Assembly: GCA_963730185.1 (NCBI GenBank)
Contig: CAVSQW010000012.1
Span: 128,001 to 192,000, forward strand
DNA from: an uncultured Gemmatimonadales bacterium
GTDB lineage: Bacteria > Gemmatimonadota > Gemmatimonadetes > Gemmatimonadales > GWC2-71-9
DNA length: 64,000 nucleotides
Direction: 5' to 3'
In this document: positions 1 to 64,000 of the stretch, one piece after another
How positions within the stretch are numbered: position 1 is the first letter of the stretch
How the letters are laid out: each line of letters opens with the position of its first letter
Notes under the pieces: model-generated
Seen by the model: only the letters and a program-made list of their open reading frames with translations
Told to the model about the DNA's origin: nothing
Database searches by the model: none
Program-made: the position numbers and the translations under genes

Positions 1-1436
1 GCGAAGCGCTCGATGTCGGCTTCGCTCCACCCGGCGATGTCCCGGAACCGGTAGACTCCGCGGACGTTGAGGCGCCGGGCCAGGATCGGCCCAATCCCCT
101 TGATCGCCGTCAGGTCGTCGGCATCCGGCGCGGCGTGGCCGTTGGCGTGCCGACGGTGCCCGTTGCCGCCGTTGCCCCGCCGCGCGGCCACCCGGGCGGC
201 GAGGGCGTGCTCGAGCTCCCGCCGGCGCCGCTCCAGCCCGCCGACCAGCTGCTCGTTCTCGGTCGCGAGGCGGCGGAACCGCCGATCCCGATCGCGCCAT
301 TCGGCCCGGAGGGTTTCGACCTCGTGCGCCCGCCGGCCCTCGCGACCGAGGGCGTCGTCGCGCTCCCGCGCCGTCTGCGCCATCCGGCGCTCGAGGGCCG
401 CGATCCGCTGGTCGCGGTCGGCGATCTCAGGCTCGAGCCGTTCCAGGCCGGCGATCCGTGACCGGAGGATCCGGAGCGAGTTCTGGTGCTCCCGCTCGGC
501 GTCGACCAGGCGCCGCTCGGCTTCGTCGCGCTCGAAGAGCGCCGCGCGGAGCAGCGCCTCCCGATCCTCGAGCTGGCGAACCAACGAGTCGAGACGCTCC
601 ATCCGGGCCCGGAGGGAGCCGAGCTCCGCGTCCTTGGCGGCCACGTCGTCCTGGCGGGCCACCTCCTCCTGTCGGATCCGGGTGCGGGCGTCCCTGAGCT
701 CGGTCGCCATTCGCTCCGCTTCGACGGTGGCCGCGTCGCGCTCGGCGGCGAGGGCTTCCATTTCCCGGGTCAGGTCGTCGACCTGGGCGCCGAGCGCGTC
801 AGTCTCCCGCCGGGACCGAACGACCAGGGCGTTAGCGGCTCGGATCGCGGCCCGCTGGCCATCGAGCTCGCGCTGTCCCTCGTCCCGGGCGCGGTTCAGC
901 TGACCGTCGAGCGACTCCACCCGGGCAGCCAGGCGGGTCACTTCGGACTGGAGCCCGATCCGCAACCGATCGAGTTCGCCCACCCGCCGGGTCAGGGTCT
1001 CCCGCTCGCGCTCTGCCTCAGCGAGCTCCGCCTCCCGGGTGGCCAGCGTGTCGCGCAGGGGCGCCAGCTCGGCGACCTCCCGTTCCCGGGCGGCAAGGGT
1101 GTCGGTGGCCAGGTCGGCCTCCGCCCCAGCACGCTCGAGGCGATCGAGCGCCGTCCGGAGCTCCGCCGTCCGCTCATCGAGGGCGTGCCGGGAGGCCGAC
1201 AACCCGGCCTCTACGGTCCCGAGCCGGCTCCGGAGGGTCTTGATCTCGTCGCCCGACCGCGAGGTTTCCCGCCGGGCCACCTCGGCCGCCAACGTTTCGA
1301 CCTTGAGGCGGTCTTCCCAGAGCCGGGTCTGAAGGGCGTAGGCCCGACGGGAGTTGGCGCGGGCCACCAGCCAGCCGGCGCACGTGCCCAAGGCGAGCAG
1401 GGCGGCGAGGAGTCCCGCGACGACTTCAATCGGCAT
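1..1436 (-). CDS. Membrane-anchored coiled-coil protein with C-terminal helix-hairpin-helix (DUF4332/HHH_5-like) domain; runs off the window start
   Basis: Not in the ORF track because there is no stop in the window. Manual translation from ATG 1436 gives MPIEVVAGLLAALLALGTCAGWLVAR (TM segment), then a long E/R/A/L-rich helical region, then DDLTAIKGIGPILARRLNVRGVYRFRDIAGWSEADIERF in the same frame. Starts 3 nt after the amidohydrolase stop. Confidence 0.8.
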   Translation of the reverse strand, partial: MPIEVVAGLLAALLALGTCAGWLVARANSRRAYALQTRLWEDRLKVETLAAEVARRETSRSGDEIKTLRSRLGTVEAGLSASRHALDERTAELRTALDRLERAGAEADLATDTLAAREREVAELAPLRDTLATREAELAEAERERETLTRRVGELDRLRIGLQSEVTRLAARVESLDGQLNRARDEGQRELDGQRAAIRAANALVVRSRRETDALGAQVDDLTREMEALAAERDAATVEAERMATELRDARTRIRQEEVARQDDVAAKDAELGSLRARMERLDSLVRQLEDREALLRAALFERDEAERRLVDAEREHQNSLRILRSRIAGLERLEPEIADRDQRIAALERRMAQTARERDDALGREGRRAHEVETLRAEWRDRDRRFRRLATENEQLVGGLERRRRELEHALAARVAARRGNGGNGHRRHANGHAAPDADDLTAIKGIGPILARRLNVRGVYRFRDIAGWSEADIERF

Positions 1437-1439
1437 GGC

Positions 1440-2693
1440 TCATCGCAGTCCGGGTCGTTGGGCCAGGGTCTGGTCGTCGTGGACCACGCGGCCGGCCTTC
1501 ATCACCAGCAGAACCCGTTGGAGGGCGGTGATGTCATCGAGCGGGTTGCCGTCGACCACGATCAGGTCGGCCTGCATCCCGGGCTCGATGGCGCCGATCC
1601 GATCGGCGAGCCCCAAGGCGGTCGCGTTGGTGGACGTGGCCGCGACGATCGCGTCCATCGCCTTCTGCCCCGCCTGGCGGACCCGGCAGACGAGGTCTTC
1701 GGCGTTGTGCCCGTGGGCGCCGGCCACGGCGTCGGTCCCGAAGACCAGCTTGAGGTCGGGCGTCGCCAGCGCCTGGCGGATCACGGCCACCGCCACCGGG
1801 ATGGCCTGCTCCATGGCCTCGAATCCCTCGGCGGTGAAGTTCCCGATCCCCTGGAACCAGTTCCGGTGGTCGAGGTAGTTCCGAAAGATCAGCGAGCACT
1901 GAGGATCGAAATAGGTCCCTCGCTGGGCCATCAGCCGGAGCACTTCGGGGGTGGCAAAGACCCCGTGCTCGACCTGATCGCAGCCCGCCAGGGTGACGGC
2001 CTGCATGCTCGCGGCACTGTGGGCGTGGACCACGGTGCGCAGACCCTGGGCATGCGCTTCCCCGCACAGGGCCTGGAGCTGCGCGTCGCTCATCGTCTGC
2101 GCCCCGCCGTCCCGAATGCTTTTCGACGCGAAGATCTTGATCAGGTCGGCGCCGGCCCGGGCCCGGGCCCGGACCAGCTCCCGGAGCGAGTCGGGCGAGA
2201 GCGAGGCGTCGGCGATCGGGTCGAGCGACGTCAGGATCCGAGGGCCGGTCAGACCGCCGTCGGCGATCCAGTCGCGGAGGTCCCGGTCATCGGCCGAGCC
2301 GACGCTCTGCACCGTGGTGAAGCCGGCCGCCAGAGTGCGGGCGGCATTGGCCGCCTCGGAGAGCGCGACCTGGGCGGGGGTATCGCCGTCGCGACCGGTG
2401 TGCATCCGGCCGGCCCGGTTCACGTAGGCGGTGATATGGACGTGGACGTCGATCAGACCCGGGAGGAGCGTCGCGTCGTCGAAGCGGAAGGTCGGGTGCT
2501 CGATCGGTCGCGGCTCGAGCCGAAGGATCCGACTTCGATCCACGAAGACGGTGACGTGCCGCATCTGGCCACCCCGCCCGTCGAACAGGCGATCGACGAC
2601 GATGGTGACCGGCTGGTCGCGTCGCTGCGCCGCGAGCGGCGGTGCCAGCAGCGCGACGGCCGCGAGCAGGGCGAAGGGGCGAACGGTGCGCAT
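1440..2693 (-). CDS. Secreted metal-dependent amidohydrolase (imidazolonepropionase/Xaa-Pro dipeptidase-like)
   Basis: LLPGLIDVHVHI (HxH), IKIFAS, VHAH, VEHG, FGTDA, GAIEPGMQADLIVVDGNPL; signal peptide ending LAAQ. ATG 2693 preferred over TTG 2705. Confidence 0.85.
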   Translation of the reverse strand: MRTVRPFALLAAVALLAPPLAAQRRDQPVTIVVDRLFDGRGGQMRHVTVFVDRSRILRLEPRPIEHPTFRFDDATLLPGLIDVHVHITAYVNRAGRMHTGRDGDTPAQVALSEAANAARTLAAGFTTVQSVGSADDRDLRDWIADGGLTGPRILTSLDPIADASLSPDSLRELVRARARAGADLIKIFASKSIRDGGAQTMSDAQLQALCGEAHAQGLRTVVHAHSAASMQAVTLAGCDQVEHGVFATPEVLRLMAQRGTYFDPQCSLIFRNYLDHRNWFQGIGNFTAEGFEAMEQAIPVAVAVIRQALATPDLKLVFGTDAVAGAHGHNAEDLVCRVRQAGQKAMDAIVAATSTNATALGLADRIGAIEPGMQADLIVVDGNPLDDITALQRVLLVMKAGRVVHDDQTLAQRPGLR

Positions 2694-2852
2694 CCGAAGT
2701 CTCAACGTAACGTAAGCTCGTCACGGCAACCACGACCAGTCGACCTCCGGGCCGGTGCTCCGGCGACGCCGCGTGCGGCGGAAGGACGAGGAGGCAAGCG
2801 CTCCGTCGCCCCCGACCGGAGCCCCTGCTCTATCGAGCGGCCGGCGGAAGGA

Positions 2853-4292
2853 TCAGAACTGGCCCCAGAGGTACTGGTTGGTCACCTCATGATGGAACTG
2901 AATCTCGGGCACCTTGATCAGGGACCCGAGCGCCTTGGGGCAACGCTCCGCGGACGCCAGCTTGAGGTCGGCGTACTTCTTGTGGACCGGATCGCCGAGC
3001 AGGTCCGCCGCGTACTTGGAGCTCTTGAACAGCCGGATGGCGTCGAAGACGTTGTCGGGCAGGAACTTGGTTCGATCCCGCTTCTTGTCGCCGTTGTCCC
3101 GGTCGATCGGCCCCTCAAGGCCGGTCCGAATCAAGGAGTAGATGGCCAGGTAGGGGTTGGCGTCGGGCCCGATCGACCGGACCTCGATCCGGGCCGACTT
3201 CTCGTTGCCGATCGGGATCCGGACCATCGACCCCCGGTCGACGGCGGAGGCCTTGATCTGGTTCGGAGCCTCGAAATGGGGATCCAGCCGCCGGTAGGCG
3301 TTCACGCTCGGGTTGAGCACCAGACAGAGCTCCTGACCGCTGCTCAGAATCCGGTCGATGAACTTCCACCCCATCTTGGACAGCCTGTCCTGTCCCTTGG
3401 CGTCGTAGAAGAGGTTCTTGCCCTTCTGGCTGACCGACAGGTTGGTGTGCATGCCGGAGCCGTTGACGCCGGTCACCGGCTTCGGCAGGAAGCTGGCGGT
3501 CATGTCCATCTTCGCGGCCACCTGGCGGCAGACGAGCTTGTAGAGCAGCACCTGGTCGGCGGCGATGCTGGCCTCGGTGTAGCCGTAGTTCATCTCGAAC
3601 TGCGACGGCGCCACCTCGGGGTGGTCCTTCTCGTTGCCGAAGCCCATGGCCCGCTGGACCTCGGCCGCGGTGTCGATGAAGCGGCGGAGGAGGTCACCGG
3701 GCAGCGAGTGGTAGTAGCCGCCGGTGGACGGGAACTCGAACTTCCGGGTCTCGTGGTAGCGGCGCTCGGCGTCCCGGCCGGCGAAGAGGAAGCCCTCGAT
3801 CTCGTTGGCGGCATTGCAGGTATATCCCTGCTTCCGGTAGAGCTGATCGAGGTAGGCCTTGAGACGGGCCCGAAGATCGCCGACGTAGGGGGTGCCGTCC
3901 TTCTCGAGCACCTCACCGAAGACCAGCACCTTGCCGGGCCCGAAGACGTCGGACGGCATCCAGTAGAAGGCCGGCCAATCGATCCCCAGCCGCAGGTCGG
4001 ACTCCGACTGGGCCGAGAAGCCTCGGATGGACGATCCGTCGAAGGTCAGATTGTCGGCCGTCTTGAGGAGGAACTTCTTGTCGTAATCGAGCACGTGGAG
4101 CCGGCCCTCGAGGTCGGCGAAGCAGACGGTCACGGCTTTGATCCGCTTTTCATCGGCGAGGTACTTCATCCGCGCCTCGCGGACCTTGTCGGGCGAGGTC
4201 CGGGCCAGGCGCTGGGCCTTGGCCTCGAGGTTCATCTCTTCGAGCTGGTCGTACGGGATCTCCAGGAAGTCGCGGAGGGGGGAGCCGTCCAT
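2853..4292 (-). CDS. glnA: Glutamine synthetase, type I
   Basis: FDGSSIRGF..ESDL, ANEIEGFLF, GGYYH, HPEVAPSQFE, FLPKP..GVNGSGMHTNLS, NAYRRLDPHFEAP, RIEVRS..PDANPYLA. Confidence 0.92.
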   Translation of the reverse strand: MDGSPLRDFLEIPYDQLEEMNLEAKAQRLARTSPDKVREARMKYLADEKRIKAVTVCFADLEGRLHVLDYDKKFLLKTADNLTFDGSSIRGFSAQSESDLRLGIDWPAFYWMPSDVFGPGKVLVFGEVLEKDGTPYVGDLRARLKAYLDQLYRKQGYTCNAANEIEGFLFAGRDAERRYHETRKFEFPSTGGYYHSLPGDLLRRFIDTAAEVQRAMGFGNEKDHPEVAPSQFEMNYGYTEASIAADQVLLYKLVCRQVAAKMDMTASFLPKPVTGVNGSGMHTNLSVSQKGKNLFYDAKGQDRLSKMGWKFIDRILSSGQELCLVLNPSVNAYRRLDPHFEAPNQIKASAVDRGSMVRIPIGNEKSARIEVRSIGPDANPYLAIYSLIRTGLEGPIDRDNGDKKRDRTKFLPDNVFDAIRLFKSSKYAADLLGDPVHKKYADLKLASAERCPKALGSLIKVPEIQFHHEVTNQYLWGQF

Positions 4293-4348
4293 GGGGGCCT
4301 CGATTTTCGCTAGTTGCTGCGCAGAATAGCCAACGGATATGGCGCGCT

Positions 4349-4376
4349 AATATAGTTGTCGCATGATTTAAGTCAA
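4349..4376 (-). promoter_or_regulatory. Sigma70-like promoter of glnA (TTGACT-N16-TATATT)
   Basis: Lies in an AT-rich island within GC-rich DNA. A GATTT-N5-AAATC inverted repeat (4365-4379) overlaps the -35 box. Confidence 0.6.
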
Positions 4377-4480
4377 ATCGGCACAAATTTACACTAAATC
4401 CGACTATGGATGAGGACGAGAGTCGGTCGCGACCCCGGGGGGAGCGGGCGGGCACCGACTACCTTTCGGCCAGCCTCCAA

Positions 4481-4864
4481 ATGGAGATCGCGATGCCCCC
4501 GAAGCTCAGCAGCAGGCAGCTCACCAAGTTGGCGATCCTGGAGACGTTTCCGGCGAAATTCGATCACATCCATCGGGCCATCGAGGAGCTGGGGACACTC
4601 CGTGTCGACGAGTCGCTGGTGCGCCGGCTGGCTCGGATGTTGGACGAGATGAAAGCGGGGGCCGCGTCGATCGGCGAGGGGGCACTGGCCGAGACGCTGG
4701 GCATCATGGGGACCTTGGCCCGCCGGGGGGGCGGGCATCAGATGAAGATGCGGGGGCTTCGGGAATCGTTCGGCTCCCTCAAGACCAACTTCGAGGGAGC
4801 CATGAAGGCGGCGACCCGGGAGGAGACGGCCGCGGAGGAGGAGGAGCCTACCGCTTCTCCTTGA
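4481..4864 (+). CDS. Hypothetical all-helical protein (weak HPt-like pattern)
   Basis: ORF 4406..4864 with coding-like composition; start uncertain (4406, 4481 or 4493). Confidence 0.65.
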   Translation: MEIAMPPKLSSRQLTKLAILETFPAKFDHIHRAIEELGTLRVDESLVRRLARMLDEMKAGAASIGEGALAETLGIMGTLARRGGGHQMKMRGLRESFGSLKTNFEGAMKAATREETAAEEEEPTASP

Positions 4865-5006
4865 GCAGCTTGTCGACGATGGGCCCGGAGATGAGGGTGA
4901 CCATCGAGTTGACCAGGACGCCGATGAGGAGCGTAACGAAGGTCAGGGCGCAGAGGATCATCCCCGCCCCGAGCCCCGCAAAGACCCGCCACAAGAGTTG
5001 CGACAT
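4848..5006 (-). CDS. Small hydrophobic membrane protein, 52 aa
   Basis: Manual translation MSQLLWRVFAGLGAGMILCALTFVTLLIGVLVNSMVTLISGPIVDKLLKEKR*; mostly G/C third positions; below the ORF track length cutoff. Confidence 0.6.
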   Translation of the reverse strand: MSQLLWRVFAGLGAGMILCALTFVTLLIGVLVNSMVTLISGPIVDKLLKEKR

Positions 5007-5110
5007 TGGTACCGGCCTGGTCCGGATGAGTCGTGAGCCCTTATTCTACAGTGACGTGCCCTCCCCGGGCAACCGAAGCCGTCCCCCCTGGGTTTTTGGA
5101 GGTTCCGACC

Positions 5111-5707
5111 ATGATTCGACGCATCGTCCCCCTGCTCCTGCTATCGGCCGCCCCGGCTCTGTACGCCCAGGGCCTTCCCTCCGGTTGGATGGCCCGTCCC
5201 GACCGGGGTGACGCCTCGGGTGTGCATTTCATCACCATGGGGCCGGGCTTCCACGTCCATCCGGGCACCGCCGCCGTGCTCTATCGGGAGAGCGACAAGG
5301 TCACCGGAAAATTCCACGCGGTCGTGAAGTTCGTGCAGACCAAGGCGCCGACCCATCCCGAGGGCTACGGCATGTTCTTCGGCGGGTCGGACCTCCAGGG
5401 GCCGAACCAGAAGTACACCTACTTCCTGGTCCGCGGCGACGGGAAGTACCTGGTCAAGACGCGCGAAGGCGACGAGACCTCGAGCGTGGTCGGGTGGACG
5501 GACTCCGACGCGATCGCCAAACAGGACGCCGACGGCCAGTGCACCAACACCGTCGAGATCGACGCGACCGGCGCCAAAGTCGCCTTCAAGGTGAATGGGA
5601 AGACGGTCTACGAGATGGACGCCCCGAGCCGCGACGGGATCGTTGGGCTCCGGGTGAATCATAACCTTGACTTGCATCTGGACGGCTTTGGCGTCCACCA
5701 GATGTGA
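5111..5707 (+). CDS. Secreted beta-rich hypothetical protein (possibly ConA-like/DUF1080-like fold)
   Basis: GGAGGT RBS before ATG 5111; signal peptide MIRRIVPLLLLSAAPALYAQ; beta-strand-rich sequence ending DGIVGLRVNHNLDLHLDGF. Confidence 0.75.
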   Translation: MIRRIVPLLLLSAAPALYAQGLPSGWMARPDRGDASGVHFITMGPGFHVHPGTAAVLYRESDKVTGKFHAVVKFVQTKAPTHPEGYGMFFGGSDLQGPNQKYTYFLVRGDGKYLVKTREGDETSSVVGWTDSDAIAKQDADGQCTNTVEIDATGAKVAFKVNGKTVYEMDAPSRDGIVGLRVNHNLDLHLDGFGVHQM

Positions 5708-5909
5708 GGTAGGGATTAGTGAGTTGGGAGTCGTGATTAGGGAGTGAGTGGTGAGTGGGCGATAGTGTTTTCACGGACGCCTGGTCACGACTCGCTCCCC
5801 GATCGCCACTCACGGGCCTCCTCCTCCGCACCTACTCACGACCTACTCCCAACTCCCTCCCTATTCACCACTCCCGAATCCCAATTCACCACTCCGACTC
5901 CCTAATCAC
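5708..5909. repeat. Degenerate heptamer repeats arranged as nested inverted repeats between convergent genes
   Basis: G-rich left arm and C-rich right arm. Exact complements: GTGATTAGGGAGT (5733-5745) with ACTCCCTAATCAC (5897-5909), and GAGTTGGGAGT (5721-5731) with ACTCCCAACTC (5845-5855). 7-nt period cctattc/accactc/ccgaatc/ccaattc/accactc. Confidence 0.75.
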
Positions 5910-7035
5910 TCGCTTTGATCTCCGTCCAGATTCGATCCCAGAGCGCCGTGTCTCTCCCCAGATCTCTCTGGTACTCGAGTCGGGCCAGCTCCTCGTCCGA
6001 CGGGTAGGCCATCTTCGCCTTGGTGAGCGGCACTGCGGCGTGGTTGGGCGTGCCGTAGCCGGTCTTGTCGGCGATCCGGGCGGCCACCTCGGGACGGAGG
6101 ACGTAGTTCATGAACTCGTGGGCCGCCCGCGGGTGATCGGCGGTCCGCGGCAAGACCATCGCGTCGACGAAGATCATGCTGCCCTCTTTCGGCAGGGCGA
6201 ACTCGATCGCCGGTTGCTCGGCCCGGGCCTGCGCGGCGTCGCCGTTCCAGAGCTGCGAGATCCAGACGTCGCCGGTGATCAGCTGGCCTTTGACGGTCGC
6301 GGAGATGAAGGCCCGGAGATTGGCCTTGGCGGCAATGGCGTCGGTACGGGCCTGGGCGAGCTCGGACGGGTCGACCGAGTTGAGCGAGTGGCCCCGGTAC
6401 GTGAGGAACGCCCCGATCACGTCGCGCAGGTCGTCCAGCATGGTCATCTTGCCGGCGTAGGTCGGATCGAGAAAGATCTCCCAGCTGTCCGGCGCCTGGG
6501 CCACCCGGTCGCGCCGCCAGGCGATGCCGGTCATGCCCCATTGGTACGGCACCGAATGTTCGTTGCCGCGGTCCCAGACCGGATCGCGGAACAGGGGCGC
6601 GACGTTGTCCCAGTTGGTGAGGTACTTCCGGTTGAGCGGCGCCACCAGGTCGTTGGCGAAGAGGACCGGAAAGACGTAGCTCGACGGCACGACCACGTCG
6701 TAGCCGCTGGCGCCGGCCAGCAGCTTGGCCACCATGTCCTCGTTGCTCTCGTAGGTGTCGACCACCACCTTGACGTTGAACTCGCGCTCGAAGTCGGGAA
6801 CGGTGCGGTCGGCGAGGTAATCCGACCAGATGTATATGTTGAGCCGGTCTTCGATCGGGCCCAGGTCGCCGCCGGCCCTGGCCGGCGGCCGCTTTCCGCC
6901 GCAGGCCTCGAGCACCAGGCCCAGGAGGCCAACCCCCGCCCCGGCCTTCAGTCCAGCTGCGACGAAGGTCCGACGGTCGATGGTCCCCCGTCGGAGCCCG
7001 TTCAACAGGCGGTCGAGACTGGAGGTGTCGGTCAT
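5902..7035 (-). CDS. potD: Spermidine/putrescine ABC transporter substrate-binding protein
   Basis: Tat-like RRTFV and lipobox-like LEAC; LNIYIWSDY, YESNE, YDVVVPSSY, PYQWGMTGI, WNGD, PKEGS, WTEIK. Confidence 0.9.
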   Translation of the reverse strand: MTDTSSLDRLLNGLRRGTIDRRTFVAAGLKAGAGVGLLGLVLEACGGKRPPARAGGDLGPIEDRLNIYIWSDYLADRTVPDFEREFNVKVVVDTYESNEDMVAKLLAGASGYDVVVPSSYVFPVLFANDLVAPLNRKYLTNWDNVAPLFRDPVWDRGNEHSVPYQWGMTGIAWRRDRVAQAPDSWEIFLDPTYAGKMTMLDDLRDVIGAFLTYRGHSLNSVDPSELAQARTDAIAAKANLRAFISATVKGQLITGDVWISQLWNGDAAQARAEQPAIEFALPKEGSMIFVDAMVLPRTADHPRAAHEFMNYVLRPEVAARIADKTGYGTPNHAAVPLTKAKMAYPSDEELARLEYQRDLGRDTALWDRIWTEIKASD

Positions 7036-7063
7036 CGGCAGACCTCGGCGCTGGAAGAGACGG

Positions 7064-7852
7064 TCAGCGGGCGGCGAGCGGGTGGTCGGCGCGGAACCGA
7101 TCGGCCAGGTAGAGCAGCACCGCCGTTACCAGCACGATAATGGTGCTGACCGCATTGACGCTGGGCTCGATGTTCCGTCGCACCATCCCGTAGACCACCA
7201 CCGGGAGGGTCGACGACCCGGATCCGGCCACGAACGAGGTGATGACGTAGTCGTCGAACGACATCGTGAAGGCCAGCAGGGCGCCGGCCACGATCCCGGG
7301 CGCGAGCTGCGGCAAGGTAACCTTCCAGAAAGCGCTCCACTCGTCGGCCCCGAGGATCAACGCCGCCTCCTCGAGGCTCCGATCCATGCCCCGAAGACGG
7401 GCACCCACCACCACGGTCACGAACGAGATGCAGAAGGCCACATGGGCCACGGTGATGGTGCCCAGCCCGAGCGGCACCCCGACCAGGGCGAACAAGCTGA
7501 GGAGCGAGATCCCCATGATGATCTCGGGGGTGACCAGGGGCAGATAGAGGAGGCTCTCCACGGCCTGGCGGCCCCGGAACCGAAGGCGCGCCAGCGCCAG
7601 CGCCATCAAGGTCCCCAGGGCCGTCGACACCGCCGTGGCCACCAGGCCGACGACCAGACTCCGCCCCAACCCGGCCAGAATGTCGTCTCGGGTCAGGAGC
7701 CGCCGATACCATTCCAGCGTGAAGCCGGTCCAGCTGACCGAGAACTTCGAGCGGTTGAACGAGAACACCGCCAGGGCGACGACCGGGGCATGGAGGAAGA
7801 GATACACCAGGGTCGCCAGGGCGGCGACCCACCGAGGCACCCGGCGGGTCAC
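7064..7852 (-). CDS. potC: Polyamine ABC transporter permease
   Basis: GTG 7852 overlaps the potB stop; FTLEWY, PEII, EAA loop LEEAALILGA, SFDDYVIT, PSVNA. Confidence 0.9.
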   Translation of the reverse strand: MTRRVPRWVAALATLVYLFLHAPVVALAVFSFNRSKFSVSWTGFTLEWYRRLLTRDDILAGLGRSLVVGLVATAVSTALGTLMALALARLRFRGRQAVESLLYLPLVTPEIIMGISLLSLFALVGVPLGLGTITVAHVAFCISFVTVVVGARLRGMDRSLEEAALILGADEWSAFWKVTLPQLAPGIVAGALLAFTMSFDDYVITSFVAGSGSSTLPVVVYGMVRRNIEPSVNAVSTIIVLVTAVLLYLADRFRADHPLAAR

Positions 7853-8730
7853 GAGATCTCCACCTCGCCCAGGTCCCGCCGGCGGAGATAGGCCAGCACG
7901 GGCACGAGCACCAGGATCATCAGCACGAAGGACGCCGCCGAGCCGAACGGCCAGTCCCGCGCCACCGTGAACTGATTCTGGATCAGGTTGCCGATCATCA
8001 CCTGCTTGGCCCCGCCCAGCAGGTCGCTGGTGACGAATGAGCCCAGCGCCGGGATGAAGACCAGGAGCGATCCCGCCACCACGCCGGGCATCGAGAGCGG
8101 CAGGATGACCCTGGTGAACCGGGCCCAGGGCCGGGCGCCCAGCACTTCCGCCGCTTCGAGCAGGGCGTCGTCGAGCTTCTCCAGCGAGGCATAGATCGGG
8201 AGAATCATCAGGGGCAGGAAGCCATAGACCAGCCCGAGGACGACGGCGAAGGGCGTGTACAGCATCGCGATCGGCCGGTCGATCAGACCCACCGCCTGCA
8301 ACACCGTGTTGACAAAGCCGGTGTCGCGGAGGAGGAAGATCATCGCGAACATCCGGACCAGGAAGCTGGTCCAGAACGGCAAGACCACGAGAAAGAGGAG
8401 CCGCGACCGCCACCGGCCGGCCCGGGCGATGCAAAACGCGACCGGATAGCCGAGCCCGAGGCAGAGGGCCGTGCAAGCGAGCGACCAGAGCAGTGTTCGC
8501 CGGAGAATGCCGAGGTAGAGGGGATCGAAGAAGCGGCGATACTGCCGGGTAGTGAGCTCGGCGATCACGCCGCCGTAGGTGCCGCGCTCCATGAGGCTGT
8601 AGGCGAGCATGATCGCGATCGGGACGGCGAAGAAGAGGAGGAGCCAGAGCGCTCCCGGTCCCAGCAGCGCGATCCCGCGCGCGCCCGGCCGCCCGGCGAA
8701 CCATCCGAGGAGGCGGCGGCGCCGGCTCAC
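7849..8730 (-). CDS. potB: Polyamine ABC transporter permease
   Basis: GTG 8730 overlaps the potA stop; LPFWTSFLVR, LLEAAEVLGA, FIPALGSF, RDWPFGSA. Confidence 0.9.
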   Translation of the reverse strand: MSRRRRLLGWFAGRPGARGIALLGPGALWLLLFFAVPIAIMLAYSLMERGTYGGVIAELTTRQYRRFFDPLYLGILRRTLLWSLACTALCLGLGYPVAFCIARAGRWRSRLLFLVVLPFWTSFLVRMFAMIFLLRDTGFVNTVLQAVGLIDRPIAMLYTPFAVVLGLVYGFLPLMILPIYASLEKLDDALLEAAEVLGARPWARFTRVILPLSMPGVVAGSLLVFIPALGSFVTSDLLGGAKQVMIGNLIQNQFTVARDWPFGSAASFVLMILVLVPVLAYLRRRDLGEVEIS

Positions 8731-9863
8731 GGCTCGGGCTCCAGGACCTGGCAGTCCTCGGGGAGCCAGGCGGCGACGGCCCGGGCGCCGGCCCGCCACG
8801 GCACCGGCTTGATCAGCTGTCCTTCGTTGCGAAGGGCGACCTTCACCACCCCGCCGGCGTCCAACGCGACCAGGACGTGGATAGTCTCGCCGAGATAGAT
8901 CACGTCGCGCACGGTTCCGGGCAGGCCGTTCTCCTCGGGCGGCACCTGATCGGGCGGAAACACGTCCATCCACTCCGGCCGGATGGCAATGCGCACCTCG
9001 GCGCCGTCGGCCAGAGTCGGATGGTCCGGGACCAGGTATCGGGTCCCGTGTCCGGCCACCTCCCGGAGCACCTGCCCCGCCCGCCGATCGGTCCGTCCGT
9101 CGGCCCGTCCCACCAGCACGTTCGACTCGCCGATGAACGAGGCCACGAACTCGGTCCGGGGATCCTCGTACACTTCGGCCGGAGTGCCCAGCTGGGCGAT
9201 CCGGGCCTGGCCCATCACGGCGATCCGGTCGGACATGGTGAGGGCCTCCTCCTGGTCGTGGGTCACGTAGATGAAGGTGATCCCGAGCGACCGGTTGAGG
9301 GCCTTGAGCTCGAGCTGCATCTCCTTCCGGAGCTTGAGATCGAGCGCGCCGAGGGGCTCGTCGAGGAGGAGGATCCGGGGCTCGAGCACCAGGGCCCGGG
9401 CCAACGCCACGCGCTGGCGCTGCCCGCCCGACAGCTGCGAGGGCATCCGCCTGGCAAACCGGTCCGGCGCCAGGCGCACCAGGTCGAGCGCCCGCCGGAC
9501 CCGGTCGGGCACCTCGGCGCGGGGAATCCGGTGCTGCTCCAGGCCGAAGGCGACGTTCCGCTCGACGCTCAGATGAGGAAAGAGGGCGTAGCTCTGGAAG
9601 ACCATCCCCACGCCGCGCTCGTAGGGACGGAGCCGGTTGACGAGCCGACCGCCGATCCGGATCTCGCCGCCGTCGGGATCGGGACGCTCGAACCCGGCGA
9701 TCAGGCGGAGGGTCGTGGTCTTCCCGCATCCCGAGGGGCCGAGGAGCGAAAAGAACTCGCCCCCCTGGACCTCGAAGGACAGGTCGTCGACGGCCCGGGC
9801 CTCACCGAAGGTCTTGCTGACGCGGGCGAACTCGACCACCGCCCGGCGCGGGGTGTCGTCCAT
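8727..9863 (-). CDS. potA: Polyamine ABC transporter ATP-binding protein
   Basis: Walker A GPSGCGKTT, VFQSYALFPH, LSGGQRQR, LLLDEPLGALD, YVTHDQEEAL; TOBE-like C-terminus. Confidence 0.92.
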   Translation of the reverse strand: MDDTPRRAVVEFARVSKTFGEARAVDDLSFEVQGGEFFSLLGPSGCGKTTTLRLIAGFERPDPDGGEIRIGGRLVNRLRPYERGVGMVFQSYALFPHLSVERNVAFGLEQHRIPRAEVPDRVRRALDLVRLAPDRFARRMPSQLSGGQRQRVALARALVLEPRILLLDEPLGALDLKLRKEMQLELKALNRSLGITFIYVTHDQEEALTMSDRIAVMGQARIAQLGTPAEVYEDPRTEFVASFIGESNVLVGRADGRTDRRAGQVLREVAGHGTRYLVPDHPTLADGAEVRIAIRPEWMDVFPPDQVPPEENGLPGTVRDVIYLGETIHVLVALDAGGVVKVALRNEGQLIKPVPWRAGARAVAAWLPEDCQVLEPEP

Positions 9864-11221
9864 CAGCCCAGCGCGGCGCCGACGGCGGTCTCGAGCACGG
9901 CGAGGCCCTCCTCGAGCACCGGGTCGTCGATGGTGAGCGGCACGAGCACCCGGACCACGTTCCCGAAGGTGCCGGCCGTGAGCAGGACCAGCCCCCGGGA
10001 CAGCGCCTCCGCGACCACCCGTTGCGCGAGGTCCTTGCGAGGCGCCTTGGTGTCCCGATCCACGAGCTCGATGGCCAGCATGGCCCCGAGCCCTCGCACG
10101 TCGCCGATGGCCGGGTGCTGGCCGGCCAGATCGCAGAGGGTGCGCCGGATCCGGGCGCCGACCTGGGCGCCCCGCTCGGGGATCCGCTCGGATTGCATCA
10201 GGTCGAGTACGGCCAGGGCGGCGGCGCAGGCGAGCGGGTTACCGCCGTAGGTTCCGCCGAGCCCGGCCGGGTGAACCGCCTCCATCAGCTCGGCCCGGCC
10301 GGTCACGGCTGCGAGCGGGAGGCCGTCGGCCAGCGACTTGGCGGTGGTGATCAGGTCGGGCACCAGGCCGTAGTGATCCGAGGCGAAGAGGCGACCGGTC
10401 CGTCCGAACCCGGTCTGGATCTCGTCGGCGATGATCAGGATGCCGTTTTCCCGGCAGAATCGGGTGAGGGTCCGGACGAACTCGGGGGGCGCCGGGATGA
10501 ACCCGCCCTCGCCGGCCTCGAGCTCCACAATGACCGCCGCGACCTGGCTCGGGTCCACGATCGGGGCGAGCGTCTCCTCCCAATACCCGTCGCGGGCCCG
10601 GCAGCAGGGGCCCTCGGCCCGTCCACCCGCCGGCCCGTCCACCCCTCCGGCTTCACACCGATAGCAGTACGGGAAGGGAACCCGATAGACCTCCGGCGCG
10701 AAGGGGCCGAACCCCTTCTTGTAGGGCATCGCCTTGGAGGTAAGGGCCAGGGCGAGGTTGGTCCGACCGTGGAAGGCATGCTCGAAGGCGAGCACCGCCG
10801 GACGGCCGGTCGCGTACCGGGCGATCTTGACGGCGTTCTCGACCGCTTCCGCGCCGGAATTGACGAGCAGGGTGCGTTTCGGGTGGTCGCCGGGGGTGAG
10901 CGCGTTGAGCCGCTCCGCCAGCGCGACGTACGGTTCGTAAGCGGCGACGGAGAAACAGGTGTGGACCAAGCGGTCGAGCTGTTCGCGGACGGCCCCGACC
11001 ACCGCGGGGTGCCGGTGCCCGACGTTCAGGGTGCCGATGCCGCCGGCGAAGTCGACGAGGCGATTGCCGTCGGCGTCGATCAGCACGGCGTTCTCGCCGC
11101 CGACGACGGCGAGGGCGCTCGCGGTCGCCACGCCGCGCGGCACCGCCTCCGCCCGTCGGCGGGCCAGGGCTCGGCTCTCGGGGCCGGGGACCTCGGTCTT
11201 GAGCTGGATGGTCGGGGTCAT
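9863..11221 (-). CDS. gabT: 4-aminobutyrate--2-oxoglutarate transaminase (class III PLP)
   Basis: DFAGGIGTLNVGH, NSGAEAVENAVKIAR, FHGRT, GEGGF, DEIQTGFGRTG, AKSL, GGTYGGNP. Confidence 0.88.
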   Translation of the reverse strand: MTPTIQLKTEVPGPESRALARRRAEAVPRGVATASALAVVGGENAVLIDADGNRLVDFAGGIGTLNVGHRHPAVVGAVREQLDRLVHTCFSVAAYEPYVALAERLNALTPGDHPKRTLLVNSGAEAVENAVKIARYATGRPAVLAFEHAFHGRTNLALALTSKAMPYKKGFGPFAPEVYRVPFPYCYRCEAGGVDGPAGGRAEGPCCRARDGYWEETLAPIVDPSQVAAVIVELEAGEGGFIPAPPEFVRTLTRFCRENGILIIADEIQTGFGRTGRLFASDHYGLVPDLITTAKSLADGLPLAAVTGRAELMEAVHPAGLGGTYGGNPLACAAALAVLDLMQSERIPERGAQVGARIRRTLCDLAGQHPAIGDVRGLGAMLAIELVDRDTKAPRKDLAQRVVAEALSRGLVLLTAGTFGNVVRVLVPLTIDDPVLEEGLAVLETAVGAALG

Positions 11222-11248
11222 GGCAGTCGGGTGTCGGGTCTCGGCGGG

Positions 11249-11277
11249 AATGTGCGGCCCAGGTCCCCCGGGGGCAA
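11249..11277 (-). promoter_or_regulatory. Candidate promoter of gabT-potABCD (TTGCCC-N17-CACATT)
   Basis: Correct 17-nt spacing; a near-identical arrangement precedes the nitrilase operon. Confidence 0.45.
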
Positions 11278-11364
11278 GCGGCGCGGGAGCTCCAGCGGGC
11301 GTCTGGCCCGACCGGGGCCGACGGCGATAGGTTTGGAGCGACTCGCCCCCGAGCCGAGGTACCG

Positions 11365-12042
11365 GTGGCCCACTCGGTCTCCCGACATCTGAATCTCGCG
11401 ATCCAGGACTACGACGTCCTGATCCGCCGTTTCATCCCGAGCTACGATCGGATGCTGGACGAGGTGGTGGAGCGGATCGGCGCGGCCTCGCCCAGGCTGG
11501 TGCTGGACCTGGGATCGGGCACCGGGGCGCTGGCGGAGCGGTTGCTGGCTCGGATTCCGGGCGTCGTCGTGGAGCTCTGGGACGTCGACCCGGCAATGCT
11601 CGACGTGGCGGGCGAGCGGGTCCGCCGCTACGGCGAGCGCGCCCGCCCCGTACTCCGCTCGTACGACGAGGCGCTGCCGGCCGTCGGCGGCGTGATGGCG
11701 TCGCTCTCCCTCCACCACCTGCCCTCGATCGAGGCCAAGGCGGCGCTCTTTCATCGAATCGGAGCTGCCCTGGGGCCGGGAGGCGTCTTCGTCAACGGCG
11801 ACGTGACCATGTCGGCCGACCCGGCGGAACGGGCGGTCAGCTTCGATCGCTGGGAGGCCCACATGGCGACGCAAGCGATCGACGCCGCCGAGGCGCGAGG
11901 ACACTTCGCGGACTGGGCCGGCGAGGACACCTACCTGCCGCTCGACCAGGAGCTCTCGGCCCTCACCACCGCCGGGCTCGAGGCGGAGCTGGCGTGGCGG
12001 GACGATCCGCTGACGGTCATCGCCGGGAGGAAACCATCATGA
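11365..12042 (+). CDS. Class I SAM-dependent methyltransferase
   Basis: VLDLGSGTG, DVDPAML, SLSLHHL, LGPGGVFVNGD. Confidence 0.85.
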   Translation: MAHSVSRHLNLAIQDYDVLIRRFIPSYDRMLDEVVERIGAASPRLVLDLGSGTGALAERLLARIPGVVVELWDVDPAMLDVAGERVRRYGERARPVLRSYDEALPAVGGVMASLSLHHLPSIEAKAALFHRIGAALGPGGVFVNGDVTMSADPAERAVSFDRWEAHMATQAIDAAEARGHFADWAGEDTYLPLDQELSALTTAGLEAELAWRDDPLTVIAGRKPS

Positions 12043-12593
12043 TGGATCGACGCGATTGGCTCGCCGCGGTCGGGGCGGCGGTCTCGACCGCCATGCTGGC
12101 GCCGCTCACGCCGCTGGAGCGGATCGAGGTCGGTCGCCGGGTGCACGGGCTCGCGGCCGCGGGTCGAGCCGGCGTACTCGCCGATCACGAGCTGGCCCTG
12201 GTGGGGACCCTCGCCGATCTGATCATTCCCCGGACCGACACCCCGGGCGCCACGGACGTGGGAGTCCCGGCCTTCGTGGATTTCCTGATGGCCGACTGGT
12301 ACGACGACCGGGAGCGGAGCGACTTCCGCCGCGGCCTCGCCGGAATCGACGCTCGAGGCACCCAACGCTTCGGGGCGACGACCGACGGGCTCACCCCGGC
12401 TCAGCGAACGGAGCTGCTGACCTCGCTCGACGGAGCCCAGGGAGACGCCGCCAGCGCCGAGGGCGCCTTCGGGCGGCTCAAGTCGCTCACCGTCTACGGG
12501 TACTTCACCTCGGAGCGAGTCCAGGAGGAGGTGCTCCACACCGTGATCATCCCCGGTCGGTTCGACGGCTGCGTCCCCTTCCCCGTCCACTGA
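12039..12593 (+). CDS. Gluconate 2-dehydrogenase subunit 3 family protein (Tat carrier subunit)
   Basis: DRRDWL Tat motif; IIPRTDTPGATDVGVPAFVD; LKSLTVYGYFTSE; IPGRFDGC; directly upstream of a GMC gene. Confidence 0.88.
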   Translation: MMDRRDWLAAVGAAVSTAMLAPLTPLERIEVGRRVHGLAAAGRAGVLADHELALVGTLADLIIPRTDTPGATDVGVPAFVDFLMADWYDDRERSDFRRGLAGIDARGTQRFGATTDGLTPAQRTELLTSLDGAQGDAASAEGAFGRLKSLTVYGYFTSERVQEEVLHTVIIPGRFDGCVPFPVH

Positions 12594-12606
12594 CCGGCAG
12601 CCGCCC

Positions 12607-14212
12607 ATGCAACGAGCGACGACCAGATTCGACGCGATCGTGGTGGGGTCGGGCATCACCGGCGGCTGGGCCGCCAAGGAGCTGACCGAACGGGGGCTCC
12701 GGACGCTGGTCCTGGAAGCGGGGCGCAACATCACCCCGGCCAAGGACTACGTCGAGCACGTCCAGGCCTGGCAGATGCCGTTCCGCGGCTACGGCGACCG
12801 GCGGACGCCGGAGCGCGACCAGCCGATCCAGAAGAACTGTTACGCCTGCGACGAGCTAGGCTCCCGCTTCTTCGTCAACGATCGCGAGAATCCGTACGTC
12901 TTCGACGAGGACAAGCCGTTCCACTGGATTCGGGGACGGCACCTCGGGGGACGGTCGATCACCTGGGGCCGGCAGGTGTACCCGCTGGAGCGATCTCGAC
13001 TTCGAGGCCAACCTGCGAGACGGCATCGGCGTGGACTGGCCGATCCGCTACGCCGACATCGAGCCCTGGTACGGCCACGTCGAGCGGTTCATCGGGATCT
13101 CGGGACAGGCGGAAGGGTTGTCGCAACTCCCGGACGGCGAGTTCCTCCCCCCGATGCAGCTCCGCTGCGCCGAGGAGGTGGTCCGGGACGCGGCCGCGAA
13201 GAAGTGGGGCCGGGAGCGGGGCTGCATCACCCACTCCTACTTCTCCAGCCTGGGCTCGACCCTCCCGGCGGCGCGAGCCACCGGCCGACTGACCCTCCGC
13301 CCGGACAGCGTGGTGGAAAGCGTCCTCTACGATCCCAAGCGTGGCCGGGCCCGTGGCGTGCGGGTGATCGACGCCGTGACGATGGCGGTGACCGAGTACG
13401 AGGCCCGGCTCGTGTTCCTCTGCGCCTCGGCGCTCGAATCCGCCCGGATCCTGCTCAACTCCACCAGCGAGCGCTGGCCGGCCGGACTCGCGAACTCGAG
13501 CGGCGAGCTGGGACAGAACGTGATGGATCACTGTTTCGGCGCGGGCGCGAACGGCGAGATCCCCGGGATGCTGGACCGCGACTCGTACGGCGCCCGTCCG
13601 AACGGGGTCTACGTGCCCCGGTTCCGGAACGTCACCCGGAAGCACCCGGACTTCGTCCGAGGCTACGGGTTCCAGGGCGGGGCCTCGCGCTCGGGATGGG
13701 GCCGCGGCGGCAAGGGCTTCGGCGCCGACTACAAGGAGAGTCTCATTCACGACAAAGGACCCTGGCGGATGGGACTCGGCGGGTGGGGTGAGATGCTGCC
13801 CCGGGCGGACAACTACGTGGCGCTCGACGCCACGCTCAAGGACAAGTGGGGGGTCCCGGCCCTCCGGGTCCACTGCACCCACGGTCCCAACGAGCGAGCC
13901 ATCCTCGAGGACGTGCAGCAGACCGCGGCCGAGATGCTCGACGCCGCGGGAGCGAAGAACATCTCGACCTACGACAGCCACCTGCCGCCCGGCCTCTGCA
14001 TCCACGAGATGGGAACCGCCCGGATGGGACGCGATCCGAAGACCTCGGTGCTCAACGGCCACAACCAGTGCCACGACGTCCCCAACCTCTTCCTGACCGA
14101 CGGCGCCTGCATGGCGTCCTCGGCCTGCCAGAACCCGTCGATCACCTACATGGCGCTCACGGCCCGGGCCGCCGCCTGGGCGGTCGGCCAACTCAAACGA
14201 AACGCCCTCTGA
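12607..14212 (+). CDS. GMC-family FAD oxidoreductase (glycoside 3-dehydrogenase-like); one frameshift and an apparent in-frame deletion
   Basis: VVGSGITGGWAAKEL, RGRHLGGRSITWGRQ. An extra C near 12981 breaks QVYRWSDLDFEAN. The second frame has DWPIRY, IHEMGTARMG, DGACMASSACQNPSITYMALTARA. Confidence 0.88.
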
Positions 14213-14214
14213 GG

Positions 14215-15042
14215 ATGCGACGCCGCGACCTGCTCCAGGCCCTGGCCGCGATCGGCCTCCTGCCCCGCTTCGGACGTCGGGTCGACCGGCTCGAGCGGAT
14301 CGGGATCCAGCTCTACACCGTGCGCGACCCGGTGGCGAAGGACTTCGAGGGCACGCTGGCCGCGCTCCATGCGATCGGCTTTCGCGAGGTCGAGTTCGCC
14401 GGCTATCCGAAGGGGCTGAGCGGCCCCGAGGTGGCGGCGATGCTGGGTCGGGTCGGTCTGACCGGGCCGTCGGCCCACATCGGGATGAGCGAGATCCGCG
14501 ATCGGTGGGAGGCGACGCTCGACTTTGCTCGGGCGGTCGGTCATCGCTACCTCGCGGTGGCGTCGGTGCCCGCGCCCGACCGGAGCTCGGCCGAGGCCTA
14601 CCGGCGGCTCGGCGCCGAGCTGAACCGGGCGGGCGAGGCCGCCAGGGCCAAAGGCATCCAGCTCTGCTACCACAACCACGACGTCGAGTTCGAGCGGTTC
14701 GACGGACGCCTGGCCTACGACCTCCTCCTCGAGGGCGTCGACGCCGACCTGGTGACGTTCGAGCTCGACGTCTACTGGATGATCCACGGCGGCGAGGATC
14801 CGGTGGCCTACTTCTCCCGGTGGCCGGGACGGTTCCCGCTGCTCCACCTCAAGGACATGGACCGGACGGCCGCGCGGGACTTCACCGAGCTGGGCCGGGG
14901 TCGAATCGACTTTGCCCGGATTCTCGTAGGGTCCAGGCAGGGTGGTGCTCGACACTACTTCTACGAACAGGACCGCACTCCGGGAGATCCGCTCGCCAGC
15001 GCCCGGGTGAGCTACTCCTACCTCGAGTCGCTACGCTTCTAG
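14215..15042 (+). CDS. Sugar phosphate isomerase/epimerase (xylose isomerase-like TIM barrel), Tat signal
   Basis: MRRRDLL; GIQLYTVR, EVEFAG, YHNHDVEF, FELDVYW, HLKD, ELGRGRIDF, YEQD. Confidence 0.88.
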   Translation: MRRRDLLQALAAIGLLPRFGRRVDRLERIGIQLYTVRDPVAKDFEGTLAALHAIGFREVEFAGYPKGLSGPEVAAMLGRVGLTGPSAHIGMSEIRDRWEATLDFARAVGHRYLAVASVPAPDRSSAEAYRRLGAELNRAGEAARAKGIQLCYHNHDVEFERFDGRLAYDLLLEGVDADLVTFELDVYWMIHGGEDPVAYFSRWPGRFPLLHLKDMDRTAARDFTELGRGRIDFARILVGSRQGGARHYFYEQDRTPGDPLASARVSYSYLESLRF

Positions 15043-15075
15043 ACTCGGGCTCGGCGCGGTCCGGGAGACCGCATC

Positions 15076-15990
15076 ATGGGCCCGTCGATCCTCTGGATAA
15101 CGCTCGCCCTCGCTTGGCTCGGCCAAGGCCCCCGCCCGCCGGAACCCGGCCGGGTGCGGACCATCGCCGACTCGATCCCGGTCGGCACCGGAGGGCTCGC
15201 GCTGGGCCCCGACGGCAACCTCTATCAAGCCGACTTCGGCGCGACCCTGAACCGGGGCCCGGTCGGCACCCGGGTAATGCAGATCCGGCCCGACGGTCGG
15301 ACGAGGGTGTTCGCGACCGGGTTCCGCGGCGCCTCGGGCAACACCTTCGATCCCGACGGCAACCTGCTCCAGTCGAACGTCGCGGGAAATACGCTGAGTC
15401 TGATCCGGCCGGACGGCACGGTACGCACCGTCGTCGATTCGGGCCTCGTCAACCCGGTGGGGGTGACCCGCGGGCCGGACGGCGCCTACTACGTGGCCAA
15501 TTGCGGCAACAACACGATTCGCCGGGTAACGCTCGAGGGCGCCTCGACCGTCTTCTCCACCGACTCCCTCCTCCAATGCCCGAACGGCATCACGCTGGCC
15601 GGTGACGGCAACCTCTACGTCGCCAACTTCAGGAACGGCGACGTGGTGCGAATCGACCGTCAAGGTCTCGGCTCGCGCCTGACAACGCTGCCCGGCCACA
15701 ACAACGGTCACCTGATCTTCGGAAACGGGGTGCTCTACGTCGTGGGTCGGAAGGCCAACCAGCTGTTCGAGGTCACGTTGGACGGTCGGTACCGCGCCAT
15801 CGCCGGCACCGGCGAGCGCGGGGGCCGGGACGGGCCGGCGGCCGAGGCCACCCTGTCCCTCCCCAACGACGTGGCCCTGAGCCCCGACGGCCTGACGCTC
15901 TACTTCTGCGAAGTGGCGGCCGCAGGGCCTGGAGACCAGGTTCTGGCGCCGACCCGGGTCCGAGCCCTGACGCTGCACCGGTCCCGATAG
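15076..15990 (+). CDS. Secreted NHL/SMP-30 (gluconolactonase-like) beta-propeller protein
   Basis: Repeated blades GLALGPDGNLY, FDPDGNLL, PVGVTRGPDGAYYVAN, PNGITLAGDGNLYVAN, PNDVALSPDG; hydrophobic N-terminus. Confidence 0.8.
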   Translation: MGPSILWITLALAWLGQGPRPPEPGRVRTIADSIPVGTGGLALGPDGNLYQADFGATLNRGPVGTRVMQIRPDGRTRVFATGFRGASGNTFDPDGNLLQSNVAGNTLSLIRPDGTVRTVVDSGLVNPVGVTRGPDGAYYVANCGNNTIRRVTLEGASTVFSTDSLLQCPNGITLAGDGNLYVANFRNGDVVRIDRQGLGSRLTTLPGHNNGHLIFGNGVLYVVGRKANQLFEVTLDGRYRAIAGTGERGGRDGPAAEATLSLPNDVALSPDGLTLYFCEVAAAGPGDQVLAPTRVRALTLHRSR

Positions 15991-16068
15991 GCGCTTGCCC
16001 CCGGGCAAAGACGGCGGCATTGTCCCTGACACCGGCGCCGACCGGCGCCGTCGCGTCAGGAGACCACC

Positions 16069-16927
16069 ATGCCCCCGATCAGCCGCCGGGCCGCGCTCGC
16101 CGCGATCGCCGGTTCCGCCGTCGCGCTGCCCCACGCCACCCACCTCGTCGCGGCGCCGGCCACGAGCCGACCCGGCCGACTCCGGCAGTCGGTGTGCCGT
16201 TGGTGCTACGCCGACCTTCCGCTCGACGAGCTCTGCCGGAACGCCAAAGCGATCGGGCTGAAGTCGGTCGAGCTCCTGAGCGAGTCGGAATGGAGCGTGC
16301 CGGCGAAGTACGGACTCACCTGCGCGATGGCCAACGGGCCGTCGACCATCCCGGTGGGCTTCAACCGGCCGAACGAGCACGACCGGCTGGTGGCCGAGTC
16401 GGAGCGGCTGCTGCCGCTCGTGGCGGCGGCGAGGCTGCCGAACATGATCGTGTTCTCGGGCAATCGCGGCGGGATGGGCGACGAGGAGGGGCTGGAGAAC
16501 TGCGTCCGCGGTCTGGGCCGGATCATCCCGACCGCCGAGAGGCTCGGCGTGACGGTGTGCATGGAGCTCCTCAACAGCAAGGTGGACCACAAGGACTACA
16601 TGTGCGACCACACGGCCTGGGGCGTGGAGCTGGCCCAGCGCGTGGGCTCGCCGCGGTTCAAGCTGCTGTACGACATCTACCACATGCAGATCATGGAAGG
16701 CGACGTGATCCGCACCATCCGCGACAACGCCCCGTTTCTCGGGCCACTTCCACACCGGCGGCGTTCCCGGCCGCCACGAGATCGACGACACTCAGGAGCT
16801 CAACTACCCCGCGGTGATGCAGGCCATCGCCGAGACCGGCTTCAACGGGTTCGTGGCGCAGGAGTTCATCCCGACCCGCGACCCGATGACGTCGCTCCGC
16901 CAGGGGGTCGCGGAGTGTACGGTTTGA
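16069..16927 (+). CDS. Hydroxypyruvate isomerase-family TIM barrel protein, Tat signal; one frameshift near 16742
   Basis: SRRAAL; QSVCRWCY, VFSGNR, MELLNSKVDHKDY, LLYDIYHMQIMEGD. Removing one G restores GHFHTGGVPGRHEIDDTQELNY...QEFIP to TGA 16927. Confidence 0.85.
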
Positions 16928-16951
16928 CGGTGGACCGCTCCGGCGAGCGGG

Positions 16952-18286
16952 TCAGGCGAGTCGGATGGCCGGCGGGGCCGCGCGGGTGGCCACGAACCGG
17001 GCGACCTCGCGGTGTTGGGGAAACTCGGTGAGATAGGCCTCGCGCCACGCGATGAGGAGGCGATCGCGGTCGGTCGATGCGATCAGGGCCCAGACCGCTC
17101 CGCCGAAGCCCGCGCCGAAGGCCGAGGCGGCGACGGCGCCGAACTGGCGGGCCGTCCGGGCCAGGGAGATGGTTTCGGGAATCTGGTTGCCCAAGCCGCG
17201 CTCGGCGCCGGCCTGGGACGCCGCCACCACCTGGCCGAGCTCGGCGAGATCACCGCGGGCGAGGGCATCGGCGGCGGCCGGGATGAGCACCCGGGTCTCC
17301 CGGTCCAGCTGCTGGAGCCGGCGGAGCATCCGATCGCGGCGCTCCGGGTCGACCTCGCGGGTCGCGATGATCTCGCGAAACCGGTCGGCCGATTCGGGTC
17401 CCCGGTCGAGCGCCGCTCCCAGCGTGGGAGCACCGTCGGCCGCGTGGCCCACCACCGCCCAGATCTCGGCCGTGGTCCGGGCGATGGCGTTGTAGTGCTC
17501 CAGAGCCCGTCCAGTCTTCTCCGCCACCACCCCGCTCGACGCGATCACGAACTCGAACCCGGCCGGGAGCGGGACCGCGCCTTCGAAGCGGACCGGATCC
17601 CAGCCGTACCGCACCAGGGCCCCGGGGCGGGAGCAAAGGATGGCCGTCTGGTCCTGGCTCCCGCTCATGGTGCCGACGCCCTCGTACTCGTCGAACCCCC
17701 CGAACGGGCGGCCGCTCTCGAGGGCGCCGAGATATCCGGCCAGGTGCTCGAGGTCGGGAATCGCCGAGCGGAACCGCTCCGTCTCGCGGATCCCGGCCCG
17801 CTCCAGCAGCACCAGCGCCAGACCGACGACCAGGGCGCTCGAGCTGCTCACCCCGGCGGCCCGAGGCAAATCGCTGGCGAACGCGACGTCGGCGCCTTGC
17901 CAGGCGATCGGAAAGTCGCGAGCCAGGCGGCGGACAACGGTGATGGCGTAGTTGCCCCAGTCGCCGGGACGGGGCGGGACGGCGGGGTCGATCTCGATCC
18001 GCCGCGACTCGCCGGAGACGGCGTCGATCACCACCAGCAACGGTTCCGGCCGGGGGCGGGCGGCGAAGGCAATGCCCTGCTCCGTCGCGCACACCAGACT
18101 CCGGCCGCCGGCGTAGTCGGTATGCTTGCCGAGAAACTCGATCCGCCCCGGGGCGTGCAGGGCGATCTCGACGGCGCCAGGGTCGCCTCGCAGTCCGCTT
18201 CGCGCCCGCTCGAAGAGTGCCTCCCGTCGGCCGGCCTCGGCCTCGCCGAACCCGGCGGCGCGGAGGGCCGGGTCGAGAGTCGCCAT
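16952..18286 (-). CDS. GHMP-family sugar kinase (galactokinase-like, atypical sugar-binding motif)
   Basis: ATG 18286 coupled to the upstream stop; APGRIEFLGKHTDY, SDLPRAAGVSSSSA, SGSQDQ, SAFGAGFGG. Confidence 0.85.
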   Translation of the reverse strand: MATLDPALRAAGFGEAEAGRREALFERARSGLRGDPGAVEIALHAPGRIEFLGKHTDYAGGRSLVCATEQGIAFAARPRPEPLLVVIDAVSGESRRIEIDPAVPPRPGDWGNYAITVVRRLARDFPIAWQGADVAFASDLPRAAGVSSSSALVVGLALVLLERAGIRETERFRSAIPDLEHLAGYLGALESGRPFGGFDEYEGVGTMSGSQDQTAILCSRPGALVRYGWDPVRFEGAVPLPAGFEFVIASSGVVAEKTGRALEHYNAIARTTAEIWAVVGHAADGAPTLGAALDRGPESADRFREIIATREVDPERRDRMLRRLQQLDRETRVLIPAAADALARGDLAELGQVVAASQAGAERGLGNQIPETISLARTARQFGAVAASAFGAGFGGAVWALIASTDRDRLLIAWREAYLTEFPQHREVARFVATRAAPPAIRLA

Positions 18287-19101
18287 CAGAGACGGACCTC
18301 CAGATGCTCCACCCGGCGACGGACCCGCTCGATGTCGGACCGGCTGGAGAGATCGAGCACGATTCCCCGCCAGGGAACGACCTGGAAACGGACCCCGAGC
18401 TCCGTCAGGGCCAGCATGACCGCGCTCTGGAGCTCGAGCTCCCCGCGGGGCGACGGGGTGATCCGCCGGCAGGCCTCGAAGATCTCCGGGCCGAACCGCC
18501 AACTGTTCATGCTCACCGGCGCCCCGGGCCCGAGCACCCGAGCCGTGGCCGGGTCGGGTTTCTCCACGATCCGCTCGAGCGCGCCGTCGGCGGCCACCTG
18601 GAGCAGGGCGTACTTCGCGATCCGCTCCGGCTCGATGTCGCCGCTCTCGATCAAGGCGGTCCGATCGTAGCCGATCAGCCCCGGGCCGTCGAGCTCGCCC
18701 AGGGCACGGAGGGCCCCCACCGGATAGAGGTTGTCGGCGTTGATCACCACGAAGGGATCGTCCCCCACCACGGGGCGCGCGGCCGCCACGGCGTCCGCGG
18801 TGCCGAGCGGCTCGGCCTGGACCGCGAAGGTCAGCCTGACCCGGTCGAGCTGGACCTCGGCGCCATAACGGCGCCGGAGAGGCTCGTGGTCGGGGGCGAC
18901 CACCAGGCAGACCTGGTCGAGGCCGGCCTCGGCCAGGCTGTGCAGCACGTAGTCCAGAAACGGGCGGCCGACCGGGACCAGCGCCTTGAGGCCGCGATCG
19001 GCCATGGCGGCCTGATCGGCCGTCAGCCTCACGCCTTCCGCGGCTTTCCGCATCCGGGTCCCCAGCCCCCGCGCCAGGACCACCGCCCGATCGGTGGTCA
19101 C
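18286..19101 (-). CDS. Sugar-1-phosphate nucleotidyltransferase (RmlA/GalU-like NTP_transferase)
   Basis: GTG 19101 overlaps the SSS stop; VVLARGLGTRMR, KALVPV, QAEPLGTADAV, INADNLY, IVEKP, SPRGELEL. Confidence 0.85.
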   Translation of the reverse strand: MTTDRAVVLARGLGTRMRKAAEGVRLTADQAAMADRGLKALVPVGRPFLDYVLHSLAEAGLDQVCLVVAPDHEPLRRRYGAEVQLDRVRLTFAVQAEPLGTADAVAAARPVVGDDPFVVINADNLYPVGALRALGELDGPGLIGYDRTALIESGDIEPERIAKYALLQVAADGALERIVEKPDPATARVLGPGAPVSMNSWRFGPEIFEACRRITPSPRGELELQSAVMLALTELGVRFQVVPWRGIVLDLSSRSDIERVRRRVEHLEVRL

Positions 19102-20882
19102 GATCCGACTCCAGCGGCTTCGCTCCCCGACCAGATCCGGGGGACCAGCCAGAGCAGCCCGGCGCCGGTCGCCACGAAGACCACGGCCCAGAGGGTCGCC
19201 GGGCCGTTCCGCCCGTAGAGCCAGCTCCCGAACCCGAAGAGGGCGGCGAAGACGAAGGTGCAGCCCAGCACCCAGGCCAGAAAGGCATGCGGCAGGCTGT
19301 CGGGGGAGGGCGGCAACCCGGTTTCGGCCCGGATCGCCCGCCAGCCCGGACCGGCCGGCCGGGTCAGGCGATAGAACCGCTCCAGGGTGGATCGATCGGT
19401 CGGCCGGGTCAGGAAGGTGGCCGCGAGCCAGACGACGGTGGTGATCGCGACCGTCACGAGGAGGGACACGTGGGCCGGCACGCCCGCGCCCAGCCGGGCC
19501 GCGATGAAGAACCCGACTGCCACGACGAACGAGCTCACCATGGCCGCGATCTCGCTCCAGGCGTTGATTCGCCACCAGAACCAGCGGAGGAGATAGATCA
19601 GGCCGGTGCCGGCCCCGACCGACAGCATCAGGTCGAAGCTGGCTTTGGCCGAGTCGAGCACGAACGTGATGCTCGCCGCCACCAGCATCAGCAGCGCGGT
19701 GGTGATCCGGGCGACCAGGACGTAGTGGGCCTCGGCGCGGCCCGGCCGAAGGAAGCGACGATAGAAGTCGTGGACCAGGTAGGACGTTCCCCAGTTGAGC
19801 TGGGTCGAGATGGTGGAGACGTACGCCGCCAGCAGTCCGGCGATCATCAGTCCGAGGAACCCGGCCGGCAGGAACCGGAGCATGGCGGGATAGGCCATGT
19901 CGTGCCCGATCAGCCGGGGATCCACCCAGGGCAGCGTCCGGGCGATGTCGCCGAGGCTCGGGTAGACCAGGAGCGAGGCCAGCGCCACCAGGATCCAGGG
20001 CCAGGAGCGGACCGCATAGTGGGCCACGTTGAAGAACAGGGTGCCGGAGAGGGCATCGCGCTCGCTCCGCGACGCGAGGATCCGCTGGGCGATATAGCTG
20101 CCGCCACCCGGCTCGGACCCGGGATACCAGACCGACCACCATTGCACCGTGAGCGGGATGACCAGCACCGTCAGCGTCAGGCCCCAGTCGCCGAAGTCGG
20201 GCAGCAAGTTCAACTTGGCGGGATCGAGCCGGGTCAGGAGGCCGGAGAGCCCGCCGACCTCGGGCTGCTTCAAGGCGAAGTAGGCCGCGGCGATGGACCC
20301 GGTCATCGCGATCCCGAACTGGATGAAGTCGGTCACCAGCACGCCCCACAGGCCGGACGTCGCGGCGAACGCGATGCAGACCACCGCGGCGATGGCCAGC
20401 GTCTTTTCCATCGGCCAGCCGAGGACCACGTTCGCGATCTTGGCGGCGGCGAGGTTGACCGACGCCATGATGACGCAGTTGAAGAAGAGCCCCAGATAGA
20501 CCGCCCGAAAGCCGCGCACGAACGTGGCCGGCCGACCGGCATAGCGGATCTCGTAGAACTCGAGATCGGTCAGCATCCCGGACCGGCGCCAGAGCCGGGC
20601 GTAGAAGAAGACGGTCATCACCCCGGTGAGGAGAAACGACCACCAGACCCAGTTGGCGGACACGCCGTTCTCGCGGACCAGGTTCGTGACGAGGTTGGGC
20701 GTGTCGGTGCTGAAGGTGGTGGCGACCATCGACACGCCGATGAGCCACCACGGCGCCGACCGCCCCGACGTGAAGAACTCGGCCGTGCTGCTCCCCGCCC
20801 GCCGGGCCAGGAGGAGCGCCGGGGTGTAGGCGATCACCAGCGAGACGACGATGACGATCCAGTCCAGCGAGGTGAGCTGCAT
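19098..20882 (-). CDS. Sodium:solute symporter family protein
   Basis: MQLTSLDWI; FFTSGRSAPWW, SMVATTFSTDTP, GVLVTDFIQF, YIAQRILA, AAYVSTISTQLNWG; many TM segments. Confidence 0.9.
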   Translation of the reverse strand: MQLTSLDWIVIVVSLVIAYTPALLLARRAGSSTAEFFTSGRSAPWWLIGVSMVATTFSTDTPNLVTNLVRENGVSANWVWWSFLLTGVMTVFFYARLWRRSGMLTDLEFYEIRYAGRPATFVRGFRAVYLGLFFNCVIMASVNLAAAKIANVVLGWPMEKTLAIAAVVCIAFAATSGLWGVLVTDFIQFGIAMTGSIAAAYFALKQPEVGGLSGLLTRLDPAKLNLLPDFGDWGLTLTVLVIPLTVQWWSVWYPGSEPGGGSYIAQRILASRSERDALSGTLFFNVAHYAVRSWPWILVALASLLVYPSLGDIARTLPWVDPRLIGHDMAYPAMLRFLPAGFLGLMIAGLLAAYVSTISTQLNWGTSYLVHDFYRRFLRPGRAEAHYVLVARITTALLMLVAASITFVLDSAKASFDLMLSVGAGTGLIYLLRWFWWRINAWSEIAAMVSSFVVAVGFFIAARLGAGVPAHVSLLVTVAITTVVWLAATFLTRPTDRSTLERFYRLTRPAGPGWRAIRAETGLPPSPDSLPHAFLAWVLGCTFVFAALFGFGSWLYGRNGPATLWAVVFVATGAGLLWLVPRIWSGSEAAGVGS

Positions 20883-20910
20883 GAAGGCTCGAGGTGGACG
20901 GGCGGACGGC

Positions 20911-20975
20911 GAGACGCCGGCGCGGGACACCGGCAGTGGACGCCGGCACGGGACGCCGGCACGGGACGCCGGAGC
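20911..20975. repeat. 13-bp tandem repeat, 5 imperfect copies (consensus GGGACGCCGGCAC)
   Basis: gagacgccggcgc|gggacaccggcag|tggacgccggcac|gggacgccggcac|gggacgccggagc in the divergent SSS/ogt intergenic region. Confidence 0.8.
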
Positions 20976-21035
20976 GGCGACCGGAGCCGAAGCTACCGCC
21001 ATCGCGGGGTCGGGACCAGTGGGGTACATTGCGGC

Positions 21036-21602
21036 ATGGTCACCACCCGCGGTCCGGTACGCCTCCAACGGATCGAGAGTCCGGTCGGGCGCCTGCTCGC
21101 CGGCGCCCGCGACGACGGCGCCTGCCTCCTGGAATTCGACGACCCCGCCCGGCTCCCCCGCCAGCTCCGCGACCTGGAACGCTACCTCGGCGCCCCCGAA
21201 GAGGGCTCCCACCCGATGATCGATCGGTTGGCGGTCGAGCTCGAGGAGTACTTTGCCGGCGAGCGGCAGCGGTTCGAGGTCCCGCTCGTCATCACGGGGA
21301 CACCGTTCCAGGAGAGCGTGTGGCAGGCCCTGCTCACTCTCCCTTACGGCCGGACCACCAGCTATTCGGAGCTGGCCGAACGGATCGGGCGACCCGGCGC
21401 GCAGCGAGCGGTCGGGCTGGCCAACGGCCGGAACCGGCTCGCGATCGTGGTGCCCTGTCACCGGGTGATCGAGCGGGCGGGCGGCCTCCGCGGTTACGGG
21501 GGCGGACTGTGGCGGAAGCAGTTCCTGCTCGACCTCGAGCGGCGGGTGGCCCCCACCGATCCACTGGCCGGAACGCCTCTGGGAGCGATCGCAGGCTCCT
21601 GA
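21036..21602 (+). CDS. ogt: Methylated-DNA--protein-cysteine S-methyltransferase
   Basis: IESPVG, GTPFQESVW, PYGRTTSY, RAVGLANGRN, active-site PCHRV, GYGGGLWRK. Confidence 0.92.
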   Translation: MVTTRGPVRLQRIESPVGRLLAGARDDGACLLEFDDPARLPRQLRDLERYLGAPEEGSHPMIDRLAVELEEYFAGERQRFEVPLVITGTPFQESVWQALLTLPYGRTTSYSELAERIGRPGAQRAVGLANGRNRLAIVVPCHRVIERAGGLRGYGGGLWRKQFLLDLERRVAPTDPLAGTPLGAIAGS

Positions 21603-21623
21603 TCCCCGCCCTCGGGGCAACAT

Positions 21624-22553
21624 ATGGATATCCACGTACTGCTCAACCCGGCCGGCGACCGGGGTCGGGCCGGGGCGCACTGGGATCGGCTCGAGCCCCA
21701 AGCCCGAGTCCGCTTCCCGGACCTCACCGTGCACCGGGCAGACCACCCCGGCGACGTCGAGGCACGGGCCCGCGGGCTGGCCGCGGCGGCGAGGCCGGCG
21801 CTCTTGATCGCCGCCGGCGGCGACGGGACCTCCAACGAGGTGGTCAACGGACTGATCGCGGCCGGGCCCCCACCCGGCATCGTGATGGGCTGGCTGCCCC
21901 TCGGCTCGGGCAACGACCTGGCCCAGGCGGCCGGGACGCCGCGCGACCCGGCGCGGGCGGTGGCGAGCTGGAATCCGGCCCGGACCCGGCGGATCGACGT
22001 CGGCAGGGTCCGCTTTCGCGACCGGGCCGGCCGGAGAGTCGAGCGGATCTTCGGCAACTCGCTCACTGTCGGGCTGAGCACCGATGTGCTGGAGGAGGTG
22101 GCCCGCCAGCGAACCCTCCGCGGCCGGCTGGGCTACCTCGTCGCGGCGTTGATGGCAATCGCGAACGGCCGGGCCCGCCGGCTGACGATCCGGTCCCTCG
22201 ACGGGGCGCCGCTCTTCGAAGGGCCGAGCCTCCTGGTCGCGTTCACCAACGGGGCCCGGTTCGGCGCCGGGATGCGGATCGCCCCGTCGGCCCGACTGGA
22301 CGACGGCCAGCTCGATCTGGTCGCGGTGCCCAACCTGGGACGATTCGAGGCCCTCCGGATCTTCCCGCGGATCTACCGCGGCGGCCATCTCCGGTCGCCC
22401 CGGATCACGCACCGCGCCGTGGCCTCGGTCGTGATCGACCTCGACGAGCCCGCCCCGTTCGAGATCGACGGTGAGCTGATCGCCTGGGTGGCGTCACCCG
22501 TCGAGGTCGGCGTCCTCCCCTCGCGGCTCACGATCCTCTCGGCGGAGGGCTAG
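21624..22553 (+). CDS. Diacylglycerol/lipid kinase family protein (YegS/DgkB-like)
   Basis: LLNPAG, AGGDGTSNEVVNG, PLGSGNDLA, NGARFGAG, DDGQLD, IDGE. Confidence 0.88.
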   Translation: MDIHVLLNPAGDRGRAGAHWDRLEPQARVRFPDLTVHRADHPGDVEARARGLAAAARPALLIAAGGDGTSNEVVNGLIAAGPPPGIVMGWLPLGSGNDLAQAAGTPRDPARAVASWNPARTRRIDVGRVRFRDRAGRRVERIFGNSLTVGLSTDVLEEVARQRTLRGRLGYLVAALMAIANGRARRLTIRSLDGAPLFEGPSLLVAFTNGARFGAGMRIAPSARLDDGQLDLVAVPNLGRFEALRIFPRIYRGGHLRSPRITHRAVASVVIDLDEPAPFEIDGELIAWVASPVEVGVLPSRLTILSAEG

Positions 22554-22562
22554 ATTTCCAGG

Positions 22563-24329
22563 GTGACGCTTCGCTCCTCCCCTTTCCGTTCGATCGGCTC
22601 GATCCTCCTTTGCGCGGTCCTCCCGACCTTGGCCCACGCGCAAGAGGTGCGGGTCCGGGTGGCCGACCCGACCGGTTATGCCACCATCGGCGCGATGGTG
22701 TCCCTGCTCGGCCCCGACAGCACGGTCAGCGCCCGAGGGATCGTGGGTGCGCTCGGACGGGTCCGGCTGGTCGCCGAGCCGGGCCCGTACCGGCTCCTGG
22801 TCGAGCGGCCCGGGTTCGTCGACACCATCCCAGCCAGGCTGACCATCGGGCCCGACGGCACCGACAGCCTTCTGGTCCAGGTCGGCGTCACCCGACCCAC
22901 CTTGCCGGGCCGACTCAGCCGGCTCCCCGACCGGTGCACGACCCCCGGGCTTCCGGCGGAGCTGAGATCGATGTGGCGGGAAATCCGGAAGACCTTTCGG
23001 GTCGTGCTGACCACCGAGGATGACCACCTGGCCGATCTCGGGGTCGCGGCCTTCACCCGGCAGCTCTCCAGCGGCCTCAAGATCGATGACGAGCACGTGA
23101 CCACCCTGCTGGAGGCGACCAACCGGCCCGCCAACGCGCTCGCCCCGGCCGACCTGGTCCGGCAAGGGTACTTCGTCCGGACCGCGGACAGCGCCCGCTG
23201 GGCCGCGCCCGACATCCGACTCTTCCTCGACCCCGACTTCACGGCGACCCACTGCTTCGGCCTGGTGAACGGCACCGACAAGCGAGTCGGTCATCTCGGC
23301 CTGGCCTTCGCGCCGGTCGCGAGCGGGCGAGTGGACCTGGCCGGCACCTTTTGGGTGGAGACCACCCGGCGCGAGCTCCGAGCGACGGACTACCACTTCA
23401 CCAACCTGCCGAAGGACTGGCACCCCGACCGGGTGGGCGGCTCGATCGAGACCCATACGATGCCGCCGGGGTTCTGGGTCACCCGGTTCTGGTATCAGCG
23501 GACGCCGGAGCTCCGGCTGGGCGAGGAGCCGCGGAAGGACCGGCTGACGGGCTACGCGGAGGCCGGCGGCGAGGTCACCTCGGTCACCCCGGCGATCGAC
23601 ACCACCGACCGGATGGCGGCGGCGATGCTCCTGGCCCAGCGCGAGCGGGAGCGGCGCGCGGTCGTCGCCCGGGTGGAAGGGTTGGTGACCGACACCCTCG
23701 GCTTCCCGGTTCCCAACGCCGAAGTCTCGATCCTGGGGACCGATTATCACACCCAGGCCGACAGCAGCGGCCACTTCGTCCTGGACGGGCTCCCGCCGGG
23801 CCCCCAGATCGCCCGGGCGCGGAAGATCGGCTACCGGGTCCAGTACTTCGTGCTCCGGCTGCAGGCGGGTCAGGTGTGGGACGGGAAGGTGGCGATCGCC
23901 CGGCAGCCCCCCCACCTGGGCGACATCGTGGTCACCGGGCGGTGGGGCAAGCCCGCCCGTTACGCCAACACCACCAAGTACGACGACTTCTACCGGCGCC
24001 GGGCCAGCAAGGCGGGGTACTTCATCACCCGTCCCCAGATCGACTCGCTCGCGGCGGGCCACATCTCCGAGCTGCTCCACAACATCCCCGGGGTGCGCGT
24101 CTCCTACGGCACGCCGGGCGTGAACGAAGAGGTGTCGTTCCTGACCTGCCAGCCCGACAACATCGCGGTCTGGATCGACGGCCAGCGGATGAGCGGCAAC
24201 GTGGGCGACGTCCTGCCGCTGATCGCGGCCACCGACGTGGAGGCGATGGAGGTGTATCAGCGCCAGTCGTCGGTGCCGGCCGAGTTCCGGGACGACGCCT
24301 GCGCGGCGATCGTCCTCTGGACTCGTTAG
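22563..24329 (+). CDS. Secreted protein with carboxypeptidase-regulatory-like domains and a C-terminal TonB plug-like domain (no beta-barrel)
   Basis: Signal peptide ending AHAQ; VEGLVTDTLGFPVPNAEV..DSSGHFVLDGLPPG..ARKIGY; ISELLHNIPGV..VWIDG..DVEAMEVY..CAAIVLWTR*. Confidence 0.75.
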   Translation: MTLRSSPFRSIGSILLCAVLPTLAHAQEVRVRVADPTGYATIGAMVSLLGPDSTVSARGIVGALGRVRLVAEPGPYRLLVERPGFVDTIPARLTIGPDGTDSLLVQVGVTRPTLPGRLSRLPDRCTTPGLPAELRSMWREIRKTFRVVLTTEDDHLADLGVAAFTRQLSSGLKIDDEHVTTLLEATNRPANALAPADLVRQGYFVRTADSARWAAPDIRLFLDPDFTATHCFGLVNGTDKRVGHLGLAFAPVASGRVDLAGTFWVETTRRELRATDYHFTNLPKDWHPDRVGGSIETHTMPPGFWVTRFWYQRTPELRLGEEPRKDRLTGYAEAGGEVTSVTPAIDTTDRMAAAMLLAQRERERRAVVARVEGLVTDTLGFPVPNAEVSILGTDYHTQADSSGHFVLDGLPPGPQIARARKIGYRVQYFVLRLQAGQVWDGKVAIARQPPHLGDIVVTGRWGKPARYANTTKYDDFYRRRASKAGYFITRPQIDSLAAGHISELLHNIPGVRVSYGTPGVNEEVSFLTCQPDNIAVWIDGQRMSGNVGDVLPLIAATDVEAMEVYQRQSSVPAEFRDDACAAIVLWTR

Positions 24330-24346
24330 GCAGGCGAGACCGGGCC

Positions 24347-26977
24347 TTACTCCGCGCCGAGCACGCGGACCGGATCCACCCGGGCCGCTCGCAGGGCCGG
24401 CAGCACGCAGGTTCCCAGCGCGACCACCGCCAGGACGCCGGCCACCCCGACGAGGGTGGCCGGATCGGCCGGGGCCACATGGAACAGCATCTGCCGGAGC
24501 ACCCGGGCCCCCACGATCGCCCCGACCATCCCGAGCGCCAGCCCGAGACCGGCGAGCCGAGCCCCCCGCCCGATCACCAGACCCAGAATCGACCTCCGCT
24601 CCGCGCCCAGCGCCACCCGGATCCCGAGCTCGCGGGTCCGTTCGGCCACGCTCCGGGCCAGGAGCCCGTAGATTCCCGCCGCCGCGAGGAGCAGCGCGGT
24701 GAGGCCGAAGGCCTCGAACAGTCGCATCAACAACCGGCGCTGCTTGGTCGCCGCTCCCAACAACTCGTCGCCCGTGGCGAGCTTGCTCAGGGCCAGCTCG
24801 GGGTCGACCGACCAGACGGCCCGGCGGACGGCCGCCGCCGCGGCGGCCGGGTTATCGCTGGTTCGGACCACCAGGGCACCGTTCTCGGCGTACGGCCACT
24901 GGGTCGAAGGGACGTAGAACTGGGGGCTCTGGCGGGTATCGAGCCCGGTGTGCCTCACGTCGCCCACGATGCCGACGACCGTCCGCCAGCCGGAGCCGCC
25001 GACCTGGATCCGCTGGCCGATCGGATCCTCACCGGGCCAGGACCCCTCAGCGAAGGTCCGGTTGATCAACGCGACCGGCGGCGCGCCGGCCCGATCCGCG
25101 GCGGTGAAGCCCCGCCCTCGGAGCACCGGAATCTTCATGGTGGCCAGGTAGTCCGGTGACACGGAGTAACGGTCGGCAGCCGGCGCGTCCTCGGGGTTGT
25201 CGAGCGGCTTGGACTCGATCAGGACGCCGTAGCGATCGAAGTTCCCGCTCAAGGGGATCTGGCTCGCGAAGCCGGCCGCGACCGCTCCCGGCACGGCCCG
25301 GACCGCCTCGAGGATCTGGCCCTGGGCCCGCCAGAGGGTCGAGTCCTCACGGTACCGGGGTCCCGAGGCGTCGACCTCCATGGTCACCAGGTGATCCGGC
25401 GCGAACCCCGGGTCGACGGCCAACACTTCGCCAAGGCTCCGAACCAAGAGGCCAGCCCCGGTCAGGAGCATGACCGCGAGGGCGACCTCGGTCACCACCA
25501 GACCGCCCGTGACCCGGCGGCTCCGCCGGGAGTCGGTGACCGACCGGGTGGCCAGGCCCAGAGGCCGGCGACCAGCGCCGAGCAGGGCGGGGCCCAACCC
25601 GCCGAGCACCGTGACCGGTACGGTGAGGCCCAGGGCGAGCGCCAGGGTGGCGCCGTCGATCCGAACCAGGGCGATCCGGGGAAGCTGGGCCTCGCTGGCC
25701 AGCAACAGCTTGATCCCGAGCGCGGCGAGCCCGAGCCCGCCCAAGGCCCCGCCCAGAGCCAGGAGCCAGCCTTCGGCCAGCTGCTGGCGGGTCAGCGCCC
25801 AGCGCCCCGCGCCCAGGGCGGACCGCACGGAGAGCTCGCTCCGCCGGCCGACGGCTCTGGCCACCAGCAGGTTGGCGACGTTGGCCGCCGCGATCAGGAG
25901 CACGAAGAGGCCGGCGACAAGGGCCAAGGTCACGGCGGGCCGGGCCTGCTGGGTGATCTGCGCGGACAGGGGGACCGCGTCGAGCCCGACCGAGGCGTAA
26001 TCCTCGGGGTGATCGTGACGGTAACGGGCCTGCAACTGATCGAGCTCCGCGGCCACCACAGGCGCCGGTGTGCCGGACCGGAGCCGGGCGACCACCCGAA
26101 GGTGGCGGCAGGTCCGGCAGGCGTACGGAAGCGACACGTCGTACCCGAGCGGGCGCCAGAGCTCGGCGCCCGGCGTAATGATGCTCTCGAAAGTGCCAGG
26201 CAGCACCCCGACGACTTGGTACGGCATCCCGCTCACCGAGATCTGGCGCCCGACCACGGACGAGTCGGCCCCGAAGCGCCGGCGCCAGAGCCCGTCGCTC
26301 AGGATGACGACCCGGTTCTGGCCCCGGGCGTCCTCACTCGGCGTGAAGTCCCGACCCAGGGCCGGAGTCACCCCGAGCGTCTTGAAATAGTCGGCGCCGA
26401 CGCTCTCGCCCAGGAGGCGCTCCGGCGGGCCGTCGACCCCGCTGACGACCGGGGTCCAGTAGCTGATCGCCGCCGCGGACCGGAGGCCCCGGGCGTCCCG
26501 CTGGAGGTCGGCGAAGGTGGCGTAGCCGAGGTTGTCTTCCGAGCCGTTCGGGCCGCGCTCCCAGATCATCGCGAGCCGGTCGGGCTCCGGATACGGCAAC
26601 GGCTCGAAGAGGATCGGGTTGGCGACACTGAAGACCGCGGTGGTGGCCCCGATGCCGAGCGCCACCGTGCCCATCACCACGAGGGAGTGGCTCGGGGCCC
26701 GACGAAGCGACCGAAGCGCGGCCCGAAGATCGAGCAGAAAGCTCTGCATGGCGGAATCTCCTCGCCGGCGCCGCCGGCGTCCCCGAGCGACGAATCGCAG
26801 CTGCACGAGGGCAGTGATCGTCTGACGCCAGAACCAGCGATTGGCCGCGCGCGGGGCCGAGTCGGCGGCGAGGCGGGCCCTGGCTTCCTCCAGATCGCCG
26901 ATCAGCGACTCCCGCTCCGGCTCCGGCAGGAACCGGCCGAGCAGCCAGAGCGCCAGCCGGGGCGAGCGGTGGCTCAC
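24347..26977 (-). CDS. ADOP-type duplicated MacB/FtsX ABC permease
   Basis: LIGDLEE N-terminal extension, DLRAALRSLRRAP, ALGIGATTAVFS, PLPYPEPDRL, ANVANLL, EVALAVMLLTGAGLLVRS, RTRELGIRVALGA, PALRAARVDP. Confidence 0.9.
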   Translation of the reverse strand: MSHRSPRLALWLLGRFLPEPERESLIGDLEEARARLAADSAPRAANRWFWRQTITALVQLRFVARGRRRRRRGDSAMQSFLLDLRAALRSLRRAPSHSLVVMGTVALGIGATTAVFSVANPILFEPLPYPEPDRLAMIWERGPNGSEDNLGYATFADLQRDARGLRSAAAISYWTPVVSGVDGPPERLLGESVGADYFKTLGVTPALGRDFTPSEDARGQNRVVILSDGLWRRRFGADSSVVGRQISVSGMPYQVVGVLPGTFESIITPGAELWRPLGYDVSLPYACRTCRHLRVVARLRSGTPAPVVAAELDQLQARYRHDHPEDYASVGLDAVPLSAQITQQARPAVTLALVAGLFVLLIAAANVANLLVARAVGRRSELSVRSALGAGRWALTRQQLAEGWLLALGGALGGLGLAALGIKLLLASEAQLPRIALVRIDGATLALALGLTVPVTVLGGLGPALLGAGRRPLGLATRSVTDSRRSRRVTGGLVVTEVALAVMLLTGAGLLVRSLGEVLAVDPGFAPDHLVTMEVDASGPRYREDSTLWRAQGQILEAVRAVPGAVAAGFASQIPLSGNFDRYGVLIESKPLDNPEDAPAADRYSVSPDYLATMKIPVLRGRGFTAADRAGAPPVALINRTFAEGSWPGEDPIGQRIQVGGSGWRTVVGIVGDVRHTGLDTRQSPQFYVPSTQWPYAENGALVVRTSDNPAAAAAAVRRAVWSVDPELALSKLATGDELLGAATKQRRLLMRLFEAFGLTALLLAAAGIYGLLARSVAERTRELGIRVALGAERRSILGLVIGRGARLAGLGLALGMVGAIVGARVLRQMLFHVAPADPATLVGVAGVLAVVALGTCVLPALRAARVDPVRVLGAE

Positions 26978-27303
26978 GGGCGCGCCTCGCCGAGCACCTC
27001 GAGTCCGTCGGCCAGCCCGCGGATGGCGCCGACCGACGCCCGGATGGCCTTCCGCCCCGGCGCCAGGAGCCGGTAGTGGCGCTTGCGACGGCCGCCCCGG
27101 ACCGGCGTCGGCTCCCCGAAACGGGAGCTGACGTACCCTTTGCCCTCGAGTCGGCTCAGGGCCTTGTAGATGGTGCCGAGGGCCGGTCGGCGCCCGGTCC
27201 GGCGCTCGATCTCGTCGTAGATGGCGACGCCGTAGGCCTCGTCGCCCAGCCGGGCGAGGGCCAGCAGCACCAGGAGCTCGAGCTCGCCGAGGATGGTGTC
27301 CAT
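26974..27303 (-). CDS. PadR-family transcriptional regulator
   Basis: LGELELLVLLAL..AYGVAI..GTIYKALSRLEGKGYV..RGGRRKRHY; overlaps the permease start. Confidence 0.9.
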   Translation of the reverse strand: MDTILGELELLVLLALARLGDEAYGVAIYDEIERRTGRRPALGTIYKALSRLEGKGYVSSRFGEPTPVRGGRRKRHYRLLAPGRKAIRASVGAIRGLADGLEVLGEARP

Positions 27304-27305
27304 CG

Positions 27306-27330
27306 ATTACCCTGTCTTAGACAGAGTAAT
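27306..27330. promoter_or_regulatory. 25-bp inverted repeat, candidate PadR autoregulatory operator
   Basis: ATTAC-C-CTGTCT-T-AGACAG-A-GTAAT, 2 nt upstream of the padR ATG. Confidence 0.7.
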
Positions 27331-27382
27331 AGGTACGACCTCGCGGCTCCCGCCGCAAGATCGGACTGGCTTGGATTCGGGA

Positions 27383-28736
27383 TCAGCTGGCCTGGCGGAG
27401 CGCCTCGTGAAGGACGGCCAGGGCGTAGTCGACGTCGTCGGCCGTGATCGAGAGGGGGGGCTTGATCCGGAGGACGTTGCCGTCGATCCCGCCCTTCCCG
27501 ACCAGGAGGCCCATCTCCTTGGTCGCCTCGAGCACGTCGGCGGTGCGGCCAGTCGCGGGCGCCCGGGTGGCGCGGTCGTCGACCAGCTCGACGCCCAGCA
27601 TCAGCCCCATCCCGCGGACATCGCCGATCAGGGTGTGCTCTTCGGCCAGCCGGTCGAGGCCCGCCTTGAGCTTGCCGCCCACGACCCGGGCGTTCTCCTG
27701 GAGCCCCTCCTGGTCGATCACGTCGAGCACCGCGTCGGCCGCCACGGCGGCGACCGGGTTACCACCGAAGGTATTGAGATGGAGTCCGCTGGGTCAGCGC
27801 CTTGGCGATCTCGGCCCGGGTGGTCACAGCGGCGATGGTGGTGCCGTTGCCGAGGCCTTTGGCCATGGTGACGATGTCGGGGGTGACGCCCCAATTCTCG
27901 AAGCCCCAGTAGTGGGTGCCCGTCCGTCCGAACCCGGTCTGGACCTCGTCGGCGATGCAGAGGCCCCCGGCGGCCCGGGCGGCCTGATAGGCCTCGCGGA
28001 GGTAGTTCGGCGCCCCGTGGGTGGCACCGCCCACGCCCTGGATCGGCTCGGCGATGTAGGCGGCGATCTTGCCCGGGGTGGAGTAGCGGATCAGGTCGCG
28101 CATCTCCGCCACGCTCCGGGAGGCGATCTCCTCGGGCGTGCCGGTGAACGGGCTCCGGTAGGGATCGGGACAGAACGTGTGGTGGATCCCGAAGCTCTGC
28201 GGCACCGGGTGCTTCCAGGTGGAGTGCGAGGTGAGCCCGGTGGCCGCCGGCGACCCGCCGTGATAGGCGTTCCGGACCCCGATCACGTCGTAGTTGCCGG
28301 TGAAGAGCCGGGCCATCGTGATGGCCAGGTCGTTGGCCTCGCTGCCGCTGTTGACGAAGTAGGTCACCTCGAGGCCGGGCGGCATCTTGGCGGCCAGCTT
28401 CTTGGCCAGGCGGGGCAGGTTCGGATTGAGATAGACGGTCGTGGTGTGCTGCAGGGTGTCGATCTGGTCCTTGATCCGCTCCACGATCGTCGGGTGGCAG
28501 TGGCCACAGGCCACCGTCACGATCCCGGCGAAGAAATCGAGGTAGCGCTTGCCGGTTTCGTCCCAGACGAACTGCCCTTTCCCCTCCACGATCATGAGCG
28601 GGTCGCGGTAGAGCATGAACAGCGACGGGTGGAGGTACTGCTTCCGCATCGCGAGCACTTCGGCCTTGGTCGGTCCGTGATAGGGCCGGGGCTGGTGGTC
28701 GGTGGCGGGCATGGCGGGAAGGGCGGCGGTGGTCAT
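27383..28736 (-). CDS. Class III aminotransferase (AGXT2/beta-alanine aminotransferase-like); one frameshift near 27784
   Basis: YLDFFAGIVTVACGHCHP, NSGSEAND, YHGG, AEPIQGVGG, DEVQTGFGRTG, MAKGLGNG. Removing one base restores RLHLNTFGGNP and joins ORF 27383..27745 (GDVRGMGLMLGVELV, RIKPPL). Confidence 0.85.
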
Positions 28737-29494
28737 GGGGCAGCTCTGCGGGTCGAAGGTGGTTCCGGGAAGATAGAGGGTGGGGAGGAGCGGGGGGAGA
28801 CGAAGTCTCGCACCAGCTCGGCGAAGACCTGGGGCCGCTCCAGACTCACGCCGTGGCCCACCTCAGGCACGATCCGAAGCGTCGCTCGGCGCGCCCCGGC
28901 CAAGTTGGCGCGCTCACCCCACCGGTGGCGGCGGTCCCGAGCCCCGTTGATCAGCATGACCGGGGCGTCGATCCCCGCGAGGAGCGTCCGGAAGTCCACC
29001 CGCCGGAGCTCGGCCACCGCCTCGGCGAAGGCCGCCGGGCGGATCGCTCCTTCGACCACGGCTGCGCCGGCCTCGCAGTCACGCGGCAGCCGAGCCTCGA
29101 GGGTCCGCCGGAGGCGCTCGGCCGGGATCAGGCGCGAGAGGGCGATCTGAGCGAGGTAGAGGAGCAGCGTGGGGCCCTCGAAGCTCGCCGTGCACCCGCC
29201 GAGGACGGCGCCCCCGAGCCGCTGGCCGAGGCCGGCGGCGGCGGCCAGCGACACGTAGCTGCCGAGCGAATCGCCGACGAGCACGACCGAGGCAGTGCCG
29301 AGCCCGGACGCGGCCTGATCCACGACTGAGACCGCCCGGGAGAGGGTGAAGGCCTCGTCGGCTCGCTCGCCGTGCCCGGGGAGGTCGAGCGTGGCCGTCC
29401 GCCATTCCGACGGGAGGGCCGCGATCACGGGATCCCACATCCGCCGGTTCAGCACCGCACCGTGAACGAAGAGCAGCGCCGGGGGCGAGGACAC
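28733..29494 (-). CDS. Alpha/beta fold hydrolase
   Basis: FVHG, DLPGHG, nucleophile elbow GDSLG, NGARD, VGHGVSLERP. Confidence 0.85.
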   Translation of the reverse strand: MSSPPALLFVHGAVLNRRMWDPVIAALPSEWRTATLDLPGHGERADEAFTLSRAVSVVDQAASGLGTASVVLVGDSLGSYVSLAAAAGLGQRLGGAVLGGCTASFEGPTLLLYLAQIALSRLIPAERLRRTLEARLPRDCEAGAAVVEGAIRPAAFAEAVAELRRVDFRTLLAGIDAPVMLINGARDRRHRWGERANLAGARRATLRIVPEVGHGVSLERPQVFAELVRDFVSPRSSPPSIFPEPPSTRRAAP

Positions 29495-29496
29495 GA

Positions 29497-31133
29497 CTAA
29501 TGGACCCGCTCGAGGCGGACGTCGCGGACTCGACCCAGGAAGGCTCGCAGTCCCGTCACCCGTCCCCGCCGGTCGCGGTCGAAGCGGACGTGACCCGCGC
29601 CGAGGGAGAATCCGTCGGGGTAGGATGGCCGGAGAGGGATCTCATCGCCAAGCGGGAGCTCGAGTCGGAGCCCTCCGTCGCGCTCGACCGCCTCGACGTC
29701 GATCTCCAGCTCGTCACTGTGATAGCGGCCGACGTAGTCGGCGAGCCGGACGGCGGCCGAGTCGACCGGGGTCAGCGGCTGGTAGTGTCGCCAGGCGTTC
29801 TGGAACTGGGTAACCCGCCACGACCCTCCGCTCCGCTCGAACCGGAAGTCGCCCGCCACCGGGCTCCAGAACCGGAGGCCGCCCAGGTGGGTAAGCGGAG
29901 TGGGGGGCCCGTTGCCGGCGGCGGTCAGGGCCCCGTCGTGGACCGCAAAGGTGACCATCTGATCGTTGGTCGAGTCGCGGTAGCGCCCGGCCAGCGAGTC
30001 CAGACGCCGGGTGTCGATGGCCACCGCCGGAGACGGGGGCGTCTCCGAGTCCGGCAAGGCGAGCACGAGCCGGGCGAGGCGGTGCGCGTCCGCCTGGGGG
30101 TTGGCGGTCCCCGCGTTGCAGAGTATCGCCACCGAGAGGCCACGCTCGGGCCATCGGGCGAGCGCGGTTCGGTACCCGGCCGTGGCGCCGTTGTGGCTCA
30201 CCTCCCGAAGCCCGCGGAAGCTGCCGACGACCAGCCCGAGGGCGTAGCTGATGGTCGAGCCGTCGTTCAGCCGGCCCTGGGTCTCCAGCATCCGGACCAG
30301 GGGCATCCCACCCGGCACGGTGCCGGCGGTGAGGGCGGCGTTCCAGGTGAGCCAATCTCCGACGGTGGAGAGGAGGCCGCCGTTGCCGTAGACCATGGTG
30401 AAGGGCATGTCCTGGACCCAGGCGCCGTCCTCCCGTTGGTAGGCGGTGGCCCGTCCGGGCACGACCCGGCGGTAGTCGTCGCGCCACTCCGTGTGGGTCA
30501 TCCCGAGCGGCTCGAACAGCTCCTGGCGGGTGAACTCGGCCAGCGACTTCCCGGCCACCCGCCCGACCAGGATCGCGGTCAGGGCGAAGCCGGTGTTGCT
30601 ATAGAGGTATTCGTCACCGGGGCGGAAGTTGAGCCGCTGCTGGCGGCTCACCAGCCGGAGGATTCGGTCGAGGGTATGGACCTCCTCGCCCGGCGGGTGC
30701 CCCTGGAGCCCGAGCAGACCCCACTGGTCGCGAAGGCCGCTGGTGTGGGTGAGCAGATGCCGGATGGTGATGGTGACCCCGAAGTCGGGGACCTCGGGCA
30801 GGTATTTCCGGATGTCGTCGTCGAGCGAGAGCTTGCCGCGGAGGGCGAGCAGCCCGACCGCCGCCGCGGTGAACTGCTTGGCGACCGACCCCGACTCGGA
30901 GATCGACTCCGGCGAGAGCGCGATCCCGTCCTCCAGGTTGCTCATCCCGTAGGCCCGGATCGTCCGGTGACCCGCCAGGTCCACGCCGGCGACGCAGCCT
31001 GGACCGTCGGTCCGGTCCCAGCGGCCGAAGACGCTGTCGAGCGCGGTGGGCACGGCCACCTGGGCGGCGGCCGGCCGGCCACTCAGAGCGAGCGCGAGCA
31101 CGGCGAGTCGTAACCCGGATGTCGGATCGTCAT
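29497..31133 (-). CDS. Serine hydrolase, beta-lactamase/D-aminopeptidase-like; probable frameshift in the signal peptide
   Basis: SxxK motif GSVAKQF, LLTHTSG, YSNTG, HNGA. ORF track starts at GTG 31101; ATG 31133 overlapping the nitrilase stop is one base out of frame. Confidence 0.85.
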
Positions 31134-31957
31134 CGGAGCCACTCCTGATAGAGATCGGGGCGCCGGTCCTGCCAGAACAGCCGGCGCGCGGTGGAGGTGG
31201 CGCACCGGCTCAGGTCCACCTCGGCAACCACCAGGTCCTCTTCGAGCGACTTGCCCTGGACCACCATTTGCCCCTCGCAGTCGACCACGAACGATTCGCC
31301 CGCGAACGTGAGCCGCTCTTCGGGGCCGACCCGGTTGGCAAGGGCGGCGAAGTACCCGTTCTGGAAGGCGGCGGTGCGGACCTCGGCCTGGTACAGGCCG
31401 TCCGGCCACTCGCCGACGGAGCCCGCCTGGGGAATGGCCACCAGCTCCGCGCCGGCCAGACCGAGGGCGCGGGTGTACTCGGGGTAATGGCGATCGTAGC
31501 AGATGGCGACCCCGATCCGGCCCACCTTGGTTTGATACACGGGGGCGCCGCGGTCGCCGCCGTGGTAGTACCGCTTCTCGTGGAAGCAGGCGTAGTCCGT
31601 GATGTGAACCATCCGGGTGACGCCCAGGATCGAGCCGTCGGCGTCGATGACGGGCGAGCTGTCGAAACAGCGGCCCGCGCCGTCGCTCTCGTACAGGTTG
31701 AAGACGGTCACCATCCCGAGCGTCTTGGCTTTGGCCGCGATCGCGTCGGTGGTCGGCCCGGGCACCCGTTCGGCCAGGGCGGCGGCATTCTCGATCCGCT
31801 CGTGCTGCGGGAAGAAGCGCTGGAGGGCGAGCTCCGGGAACACGATCAGGCCCGCCCCGGCTTCGTGGGCGCGATCCATGGCGTCGAGGCCACGGCGGAG
31901 ATTCTCGGCCGCGCTCGGGCCGGCGGCCAGCTGGGCCAGGGCAATGCGAAGGGTCAC
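31130..31957 (-). CDS. Carbon-nitrogen hydrolase (N-carbamoylputrescine amidase/beta-ureidopropionase-like)
   Basis: IVFPEL, HI..YACFHEKRYY, GVAICYDRHYPE, NRVG.E..FAGESF. GTG 31957 preferred over 32005 because a candidate promoter lies at 31988-32016. Confidence 0.85.
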   Translation of the reverse strand: MTLRIALAQLAAGPSAAENLRRGLDAMDRAHEAGAGLIVFPELALQRFFPQHERIENAAALAERVPGPTTDAIAAKAKTLGMVTVFNLYESDGAGRCFDSSPVIDADGSILGVTRMVHITDYACFHEKRYYHGGDRGAPVYQTKVGRIGVAICYDRHYPEYTRALGLAGAELVAIPQAGSVGEWPDGLYQAEVRTAAFQNGYFAALANRVGPEERLTFAGESFVVDCEGQMVVQGKSLEEDLVVAEVDLSRCATSTARRLFWQDRRPDLYQEWLR

Positions 31958-31987
31958 GGACGACTCGGTGGCTGGAGTGATCGGCTG

Positions 31988-32016
31988 AATGTGCGGGCCG
32001 GGCACCGATTGGGCCA
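31988..32016 (-). promoter_or_regulatory. Candidate promoter of the nitrilase operon (TGGCCC-N17-CACATT)
   Basis: Same spacing and the same CCGCACATTC 10-mer as upstream of gabT. Confidence 0.4.
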
Positions 32017-32024
32017 GGCCGGAT

Positions 32025-32855
32025 TCACAGTGCGGACGCGCCGCCCTCGCCCACGGTAAGCACCCGGGTCGTGATCGTCCCGCCGTCGAGGCGGAAGGTC
32101 CGGAACCCGGGCGGGCCCGCGAGCAACTTGGGAGTCTGGGACACCTTCGACAGCTGGACCGACGTGGCCGGCGTGGTCAGCACGGTGAAGCCCTCCCGCT
32201 GAATCACGGTGTCCGTGTGGACGTGGCCGGCGACGATGGTCCGGGCGCCGGGATGGCGACGGAGGACATCGATCAGCGCCTCGCCGTTCTCGAGCCCCAT
32301 GGCATCGATCCAGGCCAACCCCACCGGCCAGGGCGGATGGTGCAGGAAGACCATGGTCGGGCGCTCGGAGTGGCCGTGGAGATCCCGCTGGAGCCACGCC
32401 AGCTGGGCCGGCCGAAGGCGGCCCCTGGGCGACCCCGGCACCAGAGTGTCGAGCACCACGAAATGCCAGGAACCGTGGTCGAACGCATAGGACCAGGGCT
32501 CGGCCGGATCGGCCACTCCAGTGTCGAGGATCCGGTGAAAGGCGGCCCGGTTGTCGTGGTTGCCCAGGGTCGGATGGATCGGGCACGGGAGCGTCCGGAG
32601 CAGATCCACGAGCTCGCGGTAGGAGGGTTCGTACTCCTCAGCCGTCCAGGGGCGGGACGGGTCGAGCAGATCCGGACTGGCCAGATCACCGCCCAGCACG
32701 GCGAACGCCGGCCGGGGCTCGAGGGCGTTGACGGCATCGATCACCCGGCGGAGGTTCGCGGCGGGGTCCACCGCCCACCCGTCGGGCTGGTAGGCCCACC
32801 GACCGCCCGCCATCAGGTGCAGGTCGGTCAGATGGACGAACGAGAAGGCTCCCAT
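32025..32855 (-). CDS. Calcineurin-like metallophosphoesterase (CpdA-like cyclic nucleotide phosphodiesterase)
   Basis: TDLH, GGDL, GNHD, LHHPP, GHVH. Confidence 0.85.
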   Translation of the reverse strand: MGAFSFVHLTDLHLMAGGRWAYQPDGWAVDPAANLRRVIDAVNALEPRPAFAVLGGDLASPDLLDPSRPWTAEEYEPSYRELVDLLRTLPCPIHPTLGNHDNRAAFHRILDTGVADPAEPWSYAFDHGSWHFVVLDTLVPGSPRGRLRPAQLAWLQRDLHGHSERPTMVFLHHPPWPVGLAWIDAMGLENGEALIDVLRRHPGARTIVAGHVHTDTVIQREGFTVLTTPATSVQLSKVSQTPKLLAGPPGFRTFRLDGGTITTRVLTVGEGGASAL

Positions 32856-32996
32856 GACCCCGGAAGGTAGCGGCCGCTCCGCCCGCTCGGCAGCGGTCGC
32901 CGGACTGGCGATCCGGGTGCATACTTATTCGACCGCGTTGGACGCCCGTCTCCGCGCGGCCGTCCAATCGGTCGCGGATAACCCCCTGGAGAACCC

Positions 32997-34322
32997 ATGA
33001 CATCGCGCTCCGGTCGATTCTGGTCGGTCTGGAACATGAGCTTCGGCTTCCTTGGCATCCAGTTCGGCTGGGCCCTCCAGATGGCCAACATGAGCGCGAT
33101 CTACGAGTACCTGGGTGCCAAGCCCGACCAGATTCCCATGCTCTGGCTGGCCGCGCCGCTCACCGGCCTCCTGATCCAGCCCCTGATCGGTCACCTGAGC
33201 GACCGAACCTGGCTGCCGCGGCTGGGGCGGCGGCGACCCTACTTCCTGGTAGGCGCCCTCCTCAGCTCGGGCGCCCTCCTCTTGATGCCCCAATCCAGCG
33301 ACGCTCTGGATGGCGGCGGGGCTGCTCTGGATCCTCGACGCCTCCATCAACGTCAGCATGGAGCCGTTCCGGGCCTTCGTGGCCGATCTGCTCCCCGCGG
33401 GCAGCGGACCCGGGGCTTCGCCATGCAAAGCTTCTTCATCGGCTTCGGAGCGGTGGTGGCCTCCGCCCTGCCCTGGATGTTGACCAACTGGTTCGGGGTC
33501 ACGTCCGAGCCCGTCGGACGGCGCGATCCCGCTGACCGTCCGGCTCTCCTTCTACGTTGGCGCGGTGGCCTTCCTCGGGGCGGTGCTCTACACCATCGTC
33601 ACCACCCCGGAACACCCGCCGGAGGACCTGGCTGCGCTTCCGAGCGCGACAAGGCGGCCAGCGCGGGTCCGGGCGCGGCGGTGCCGGGAGATCCTCGAGC
33701 GCCATCCGGCGAGATGCCCCGCACCATGCGCCAGCTGGCGACGGTCCAGGTCAGCACCTGGCTCGGGCTGTTCTGCATGTGGCTCTACTTCCCGGTCGCG
33801 GTGGCCAACAACGTGTTCGGGGCGTCGGAGGTCGGATCGCCCCAATACCAGCGAGGGGTGGAGTGGGCGGGGGTCTGCTTCGGCGCCTACTCGGCGGTCT
33901 GCTTCGTGTTCGCGTTCGCGCTTCCCCCGTTGGCCCGAAAGACCGGACGGAAGGGCACCCACGCCGCCTGTCTGCTGGCCGGCGCGGCGGGCCTCGTCAG
34001 CGTGGCCTTCATCAGCGACTACCGCCTGCTGCTGCTCTCGATGGTGGGGGTCGGGATCGCGTGGGCCAGCACCCTCGTCGATGCCGTACTCGATGCTCGC
34101 CAACGCAATCCCGCCCGAGACCGGACCGGCGTCTACATGGGGATCTTCAACTTCTTCATCGTGATCCCCGAGATCATTGCCTCGCTCGTCTTCGGGTGGG
34201 TCATGTCTCACCTCCTCCACAACAACCGGCTCGACCGCCGTGCTGGCGGGCGGAGTGTTCCTGGCTGCTGGCGGCGCTGCTGGTGTTCCGGGTCGACGAT
34301 CCGGGGGAGGCGCCGGGCATGA
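32997..34322 (+). CDS. MFS maltose/maltooligosaccharide transporter-like (SLC45/GPH type); several frameshifts
   Basis: WNMSFGFLGIQFGWALQ, LAAPLTGLLIQP, SDRTW..LGRRRPYFL, (shifted) LDASINVSMEPFRAFVAD, QSFFIG, GIAWAS, GVYMGIFNFFIVIPEI; segments alternate between frames from about 33300 to 34270. Confidence 0.85.
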   Translation: MTSRSGRFWSVWNMSFGFLGIQFGWALQMANMSAIYEYLGAKPDQIPMLWLAAPLTGLLIQPLIGHLSDRTWLPRLGRRRPYFLVGALLSSGALLLMPQSSDALDGGGAALDPRRLHQRQHGAVPGLRGRSAPRGQRTRGFAMQSFFIGFGAVVASALPWMLTNWFGVTSEPVGRRDPADRPALLLRWRGGLPRGGALHHRHHPGTPAGGPGCASERDKAASAGPGAAVPGDPRAPSGEMPRTMRQLATVQVSTWLGLFCMWLYFPVAVANNVFGASEVGSPQYQRGVEWAGVCFGAYSAVCFVFAFALPPLARKTGRKGTHAACLLAGAAGLVSVAFISDYRLLLLSMVGVGIAWASTLVDAVLDARQRNPARDRTGVYMGIFNFFIVIPEIIASLVFGWVMSHLLHNNRLDRRAGGRSVPGCWRRCWCSGSTIRGRRRA

Positions 34323-36172
34323 TCCGATTCCTCGCGGCCATCGCGGTGATCGGCCTGGCGGCGCCGGCGGCGGCCCAGAGCGCCGACGGTCGAGAAGGTG
34401 GATCCTCCCGGCTGGTGGCCCGGCTCGACGATCAACCCGGTCCGAGTGCTGATCCGGGGCGACCACCTGGCCGGCGCGCAAGCCCGGTGCCTCCGGGTGG
34501 CAGTGCGGCCGGGTCAGGGTCAACGACGCCGGAACCTACGTCTTCGTCGACGTCACCATCCCCAGCGGCGCCCGGCCCGGGAGCTACCCGTTCCGGTTGG
34601 AGACGCCCGGCGGCTCGGTGGAGGTGCCCTTCTCGCTGGTGGCCCGGCAGCCGGCGGCCGGCCGCTATCAGGGCTTTGGTCCGAACGACGTGATCTACCT
34701 GATCATGCCGGACCGCTTCGCCGACGGTGACCCGTCCAACGACGACCCCGCGGTGTCGAAGGGGCTCTGGAACCGCTCGAAGGCGCGCTTCTACCACGGC
34801 GGTGACCTGGCCGGCATCCGCCAGCGGCTTCCCTACCTCCAGTCGCTCGGGATCACCGCCATCTGGCTCAACCCGATCTACGACAACAACAACGTCCTCA
34901 ACCGGCAGGAGAAGTACGACGGCGAGCCGATCACCGACTACCACGGGTACGGCGCGACCGACTTCTACGCCGTGGACGAGCATTTCGGCAACCTGGCGGA
35001 CGTCCGGTCGCTGGTGGACGAGGCCCATCGGCACGGCATCAAGGTCATCCTGGACATGGTGGCCAACCACACCGGCCCCTACCACCCCTGGGTGACCAAC
35101 TCGCCGACGCCGACCTGGTTCCACGGAACCGCGAGCAAGCACCTGGCCAACGAGTGGCAGGTCTGGACCCTGGCCGATCCCTACAGCACGCCGGCGGTCC
35201 AGCGGTCCACCCTCGACGGCTGGTTCATCGACATCCTTCCGGACCTCGACCAGGACGACCCGGAGGTGGCCCGCTACCTGATCCAGAACACACTCTGGTG
35301 GGTGGCGATGAGCGGGATGGACGGGATCCGCCAGGACACCTGGCCCTACGTGCCGAGGCACTTCTGGCGGTCCTGGATGCAGGCGATCCGGCGGGAGTTT
35401 CCCGCCCTCAAGGTGCTGGGCGAAGTCTCCGATGGTAACCCGGCTCTGGTCTCGTTCTTCGAGGGCGGCCGGACCCAGTTCGACGGGATCGACGACCTGG
35501 TCGACTATCTCTACGACTACCCGCTCTTCTACCCTCTGCGGCGGGCGTTCGGCGAGGGCCGTTCGATCCGCGAGGTCGCGTCGATGCTCTCGCACGACCG
35601 GCTCTATCGCAATCCGACCTCGCTGGTGACGTTCGTGGACCTGCACGACGTCCCCCGCTTCCGGAACGACCGGGGCGCGACCACCGCCGGGCTGGAGCTG
35701 GCCTACACCTTCCTGCTCACCACCCGCGGGATTCCCCTGCTCTACTACGGCGATGAGATCGGACTGCCCGGCGGCGGCGATCCCGACAACCGGCGGGACT
35801 TCCCGGGCGGGTGGGCCGACGATCCGCGGAACGCGTTCGACGCCGGCGGGCGGACCGCGGAGGAAGAGCAGGTCTTCGAGCACGTGAAGCAGCTGCTGGC
35901 CATCCGGGCGGCCCGGCCGGGGCTTCGGGGACGGAAGACCAGGACCCTGGTCGCCGGCGAGCAGACGCTGGTCTACCAGCGGGGCCGAACGGTCGTGGGG
36001 CTCAACAACGACACCACCGCCACGACGGTGCGGATTCCCCTGACCGGGGCTGGGTGCCGACCTCCTCGGCCGCTGCCCCGCCACCCGGCTCGACGGCGAG
36101 GCGACGGTCGCGGATCTGCCCGCCCGCACCGGGTGCATCTTCCCCGTGGCGGCCCGTTCGGGGAGCGACTAA
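34319..36172 (+). CDS. GH13 cyclomaltodextrinase/neopullulanase (SusA-like), secreted; several frameshifts
   Basis: Signal MIRFLAAIAVIGLAAPAAAQ; N-domain VDPPGWW; DVIYLIMPDRFADGD, YHGGDL, YHGY, DMVANH, catalytic DGIRQD / GEV / DLHD, YYGDEIG. Likely true end ..LPARTGCIF..* at 36172 (ORF track 36198). Confidence 0.85.
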
Positions 36173-36234
36173 TCTTGCAGGCGACGCCTCCGTTCTAAGT
36201 CCTTCGCTCCACCGCGGACACTGCCAGGAGGACC

Positions 36235-37944
36235 GTGCAACAGATCCATCTCGGCGCGATCGACCACGCCATCCTCTTCGTCTACTTCGCCTTCGTGCTG
36301 GGCATCGGCTGGGTGATCCGCCGCTCGGTTCGCCAGAGCGACGACTTCTTCCTGGCCGGCCGCTCGATGCCGGCCTGGATTGCCGGCCTCGCCTTCATCT
36401 CGGCCAACCTCGGCGCCCAGGAAGTGATCGGGATGGCGGCGTCGGGCGCCAAGTACGGAATGATGACGAGTCACTTCTACTGGCTCGGCGCGATCCCGGC
36501 GATGGTGTTCGTCGGCGTCTTCATGATGCCGTTCTACTACGGCTCCCGAGCCCGGTCCGTCCCCGAGTACCTCAAGCTCCGCTTCGACGAGAAGACCCGG
36601 GCATTCAACGCCATCACCTTCGCGGTGATGACGGTGTTCTCCTCCGGGATCTCGATGTACGCGCTCGCCAAGCTGCTGGAGCTGGTGCTCGGGTGGAACT
36701 TCAACACCAGCATCGTGCTCTCGGCCGTGATCGTCCTGAGCTACGTCTTCCTCGGCGGCCTGACATCGGCGATCTACAACGAGGTGCTCCAGTTCTTCCT
36801 GATCGTCACCGGGTTCCTGCCGCTGGTGCTGCTCGGGCTCAAGGACGTCGGGGGGTGGAGCGGGCTGATGGCCAAGCTCCAGGTCGTGTCGACCGACGCC
36901 GGGTTCGCGCCCGGAGCCTGGGCGCACGCCTCGCGGCACCTCGATTCGGCCGCCGCCAACCCGATGGGGGTGGAGTGGTTCGGGTTGGCAATGGGGTTGG
37001 GCTTCGTGCTCTCCTTCGGGTATTGGTGTACCGACTTCCTGGTGGTGCAGCGGGCCATGGCGGCCGACTCGATGGCCGCGGCCCGCCGGACGCCGCTCCT
37101 GGCCGCGCTCCCCAAGATGGTCTTTCCGTTCCTGGTCATCCTCCCGGGCATGATCGCGATCGCGCTCCACGTGACCCGGGGCGCCATGATCCCGCTCGAG
37201 GCCGACGGCACGCCCAACTACAACCTCGCCATCCCGGCCATGCTGGCCCATTACCTCCCCTCAGGGCTGCTGGGGCTCGGGATGACGGCGTTGATGGCAT
37301 CGTTCATGTCCGGGATGGCGGGCAATGTGACCGCCTTCAACACGGTCTGGACGTACGACATCTATCAGTCCTACATCCGGCCGGGCCAGTCCGACCGGCA
37401 CTACCTCCGGATGGGTCACGCGGCGACGGTCTTCGGCATTCTGGCGAGCGTGGTGGCCGCCTACGCGACCACCAAGTTCAACAACATCATGGACCTGCTT
37501 CAGCTGGTCTTCGCGTTCGTCAACGCGCCACTCTTCGCGACCTTCCTGCTGGGCATGTTCTGGCGCCGGACCACCGGACACGGCGCCTTCTTCGGCCTCC
37601 TGCTCGGCACCCTGGCCGCGGCGGTGCACCACGGGCTGGTGCTCCCGCACGGCGCCGTGGTCGGACTCAAGGGCGGCTTCCTGGGCACGGTGGTGCACAC
37701 CTACCCGAGCGAGATGGCGCAGAACTTCTGGACCGCGATCTTCGCCTGGACCACGTGTTTCGTGTCCACCATCGCGATCTCGCTCGTGACCAAGCGCACC
37801 AAGACCGATGCCGAGCTCGGCGGGCTCGTCTACGCCCTCACGCCGCGGGAGGTCACCCACGGGCTGCCCTGGTACCAACGGCCGGCCGTGCTGGCGGTGA
37901 TCGTGCTCGGGCTCACGCTCGTGCTCAACGTGATCTTCTGGTGA
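36235..37944 (+). CDS. Sodium:solute symporter family protein (sugar-type)
   Basis: GGAGGA RBS; FFLAGRS, FISANLGAQE, SVPEYLKLRF, GGLTSAIYNEVLQF, YWCTDFLVVQRAMAA, FNTVWTYDIY. Confidence 0.9.
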   Translation: MQQIHLGAIDHAILFVYFAFVLGIGWVIRRSVRQSDDFFLAGRSMPAWIAGLAFISANLGAQEVIGMAASGAKYGMMTSHFYWLGAIPAMVFVGVFMMPFYYGSRARSVPEYLKLRFDEKTRAFNAITFAVMTVFSSGISMYALAKLLELVLGWNFNTSIVLSAVIVLSYVFLGGLTSAIYNEVLQFFLIVTGFLPLVLLGLKDVGGWSGLMAKLQVVSTDAGFAPGAWAHASRHLDSAAANPMGVEWFGLAMGLGFVLSFGYWCTDFLVVQRAMAADSMAAARRTPLLAALPKMVFPFLVILPGMIAIALHVTRGAMIPLEADGTPNYNLAIPAMLAHYLPSGLLGLGMTALMASFMSGMAGNVTAFNTVWTYDIYQSYIRPGQSDRHYLRMGHAATVFGILASVVAAYATTKFNNIMDLLQLVFAFVNAPLFATFLLGMFWRRTTGHGAFFGLLLGTLAAAVHHGLVLPHGAVVGLKGGFLGTVVHTYPSEMAQNFWTAIFAWTTCFVSTIAISLVTKRTKTDAELGGLVYALTPREVTHGLPWYQRPAVLAVIVLGLTLVLNVIFW

Positions 37945-37951
37945 GGGCGCC

Positions 37952-38182
37952 ATGAATCTCGACATTCGGATGCCGATCGGCCTGATGTTCTCGATCGTGG
38001 GCGTCCTGCTGATCGGCTTCGGCCTGGTCTCGGGACCGGCGATCTACGACCGGTCCCTCGGCATCAACGTGAACCTCTGGTGGGGGCTGGTCCTGCTCGG
38101 CTTCGGGCTCCTGATGGCGGGCTTCGCCTTCCGGAGCCGGGGCGCGCGATCCGATCGCGACCCGGCCGACGCGCCGCAGTAG
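37952..38182 (+). CDS. Small two-TM membrane protein coupled to the SSS gene
   Basis: MNLDIRMPIGLMFSIVGVLLIGFGL..GINVNLWWGLVLLGFGLLM; 7 nt after the SSS stop. Confidence 0.8.
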   Translation: MNLDIRMPIGLMFSIVGVLLIGFGLVSGPAIYDRSLGINVNLWWGLVLLGFGLLMAGFAFRSRGARSDRDPADAPQ

Positions 38183-38219
38183 GGCGCGCCGGCCGGGGAA
38201 TGATCGAAGATGGGAGGAC

Positions 38220-40265
38220 TCAGGGCGCCGGGCGGATCCGGATGGCCTCCCCGCCACCGGGCGCCAGCGCGAGGTGGAGCCGCGTCGCCGAGGTCACCGG
38301 ACGCTTGCTGATCGTGATCGGATACGGGTTGTCGACCCAATCGGCCCCCGGCCCGTCGGCGTAGATCTCCGCGACATACCGCTTGCCCGGCGTCAGGAAG
38401 TCGAGCTTCACGTCGAAGCTCCTTCGTACCTCGTCGGTGATGGCCCCCAGAAACCAGGTCTGGCTGTTCCGGGCTCGCCGGGCCACGACGACGTAGTCTC
38501 CGATCTTCCCGTCGATCACGCGGGTGGTGTCCCAGTCCACCGCCACGTCGCGGATGAACTGGAAGGCCGGCTGCCCCGCGTAGTTCTCGGGCAAATCGGC
38601 CGCCATCTGGAGCGGCGAGTAGATCACCACGTAGAGCGCCAGCTGCTTGGCGAGGGTCGTCCTGACCCGGGGCTCGTCGAGCCGGCGGGCGTGGCCACCA
38701 CTCTTCTCGAGCAGGTCGAAGATCCCCGGCGTGAAGTCCATCGGCCCGGCCAGGAGCCGGGTAAAGAAGAGGTTGATCTCGTGATCCGGCGGATTGCCGC
38801 CGTCGCCGCTCCAGGCGTTGTACTCCTGCCCCCGGGCGCCCTCGCGGCTCATCATGTTGGGGTAGGTCCGTCGCTCGCCGGTGTCGTGCATCGGCTCGTG
38901 GGCGTCGACCGCGATCTCGTGCCGGGCGGCCTCCTCGATCACGTGCCGGTAGTGGCTGACCATGAACTGCGAGTAGTGCGAGTCGCCGTTGCTGGTGAGG
39001 TCGGTGACGTAGCCGGTCTTGATCGCGTGCACCCCCAGCGACTGGTAGAGCGTGTAGGCGCTGTCCATCTGGCGCTCGTAGTTCTCCACCCCGCCCGAGG
39101 TCTCGTTGTGGACGATGAGCTGGACCCCGTGGGCCTTGGCGTACCGGGCCACCTCGGCCAGATCGTAATCCGGATAGGCCTGGGTGAACGAGAAGGCGTT
39201 CCGGTTGGCAATCCAGTCGCCGTCCCACCCCTCGTTCCAGCCCTCCACCAGCACCCCGCCGAACCCGTTCTTGGCGGCGAAGTCGATGTACTTCTTGGCG
39301 TTGGCGGTCGTCGCGCCGTGCTTGGGCCCGGAGCTCCAGGTCATGATGCCGAGATGCATTCCCCACCAGATCCCGACGTATTTCATCGGGTGGATCCAGT
39401 CGGTGCTCGGCAGCACGCTGGGCGGGTTGAGATTGAGGCCCAGCACGGAGGGCGCCAGCTGGGTCGCGCGGTCGGCCAGCTGGACCGTCCGCCACGGCGT
39501 CACGAACGGCGTGTGGCCCCGAACCTTCACGCCGTCGGCCAGCGGCGCCAGGTCGGCGTGCAGGGTGCGGCACTCGCACCGCTCGCCCGCCAGGAACATC
39601 CGGGCATAGTCGACCAGATTGGCCTCGTGGATCACCAGGTAGGTCTTCCCGTCCTGGGTCTCCATGGTCAGCGGGGTCTGGACGCTGTCGATCAGGCTCA
39701 CCGGACTCGACGAGTAGAGCATCTCGGAGCGGTCTTTCCGGGCCCAGTTGGACGGAATCCACCAGGAGCGGGCGTTGTCGGCCAGGGCGAACTCGGTCAG
39801 CTCGCGTGAGATCTCGAACCCGCCGAGGCCGGGTTGCTCCGGCACTTCGTAGCGGAAGCCGATCCCGTCGTCGAAGGCCCGGACCCGGAGGGTGAAGTGA
39901 CGGGCCGGCGCCGCCTTTTCCCGGACGGTCACTGCCAGCTCGTTGTGATGGTCGTGCACTCGTGCCACCTCGCCCCAGGGCTGGGTCCACCACTCGTCGT
40001 GCGAGTCCCGCGCGGTGTCGACGATCGCCAGCCCGTCCCGGAGCGGCGGGGCGTTCCGAAACTCGAAGCCGAGCAGGGAGGGGAGCATCAGGGGACGACC
40101 GTCGCGGGCGAGGCTCCAATAGAGGTGGCCGTCCCGAACCTCGACGGTCACGGCGTTTCGGCCATCGGGCGAGGTGACCCGGGCCTGGGCGCGCGCGGCG
40201 GTAGACCCGGTGAGTGAAATGAGGGCCGCGAGGCCGAGCGGCACGATACGCGGGAGGTTTGACAT
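38220..40265 (-). CDS. Glycoside hydrolase family 97 (SusB-like alpha-glucosidase)
   Basis: VTSPDG, RAFDDGIGFRY, TPWRT, KYVGIWWGMH, HGATT, LVEGWN, HNETS, IKTGYV, AHEP, REGARGQEYNAW, GPMDFTPG; ATG 40265 with signal peptide. Confidence 0.92.
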   Translation of the reverse strand: MSNLPRIVPLGLAALISLTGSTAARAQARVTSPDGRNAVTVEVRDGHLYWSLARDGRPLMLPSLLGFEFRNAPPLRDGLAIVDTARDSHDEWWTQPWGEVARVHDHHNELAVTVREKAAPARHFTLRVRAFDDGIGFRYEVPEQPGLGGFEISRELTEFALADNARSWWIPSNWARKDRSEMLYSSSPVSLIDSVQTPLTMETQDGKTYLVIHEANLVDYARMFLAGERCECRTLHADLAPLADGVKVRGHTPFVTPWRTVQLADRATQLAPSVLGLNLNPPSVLPSTDWIHPMKYVGIWWGMHLGIMTWSSGPKHGATTANAKKYIDFAAKNGFGGVLVEGWNEGWDGDWIANRNAFSFTQAYPDYDLAEVARYAKAHGVQLIVHNETSGGVENYERQMDSAYTLYQSLGVHAIKTGYVTDLTSNGDSHYSQFMVSHYRHVIEEAARHEIAVDAHEPMHDTGERRTYPNMMSREGARGQEYNAWSGDGGNPPDHEINLFFTRLLAGPMDFTPGIFDLLEKSGGHARRLDEPRVRTTLAKQLALYVVIYSPLQMAADLPENYAGQPAFQFIRDVAVDWDTTRVIDGKIGDYVVVARRARNSQTWFLGAITDEVRRSFDVKLDFLTPGKRYVAEIYADGPGADWVDNPYPITISKRPVTSATRLHLALAPGGGEAIRIRPAP

Positions 40266-40303
40266 ACAGCTTCCTCGAGAGAGACGAACGTCGAGCAGTC
40301 CAA

Positions 40304-41443
40304 TCATCGGGCTTGGATAGCCGCGGCGGCCGGGAGGGCGTTGCCCTGGTCATCGAACAGGGCCAGGGACCCGCCGCCCCACACGAACAGCCCGGGCACC
40401 TGAATCGACTCGGGATACCACCAGAGCACGCCGGCGCCCCGGCCATCGGGCACGGACGCCACCGCCGCGACCAGATCGCTGAGGTAGGTCTTCTGGCCGG
40501 CTTTGGTCACCGGCCAGGCCATCGACGCCGGGGAGCCGCCCAGGCCTTCCCAGCCGCCGGCCCGCCACGGATAGGCGGTTTCGACCACCATCACGTCCTT
40601 GCCGAAGCGCTGGGCGGCGGCCCCCAAGTTGGCCGTCAGATCGGCGAGTGAGCGTGCACCGTGCCACCAGGGATAGTAGCTCAGACCGATCAGATCGAAC
40701 GGCACCCCGTAATCGGTCATCTCGTCGAAGAAGGCCCGGGTGCCGGCCAGGCTGCCGCCCTGGGAAAAGTGTAGCATGACGAGGGCCGAGTCGCCCGGCG
40801 GCGTCGCGGAGCGAACCCCCCGGATCCCGGCCTGGAGGAGTCGGGTGCAGCGGACCCACTGGGTCGCCGAATCGCCGCCTGCCCCGCCGATCCGGCCGAG
40901 CGGCCAGAGCAGGCCCGCATCGATCTCGTTCCCGATCTGCACGATGTCGGGCAACGCGCCCGCCTCGGCCAGCCGGGTCAGGACCGAGTCGGTGTAGGTC
41001 TCGACTTCGCGCTCGAGGGCGTCGAAGTCGAGCGCCGCCCACGCGGCGGGAGTGGACTGGTGGCCGGGGTCGGCCCAGGTATCGGAGTAGTGGAGGTCGA
41101 GCAGGAGCCTGGCGCCGGTCGCCTTGACCCGGCCGGCCAGACGGACCGAGTAGTCTAGGTCGTTGACCTGGACCTCGTCCTGGTTGGGATGCACGAACAG
41201 ACGGAGCCGGAACAGGTTGGCGCCGCGCGACCGGAGAATGGCCAAGGCGTCGCCCGGCTGTCCACCGTCGCGAAACTGACCGCCGGCCTGCTCGATCCGC
41301 TCCAGGGCCGACACGTCGGCCCCCGCGAATCGGAGGCTCGGGATCGTCGGCGACGGCGCCGTGGCCTGCCCACCGCACCCCGCCAACAGCAGGATGACCG
41401 CGACGGCTCGGAGGCGGCGCCCCCGACGCCCTGGGATCGACAC
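40304..41443 (-). CDS. GH53 endo-1,4-beta-galactanase, lipoprotein
   Basis: Lipobox LAGC; GADVS, RLRLFVHP, LDLHYSDTWADPGHQ, VQIGNE, GLSYYPWWHG, VETAYP, WYPE. Confidence 0.92.
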   Translation of the reverse strand: MSIPGRRGRRLRAVAVILLLAGCGGQATAPSPTIPSLRFAGADVSALERIEQAGGQFRDGGQPGDALAILRSRGANLFRLRLFVHPNQDEVQVNDLDYSVRLAGRVKATGARLLLDLHYSDTWADPGHQSTPAAWAALDFDALEREVETYTDSVLTRLAEAGALPDIVQIGNEIDAGLLWPLGRIGGAGGDSATQWVRCTRLLQAGIRGVRSATPPGDSALVMLHFSQGGSLAGTRAFFDEMTDYGVPFDLIGLSYYPWWHGARSLADLTANLGAAAQRFGKDVMVVETAYPWRAGGWEGLGGSPASMAWPVTKAGQKTYLSDLVAAVASVPDGRGAGVLWWYPESIQVPGLFVWGGGSLALFDDQGNALPAAAAIQAR

Positions 41444-41454
41444 GCCAGGGCCGC

Positions 41455-44127
41455 CTAACGTCGGGGCGAGGGGCGACCCGGCGCCCCGCCGAGCTCCAGC
41501 CGAACCGACTCGACCTCCACCCCGTAGACCCCGCGCCTGGCCGGCGGTCCCGGCTCGGGGCGGAGCGAGAGCTGCAGTCGCTCGAGCTCCGCCGGGCGGA
41601 GGTGATCTCCGGCGCCACCCCGCCCCGCCGCCGGGCCCACCCAGTAGCTCCAATTGCCCGGGAACCCCTGCGGAAGGAGCACCCCCCGGCCGGCCTGGAA
41701 CGCCGCCAGTGGGATGGTTCGTTCGGTCCAGCCGGAATCGACGGTCACGGGCGCGGTCCAGCTGGTCCCGTCGGCCTCCATCAGGGTCAGGTGGAGTGTC
41801 TGGCGAGGGCCAAGGCCGCGAAGCCGGATTCGGACCGCGCCGGCTCGGGCGATCGCGTCGTGGCGGGCCCGGATCCGATCCTCGATCACCAGCGACGCGG
41901 TGTAGTCCGGGGGGCTCCAGCCGTTCGGCGCGACCGGCAGCTCGAGGTGAAAGACCGGCCGGCCGGTGACCTCGGACAAGCCCACCCGGAAGAGACCCAG
42001 CCGACCGGCGTCGCCGATCCGCGTGAAGGCCAGCCGACGCGCATCGGTTCCAGGAGCGAACAGAGTCACCGGGGTGGCCTCGCCGACCATCGTGAGGCTC
42101 CAGGCGGCGCCGTCGTAGTCGTTCCAGGCGCCCGGCCGCTCCGATCGGGCTCCCGGAAAGGTCGTTCCCGTCCCGGCGCGGTAGAGCGTGATCACGAACC
42201 GGTACGGCCCTTCCGCGAGGGTCTCGCCGGGAATGGCAGCCCGGTAGCGATAGCCGCCGGCCGGCGCCATCGGGTATCGTCGGTAGAAGCCGCCGGCCGC
42301 CGGCCGAATCCAGAGCGCGACCGAGTCGGGCGGCTGGTCGTCGACCACCCGCGCGGTGAGCTCGATCGGCCGGCCGGCCAGGAATGCCGGCGCGGCCAGC
42401 GACTCGATCGAGGGTGGCAGTGATTCCACCGGCGGGGGATGGTACTCGGCGAAGCCGATCCGGCCGAGGGTGGCCGGCAGGGTGGCGGGATCGACCGCGC
42501 CGCCGGCGCTCAGGACGTACACGCCGGGTCGGACGGTAAAGCGGCCCCCTTCGGCCCGCTGCTCGGTCGGGTTCCCGGCGGAGATCGGCTGCACCGTGAA
42601 CGAGGGTCCGAGGTCGGGGAGGTCGACCGTCATGCCCCAGGTCCGGCTGATCGCGCGGGTCACGATCTTGTCGGCGTTCGGCGGCTCGAACGGGTCGCGA
42701 ACCGGTACGGCGTCGGGATAGATCTCCAGCCGCCAGAGCCCCGACCGGACCTTGTCGAGGAAATAGATCCCTCGGCCCTCGTAGCCCACCGTGCTCGACG
42801 ATCCGAACCCGGCCACCCGGTCCAGCCGGCGGGGATCGGGTGGCACCGCCCGGGTGGAGCTGGTGTAGAGGAACGCGTCCGGCGCCACCAGCTCGCCGAG
42901 ATCGCCCTGGTACGAGACGTGGAAGTCGCCGAACCTCGTGTTCGCGGGATAGGACCCGTACGACTTCATCCGGGGCAGGCGGCGCATCGCCTCCGCCGCG
43001 ATGATCGCGCTCATCGCCTTTCGCGGGGTGTAGACCAGGTTCAGGTAGTGGGTCTGCCACCCCAGGTTCCGGGAGGCCGTCCGGAGCATGTCGTAGGAGA
43101 ACATCGCCGCGAACTGGGCGCCGACCGACCGGAAGGTCCGGACCATGGCCGGATACATCGTGCCGGTCCGGAGATCAGGGCTGTCGAATTCGTACACGAT
43201 CCGCGGGAGCCGAGCCAGCTCGGGCCGGAGCATGTCGGGGTACCCATCGGTGGTTCGGAGGTAGTTGCCCTGGAGCTCGTGACCGCTGTTGAGCCCGGTC
43301 GGATACCAGCCGAAGGTCACGCCCTGGGCCCGCGACCGGGCGATCGCCTCGCCGATCCGGAAGTCCTGGCTCACGTTGTGGAACACGAGCTTGGTACACC
43401 CGGTGCTCCGGACCGCCTCGGTGAGGGTGTCGATGTAGCGGATCGAGCCGGCCAGGTCCTCCGGGTGATGCCAGGGCTCGTTCACCAACTCGACGAAGAG
43501 GATCGCGGGCTCGTCCTTGAGGGCCACGCCGGTGTAGGGATTGACGTGGTTCAGGATCTGGCGGAGGTAGTTCACCTGAGCCGCGATGGCCTTCGGATCG
43601 GTGCCCATCGGGCCCTTCCCGAAGTGCCGTCCAAAGCCCGGCGCCGACGTGTCGGCGATCGCGTCCGGCCAGTTCGAGCCGTAGAGCTGGATCGGGCTGA
43701 ACAGCAGGTAGATCCCCCGCTCGCGAGCCCGGGCGATCAGATAGTCCAGCAGGTCGAGGTGATCGTTCGCGATCAGGTTGCCCGCGCTGTCGGACGCTTC
43801 CCAGTCTCCCCAGAAGGTGAGCCGGATCCCGTCCCATCCCATCCGGGCGAATTGGGCCATGTCCTCGTCGATCATCTGCCTGCGATCGGCGTGGACGTAG
43901 CCGGCGGCCCGATAGTCCGAGGCGGTGGTCACCACGTAGTTCGCGCCGAGCAGCGAGACCTCGGTGCCGTCGTCCCGCCAGCGAACGACGCCGGTGCTGT
44001 CGAGAAAGACGGCCCGGTCGGCCCGGATGGAGGCGGGCAGGTCGACGGACGGCCGGGTCTGGGCCGACGCCGATCCGGGGCCCGACCAGATCAGGGCCAG
44101 GGCGGCGAGGGCGAGAAGCGGTCGCAT
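41455..44127 (-). CDS. Clan GH-A glycoside hydrolase, GH147-like (putative beta-galactosidase) with C-terminal accessory domain(s)
   Basis: Signal peptide; GVVRWRDDG.EVSLLGANY, GNLIANDHLDLLDYLI, HVNPYTG..LKDEP, acid/base ELVNEP, nucleophile VYEFD, YLNLVYTP.KA. Resembles, from memory, the GH147 enzyme of Bacteroides galactan PULs; flanked by GH2 and GH53. Confidence 0.7.
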   Translation of the reverse strand: MRPLLALAALALIWSGPGSASAQTRPSVDLPASIRADRAVFLDSTGVVRWRDDGTEVSLLGANYVVTTASDYRAAGYVHADRRQMIDEDMAQFARMGWDGIRLTFWGDWEASDSAGNLIANDHLDLLDYLIARARERGIYLLFSPIQLYGSNWPDAIADTSAPGFGRHFGKGPMGTDPKAIAAQVNYLRQILNHVNPYTGVALKDEPAILFVELVNEPWHHPEDLAGSIRYIDTLTEAVRSTGCTKLVFHNVSQDFRIGEAIARSRAQGVTFGWYPTGLNSGHELQGNYLRTTDGYPDMLRPELARLPRIVYEFDSPDLRTGTMYPAMVRTFRSVGAQFAAMFSYDMLRTASRNLGWQTHYLNLVYTPRKAMSAIIAAEAMRRLPRMKSYGSYPANTRFGDFHVSYQGDLGELVAPDAFLYTSSTRAVPPDPRRLDRVAGFGSSSTVGYEGRGIYFLDKVRSGLWRLEIYPDAVPVRDPFEPPNADKIVTRAISRTWGMTVDLPDLGPSFTVQPISAGNPTEQRAEGGRFTVRPGVYVLSAGGAVDPATLPATLGRIGFAEYHPPPVESLPPSIESLAAPAFLAGRPIELTARVVDDQPPDSVALWIRPAAGGFYRRYPMAPAGGYRYRAAIPGETLAEGPYRFVITLYRAGTGTTFPGARSERPGAWNDYDGAAWSLTMVGEATPVTLFAPGTDARRLAFTRIGDAGRLGLFRVGLSEVTGRPVFHLELPVAPNGWSPPDYTASLVIEDRIRARHDAIARAGAVRIRLRGLGPRQTLHLTLMEADGTSWTAPVTVDSGWTERTIPLAAFQAGRGVLLPQGFPGNWSYWVGPAAGRGGAGDHLRPAELERLQLSLRPEPGPPARRGVYGVEVESVRLELGGAPGRPSPRR

Positions 44128-44135
44128 CGGAGCTC

Positions 44136-46607
44136 CTACCGGGCGGCCGGAACGACCGGGCCCATCTCACCCGGCCCCACCGGGATGGTGATCTGGCCGT
44201 CCCGGAGACCGGGCGCGGTCGCCTTGACCACCAGCCGCCCGGCCCGGCTGGCCCGGAGAATCGCCAGGCCCCGGCCGTTGAAGACGTGACGCCGAGGGGT
44301 CCGGTAGGGGTCGTGGTCGCTCAGGTCGGCGTTGTCGAGGGCCACGAGCTCCCCGCCGGTCGCGGTGACGGTCACCAGATCGGTCGCGGTCGGCACGACC
44401 GTCCCCGCCGCGTCCACCACCTCGAATCGCACCAGGGCCACGTCGCCCGGAGCGGTGGTCAGGGTGTCCCGCTCGGCCACCAGCCGGAGCGCGGCCGGGG
44501 TCCCCGCCGTTCGGACCGAGTCGTGGCAGGCGACGGTGCCGTCGCGGGTCTTGCCCACCGCCTCGAGGAGACCGGGCTCGTACGGCACGTCCCAGGAGAC
44601 GTGGAGATCGTTGGTGGTGGGCCGGACCACCGGAAGGGCATAGGTGTTCCAACCGCCCGACACGCCCTGGGCGGGGAACTCCATCCGCTTCTCGCCGAGC
44701 GAGCGCCCGTTGAGGAACAGCTCGACGACGTTGCAGTTGCTGAACGCCACCACCGGAATCACCTGGCCTTGCCGTCCCGGCCAGTTCCAATGGGGAAAGA
44801 GATGGAGGACCGGCCGGTCGCTCCAGAGGCTCTGATAGAGGTAGTACGAGTCCTTGGGTCGGCCGGTGATGTCGAGCACCCCGGAGCCGAAGCCCTTGAA
44901 CGGCCAGGTGGCCTCGCCCAGATAGTCGACGCCGGTCCACATGAAGTCGCCCGAGAAGTAATCGTGCATGGTGATCCACTTCCAGCGGCGCTCGGCCTGG
45001 GTCATCCCGCTGGCGTAGTTGGCCCGGACCACGGCCGGGTCGTCGCCCAGCGAGTAGCGCTCGTCCCGGCTCTGGAACATGTTGCCGCTCTCGGTGCCGA
45101 CCATCTTCCAGTCGGGATGGGCGTGCCGGTCGGGCTCCGCGAAGATCTCCCGCCGCTCGTGCCACCGGTCCACGTAGTTGTAACCCACCACGTCTTCGGC
45201 GCTCAGGAACTCGGCCGAGGCGGCGTGCCCGTCGGCGGCGATCTGGTCGTTGCCGGTGGTCACCGGGCGGGTGGGGTCTTCGCGATGGAAGATGTCGAGC
45301 AGCCGCTTCAGCACCCGGACGCCGTCCGAGGCCGACTGCTCGCCGATCTCGTTCCCGGCGCTCCAGAGCACGATCGACGGGTGGTTCCGGTCGCGGTGGA
45401 CGAAGTCGACCACGTCGCGCTCCGACCACTCGTCGAAGTAGCGATGATACCCCTCGGGCACCTTCCCGATGGTCCACTCGTCGAACGCCTCGGCCATCAC
45501 CAGGAATCCCATCCGGTCGCAGAGGTCCAGGAACTCCGGCGCCGGCGGATTGTGCGAAGTGCGAATCGCATTGACCCCCATCGCCTTGAGCGCGGCCAGC
45601 CGGGTCTCCCAGATCGCCTCGGGCACCGCCGCCCCGACCGCGCCGCCGTCGTGATGGAGGTTCACCCCGCGGAGCTTGACTCGCCGCCCGTTGAGGAGAA
45701 AGCCGCGATCGGCGTCCCAGGCGATCGACCGGACCCCGAACCGGGTGGCGATCTGGTCGACCGCGCGCGGCCCGTCCAGCACCTCGCTCCGGGCCGTGTA
45801 GCGATCCGGCGTCTCGACCGACCAGAGCCGGGGGTCGGTCAGCTCGACCCGCTGCTCCACCTCGGTCGCTTCGCCCGCGGCCAGAGTGAAGGGCGTCTCG
45901 ATCCGGGCCGCCTCGCGACCGGCGGGATCCTCGATGACGGTCCGCAGCACCCCCCGCCCGGCGGAGCTCCGATGGTTCTCGACCCGGGTGCGGAGCCGCA
46001 CCTCGGCGCCGGCGGAGTCCGCCCGCGGCGTGGTGACATACGCGCCCCAATGACCGACGTGGAGCCGATCGACCGCGGTGAGCCAGACGTGCCGGTAGAT
46101 GCCGCTCCCGGTATACCAGCGCGAGTTCGGCTGGCGCGAGTTGTCCACCCGGACCGCCACGACATTGACCCCGGACACGAGATGATCGGTCACGTCGTAC
46201 CCGAAGCTGGCATAGCCGAAGGGCCGCCGTCCGAGATGATGGCCGTTGATCCAGACGTCGCTGTTCATGTAGACGCCGTCGAACTCGAGCCACACCTCGC
46301 GGTCGCGGCCCCGAGCGCCGTCCGGCAGCCGGAACGCCTTCCGATACCAGCCGATGCCCGACGGGAAGTAACCCATCGACCCACCGCCCGGCGCGGGCTC
46401 GCTGGGGGCGCCCTCGATACTCCAGTCGTGGGGGAGATCCACCCGGCGCCAGCTCCGGTCGTCGAAGCCGGGGCGATCGGCCCCGGCCGGATCGCCCACC
46501 ACGAAGCGCCAACCCGGGTCCATCGCATAGCGCTGGCGCTGAGCCTGACCCGGGACGGTGCCCAGCGAGATGGCCACCGCCACGAGCAGCAGAGTCGAAC
46601 GAACCAT
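44136..46607 (-). CDS. GH2 beta-galactosidase-like glycoside hydrolase
   Basis: DLPHDWSIE, GIGWYRK, FDGVYMNS, PNSRWYTGSGIYR, NAIRTSHNPP, RDRNHPSIVLWSAGNE, WTGVDYLGE, PHWNW; ATG 46607 with signal peptide. Confidence 0.92.
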   Translation of the reverse strand: MVRSTLLLVAVAISLGTVPGQAQRQRYAMDPGWRFVVGDPAGADRPGFDDRSWRRVDLPHDWSIEGAPSEPAPGGGSMGYFPSGIGWYRKAFRLPDGARGRDREVWLEFDGVYMNSDVWINGHHLGRRPFGYASFGYDVTDHLVSGVNVVAVRVDNSRQPNSRWYTGSGIYRHVWLTAVDRLHVGHWGAYVTTPRADSAGAEVRLRTRVENHRSSAGRGVLRTVIEDPAGREAARIETPFTLAAGEATEVEQRVELTDPRLWSVETPDRYTARSEVLDGPRAVDQIATRFGVRSIAWDADRGFLLNGRRVKLRGVNLHHDGGAVGAAVPEAIWETRLAALKAMGVNAIRTSHNPPAPEFLDLCDRMGFLVMAEAFDEWTIGKVPEGYHRYFDEWSERDVVDFVHRDRNHPSIVLWSAGNEIGEQSASDGVRVLKRLLDIFHREDPTRPVTTGNDQIAADGHAASAEFLSAEDVVGYNYVDRWHERREIFAEPDRHAHPDWKMVGTESGNMFQSRDERYSLGDDPAVVRANYASGMTQAERRWKWITMHDYFSGDFMWTGVDYLGEATWPFKGFGSGVLDITGRPKDSYYLYQSLWSDRPVLHLFPHWNWPGRQGQVIPVVAFSNCNVVELFLNGRSLGEKRMEFPAQGVSGGWNTYALPVVRPTTNDLHVSWDVPYEPGLLEAVGKTRDGTVACHDSVRTAGTPAALRLVAERDTLTTAPGDVALVRFEVVDAAGTVVPTATDLVTVTATGGELVALDNADLSDHDPYRTPRRHVFNGRGLAILRASRAGRLVVKATAPGLRDGQITIPVGPGEMGPVVPAAR

Positions 46608-46708
46608 CAGGAGCCTTCCTTCGATCGCGAGAGGGCCCGCGGCTGTCGCGGCCGCGGACCGACCACTACATTCCCGGTCCAATCAGTGAATCGGTCTGGG
46701 TAGCGACG

Positions 46709-48076
46709 ATGCGACATCTCCTTCTCAAAACGGCGCTTCCGATCTGCCTCGTGGCGTCGTCGGCCGCCGCGCAATCCACCCCGGCCCTGGCGCCCGACAC
46801 GTCGTGGGTCTCGCGGGCCACGCTCTACGAGGTGTTCGTGCGGGACTTCTCCGCCACCGGCGGCTTCGCGGGCGTGACTCGCGGGCTCGACCGGATCCAG
46901 GCCGCCGGGGCGAACACCATCTGGTTGATGCCGATCTTCCCCGTCGGCGTCAAGAATCGGAAGGATCCGCTCGGTTCGCCCTATTCGGTAGCCGACTATC
47001 GGGCCGTGAATCCGGCCTTCGGCACCGCTGACGAATTCCGGGACCTGGTCCGCGCGGCGCATGCCCGCGGCCTCAAGGTGATCCTCGACTGGGTCCCGAA
47101 CCATACCTCGTGGGATGCCGTGTGGGTTCGCGAGCACCCCGAGTACTACCTCCGCGACTCGGCCGGGAAGATGACCGTGCCCCGGGACGAGAAGGGGAAG
47201 CTCACCGACTGGACCGACGTCGCCCAGCTCGACTACGACAACCCCGGCCTCCGGCACGCCATGATCGACGCCATGCGCTACTGGCTCGACGAGTTCGGGA
47301 TCGACGGGTTTCGGTGCGACGTCGCCGGGTTCGTGCCGGATCGCTTCTGGCGCGAGGCGATTCCGGCGCTTCGCCGCTCCGTCGACCGCCCGATCCTTTT
47401 CCTGGCCGAGTGGGGCGACCTGAAGATGCACCAGGTGGGCTTCGACCTGACCTACGGCTGGGACGCCTACGCCCGGCTCAAGACGGTCTGGAAGGGAGCC
47501 CCGGCCTCGGGCTTCGTCCAGGGCGAGGTCGCCGACGCCCGGGCCATGCCACCCGGCGGGATGCGACTCCGGTTCACGACCAACCACGACGAAACGGCCT
47601 GGGACCAGCCGCCGGTGACGCTGTTCGGCGGCACCGCCGGCGCCCGGGCCGCGTTCGTGGCGATGGCGCTGATGCCGGGCCGGCCGCTGCTCTACGACGG
47701 CCAGGAGATCGAGAGCCCCAAGCAGCTCGGCCTCTTCACCCGGGACCCGATCGACTGGGATCGACCCGGCGCCGCGGTGGCCCGGCGGTTCTACGCCCGG
47801 GTCATGCGCCTGGCCGGCTCCGACGCGGATCTGCTCCGCGGGCCCCTGGCGGCGGTCCAGAGCTCGGCCCCTGACGACGTGATCGCCTACCGTCGAGGCC
47901 GGCTGGTGATCCTGGTGAACGCCCGGAATCACGCGGTTACGCCGTCGGTCTCCGGCGGGTTGGTGGACGGCGCCCGCGATCTGCTGTCGTCTCGGATTCA
48001 GCGAGGCAACGAGGTCGCGCTCCCGCCCTACGGCGCGGTGGTGCTCGAGCCGCCGGCGACCGGTCACCGCCCCTGA
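46709..48076 (+). CDS. GH13 alpha-amylase family protein, secreted
   Basis: YEVFVRDF, WLMPIFP, GSPYSVADY, LDWVPNH, DGFRCDVA, LAEW, TNHDE. Confidence 0.9.
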   Translation: MRHLLLKTALPICLVASSAAAQSTPALAPDTSWVSRATLYEVFVRDFSATGGFAGVTRGLDRIQAAGANTIWLMPIFPVGVKNRKDPLGSPYSVADYRAVNPAFGTADEFRDLVRAAHARGLKVILDWVPNHTSWDAVWVREHPEYYLRDSAGKMTVPRDEKGKLTDWTDVAQLDYDNPGLRHAMIDAMRYWLDEFGIDGFRCDVAGFVPDRFWREAIPALRRSVDRPILFLAEWGDLKMHQVGFDLTYGWDAYARLKTVWKGAPASGFVQGEVADARAMPPGGMRLRFTTNHDETAWDQPPVTLFGGTAGARAAFVAMALMPGRPLLYDGQEIESPKQLGLFTRDPIDWDRPGAAVARRFYARVMRLAGSDADLLRGPLAAVQSSAPDDVIAYRRGRLVILVNARNHAVTPSVSGGLVDGARDLLSSRIQRGNEVALPPYGAVVLEPPATGHRP

Positions 48077-49692
48077 CCGTCAGCGCGGGTCAGGACGAGC
48101 ACGACACTCGCCTTCGGGGCGAGGATTCCTGACCCGGTCACCCCGTCAAGCCGCCCGGCCTCGTCGACCTGCAGCTCGCCTCGAGACCCGTCCATCAGGT
48201 TCCGCGTCTGGTAGCGCCCCGGTCCAAGGGCCTCGGGCGCGGCTCTGACGGCCAGCGCGCCGCTGGCGCCCGGGGCCAGGTTGGCCACCACCAAGACCAG
48301 CTCGTCGTCGGCTCGCCGAAGATACGCGACCACCGATGAATCGCCGGTTGCGAGCGGAACGAGCCGACCGATCCCGAGGGCCGGCTCCGCCTTTCGGAGA
48401 TGGATGAGCCGCCGGTAGAGGTTCAGCAGCGACCCTGGATCGCCGTCCTCGGCCGCCACCGTCGTGGTGAACGAATCGGGCTGGGCGGCCTCCCAAGGCC
48501 TGCCCGAGGTAAACCCCAGGCCGGGCTCCGCCCGCCACTGCATCGGGGTCCGGAGCCGCTCGTCCGGCTTGTCGCCGGTCATCCCGATCTCCTCGCCGTA
48601 GTAGACGAAGGGAAGCCCCGGCAGCGTCAGGAGGATCACGGCTCCCAGCCGGGCGCTGGCCCAGTCGCCGCCGACCGCGGTGAGCGTTCGGGTCTGGTCG
48701 TGATTCCGGAGGAAGGGAGACCAGCGATAGGGCGGCAGGGTGTCCTGGAGCCGGAGAAACCCGGCCAGCAGATCGGTCGCGGAACCCCGCCGGAGCGCGG
48801 CGATCAGCGAGTCGGAGAGCGAGAAGGTGAAGTACGACGTGAGCTGGTCGGGATAGTACGGCAGTAGGGTGTCGATGCTCCCCCAGACCTCGCCGACGGT
48901 ATAGGTCCCCGGCCGGACCGACCGGAGGTGCGCCGCGTACTCTCGGAGAAAGGCGTGGGTGCCCTCGCAGCCCACCTGGCAGTCACCCTCCTCCACCAGA
49001 TACGGCACCGCGTCGAGCCGGAACCCGTCCACTCCCATCTCGGTCAGCCAGAAGGTCGCGATCTTGTTCGCCTCCTCGCGCACCGCCGGGGTGTGGTAGT
49101 CGAGGTCGGGCATGCCCTTCCAGAAGACGCCGTAGTAGTACTCGTCCCGGACCGGCGACTGGTGCCAGGCATCCATGCCCCAAGGCCCCTTGCCGGGCGG
49201 CTCGGGCGCGAAGCGATACCAGGAGCGATAGGGTGAGGTGGTGTCGTGGAGGGCGGCCTGGAACGCCGGCAGCCGGTCCGAGGTGTGGTTCAGCACCATG
49301 TCGACCAGCACCTCGATCCCCCGCCGGTGCGCCTCGGCCACCAGGCGCTTGAAGTCGGCGGCGGTGCCGTAGTCCGGCTCGACCCGGTAATAGTCGCTGA
49401 CGTCGTACCCGTGGTAGCTGGGCGACTCGGCCACCGGCATGAGCCAGAGGCACGACGCCCCGAGGTCGGTCGTCGTGGTCGAATCGCCGTCGTTGAGGTA
49501 ATCGAGGTGGGCGGTGAGCCCGTTCAGATCGCCGATGCCGTCGCCGTCGCTGTCGGCGAAGGAGCGGACGAACACCTCGTAGCAGGTGGCCCCCCGGGTC
49601 CAGGCGAAGTCGGCCGGCGGCGGCCGGTCCCCGGCGCGGCCGCACGCGGCAAGCGCCAACCCCACGGGGAGCCACCGCCGGGCCCGCCTCAT
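48064..49692 (-). CDS. GH13 alpha-amylase (SusG/GH13_36-like), lipoprotein
   Basis: Lipobox LAAC; YEVFVRSFADSDGDGIGDL, SPSYHGYDV, DMVLNH, MPDLDY, DGFRLDA, VGEVW, NHDQ, YYGEEIG, RTPMQW. Confidence 0.9.
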   Translation of the reverse strand: MRRARRWLPVGLALAACGRAGDRPPPADFAWTRGATCYEVFVRSFADSDGDGIGDLNGLTAHLDYLNDGDSTTTTDLGASCLWLMPVAESPSYHGYDVSDYYRVEPDYGTAADFKRLVAEAHRRGIEVLVDMVLNHTSDRLPAFQAALHDTTSPYRSWYRFAPEPPGKGPWGMDAWHQSPVRDEYYYGVFWKGMPDLDYHTPAVREEANKIATFWLTEMGVDGFRLDAVPYLVEEGDCQVGCEGTHAFLREYAAHLRSVRPGTYTVGEVWGSIDTLLPYYPDQLTSYFTFSLSDSLIAALRRGSATDLLAGFLRLQDTLPPYRWSPFLRNHDQTRTLTAVGGDWASARLGAVILLTLPGLPFVYYGEEIGMTGDKPDERLRTPMQWRAEPGLGFTSGRPWEAAQPDSFTTTVAAEDGDPGSLLNLYRRLIHLRKAEPALGIGRLVPLATGDSSVVAYLRRADDELVLVVANLAPGASGALAVRAAPEALGPGRYQTRNLMDGSRGELQVDEAGRLDGVTGSGILAPKASVVLVLTRADGQGR

Positions 49693-51269
49693 CGGCGAGT
49701 CGCCACGTCGACGGCCACCGCCGAGCGCGGCGCCAGGCTGACCGGCACCATCCCGGCGGCATCGACCGTGAGCTCGGTCCCGGCGCAGACCGAGCCCGCC
49801 AGGCCTCCGGTCAAGAGGTCGCAGTAGGCGCCCGGGGCGAGGCTTGTCGCGATCGACGCCGTCAGGGTCGAATCCTCGTTGTTGATCGCCACGAAGCCCT
49901 CGCTGCCCCGGGAAAAGGCGATGGCGTTGCTGCCGTCATCCCACCAGTTCTGGATCGCCGTGCCGGCCACCACGTGCCGGAAGCTCACCATCGTCGGATC
50001 GATGGGTCACGGTGCTCGCAGACCCACTCGCCGGGCACCGCCGTCTCGAGACTCGATCCGCAGACCAGGTCGTTGGTGTTGCCGGCCGCGTCGGACGGCG
50101 GCCCCAGTGAGTTCTGGGTCGGACACGAAAAGACGTAGCTCGAGAGGATCGACGGATAGCCGTACGGCTGGGCGAGCATCCAGACGTTGGCCAGCCGAAA
50201 CACGTTCCCGTTGCGGTAGCTCAGGCCGCAGTCGTGCTGGGTATCGTGGTTCTGGAGAAACACGACCGCTTTGTCGGACGGGATCAGCCCCCAGGCCGTC
50301 TCCGAAAACTGGCTCCCGGGCGGGCCGTTGGGGTCGAGCTGGGAGATGTGCTCGCCGTTCACGCCCCGGAACTTGTTCCCAATCCCGGTGAAGGTGAACT
50401 CGGTGACGTCGGCCGCCCCGCCCGAGGCGTAGCCTTCGCCGAAGTAGTCCCGGGGGCCAAGGGCCTCGCCGGGGCCGGTACTGACCTCCAGGAATACGTA
50501 GGGGATTGGCTTCCCCTCGGCTTCCAAGGTGTCGTTCACGAGCGAGAGAATGTCGTCCAGCTCCACCTGCTGGATGTGCTTGGCGGCATCGATCCGAAAC
50601 CCAGCCACGCCCATCCGGGCCAGCGACACCAGGTAGCCGGCGATCGTCTGCCGGACCGAGGCGAGCCCGGTGTTGAGGTCCGGCAGGGAAAGCAGCTCGC
50701 AGTCCTGCACGTTGGCGGCGTTGGTGTAGTCGTTCACCTGGCACGCCGGATGAAAGTCGGTCGGGGCGTAGAGGCCGGGGTAGTCGTACTTGGAGTAGGC
50801 CGTCCCGTTGCTCCCCACGCCCGGGCTGGGATAGTTGGTCATGTGGTTGATCACCGCGTCGACCAGGATGTCCACCCCGGCGGTCCGGCAGCGGGCGATC
50901 ATGCTCCGAGAACTCGTCTCCGGTCCCGGACCGGCTCCGTTCCACGCTGTAGCTCACCGGCTGGTAGCGTTCGCTCCAGTCGTGGGCCGGGACGATGCTG
51001 TGCTCCTCGGGCGGCGACACCTGGACCGCGCGGAAGCCGGCCGGTCCGAGCACCTGTTCACACTCGGTGGCGATGTCGCTCCACTTCCACTCGAAGAGGT
51101 GGACGACCACGTCGCCGGCGGCCATGTGGCCGCTCGGCCGATAGGCCGGCGCGAGGGTCGGCCGCGGGGTGGGGGGCGTGCTGGGGGGTGGGGTCGGCAG
51201 GGACCCGCTGCCGCAACCCGCCGTGAGCGCGACCAGGCCGGCGACGAGCTTCGGGAACAACGATCGCAT
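49689..51269 (-). CDS. GH13 alpha-amylase of the animal/actinobacterial type, lipoprotein; frameshifts near 50905 and 49990-50010
   Basis: Lipobox TAGC and Pro-rich linker; [81 protein letters not shown]; spread over three ORFs. Confidence 0.88.
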
Positions 51270-51360
51270 CCGGGAGGAACGACCCGTCAGAGTGGCAGTG
51301 AGCGCCGCCACCCGGAGGATGACGGCGCTCGACTGGATACCAGAACCACGTGCCGCGAGC

Positions 51361-52938
51361 TCAGTAACCCGGATTCTGAACCAGATTCGGGTTGGCCACG
51401 AGCTCGTTGGCCGGCAAGGGATAGAGATCGAGGTGGGCGTCCGTTCCGGTCCCGGCCTGCACGCCGCCCTTCCACTCCCAGATGTAGCTGCTCCCGGTGT
51501 AGAGGCCGTACCGGATCAGGTCGACCCGGCGGTGGCCCTCCCACATCAACTCCCGCCCGCGCTCCTGGAGGATGAACTCCGGGGTCAGCTGCGAATCGGT
51601 GATGTCGCCGGACGCCCCGCCGAAGGCCCGCTCGCGGATCGCGTTGACGTAGGACAGGGCCTGGGCCCGGCTCCCACCGCCTCCCCGGAGGACCGCCTCG
51701 GCGTACATCAGATAGGCGTCGGAAAGGCGGAACATCGGGAAGTCGGTGTCGACGTGGGTCGGGTGCGAGCCGGCCGCACCGGTCGAGGTTACGTTCGCGT
51801 ACTTCCCGAGGGCGATGCCGTCGTTGAAGTTGCTGATGCTGTTGACCGCCACCGACTGGCCGGCCGTGTAGAGGAAGTTGCCGCGCAGGTCGCCGGCGCC
51901 GTAGAGATTGTACGCCTCGGGCTTGAGCCGGATGCCCCACCAGCACCCGTCGATCCCGTAGTCGGTCGCGTTCATGCTGCCGCCGCACGCGGCGTGCACG
52001 ATGAAGGTCATCCCGCCCCAGGTCTGGGTCTTGAGCCCGTCCTGGGTGATCGCGAAGATGATCTCCGGCGAGGTGTTGTTGTCGGCCAGGAACATCCGCC
52101 GCCAGTTCGGATCGAGCGTATAGGGTCCGCCGATCACGGACTGGAGCTCGGTCACGGCCGCCGCGTAGTTGGCGGTGCCGGTGTAGACCTCGGCGTTCAT
52201 GTAGAGCTTGGCCAGGAGCATGTGGGCCGCGACCGTGTTGGCCCGTCCGTAGGTGGCGGCACCGGGCGCCGGGAGATCGCTCGCGACCGCCTGGAGCTCG
52301 CTCACGACGAAGTCGTAGATCTCCTGGCGGGTCGCCTGCTTCGGCGGGGTCGAGCCGAGGGCATCAGTTTCGGTGACCAGGGGGATGCTGCCGAAGAGAT
52401 CGATGCCGTGCCAGTAGCTGAGCGCCCGGAGGAAGCGCGCCTCGGCCCGGTACTGGGTGATCTGGGTCTTGAGGGCCGCGCTGGTCTGGCCTCGCTCGGC
52501 CAGCTTGGCGTCGGTGGTCTGCCGGAGGAACTCGTTGGCCATCCCAATCTGGAAATAGATCCGGTAGTACATCGCCACCACGAACGAGTTGGTGACGGCC
52601 CAGGTCTGGGTGTTCATCTCGGGAAGGCCCACGTCGCCCCACCCGATCACCGCCTCGTCGGTGGGCAGCTCTTCGGCCTCCCAGTACAAGCGGAGATACT
52701 GCGAGAACCCTTCGTCGATGCCCTGAATGTCGGGGCGGCCGGCCGGACCCTGTTCGCCGCTCACCGCCAGGCCCGCGTAGACCTTGGCAATGAAGGCCGT
52801 GTAGGAGCTCGGATCGGTGAAGACGTTGGCCTCGGTCACGGTACTCTTCGGCTCGACCGTGAGGTCGGTGCACGCGGTCACGCCGAGGAGCAACACGCCT
52901 CCGAGCGCCGCGAGCCACTTGCTGGTTCTGGAATTCAT
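51361..52938 (-). CDS. susD: RagB/SusD family outer-membrane lipoprotein (starch-type)
   Basis: Lipobox [66 protein letters not shown]-terminal QNPGY. Confidence 0.92.
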
Positions 52939-52975
52939 ATCGTCATCCCTTCCTGGATGAGTTCCTGGCGACGCA

Positions 52976-55960
52976 TTAGTACCGGAGGCTCAGGCCGCCA
53001 GTGAACGTCCGAGCGCGCGGGTAGATGTTGTTGTCGAGACCGTTGAGGCCGGCCGTCGGATCGACGCCGCTGTAGCCCGTGATCGTGAACGCGTTCTGCA
53101 GAGTCGCGAACACCCGGACCGGCTGCCGTCCGTACTTGAAGGTGTAGCCGACGGACACGTTGTCGAGCCGGAGGAACGAGCCGCTCTCCACGTAGTAGCT
53201 CGAGAGGTACTGGGGCGTCTCGAAGCCGGTCTGGAGCACGGAGGCGTGGAGGTTGTAGGGCGAGGCCCGGGTTACCTCGGAGTAGGTCCCCAGGTTCGAG
53301 GCCACGTTGTTGTAGACGTAAGCGCCCAAATAGGACCGGAGCGTGAAGCTCATGTCGAAGTCGCCGTAGCTCAGATACGACGAGTGGCCGAGGATCCACT
53401 TCGGCGCCGGGTCGTGGAAGGGCACCCGGTCGTCCTGGTTGATCTTGCCGTCGCCGTTCACGTCCTGGTACATGTCCATGTCGTTCGAGGAATAGATCGG
53501 CTTGCCGTTCGCGTCGAGCTTGTGCTTGTAGACGTAGAACGAGTTGACCGGCACGCCCGGCTGCAGGACCTGGATGAAGGTGCCGACGCCGCCGGACACC
53601 AGCCCGGTCAGGATCTGCTGCGTCCCCCCGCCGAACGGGTTGATCGACACCAGCTCATTGGTGTTGTGGGAGATCGAGAAGTTGGTGTTCCAGCTCAGAC
53701 CCTTGCGGGCGCTGCCTTCGAGGATCAGGGCATTGATCCCGAGCTCGACCCCGTGATTCTTCATGCTGCCGATATTGGTGGTGAGGTAGTTCGACAGGTT
53801 GGTGCCCGCGGCCACCGGCACGGTGAAGATCAGGTCGCGGGTGTTCTTGGTGTAGTAGTCGAAGCTGCCGGTGATTCGCTGGTCGAAGAGCCCGAAGTCG
53901 AGCCCGACGTCGTAGGACCGGGTCTCCTCCCACCGGATGTTCGGATCGACCGCGCTCGGCCGGATGGTGGCCACGTAGCCGTTGCCGAACTGGACCTGCG
54001 ACTGGGCGTCGCCCAGCACGTAGGCGGCGTACTGCTGGTAGTTGCCGAACGCCTGGTTGCCGGTCTTGGCCCACGAGGCCCGGAGCTTGAGGTCCGAGAT
54101 CGCGGAGACGTCCTTCATGAAGGACTCCTGCGAGATCCGCCAGCCCGCCGACACCGACGGGAAGGTGCCCCACTGGTGCCCGGTGCCGAACCGGGAGGAG
54201 CCGTCGCGCCGGACGCTGAAGCCGAGCAGGTACCGGTCGTTGTAGTTGTAGTTGACCCGGCCGAAGAAGGAGACCAGCCGGCTCTCCTGAATGTCCTGGA
54301 AGTTTTGGGTCGACCGGGCCGAGACGACGCCGTTGCCGCCCAGGACGTCCGTGGTGAGGCCCGTCGCCTGGTACCAGGGATACTCGGCGTGTGACCACTG
54401 GTACGAATAGCCGCCGGTCACGTCGACGGTGCCGGGGACCAGGTTGAGCGGCGCCCCGTACTTGAGGTAAGTCTCGAGGCCGGTGTTGGATTGGCTCTGG
54501 TTGGCGCGATAGTCGCGGCCGCCCTCACCGCTCTTGAGCTCGCTGTGGAGATCGCTGGGCACGAACGTCTGCCGGTCGGTGCGGGTGACGTCGTACGAGA
54601 GATTCGCGACCGCCCGGAGGCCTTCGATCCGGGGCACCCGGTACTCGGCCTGCACGTTGCCGATGCTCCGGTAGGTGATGCCCCGGTCGCTCGCCAGGTT
54701 CAGGATGGCCACCGGGTTGTCGGCCGACTGGAGGGCGTTGTTGGGCCAGTCGTAATACCCGGTCGTGGTCGCGTTGTCGTAGATCGGCTGGGTCGGCCCC
54801 ATCTGGGCCGCGTTCGAGAGCACCCCGCCTGGCGTGAACAGGTCCTTGGCCCGCGACCCCTTGAGGTAGGCGCGGACGTCCAGCCGGTTGTGGAACAGGC
54901 GCTGTGCCAAGTTGGCGCCGAGTGAAACCCGTTCCGTCGTGGTGCCTTTGAGAATGCCGTCCTGCTTGAGATAGCCGCCCGAGAGCCGCCAGCTCATCTG
55001 GTCGTCGGCCCCCGAGACCGCCAGGTTGTGCTCCTGGCCGAAGGCCGTCCGGTCCACCTGGCCGAACCAGTCGGTGTTGGCCGTCCCGAGCTGGCTCACG
55101 TTCTGGGGAGCGTACTGCTGGACCGCGGTCTTGAACTGCACCGCGGTCAGCATCGAGGGCAGCCGGGTGACCGAGGAGCTCGAGAACGTGCTGCTGTACT
55201 CGAGCTGCGTGCCCTTCTTGCCCGATTTGGTCTGGATCAGCACCACTCCGTTGGCCGCGTTGGATCCGTAGATCGCCGCGGCCGAGGCGTCCTTCAACAC
55301 CGTGATGTTCTCGATGTCGTTCGGATTGAGGAAGTTGAGCGGGTTCCGGCCGGCCGAGAGGCCGCCGCCGGCACCGGTCCCCACCGGCACGCCGTCGATC
55401 ACGAAGAGCGGATCACTGCTGGCGTTGACCGAGGTCGGGCCCCGGATCCGGATCGAGACCCCACCGCCGGGCTCGTTGTTGTCGACCACCTGAACGCCGG
55501 CGACCTTGCTCTTGATCAGCTCTTCAGGACTGATGACCCGGCCCTTGTTGAATTCATTGGCGGTCACCTGGGTCACGGCGCCGGTGATGTTGCCGGCCCG
55601 CTGCTCGCCATAGCCGGTCACCACGATCTCGGCCAGGTTCACGGCCCGCGCCGTCAGCGTCACGTCGACGTCGACGGTCTGCCCCGCGGCCACGGTCACG
55701 GACCGGGCGGCCGGCGTGTAGCCGATCAGGACCACCCGCAATGTCCCGGTGCCGGGCTCGACGTCGGACAGCACGTACTGACCGTCCTCACGGGTTTCGG
55801 TTCGGTGGGATCCGAACGAGACGGTGACGCCTGCCAGCGGTCGAGCAACCGAGTCGGTCGTGACTCGCCCCCGGATGGTGCCCGTCGGCGCTTGTGCGGC
55901 CATCGGTGCGACCCATCCGAGGGTGAGGAGCACGCCGATGCCATACCGGAGCGGTCTCAT
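52976..55960 (-). CDS. susC: SusC/RagA family TonB-dependent transporter
   Basis: EIVVTGYG, IRIRG, PLFVIDGVP, LNPNDIENITVLKDASAAAIYGSNAANGVVLI, RRDGSSRF, WEET, SFLRLDN, YPRARTF..Y; GAGAGG RBS before ATG 55960. Confidence 0.95.
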   Translation of the reverse strand: MRPLRYGIGVLLTLGWVAPMAAQAPTGTIRGRVTTDSVARPLAGVTVSFGSHRTETREDGQYVLSDVEPGTGTLRVVLIGYTPAARSVTVAAGQTVDVDVTLTARAVNLAEIVVTGYGEQRAGNITGAVTQVTANEFNKGRVISPEELIKSKVAGVQVVDNNEPGGGVSIRIRGPTSVNASSDPLFVIDGVPVGTGAGGGLSAGRNPLNFLNPNDIENITVLKDASAAAIYGSNAANGVVLIQTKSGKKGTQLEYSSTFSSSSVTRLPSMLTAVQFKTAVQQYAPQNVSQLGTANTDWFGQVDRTAFGQEHNLAVSGADDQMSWRLSGGYLKQDGILKGTTTERVSLGANLAQRLFHNRLDVRAYLKGSRAKDLFTPGGVLSNAAQMGPTQPIYDNATTTGYYDWPNNALQSADNPVAILNLASDRGITYRSIGNVQAEYRVPRIEGLRAVANLSYDVTRTDRQTFVPSDLHSELKSGEGGRDYRANQSQSNTGLETYLKYGAPLNLVPGTVDVTGGYSYQWSHAEYPWYQATGLTTDVLGGNGVVSARSTQNFQDIQESRLVSFFGRVNYNYNDRYLLGFSVRRDGSSRFGTGHQWGTFPSVSAGWRISQESFMKDVSAISDLKLRASWAKTGNQAFGNYQQYAAYVLGDAQSQVQFGNGYVATIRPSAVDPNIRWEETRSYDVGLDFGLFDQRITGSFDYYTKNTRDLIFTVPVAAGTNLSNYLTTNIGSMKNHGVELGINALILEGSARKGLSWNTNFSISHNTNELVSINPFGGGTQQILTGLVSGGVGTFIQVLQPGVPVNSFYVYKHKLDANGKPIYSSNDMDMYQDVNGDGKINQDDRVPFHDPAPKWILGHSSYLSYGDFDMSFTLRSYLGAYVYNNVASNLGTYSEVTRASPYNLHASVLQTGFETPQYLSSYYVESGSFLRLDNVSVGYTFKYGRQPVRVFATLQNAFTITGYSGVDPTAGLNGLDNNIYPRARTFTGGLSLRY

Positions 55961-56131
55961 ATGCCTCTCGATGCGAGTTAGAAGGGGAAGCTTGCGACGA
56001 AGGGCGGCGCGGGGATATGAACCCAGTGTGAAGATTCCTAGTGGAACTGACACGCGCCGACTCCGCAAGGCACCGCAGACGTGACGAGACCTTCGCTAAC
56101 GGGTCGTAGCGCGATCGTCGCCGGGGGGTTA

Positions 56132-56173
56132 CTTGATCGTCAAGAGTATGGATTCCGGAGCGGAATCCGTCAA
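56132..56173 (-). promoter_or_regulatory. Sigma70-like promoter of the susC operon (TTGACG-N17-CATACT) with two palindromes
   Basis: GGATTCCG-gag-CGGAATCC (56150-56168) fills the spacer; CTTGA-tcg-TCAAG (56132-56144) lies at the predicted +1. Confidence 0.7.
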
Positions 56174-56328
56174 GAGAGGGCGCCCGGCATCTCGTCGAGG
56201 AATGGGCCGGACGCGAGCGTGGCCCTGGCAGGCCCGAGGCGAGGTTTGGCCTCCTGCTGCGAGAGCCACGCCGCCCTATTATTATCGCCCGGCCAGTCCC
56301 CGATTCCTCTGGACCACACTCGGACCCC

Positions 56329-57819
56329 ATGACCTTCCCCCGATCGGCGGGCATCCTGCTCCATCCCACCTCCCTGCCGGGACGGGACGGGATCGGCGAC
56401 CTGGGCCCGGAAGCGCACGCCTTCGTCTCGTTTCTGGCCGGGACCGGCATGACCATCTGGCAGGTGCTGCCCCTCGGTCCGACCGGTTATGGCGACTCGC
56501 CCTACCAGTGCTTCTCCGCCTTCGCGGGGAGCCCGCTGCTGATCCACGTCCCCGACGGGGGGGGCGATTTCCCGGCCGCCGCGGTCGACTACGGCCGGGT
56601 CATTCCCCACAAGCAGGCCCTCCTCCGCCGGGCCACGGCGGCCTTGGTCCCCGACGAGAGCTACCGCGCCTTCGTCGCCGGCCAGGCCTGGTGGCTCGAG
56701 GACTACGCCCTGTTCATGGCGCTCAAGCAGGCCCATGGCGGCGTTGCCTGGCCGGAGTGGGAACCCGGCGCGGCGCTCCGTCAGCCCGACGCCCTGGACC
56801 GGTGGCGCGAGCGCCTGGCCAGCGAGATCGAGCACTTCCGGCGCGAACAGGCCCTCTTCCATTCGCAGTTCCAGGCGCTCCGGCAGGCCTGCCGGGAGCG
56901 CGGCATCCGGTTGATGGGCGACGTCCCCATCTACGTAGCGCACGACTCGGCCGACGTCTGGGCCAATCCTTCCCTTTTCAAGCTCGACGAGGGGGGACGA
57001 CCTCTGGTACAGGCCGGCGTGCCGCCCGACTACTTCAGCGCGACCGGCCAACTCTGGGGCAACCCGATCTACGATTGGGATGCCATCCGGTCCGATGGGT
57101 ACGCCTGGTGGATCCGGCGAATGCGGAGCGCGCTGGCGACGTTCGACCTGGTCCGGGTCGATCACTTCCGCGGCTTCGAAGCGTTCTGGGAAGTGCCGGG
57201 CGACGAACCGACTGCCGTGAACGGCCGCTGGGTCGACGGCCCGGGCGCCGACCTCTTCGACGCCATCACCGAGGCCCTCGGGCCCCTCCCCATCGTGGCC
57301 GAGAACCTCGGGGTGATCACCCCGGCGGTCGAAGCGCTTCGCGAGCGGTTCGGCTACCCCGGAATGAGCATCCTCCAGTTCGCCTTCGGCGCCGACCGCC
57401 AGGCCAACACCTTCCTCCCCCACACCTACCCCCGGGAGCGGGTGGTCTACACCGGCACCCACGACAACGACACCACCGTCGGCTGGTGGACCTCCACCGG
57501 CGCCGGCGACTCGACCCGAAGCGCCGACGATGTCGCCCGGGAACACGAGCACGCCTTGGCCTACCTCGCCGCCGACGGGCGCGAGATGAACTGGACCCTG
57601 ATCCGGGCGGCGCTCGCCTCCGTCGCCAACACCGCCCTGATCCCGATGCAGGACGTGCTCGGCCTCGGCAGCGAAGCCCGCATGAACCTGCCCGGGCGGC
57701 AGGCCGGGAACTGGGCCTTCCGCTTCTCCTGGGATCAAGTCACCCCCGAGATCGCGGCCCGGCTTCAGGAGATGGTAGACCTCTACGACCGGCGGCCGCC
57801 GCCCGACCAGACCACTTGA
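56329..57819 (+). CDS. malQ: 4-alpha-glucanotransferase (amylomaltase, GH77)
   Basis: GILLHPTSLP, WQVLPLGPT, SPYQ, GDVPIYV, GVPPDYFSATGQLWGNP, RVDHFRGF, AENLG, YTGTHDNDT, RMNLPG. Confidence 0.95.
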   Translation: MTFPRSAGILLHPTSLPGRDGIGDLGPEAHAFVSFLAGTGMTIWQVLPLGPTGYGDSPYQCFSAFAGSPLLIHVPDGGGDFPAAAVDYGRVIPHKQALLRRATAALVPDESYRAFVAGQAWWLEDYALFMALKQAHGGVAWPEWEPGAALRQPDALDRWRERLASEIEHFRREQALFHSQFQALRQACRERGIRLMGDVPIYVAHDSADVWANPSLFKLDEGGRPLVQAGVPPDYFSATGQLWGNPIYDWDAIRSDGYAWWIRRMRSALATFDLVRVDHFRGFEAFWEVPGDEPTAVNGRWVDGPGADLFDAITEALGPLPIVAENLGVITPAVEALRERFGYPGMSILQFAFGADRQANTFLPHTYPRERVVYTGTHDNDTTVGWWTSTGAGDSTRSADDVAREHEHALAYLAADGREMNWTLIRAALASVANTALIPMQDVLGLGSEARMNLPGRQAGNWAFRFSWDQVTPEIAARLQEMVDLYDRRPPPDQTT

Positions 57820-57890
57820 CGGTCACACCTGGCGCCGTACCGGGAACCCGGTGTCGGCGGGCTCACCGGCGTGGAGCCAGCATCTGATCA

Positions 57891-58052
57891 CAGCAGCAGG
57901 CAACAACCACAAACCACAAACCACAACAGTCTTACCGCCGAGAGCGCGGAGGACGCAGAGGGAACGAACCTCCGCTCCGCGTCCTCCGCGACCTCTGCGG
58001 TAGAGCTGTTGTTGTTGGTTGTTGGTTGTTGGCTGGTGGTGGTGGTGGTGTG
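57891..58052. repeat. Long REP-like imperfect inverted repeat with heptamer/trinucleotide simple-repeat arms
   Basis: Core TACCGCcGAGagCGCGGAGGACGCaGAG (57933-57960) pairs with CTCcGCGTCCTCCGCGacCTCtGCGGTA (57975-58002); flanked by AACCACA repeats on the left and TTGTTGG/GGT repeats on the right. Confidence 0.8.
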
Positions 58053-58121
58053 GCTCGAGCTTCCCGGCCAACGGCGGCGGCGAGCACGGCGCGTCGGTCG
58101 AGCCTGGAGACACTCGTCGCC

Positions 58122-58157
58122 TTGACCCGATCAAACAGCCGTTTTATACATCTGTTT
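58122..58157 (+). promoter_or_regulatory. Candidate promoter and TetR-type operator(s) of the efflux operon
   Basis: TTGACC at 58122 and an AT-rich -10 region; AAAC-N4-GTTT (58133-58144) plus a degenerate second copy ATAC-N4-GTTT. Confidence 0.5.
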
Positions 58158-58175
58158 CAGCGACGGAGGCTCCCC

Positions 58176-59126
58176 GTGTCCCGCAAGGTCGTCTTCCTGG
58201 TCGTCGTGCTCGCCCTCGCGGGCACCGCGGCCTATTCCCTCTTTCGGCCGCCGCCGGCGGAGCTGCTGCTCACCGGAATCGTCACCACCAACGACGTGAT
58301 CGTGAGCCCCCAGGTCGGCGGCCAGGTGAGCCAGCTCCTGGTCGCCGAAGGCGACTCGGTCGGCAAGGGGCAGCTGATGGCGCTCCTGGCGCCGGCCGAG
58401 CTGAGCGCCGACCGGAGCTATTTCACCCACACCGCGGAGGCGTCGACCGCCGAGGTGAGCGCCAGCGAGGCGTCGCTCGCCGCCGCGATCGCCCAGCAGG
58501 CCGAGGCAGTCGCCACCCGCGACAACACCCGTCAGATCCTCGAACGCGACTCCGCCTTGGCTCGGACCGGCGGGATCACGACCGAGGCGTTCGACGCCGC
58601 CCGGACCGCCTACACCGTCGCGGAAGCCCGGGTCAACGCAGCGGGCACCCAGGTCGCCGCCGCCCGGAGCGCCATCGCCTCCACCAAGCAGCAGCGCGAT
58701 GCGGCCCAAGCTCAGGCCGCCAAGGCGGCCGTTCGGCTCGGCTACACGGAAATCACCGCGCCGGTGGCCGGGATCGTCGACGTTCGGGCGACCCGGGTCG
58801 GCGAGGTGGTGGCCGCCGGGCAGCCGATCGTGACCCTGATCGACCCCGACGACCTCTGGGTCCGGGCCGACGTCGAGGAGTCGTACATCGACCGGATTCG
58901 GTTGGGCGACTCGCTGACCGTCCGGCTTCCTTCCGGAGCGACCCGGCGCGGGACGGTCTTCTACCGGGGCGTCGACGCCGACTTCGCGACCCAACGCGAC
59001 GTGAGCCGGACCAAGCGGGACATCAAGACCTTCGAGATCCGGCTCCGGGTGGACAACCGCGACCGCCGCCTCGCGGTCGGGATGACCGCGACGGTGGTGC
59101 TCCCCCTGCCTCCGGCCGCCTCGTGA
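58176..59126 (+). CDS. HlyD-family periplasmic adaptor (YbhG-like)
   Basis: GGAGG RBS; N-terminal TM; VSPQVGGQV..VAEGDSV, coiled coil, ITAPVAGIV..GEVV, WVRADVEE, GMTATV. Confidence 0.88.
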   Translation: MSRKVVFLVVVLALAGTAAYSLFRPPPAELLLTGIVTTNDVIVSPQVGGQVSQLLVAEGDSVGKGQLMALLAPAELSADRSYFTHTAEASTAEVSASEASLAAAIAQQAEAVATRDNTRQILERDSALARTGGITTEAFDAARTAYTVAEARVNAAGTQVAAARSAIASTKQQRDAAQAQAAKAAVRLGYTEITAPVAGIVDVRATRVGEVVAAGQPIVTLIDPDDLWVRADVEESYIDRIRLGDSLTVRLPSGATRRGTVFYRGVDADFATQRDVSRTKRDIKTFEIRLRVDNRDRRLAVGMTATVVLPLPPAAS

Positions 59127-60116
59127 GCGCGATCGAGGTCCGCGAGCTGACCCGGCGGTTCGGCACCTTCACCGCCGTCGACGGGATTTCGTTCGCCGTC
59201 GCCGAAGGTGAGGTCTTCGGGCTCCTCGGCCCGAACGGTGCCGGCAAGTCGACCCTGATCCGGATGCTGACCACGCTCCTTCAGCCGACCTCCGGCACCG
59301 CGATGGTGGGCGGCTTCGACGTGGTCCGGGAGGCCGACCGGGTCCGCCGGGTCATCGGGGTGATTCCCCAGGCGCTCACCAGCGACCTCGATCTCACGGT
59401 CGAGGAGAACCTCCTGATCTTTACCAAGCTCTATGGGGTACCGCGGGAGCGTCGCCGCGGGCTGATCGCGATGCTGCTCGACGCGGTGGAGCTGTCCAAA
59501 TGGGCCGACAAGCCGGTCAAGCAGCTCTCGGGCGGGATGCGCCGCCGGGTGGAGATCGCCCGGGGGCTGGTGCACGAGCCGCAGCATTCTCTTCCTCGAC
59601 GAACCCACCACGGGTCTCGACCCGGTTTCCCGGACGGCGGTCTGGGAGATGCTCCGCAAGCTCAAGGCGGCCCACGAGCTGACCGTGCTCCTCACCACCC
59701 ATTACATGGACGAGGCCGACCGGCTCTGTGACCGGGTGGCGATCGTCGACCACGGGCACCTGTTGGCCCTCGACTCGCCCCTGACCCTCAAGGCGGCCAT
59801 CCCGGGCGAAAACACCCTCGAGGCCAGCTTCGTGAATCCCCCGGCCGACTGGCGGGCCCGGCTGGAGGCGCTGCCGGGGGTGGAGCGGGTGGAAGGGGAG
59901 GGACCGGCCTTCCGACTCCTCTCGCGAAGCGGGCCCGAAACCACCACCGCCCTGATCGGCGCGGCCGCGTCGGCTCGGGTCACGGTCCAGACGCTCCAGG
60001 TCAAGAGCACCACGCTCGACGACGTGTTCGTCCACTACACCGGCCACGACCTCCGGGACGGGCTCCAGGAACCCAACCCGCTCGAGCGGGGACCGCTCGC
60101 CGCGCGGCGGCGGTAG
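59123..60116 (+). CDS. ABC-2 type transporter ATP-binding protein; one frameshift near 59585
   Basis: GLLGPNGAGKST, LSGGMRRR; an extra base precedes ILFLDEPTTGLDP; LTTHYMDEADRLCDR. Confidence 0.88.
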
Positions 60117-60125
60117 GGGCCGGCC

Positions 60126-61241
60126 ATGGAACGGATGTGGGCGATCGTGGAGCGCGACCTCCGCCGGTTCCGGCGGAGCCCGGCGCTGATCGTGGTATCG
60201 CTCCTTTTCCCGATCGTGCAGCTGGTGGTGCTCGGCTACGCCTTCGGCGGGCACGTCAAGGACCTCCGGGTGGCGCTGGTAGACCAAGATGGCGGGGTGC
60301 CCGCCGTCCAGATCCAGGCTCTCGGCAACGCGATCGCCGCCAACGCCCGGACCTTCACCTTCGTCCGCTACGGCGACCAGGGTCAGGCGCTCACCGCCCT
60401 CCGGAACGGGCGGGTCAATGGCGTCCTCACCATTCCGCCCGGGTTCTCCCGCCGGGTGCTGGCCGGCGAGTCGCCCCGGGTGGCGATGATCGAGGACAAC
60501 GCCGACAACTTCGTGGCGGCGACGCTGACCGGCTCGATGGCAGGACTGGTCCAGGCGTACGACCGGCGCGGACCGAGCACCCGGCGGCTGGGGACCCAAC
60601 CGGTCCTGGACGTGGTCGAGCTCTACCCTTATGTGCCCTACATCCAGTACCTGCTGCCGGGCTCGGTGGTGATGTCGATCTTCATGATGGTGATGATCGG
60701 CGGCGGGATCATCTTCATCGACGACAAGGCCCGGGGCCTGCACGAGGGCTATCTGGTCACCCCGGTCACCCGGTTCGAGCTGATCCTGGGCTTCAACATC
60801 GCCGGCGCGATCAAGGCGATCCTGGCGGGCTCGGTGCTGACCGTGATCGGGGCGCTCATCGCCGGGATCCCGCATCCCTTCGACCCGCTCCGGCTGGCCC
60901 GGGTGTCGCTGGTCATCATGGTGGGTTCGGTGGCGCTGGTGAGCATGATGTTCCTGGTCATGGTCCGGATGAGCGACCCCCTGCTCCCCCGGGCGATCTT
61001 CGGCGTCCTCAACACGCTGCTCTTCTTCCCGAGCGGCGCCGTCTACCCGCCGCAGGGCTTTCCGGGCTGGATGCGGGCCATCGCGAGGGTCGATCCGTTC
61101 ACCTACATCGTGCACGCCCTGAAGAGCCTGCTCCTCAAGAACTCCGGGTTGGCGGCGATCGGAGGAGACCTCGCCTATCTCGCCCTGTTCGCGACGGTGA
61201 CCATGACCGCGGCCACACTCCTCTTCAAGCGCGAGCTGTGA
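60126..61241 (+). CDS. ABC-2 type transporter permease
   Basis: N-terminal TM, periplasmic domain, YLLPG, C-terminal TMs, FPSGAVYP, DPFTY. Confidence 0.88.
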   Translation: MERMWAIVERDLRRFRRSPALIVVSLLFPIVQLVVLGYAFGGHVKDLRVALVDQDGGVPAVQIQALGNAIAANARTFTFVRYGDQGQALTALRNGRVNGVLTIPPGFSRRVLAGESPRVAMIEDNADNFVAATLTGSMAGLVQAYDRRGPSTRRLGTQPVLDVVELYPYVPYIQYLLPGSVVMSIFMMVMIGGGIIFIDDKARGLHEGYLVTPVTRFELILGFNIAGAIKAILAGSVLTVIGALIAGIPHPFDPLRLARVSLVIMVGSVALVSMMFLVMVRMSDPLLPRAIFGVLNTLLFFPSGAVYPPQGFPGWMRAIARVDPFTYIVHALKSLLLKNSGLAAIGGDLAYLALFATVTMTAATLLFKREL

Positions 61242-61927
61242 GCCGAGCCCGGACGACCCGCGCCCGGGGGCGGGCGTCTCCGCCCCGCGCCGAGGGCGAT
61301 ACCCGGCGGCGGTTGATCGCGTCCGCCCGGGAGCGCTTCGCCGAGGACGGATTCTGGGCCGCGTCGGTCCGCGACATCTGCCGGGCGGCCGGGGCCAACG
61401 TCGCCGCGGTGAACTACCACTTCGGTGACAAGCTCGGGCTCTATCGCGAGGTGGTGACCGAGGCCCTCGCGGCGGTGGGCGACCTCGACCCGACCATCGA
61501 CGCTCCACCCGGGAGCTCCGCCGCCGACCGGATCCGGCACTACGTCCGGAGCTACCTGCCCCGGATCGCCAAGCCGGACGAGAAGATCCTCTCGGCCCAG
61601 CGGCTCATGACCCACGAGCTCGAGACGCCGACGCCGCTCGCCCCCTGGATCGCCGAGCGGGTCATCGTCCCCCGGCTCACCTACCTGGCCCAAGCGGTGG
61701 CCGAGCTACTCGGCTGTCCCGTCTCGGACCCCCGGGTGGACCGGTGCGTGATGAGTCTCCAGGCCCAGTGCCTCTTCCATCGGCCGAACCGGTTCGCTCG
61801 CGCCGCGCTGCCCGAGCGCGACGCGGCGATGCGGGCGGACCTGGACGCGGCGGTAGATCACGTCGTGGCGTTCACGCTGGCCGGCATCGCTCGGCTCGCG
61901 ACCACGCCTCCGAGCGACCCCCAGTAG
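61238..61927 (+). CDS. TetR-family regulator with CecR/YbiH-like (DUF1956) C-terminus
   Basis: TRRRLIASARERFAEDGF..SVRDICRAAGANVAAVNYHFGDKLGLY; C-terminal HVVAFTLAGI. Confidence 0.88.
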   Translation: MSRARTTRARGRASPPRAEGDTRRRLIASARERFAEDGFWAASVRDICRAAGANVAAVNYHFGDKLGLYREVVTEALAAVGDLDPTIDAPPGSSAADRIRHYVRSYLPRIAKPDEKILSAQRLMTHELETPTPLAPWIAERVIVPRLTYLAQAVAELLGCPVSDPRVDRCVMSLQAQCLFHRPNRFARAALPERDAAMRADLDAAVDHVVAFTLAGIARLATTPPSDPQ

Positions 61928-61960
61928 CCGAGCGGAGAGCGGGCGCCGGTCGACCGGGAC

Positions 61961-61989
61961 TGGATTAAATATTAGCTCTCACTTATATT
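61961..61989 (+). promoter_or_regulatory. Candidate promoter (TGGATT-N17-TATATT) with overlapping ArsR-type inverted repeat
   Basis: AATATTAG-N6-CTTATATT (61968-61989), an AT-rich island upstream of SRPBCC-ArsR. Confidence 0.55.
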
Positions 61990-62016
61990 GAACTCGACCT
62001 TCACTTCCGAGCGGCA

Positions 62017-62673
62017 ATGACTCGACCCGTCGACGTCGCCCGTCATCTCGGCGCGGTGACCCGCACCGTGACCCGAACGGACCGGGACGGCAAGCCCGCC
62101 CGCGTCGTCATCGCCGTCCGGGAGTTCCCGTCCGACCCCGACGACGTCTGGGACGCGATCACCAGCGTCGAGCGGATCCCCCGCTGGTTTCTCCCCGTCG
62201 CCGGGGACCTCCGCCTGGGCGGGCGGTTTCAGCTCGAGGGCAACGCCGGCGGCCGGATCTTGGTCTGCGACCGGCCCCGGCATCTGGGACTCACGTGGGA
62301 GGGCGGCGGGCAGACCTCGTGGGTGGACGTGCGCCTGACGCCACTGAAGCCCGAGCGGACCCGGCTCGAATTGGAGCACGTGGCCCACGTCCCGGATGAG
62401 CTCTGGGACCAGTTCGGGCCGGGCGCGGTGGGGGTCGGCTGGGAGTCGGGCCTGATGGGGCTGGCCGAGTACCTGTCCGGAACGCCGGCCGTTACCCCGG
62501 CCGAGGGAATGGCCTGGCTCGGCACCGACGAGGGACGCCGGTTCCTTCGCGGGTCGAGCGACGCGTGGCGCGACGCGTCCATCCGGCATGGGACCCTGGC
62601 CGAGGCCGCGCGCGCCGCCGCCGAACGGACCTACGCCGCCTACACCGGCACCGGCGAGGCCGCCGATTCCTGA
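62017..62673 (+). CDS. SRPBCC/AHSA1-domain protein
   Basis: DVWDAITSVERIPRWFLPVAGDLRLGGRFQLEGNAGG, TRLELEH, GPGAVGVGW. Confidence 0.85.
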   Translation: MTRPVDVARHLGAVTRTVTRTDRDGKPARVVIAVREFPSDPDDVWDAITSVERIPRWFLPVAGDLRLGGRFQLEGNAGGRILVCDRPRHLGLTWEGGGQTSWVDVRLTPLKPERTRLELEHVAHVPDELWDQFGPGAVGVGWESGLMGLAEYLSGTPAVTPAEGMAWLGTDEGRRFLRGSSDAWRDASIRHGTLAEAARAAAERTYAAYTGTGEAADS

Positions 62674-63017
62674 TGCACGCCTTCGACATCCTGGGCAATC
62701 CGGTCCGGCGCCGGATCCTCGAGCTCCTGGCGGGTGGAGAGCTCGCCTCCGGCGACGTGGTCACGGCCGTGCAGGCGGAGTTCGGGATCACCCAACCGGC
62801 GGTGTCGCAACACCTCAAGATCCTTCGGGAGAGCGGGTTCGCCAGCGTGCGGACCGAGGGTACCCGCCGTCTCTATCTGGTCGACACCTCACCGCTCGCG
62901 GAGGTGGACCGGTGGCTGGACGGGATCCGGGCGATGTGGGAGCGGCGGCTCGATGCCCTCGCGACCGAGATCGTGCGGGGCAAGCGGAAAGGGAAGGCCC
63001 GAGGGCTCGTGAAGTAG
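62673..63017 (+). CDS. ArsR/SmtB-family transcriptional regulator
   Basis: FDILGNPVRRRILELL, ITQPAVSQHLKILRESG, GTRRLY; TGATG coupling. Confidence 0.9.
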   Translation: MHAFDILGNPVRRRILELLAGGELASGDVVTAVQAEFGITQPAVSQHLKILRESGFASVRTEGTRRLYLVDTSPLAEVDRWLDGIRAMWERRLDALATEIVRGKRKGKARGLVK

Positions 63018-63044
63018 TGGAGGTGAATCCGCCAGGAGATCGTC

Positions 63045-64000
63045 ATGACCACATCCGGCTCAGTCCACCTCAGCCGCCGCACGGTGCTTGCCGCCGCCGC
63101 GGCCACGCTGGTCACGTCGCCCCTCGAGCGGCTGGCCGGTCGTCGCGCGGCCGGGCGTTTGGTGGTCGATGGGCTCGACACCTCGGTGGTCAACGACGGG
63201 TTCCTGGACCTCGTCAGGCAGGGAGGCGCCGACTGCGTCCATAAGACACTCTACCGTCTCGACTCCTTCACCGAGCTTCACCAGTTCGTGTCCCGGCGCT
63301 CGGAGAGAGCCGTGGTCGCGACGACGGTCGCCGAAATCCGCGCCGCCCGGTCGGGAGGCAAGATCGCGTTCGTGCTGGGGGTCCAGGCGGCCGGCGGCGC
63401 CTACGGCAACGGCCTGGACGAGGCGATGGACCAGGCGCCGCTCGGAAGCCTCGCGCTACTCGGCCCCGCGCTCGACCGCTACTACGAGCAGGGCCTCCGG
63501 ATCCAGGGCCTCTGCTACAACGGCTACAATGTCTTCGGCAGCGGCTGCCTCGACCACACGGTCCCGCTCACCCGGGCCGGGCGCCGCCTGGTAGAGGAGA
63601 TCCACCGGCGCCGGATCCTGCTCGATGTCGGCGGCCACACCGGTGAGCGGACCAGCCTCGACGCGATCGAGCTCTCGCCCGGGACGCCAGTCGTCGTGAC
63701 CCATACGAACTTCGCGTCCCTCAATCCCAACATCCGCTGCATTTCGGACCGTCTGGCGGAGCGAGTCGCCGCCACGGGAGGCGTGATCGGCCTCACCGCC
63801 GTAAGCGACTTCCTGATGCGGAGCGCCCAAGTGGCGAAGCGCGACGGACCGACCAGCCCCCTGGCCAGCTTGGACCGGCTGCTCGACGACTTCGACTACG
63901 GCAGGCGCCTGGTCGGGGCCGAGCACCTGGGCCTCGGCCCGGACTTCCTCTGGGGCCAGGGAGAGGTCTCGGTCGATCCGCGGGATGCCGCCACCTTCAC
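63045..64000 (+). CDS. Membrane dipeptidase (peptidase M19) family, Tat signal; runs off the window end
   Basis: Manual translation after an AGGAG RBS: SRRTVL, VVDGLD, GLRIQGLCYN..NVFGSGC, LTRAGRRLV, LLDVGGHTG, VTHTN, RCISD, GGVIG, HLGLGPDF. Confidence 0.85.
   Translation, partial: MTTSGSVHLSRRTVLAAAAATLVTSPLERLAGRRAAGRLVVDGLDTSVVNDGFLDLVRQGGADCVHKTLYRLDSFTELHQFVSRRSERAVVATTVAEIRAARSGGKIAFVLGVQAAGGAYGNGLDEAMDQAPLGSLALLGPALDRYYEQGLRIQGLCYNGYNVFGSGCLDHTVPLTRAGRRLVEEIHRRRILLDVGGHTGERTSLDAIELSPGTPVVVTHTNFASLNPNIRCISDRLAERVAATGGVIGLTAVSDFLMRSAQVAKRDGPTSPLASLDRLLDDFDYGRRLVGAEHLGLGPDFLWGQGEVSVDPRDAATF

Follow-up and report, generated by a model that had tools for sequence, protein, structure and literature searches.

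A symporter, a nucleotidyltransferase and a Lys-type sugar kinase form an import-and-activate operon in Gemmatimonadota, with N-acetylgalactosamine as the candidate substrate

The window (the whole 64,000-nucleotide stretch analysed, from contig C12 of an uncultured Gemmatimonadales genome) carries on its minus strand, at 16952-20882 as in the first-pass annotation, the genes of a sodium:solute symporter (SSS), a nucleotidyltransferase and a sugar kinase in series. The features are as follows:
19098..20882, minus strand: sodium:solute symporter (594 aa), predicted sugar importer (PF00474, E 1.7e-26)
18286..19101, minus strand: sugar-1-phosphate nucleotidyltransferase (271 aa, GTG start), RmlA/GalU/GlmU-N fold (PF00483; below all named-family cut-offs)
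16952..18286, minus strand: Lys-type GHMP sugar-1-kinase (444 aa), galactokinase fold (PF10509, PF00288 and PF08544)
19098..19101, minus strand: GTGA stop/start overlap, symporter to transferase (from the sequence)
18284..18288, minus strand: TGATG stop/start overlap, transferase to kinase (from the sequence)
18125..18139, minus strand: codons of Glu50-Lys54, which read EFLGK, a swapped form, where N-L-I-G-E is usual (from the sequence)
17651..17656, minus strand: Gln211-Asp212, the predicted catalytic Asp preceded by Gln/Glu, not Met (from the alignment)
17516..17518, minus strand: Lys257, common to human GALK2 and Glu-type kinases, not to ordinary galactokinases (from the alignment)

The three genes had been described as translationally coupled, and the junctions bear this out, since stop and start codons overlap at both (GTGA at 19101-19098 and TGATG at 18288-18284). 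The reported absence of galT and galE from the window was likewise confirmed: GalT (PF01087) was found nowhere in the window's genome (81.8% complete), and its GalE-like genes lie on other contigs (C7, C15 and C17). The Lys-type kinase is the only PF10509 gene of this genome, which encodes both a WbpP/WbgU-like epimerase and GalE. A promoter and terminator scan gave a result no better than chance, and no plasmid match was found at 1e-30. Neighbouring genes for a GMC oxidoreductase, a TIM-barrel protein and a 3-keto-disaccharide hydrolase recur mainly among close relatives (10-19 of 80 loci) and were left out of the operon because they converge on it from the opposite strand.

The kinase sequence reads PGRIEFLGKHTDY, with Lys54 (AAG codon, 18127-18125) where galactokinases carry the Glu that binds the C6-OH. 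This Lys, to which the first-pass annotation had drawn attention, is a family trait: it accounts for 146/148 aligned residues among 150 diverse homologues, which rules out a sequencing error or strain quirk. A second, linked change had been overlooked, namely an Asn-to-Glu substitution at position 50, four residues upstream of Lys54 (147/147 aligned). The galactokinase sugar motif N-x-x-G-E-H-x-D-Y is thus replaced by E-x-x-G-K-H-x-D-Y in all 77 Lys-type kinases, and E50/K54 (77/77) contrasts with N50 plus E/D54 in 41/41 other kinases. D212 is invariant (77/77), while position 211 is Q in 46/77 and E in 31/77 Lys-type kinases but M in 41/41 others; a Met before the catalytic Asp excludes gluco sugars. 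Lys257, kept in 147/150 homologues and in 40/41 Glu/Asp-type kinases, corresponds in the alignment to the Lys within 'EMNK' of GALK2 and was not seen among the canonical galactokinase copies inspected. Compared with GALK2-like enzymes the pocket is remodelled (E50, K54, Q/E211, S388, F390 and an 11-residue insert). R48, H55, D57 and D212 of galactokinases are retained, and Lys-type homologues keep Asp57 and Tyr265, presumably the galacto-C4 contacts. The 80 genome loci and 80 metagenome loci found with seed patterns were excluded from motif counts because those patterns contain the Lys motif.

GHMP N and C domains, a PxxxGLSSS ATP loop, an Arg/Asp catalytic pair and the fold place the protein in the GHMP sugar-1-kinase superfamily, while its TIGR00131 galactokinase score (82.7 bits) is far below the cut-off (226.65). 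Its AlphaFold model (pLDDT 96.3) matched galactokinases and GALK2 in Foldseek at TM 0.71-0.77; human GALK1 and archaeal galactokinases ranked above GALK2 (2a2c, rank 42, TM 0.75), at about equal TM. A sequence profile likewise showed no clear preference, with 139 bits for B. infantis GalK and 137 bits for GALK2. The Lys-type kinases form a separate clade on a long branch and are likely an unstudied kind of sugar kinase.

The transferase matches PF00483 and has the sugar-1-phosphate nucleotidyltransferase fold, with GxGxR...K, Q...GT, D-N, EKP and metal-binding Asp motifs, and its K39, Q95, G100, N121, D123, N124, E180 and D250 are invariant in 73/73 relatives. All 22 NCBIfam matches were below cut-off (best 106 bits against 400), which sets it outside RmlA, GalU, GlmU, MurU (39 bits against 250) and HddC. 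The unusual LARG of its LARGLGTRMR motif is present as first described; the Arg varies among relatives (57/73; 101/120), so it was dropped as a specificity marker. The symporter passes the PF00474 cut-off (93.5 bits against 22.8), misses TIGR00813 (101.9 against 184) and has sodium/glucose cotransporters as its best solved relatives.

Symporter, transferase and kinase constitute an import-and-activate operon of many environmental bacteria. All three genes occur together in 52/78 Lys-type loci, the transferase adjoins the kinase in 74/78, and one homologue (P0151) is a transferase-kinase fusion; these and the other locus and genome counts are not independent, because the genomes are related. 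GalT was found in 2/79 Lys-type genomes only, there beside a different kinase. Together with the conserved Lys, these results support the earlier proposal of a GalT-independent route made of an importer, a sugar-1-kinase and an NDP-sugar pyrophosphorylase.

The commonest hydrolase neighbour is a GH109 N-acetylgalactosaminidase, present in 46/78 Lys-type loci (flanks fetched, loci of 5-18 kb) and in 6/27 loci of two other phyla. The neighbour that was tested proved to be a genuine GH109, with scores of 366 bits to 6t2b, 344 bits to 2ixa and 24 bits to 8qc2, a GH188 sulfoquinovosidase, so salvage of sulfoquinovose was ruled out. A secreted melibiase/GH36-like protein replaces GH109 in 7 loci and never accompanies it; GH20 occurs in 5 of the 78 loci, and NagB-deacetylase fusions adjoin the kinase in 5/80 loci and in 2/27 of the other phyla. 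The Planctomycetota locus L058 also carries a WbpP/WbgU-like epimerase. On the other hand, the window has no GH109 near the operon, 25/79 Lys-type genomes lack the family wholly, and it is frequent in genomes with neither kinase type (63/180). Canonical GalE exceeded its cut-off in only 4/77 Lys-type genomes, WbpP-like matches (51/77) were mostly at 36-45% identity, and for the tagatose route KbaZ matched only marginally (at most 29 bits, in 6/77). A second high-scoring galactokinase gene was present in 15/77 Lys-type genomes and 5/5 from other phyla, and all 18 with a readable motif are canonical. Mutual exclusion of Lys-type and canonical GalK was therefore wrong; it had appeared because the canonical scores fell short of the 1e-40 threshold.

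A further 41 loci, among them loci from other genomes of the phylum, have a Glu/Asp-type kinase (one of them, L102, canonical), where the same symporter adjoins in 25, GH109 in 10 and a different transferase family in 35. The Glu-type kinase tested reads ERYVGTEGGGMDQ where GALK2 has ERYIGTEGGGMDQ, and among solved structures human GALK2 matches it best, with 194 bits to GalK's 175. Symporters of the two locus types have 193 conserved columns in common and fixed differences at 11; the window's symporter is 58% identical to one adjoining a Glu-type kinase. GH109s beside both kinase types are intermixed in one clade with the same motifs. Lys-type and Glu-type kinases were never found together (0/301 genomes at E<=1e-40), and neither was paired with the transferase family of the other, so their substrates could differ.

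On balance, these data suggest that the operon probably imports GalNAc and converts it through GalNAc-1-phosphate to UDP-GalNAc. A GH109 enzyme, encoded in the same cluster in most relatives and on contig C7 here, would free GalNAc; the symporter likely brings it in, the Lys-type kinase likely uses ATP to phosphorylate its carbon 1, and the transferase, with UTP as the predicted nucleotide, likely turns GalNAc 1-phosphate into UDP-GalNAc without GalT. The product would be used as such or epimerised to UDP-GlcNAc, and GlcNAc may also be taken by the kinase. Glu50 and Lys54 would be a compensating swap that still hydrogen-bonds a neutral C6 hydroxyl. GH109, GH36 and GH20 are GalNAc-releasing families in the excerpted text of PMC12118421.

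The GalNAc route is favoured by: i) the GH109 genes at Lys-type loci, including those of two other phyla; ii) the melibiase/GH36-like, GH20 and NagB-deacetylase neighbours and the L058 epimerase; iii) GALK2-like Glu-type kinases in the same symporter/GH109 context; iv) the separation of Lys- and Glu-types, while canonical galactokinase coexists with the Lys-type; v) GT-x-GG-x-x-D and Lys257, common to Lys-type and GALK2; and vi) failure to find the usual tagatose route. It is weakened by: i) a fold and profile with no GALK2 preference and a remodelled C4/C6 pocket; ii) the lack of GH109 near the operon in the window and in many genomes, and its frequency without the kinases; iii) scarce canonical GalE and distant WbpP-like matches; iv) the separate transferase family of each kinase type; and v) the Gln before the catalytic Asp, which in the heptose-7-phosphate kinase WcbL touches the sugar and was tied to a larger substrate (excerpt of PMC4691232).

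An anionic N-acetylhexosamine as substrate (such as GalNAc-6-sulfate or N-acetylgalactosaminuronate, GalNAcA), yielding an acidic UDP-HexNAc, we regard as rather unlikely. In this reading Glu50 would position Lys54 to bind an anion at C6, substrate choice would lie with the remodelled pocket (Glu50, Lys54, Gln/Glu211, Phe390), and the GALK2-like operon of related genomes would be the sister of this GHMP kinase-transferase route to an activated acidic amino sugar. The near invariance of Lys54 at the galactokinase Glu position, the shift in net charge of the 50/54 pair from -1 to 0, the likeness of Q/E211 to Q162 of WcbL, the strict kinase-transferase pairing and the preserved GH109 link are consistent with this. 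However, Glu-type kinases come with symporters of the same group and GH109s of the same clade, GH109 motifs are identical beside both types, and no sulfatase family was found among the neighbours scanned, which included sets covered to 73/123, 58/78, 39/40 and 60/132 (a separate neighbour scan covered 24/41).

GlcNAc, with its equatorial C4-OH, is unlikely as the main substrate (converted to UDP-GlcNAc for the cell envelope, as by NahK plus a GlmU-type transferase), given the dominance of GH109 over GH20 among hydrolase neighbours and the retention of Asp57 and Tyr265. The polar Q/E211 in place of the gluco-excluding Met, the same Gln in WcbL, a manno-heptose kinase, the NagB-deacetylase and GH20 neighbours, the rarity of canonical GalE and the lack of GlmU above cut-off in the window's genome nevertheless point to it. 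Galactose, activated through Gal-1-P to UDP-Gal as by plant galactokinase plus USP, is quite unlikely: the fold, the single PF10509 gene of the window's genome (which has GalE but no GalT), the melibiase-like neighbour and GH35 adjoining some Acidobacteriota loci would suit it, but canonical galactokinases coexist with the Lys-type, GalE is mostly below cut-off and GH109 prevails in the neighbourhood. Import of galacturonate or glucuronate for an NDP-uronic acid, the first interpretation, accords with the Glu-to-Lys change and with uronic-acid salvage by kinase and pyrophosphorylase in plants and fish (PMC3938481, in excerpt) and could claim possible sugar-acid genes at two single loci (DUF4861 and SDR at L070, FAA hydrolase and SDR at L079), but is very improbable given the GH109, melibiase-like, GH20 and NagB neighbours, the absence of uronate/pectin families from the recurring ones (at three loci or more) that were scanned, GH28 in just 7/77 Lys-type genomes, neither GH28 nor UxaC in the window's genome (81.8% complete), and the same symporter beside GALK2-like Glu kinases.

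Animal GalNAc salvage by GALK2 (PDB 2a2c/2a2d) and then UAP1/AGX1 has the same order, a GHMP sugar-1-kinase followed by a pyrophosphorylase. The window's kinase resembles GALK2 in its GT-x-GG-x-x-D motif, Lys257 and fold (TM 0.75) but is about 20% identical, has E50/K54 for N/E, Q/E211 for M and AFGAGFGG for LTGAGWGG, and is no closer in fold to 2a2c than to GALK1; the transferase, unlike UAP1/AGX1, is a small RmlA/GalU-fold protein in a bacterial operon with a symporter. We therefore do not class this kinase with GALK2, although it likely works like one; the sister Glu-type operon is clearly GALK2-like. Leloir GalK/GALK1 (TIGR00131; 1pie, 6tep, 1wuu) has the same fold, the same three Pfam domains and the four conserved residues, and differs in family score (83 bits against 227), clade and GalT partner, and in coexisting with the Lys-type. 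Bifidobacterium NahK (GNB/LNB pathway), Pseudomonas AmgK-MurU and Bacteroides FKP likewise combine a bacterial anomeric kinase with NDP-sugar formation; neither NahK nor AmgK is known to be a GHMP kinase, and the window's transferase is far from MurU. As excerpted, NahK was used with GlmU/AGX1 (PMC9875253), and FKP is a fused GDP-fucose enzyme (PMC11982464). HddA/WcbL plus HddC also pairs a GHMP kinase having Gln before the catalytic Asp with a nucleotidyltransferase. It differs in its weak profile match (27-37 bits) and its biosynthetic capsule clusters, as against an importer operon here. Plant GalAK reportedly has Ala, not Lys, at the Lys54 position, and the window's operon has no uronate context. 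Plant galacturonokinase/glucuronokinase plus USP follows the same kinase and pyrophosphorylase logic (excerpts of PMC3938481 and PMC6329318).

Bacterial GalNAc use, as reviewed in the excerpt of PMC12118421, proceeds by C6 phosphorylation and then tagatose. If the GalNAc route is correct, Gemmatimonadota and some Planctomycetota and Acidobacteriota would gain an animal-style C1 salvage route, apparently assembled twice around one transporter, each time from other kinase and transferase families, and the present labels galactokinase and glucose-1-phosphate thymidylyltransferase would have to change across a large family. The natural Asn/Glu to Glu/Lys swap is a test case for sugar recognition at C4 and C6 by GHMP kinases. 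Moreover, a GalNAc kinase of bacterial origin, together with its pyrophosphorylase, could be of use in producing UDP-GalNAc, a high-value product (PMC9875253, in excerpt).

The import-kinase-pyrophosphorylase operon is real and conserved. The three genes, two overlaps, Lys codon and LARG motif described in the first-pass annotation were all confirmed in the sequence; Pfam places the products among the SSS symporters, NTP transferases and galactokinase-like GHMP kinases, and none of the three proteins reached an NCBIfam cut-off. An unseeded phmmer search (E<=1e-30) collected 479 kinase representatives, and among the best 150 of these the Lys singled out by the annotation is indeed conserved (Lys54 in 146 of 148 aligned residues), as is Glu50 (147/147); one homologue, P0151, is a transferase-kinase fusion. 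Within the window's phylum, the family profile matched 121 of 301 genomes (E<=1e-40; 79 high-scoring and 42 low-scoring). In the phyla to which a Planctomycetota locus and an Acidobacteriota locus belong it matched, at E<=1e-70, 10/251 and 19/251 genomes respectively. An Actinomycetota-rich Atlas cluster resembles the family and is a lead only. Full-text searches of mainly non-subscription literature returned no paper on the kinase family or operon. The overall logic is already known; what is new in detail is the subfamily of kinase, the transferase paired with it and an apparent swap with a GALK2-like module.

Flanks of 5-18 kb, some ended by contig ends, were inspected for 120 of the 121 matches, window included (the high-scoring, unpublished genome G157 is counted in genome tallies and excluded from all locus work). 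All 78 high-scoring loci were Lys-type, with the transferase in 74, a symporter orthologue in 53 and the complete trio in 52. In two other phyla, 26 of 27 loci were Lys-type (one was truncated), and the 27 carried the transferase (20), symporter (6), GH109 (6) and a NagB-deacetylase fusion (2). A second, partial Lys-type copy lies at G207:C13:545483-546220.

On balance, the operon probably serves GalNAc salvage. GH109 (alpha-N-acetylgalactosaminidase) was present in 46/78 Lys-type loci, and one such neighbour scored 366 bits to 6t2b and 344 bits to the alpha-N-acetylgalactosaminidase 2ixa. Genome-wide, GH109 occurs in 54/79 Lys-type genomes and also in 63/180 genomes with neither kinase type, thus the argument is carried by kinase adjacency, not by GH109 presence. 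GH20 was found in 5/78 loci, and a secreted melibiase-like protein in 7/78, never together with GH109. A ~690-aa Tat-exported protein (L004:1979-4051, L072:9360-11477 and 29 further loci) had no match in Pfam, NCBIfam or PDB; Atlas auto-names it 'enterotoxin family protein', its next neighbours there being melibiase/GH36-like clusters. Since it stands in for GH109 in the operon, its likely role is that of a glycoside hydrolase, and it may be an alpha-GalNAcase.

In the low-scoring class the ordinary N..GE/D motif was seen at 41 loci (40 GALK2-like by shared residues, one canonical GalK), and one further locus was unread. For one Glu-type kinase compared, the best solved relative was human GalNAc kinase, and its motif is nearly the ERYIGTEGGGMDQ of that enzyme. 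The same symporter group adjoins 25 of the 41 kinases and GH109 adjoins 10, while a different, 3pnn-like transferase accompanies 35. The symporters of these loci form a single clade nested among the Lys-type ones (193 conserved columns in common, 11 fixed differences), and the GH109s of both kinase types have common motifs and fall in one mixed clade (42 sequences extracted). Loci such as L092, L100, L187 and L205, which combine GALK2-like kinase, 3pnn-family transferase and the same symporter, are a candidate second, more readily interpreted GalNAc salvage operon. Lys-type and Glu/Asp-type kinases never occurred in one genome (301 genomes of the window's phylum, E<=1e-40), and a second high-scoring galactokinase gene was found in 15/77 Lys-type genomes and 5/5 from other phyla (13/15 plus 5/5 readable, all canonical), counts that are not independent events because the genomes are related. 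Such exclusion and coexistence are as expected if the Lys-type kinase serves the function of the GALK2-like enzyme, not that of galactokinase.

Positions 50 and 54 covary (Glu50/Lys54 in 77/77 Lys-type kinases, Asn50 with Glu/Asp54 in 41/41 others), and from this pattern Glu50/Lys54 may be a compensating pair. GT-x-GG-x-x-D and Lys257 are common to Lys-type kinases and GALK2, whose matching loop we take to line the N-acetyl pocket. On the other hand, several features of the Lys-type count against a simple GalNAc assignment: Gln/Glu211 replaces Met, Ser388 replaces Arg, Phe390 replaces Thr, and an insert occupies 190-200. PMC4691232 describes a Gln preceding the catalytic Asp of WcbL that touches the sugar and is tied to a larger substrate; residue 211 is its probable equivalent. 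With the kinase model, which is a confident one (pLDDT 96.3), Foldseek placed GALK1 and archaeal GalK on top and GALK2 at rank 42 with similar TM-score. Catalytic motifs of the transferase were kept in 73/73 relatives, with Arg11 of LARG variable, and its nucleotide is presumably UTP. An anionic HexNAc as substrate is unlikely, as sulfatase families were absent among the recurring neighbours scanned.

The window kinase is the sole PF10509 match in its genome (81.8% complete), in which GalT was not found. GalE is present, as is a WbpP/WbgU-like epimerase (258 bits); GalE-like, GH109, GH20 and NagB genes lie on contigs other than the operon's, and no GlmU exceeded cut-off genome-wide (best 84 bits). 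A NagB-deacetylase fusion gene (G000:C2:191146-192957) appears in four tblastn pieces, which suggests assembly indel errors. Among 77 relatives, GalE was above cut-off in 4, a WbpP-like query matched 51 (mostly 36-45% identity), and KbaZ, which belongs to the usual tagatose route, was matched in just 6, and there marginally. The downstream gene pattern somewhat favours GlcNAc or direct UDP-GalNAc use; GlcNAc, even with this favour, seems rather improbable as the substrate, and galactose is improbable too, since the pattern speaks against it and a canonical second galactokinase coexists with the Lys-type kinase in some genomes. Canonical galactokinases of Lys-type genomes (L230-L239) have as neighbours Pfam-less ~600-aa proteins or outer-membrane proteins of the FadL type, and most of the genomes concerned lack GalT and GalE. 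In genomes G251 and G295, GalT-like genes are found near a third GHMP type (motif PGRLDVMGGIADY; L241, L251-L253), one that presumably resembles plant arabinokinase. The uronic-acid route first proposed is very improbable: possible sugar-acid genes occur at two single loci, but no uronate or pectin family was among the recurring neighbours scanned, and GH28 occurs in 7/77 Lys-type genomes versus 54/79 for GH109. Any other substrate is equally remote.

Beside the GalNAc salvage candidate, the window holds:
12039-16924, + strand, gluconate 2-dehydrogenase subunit 3, GMC oxidoreductase, two TIM barrels and a beta-propeller, converging on the operon
12604-14209, + strand, GMC oxidoreductase gene, split over two frames near 12953-12981
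16069-16924, + strand, Tat-signal xylose-isomerase-like TIM-barrel gene, frame change near 16742
We take this cluster to resemble 3-ketoglycoside pathways; the frame split near 12953-12981 is possibly an assembly indel.
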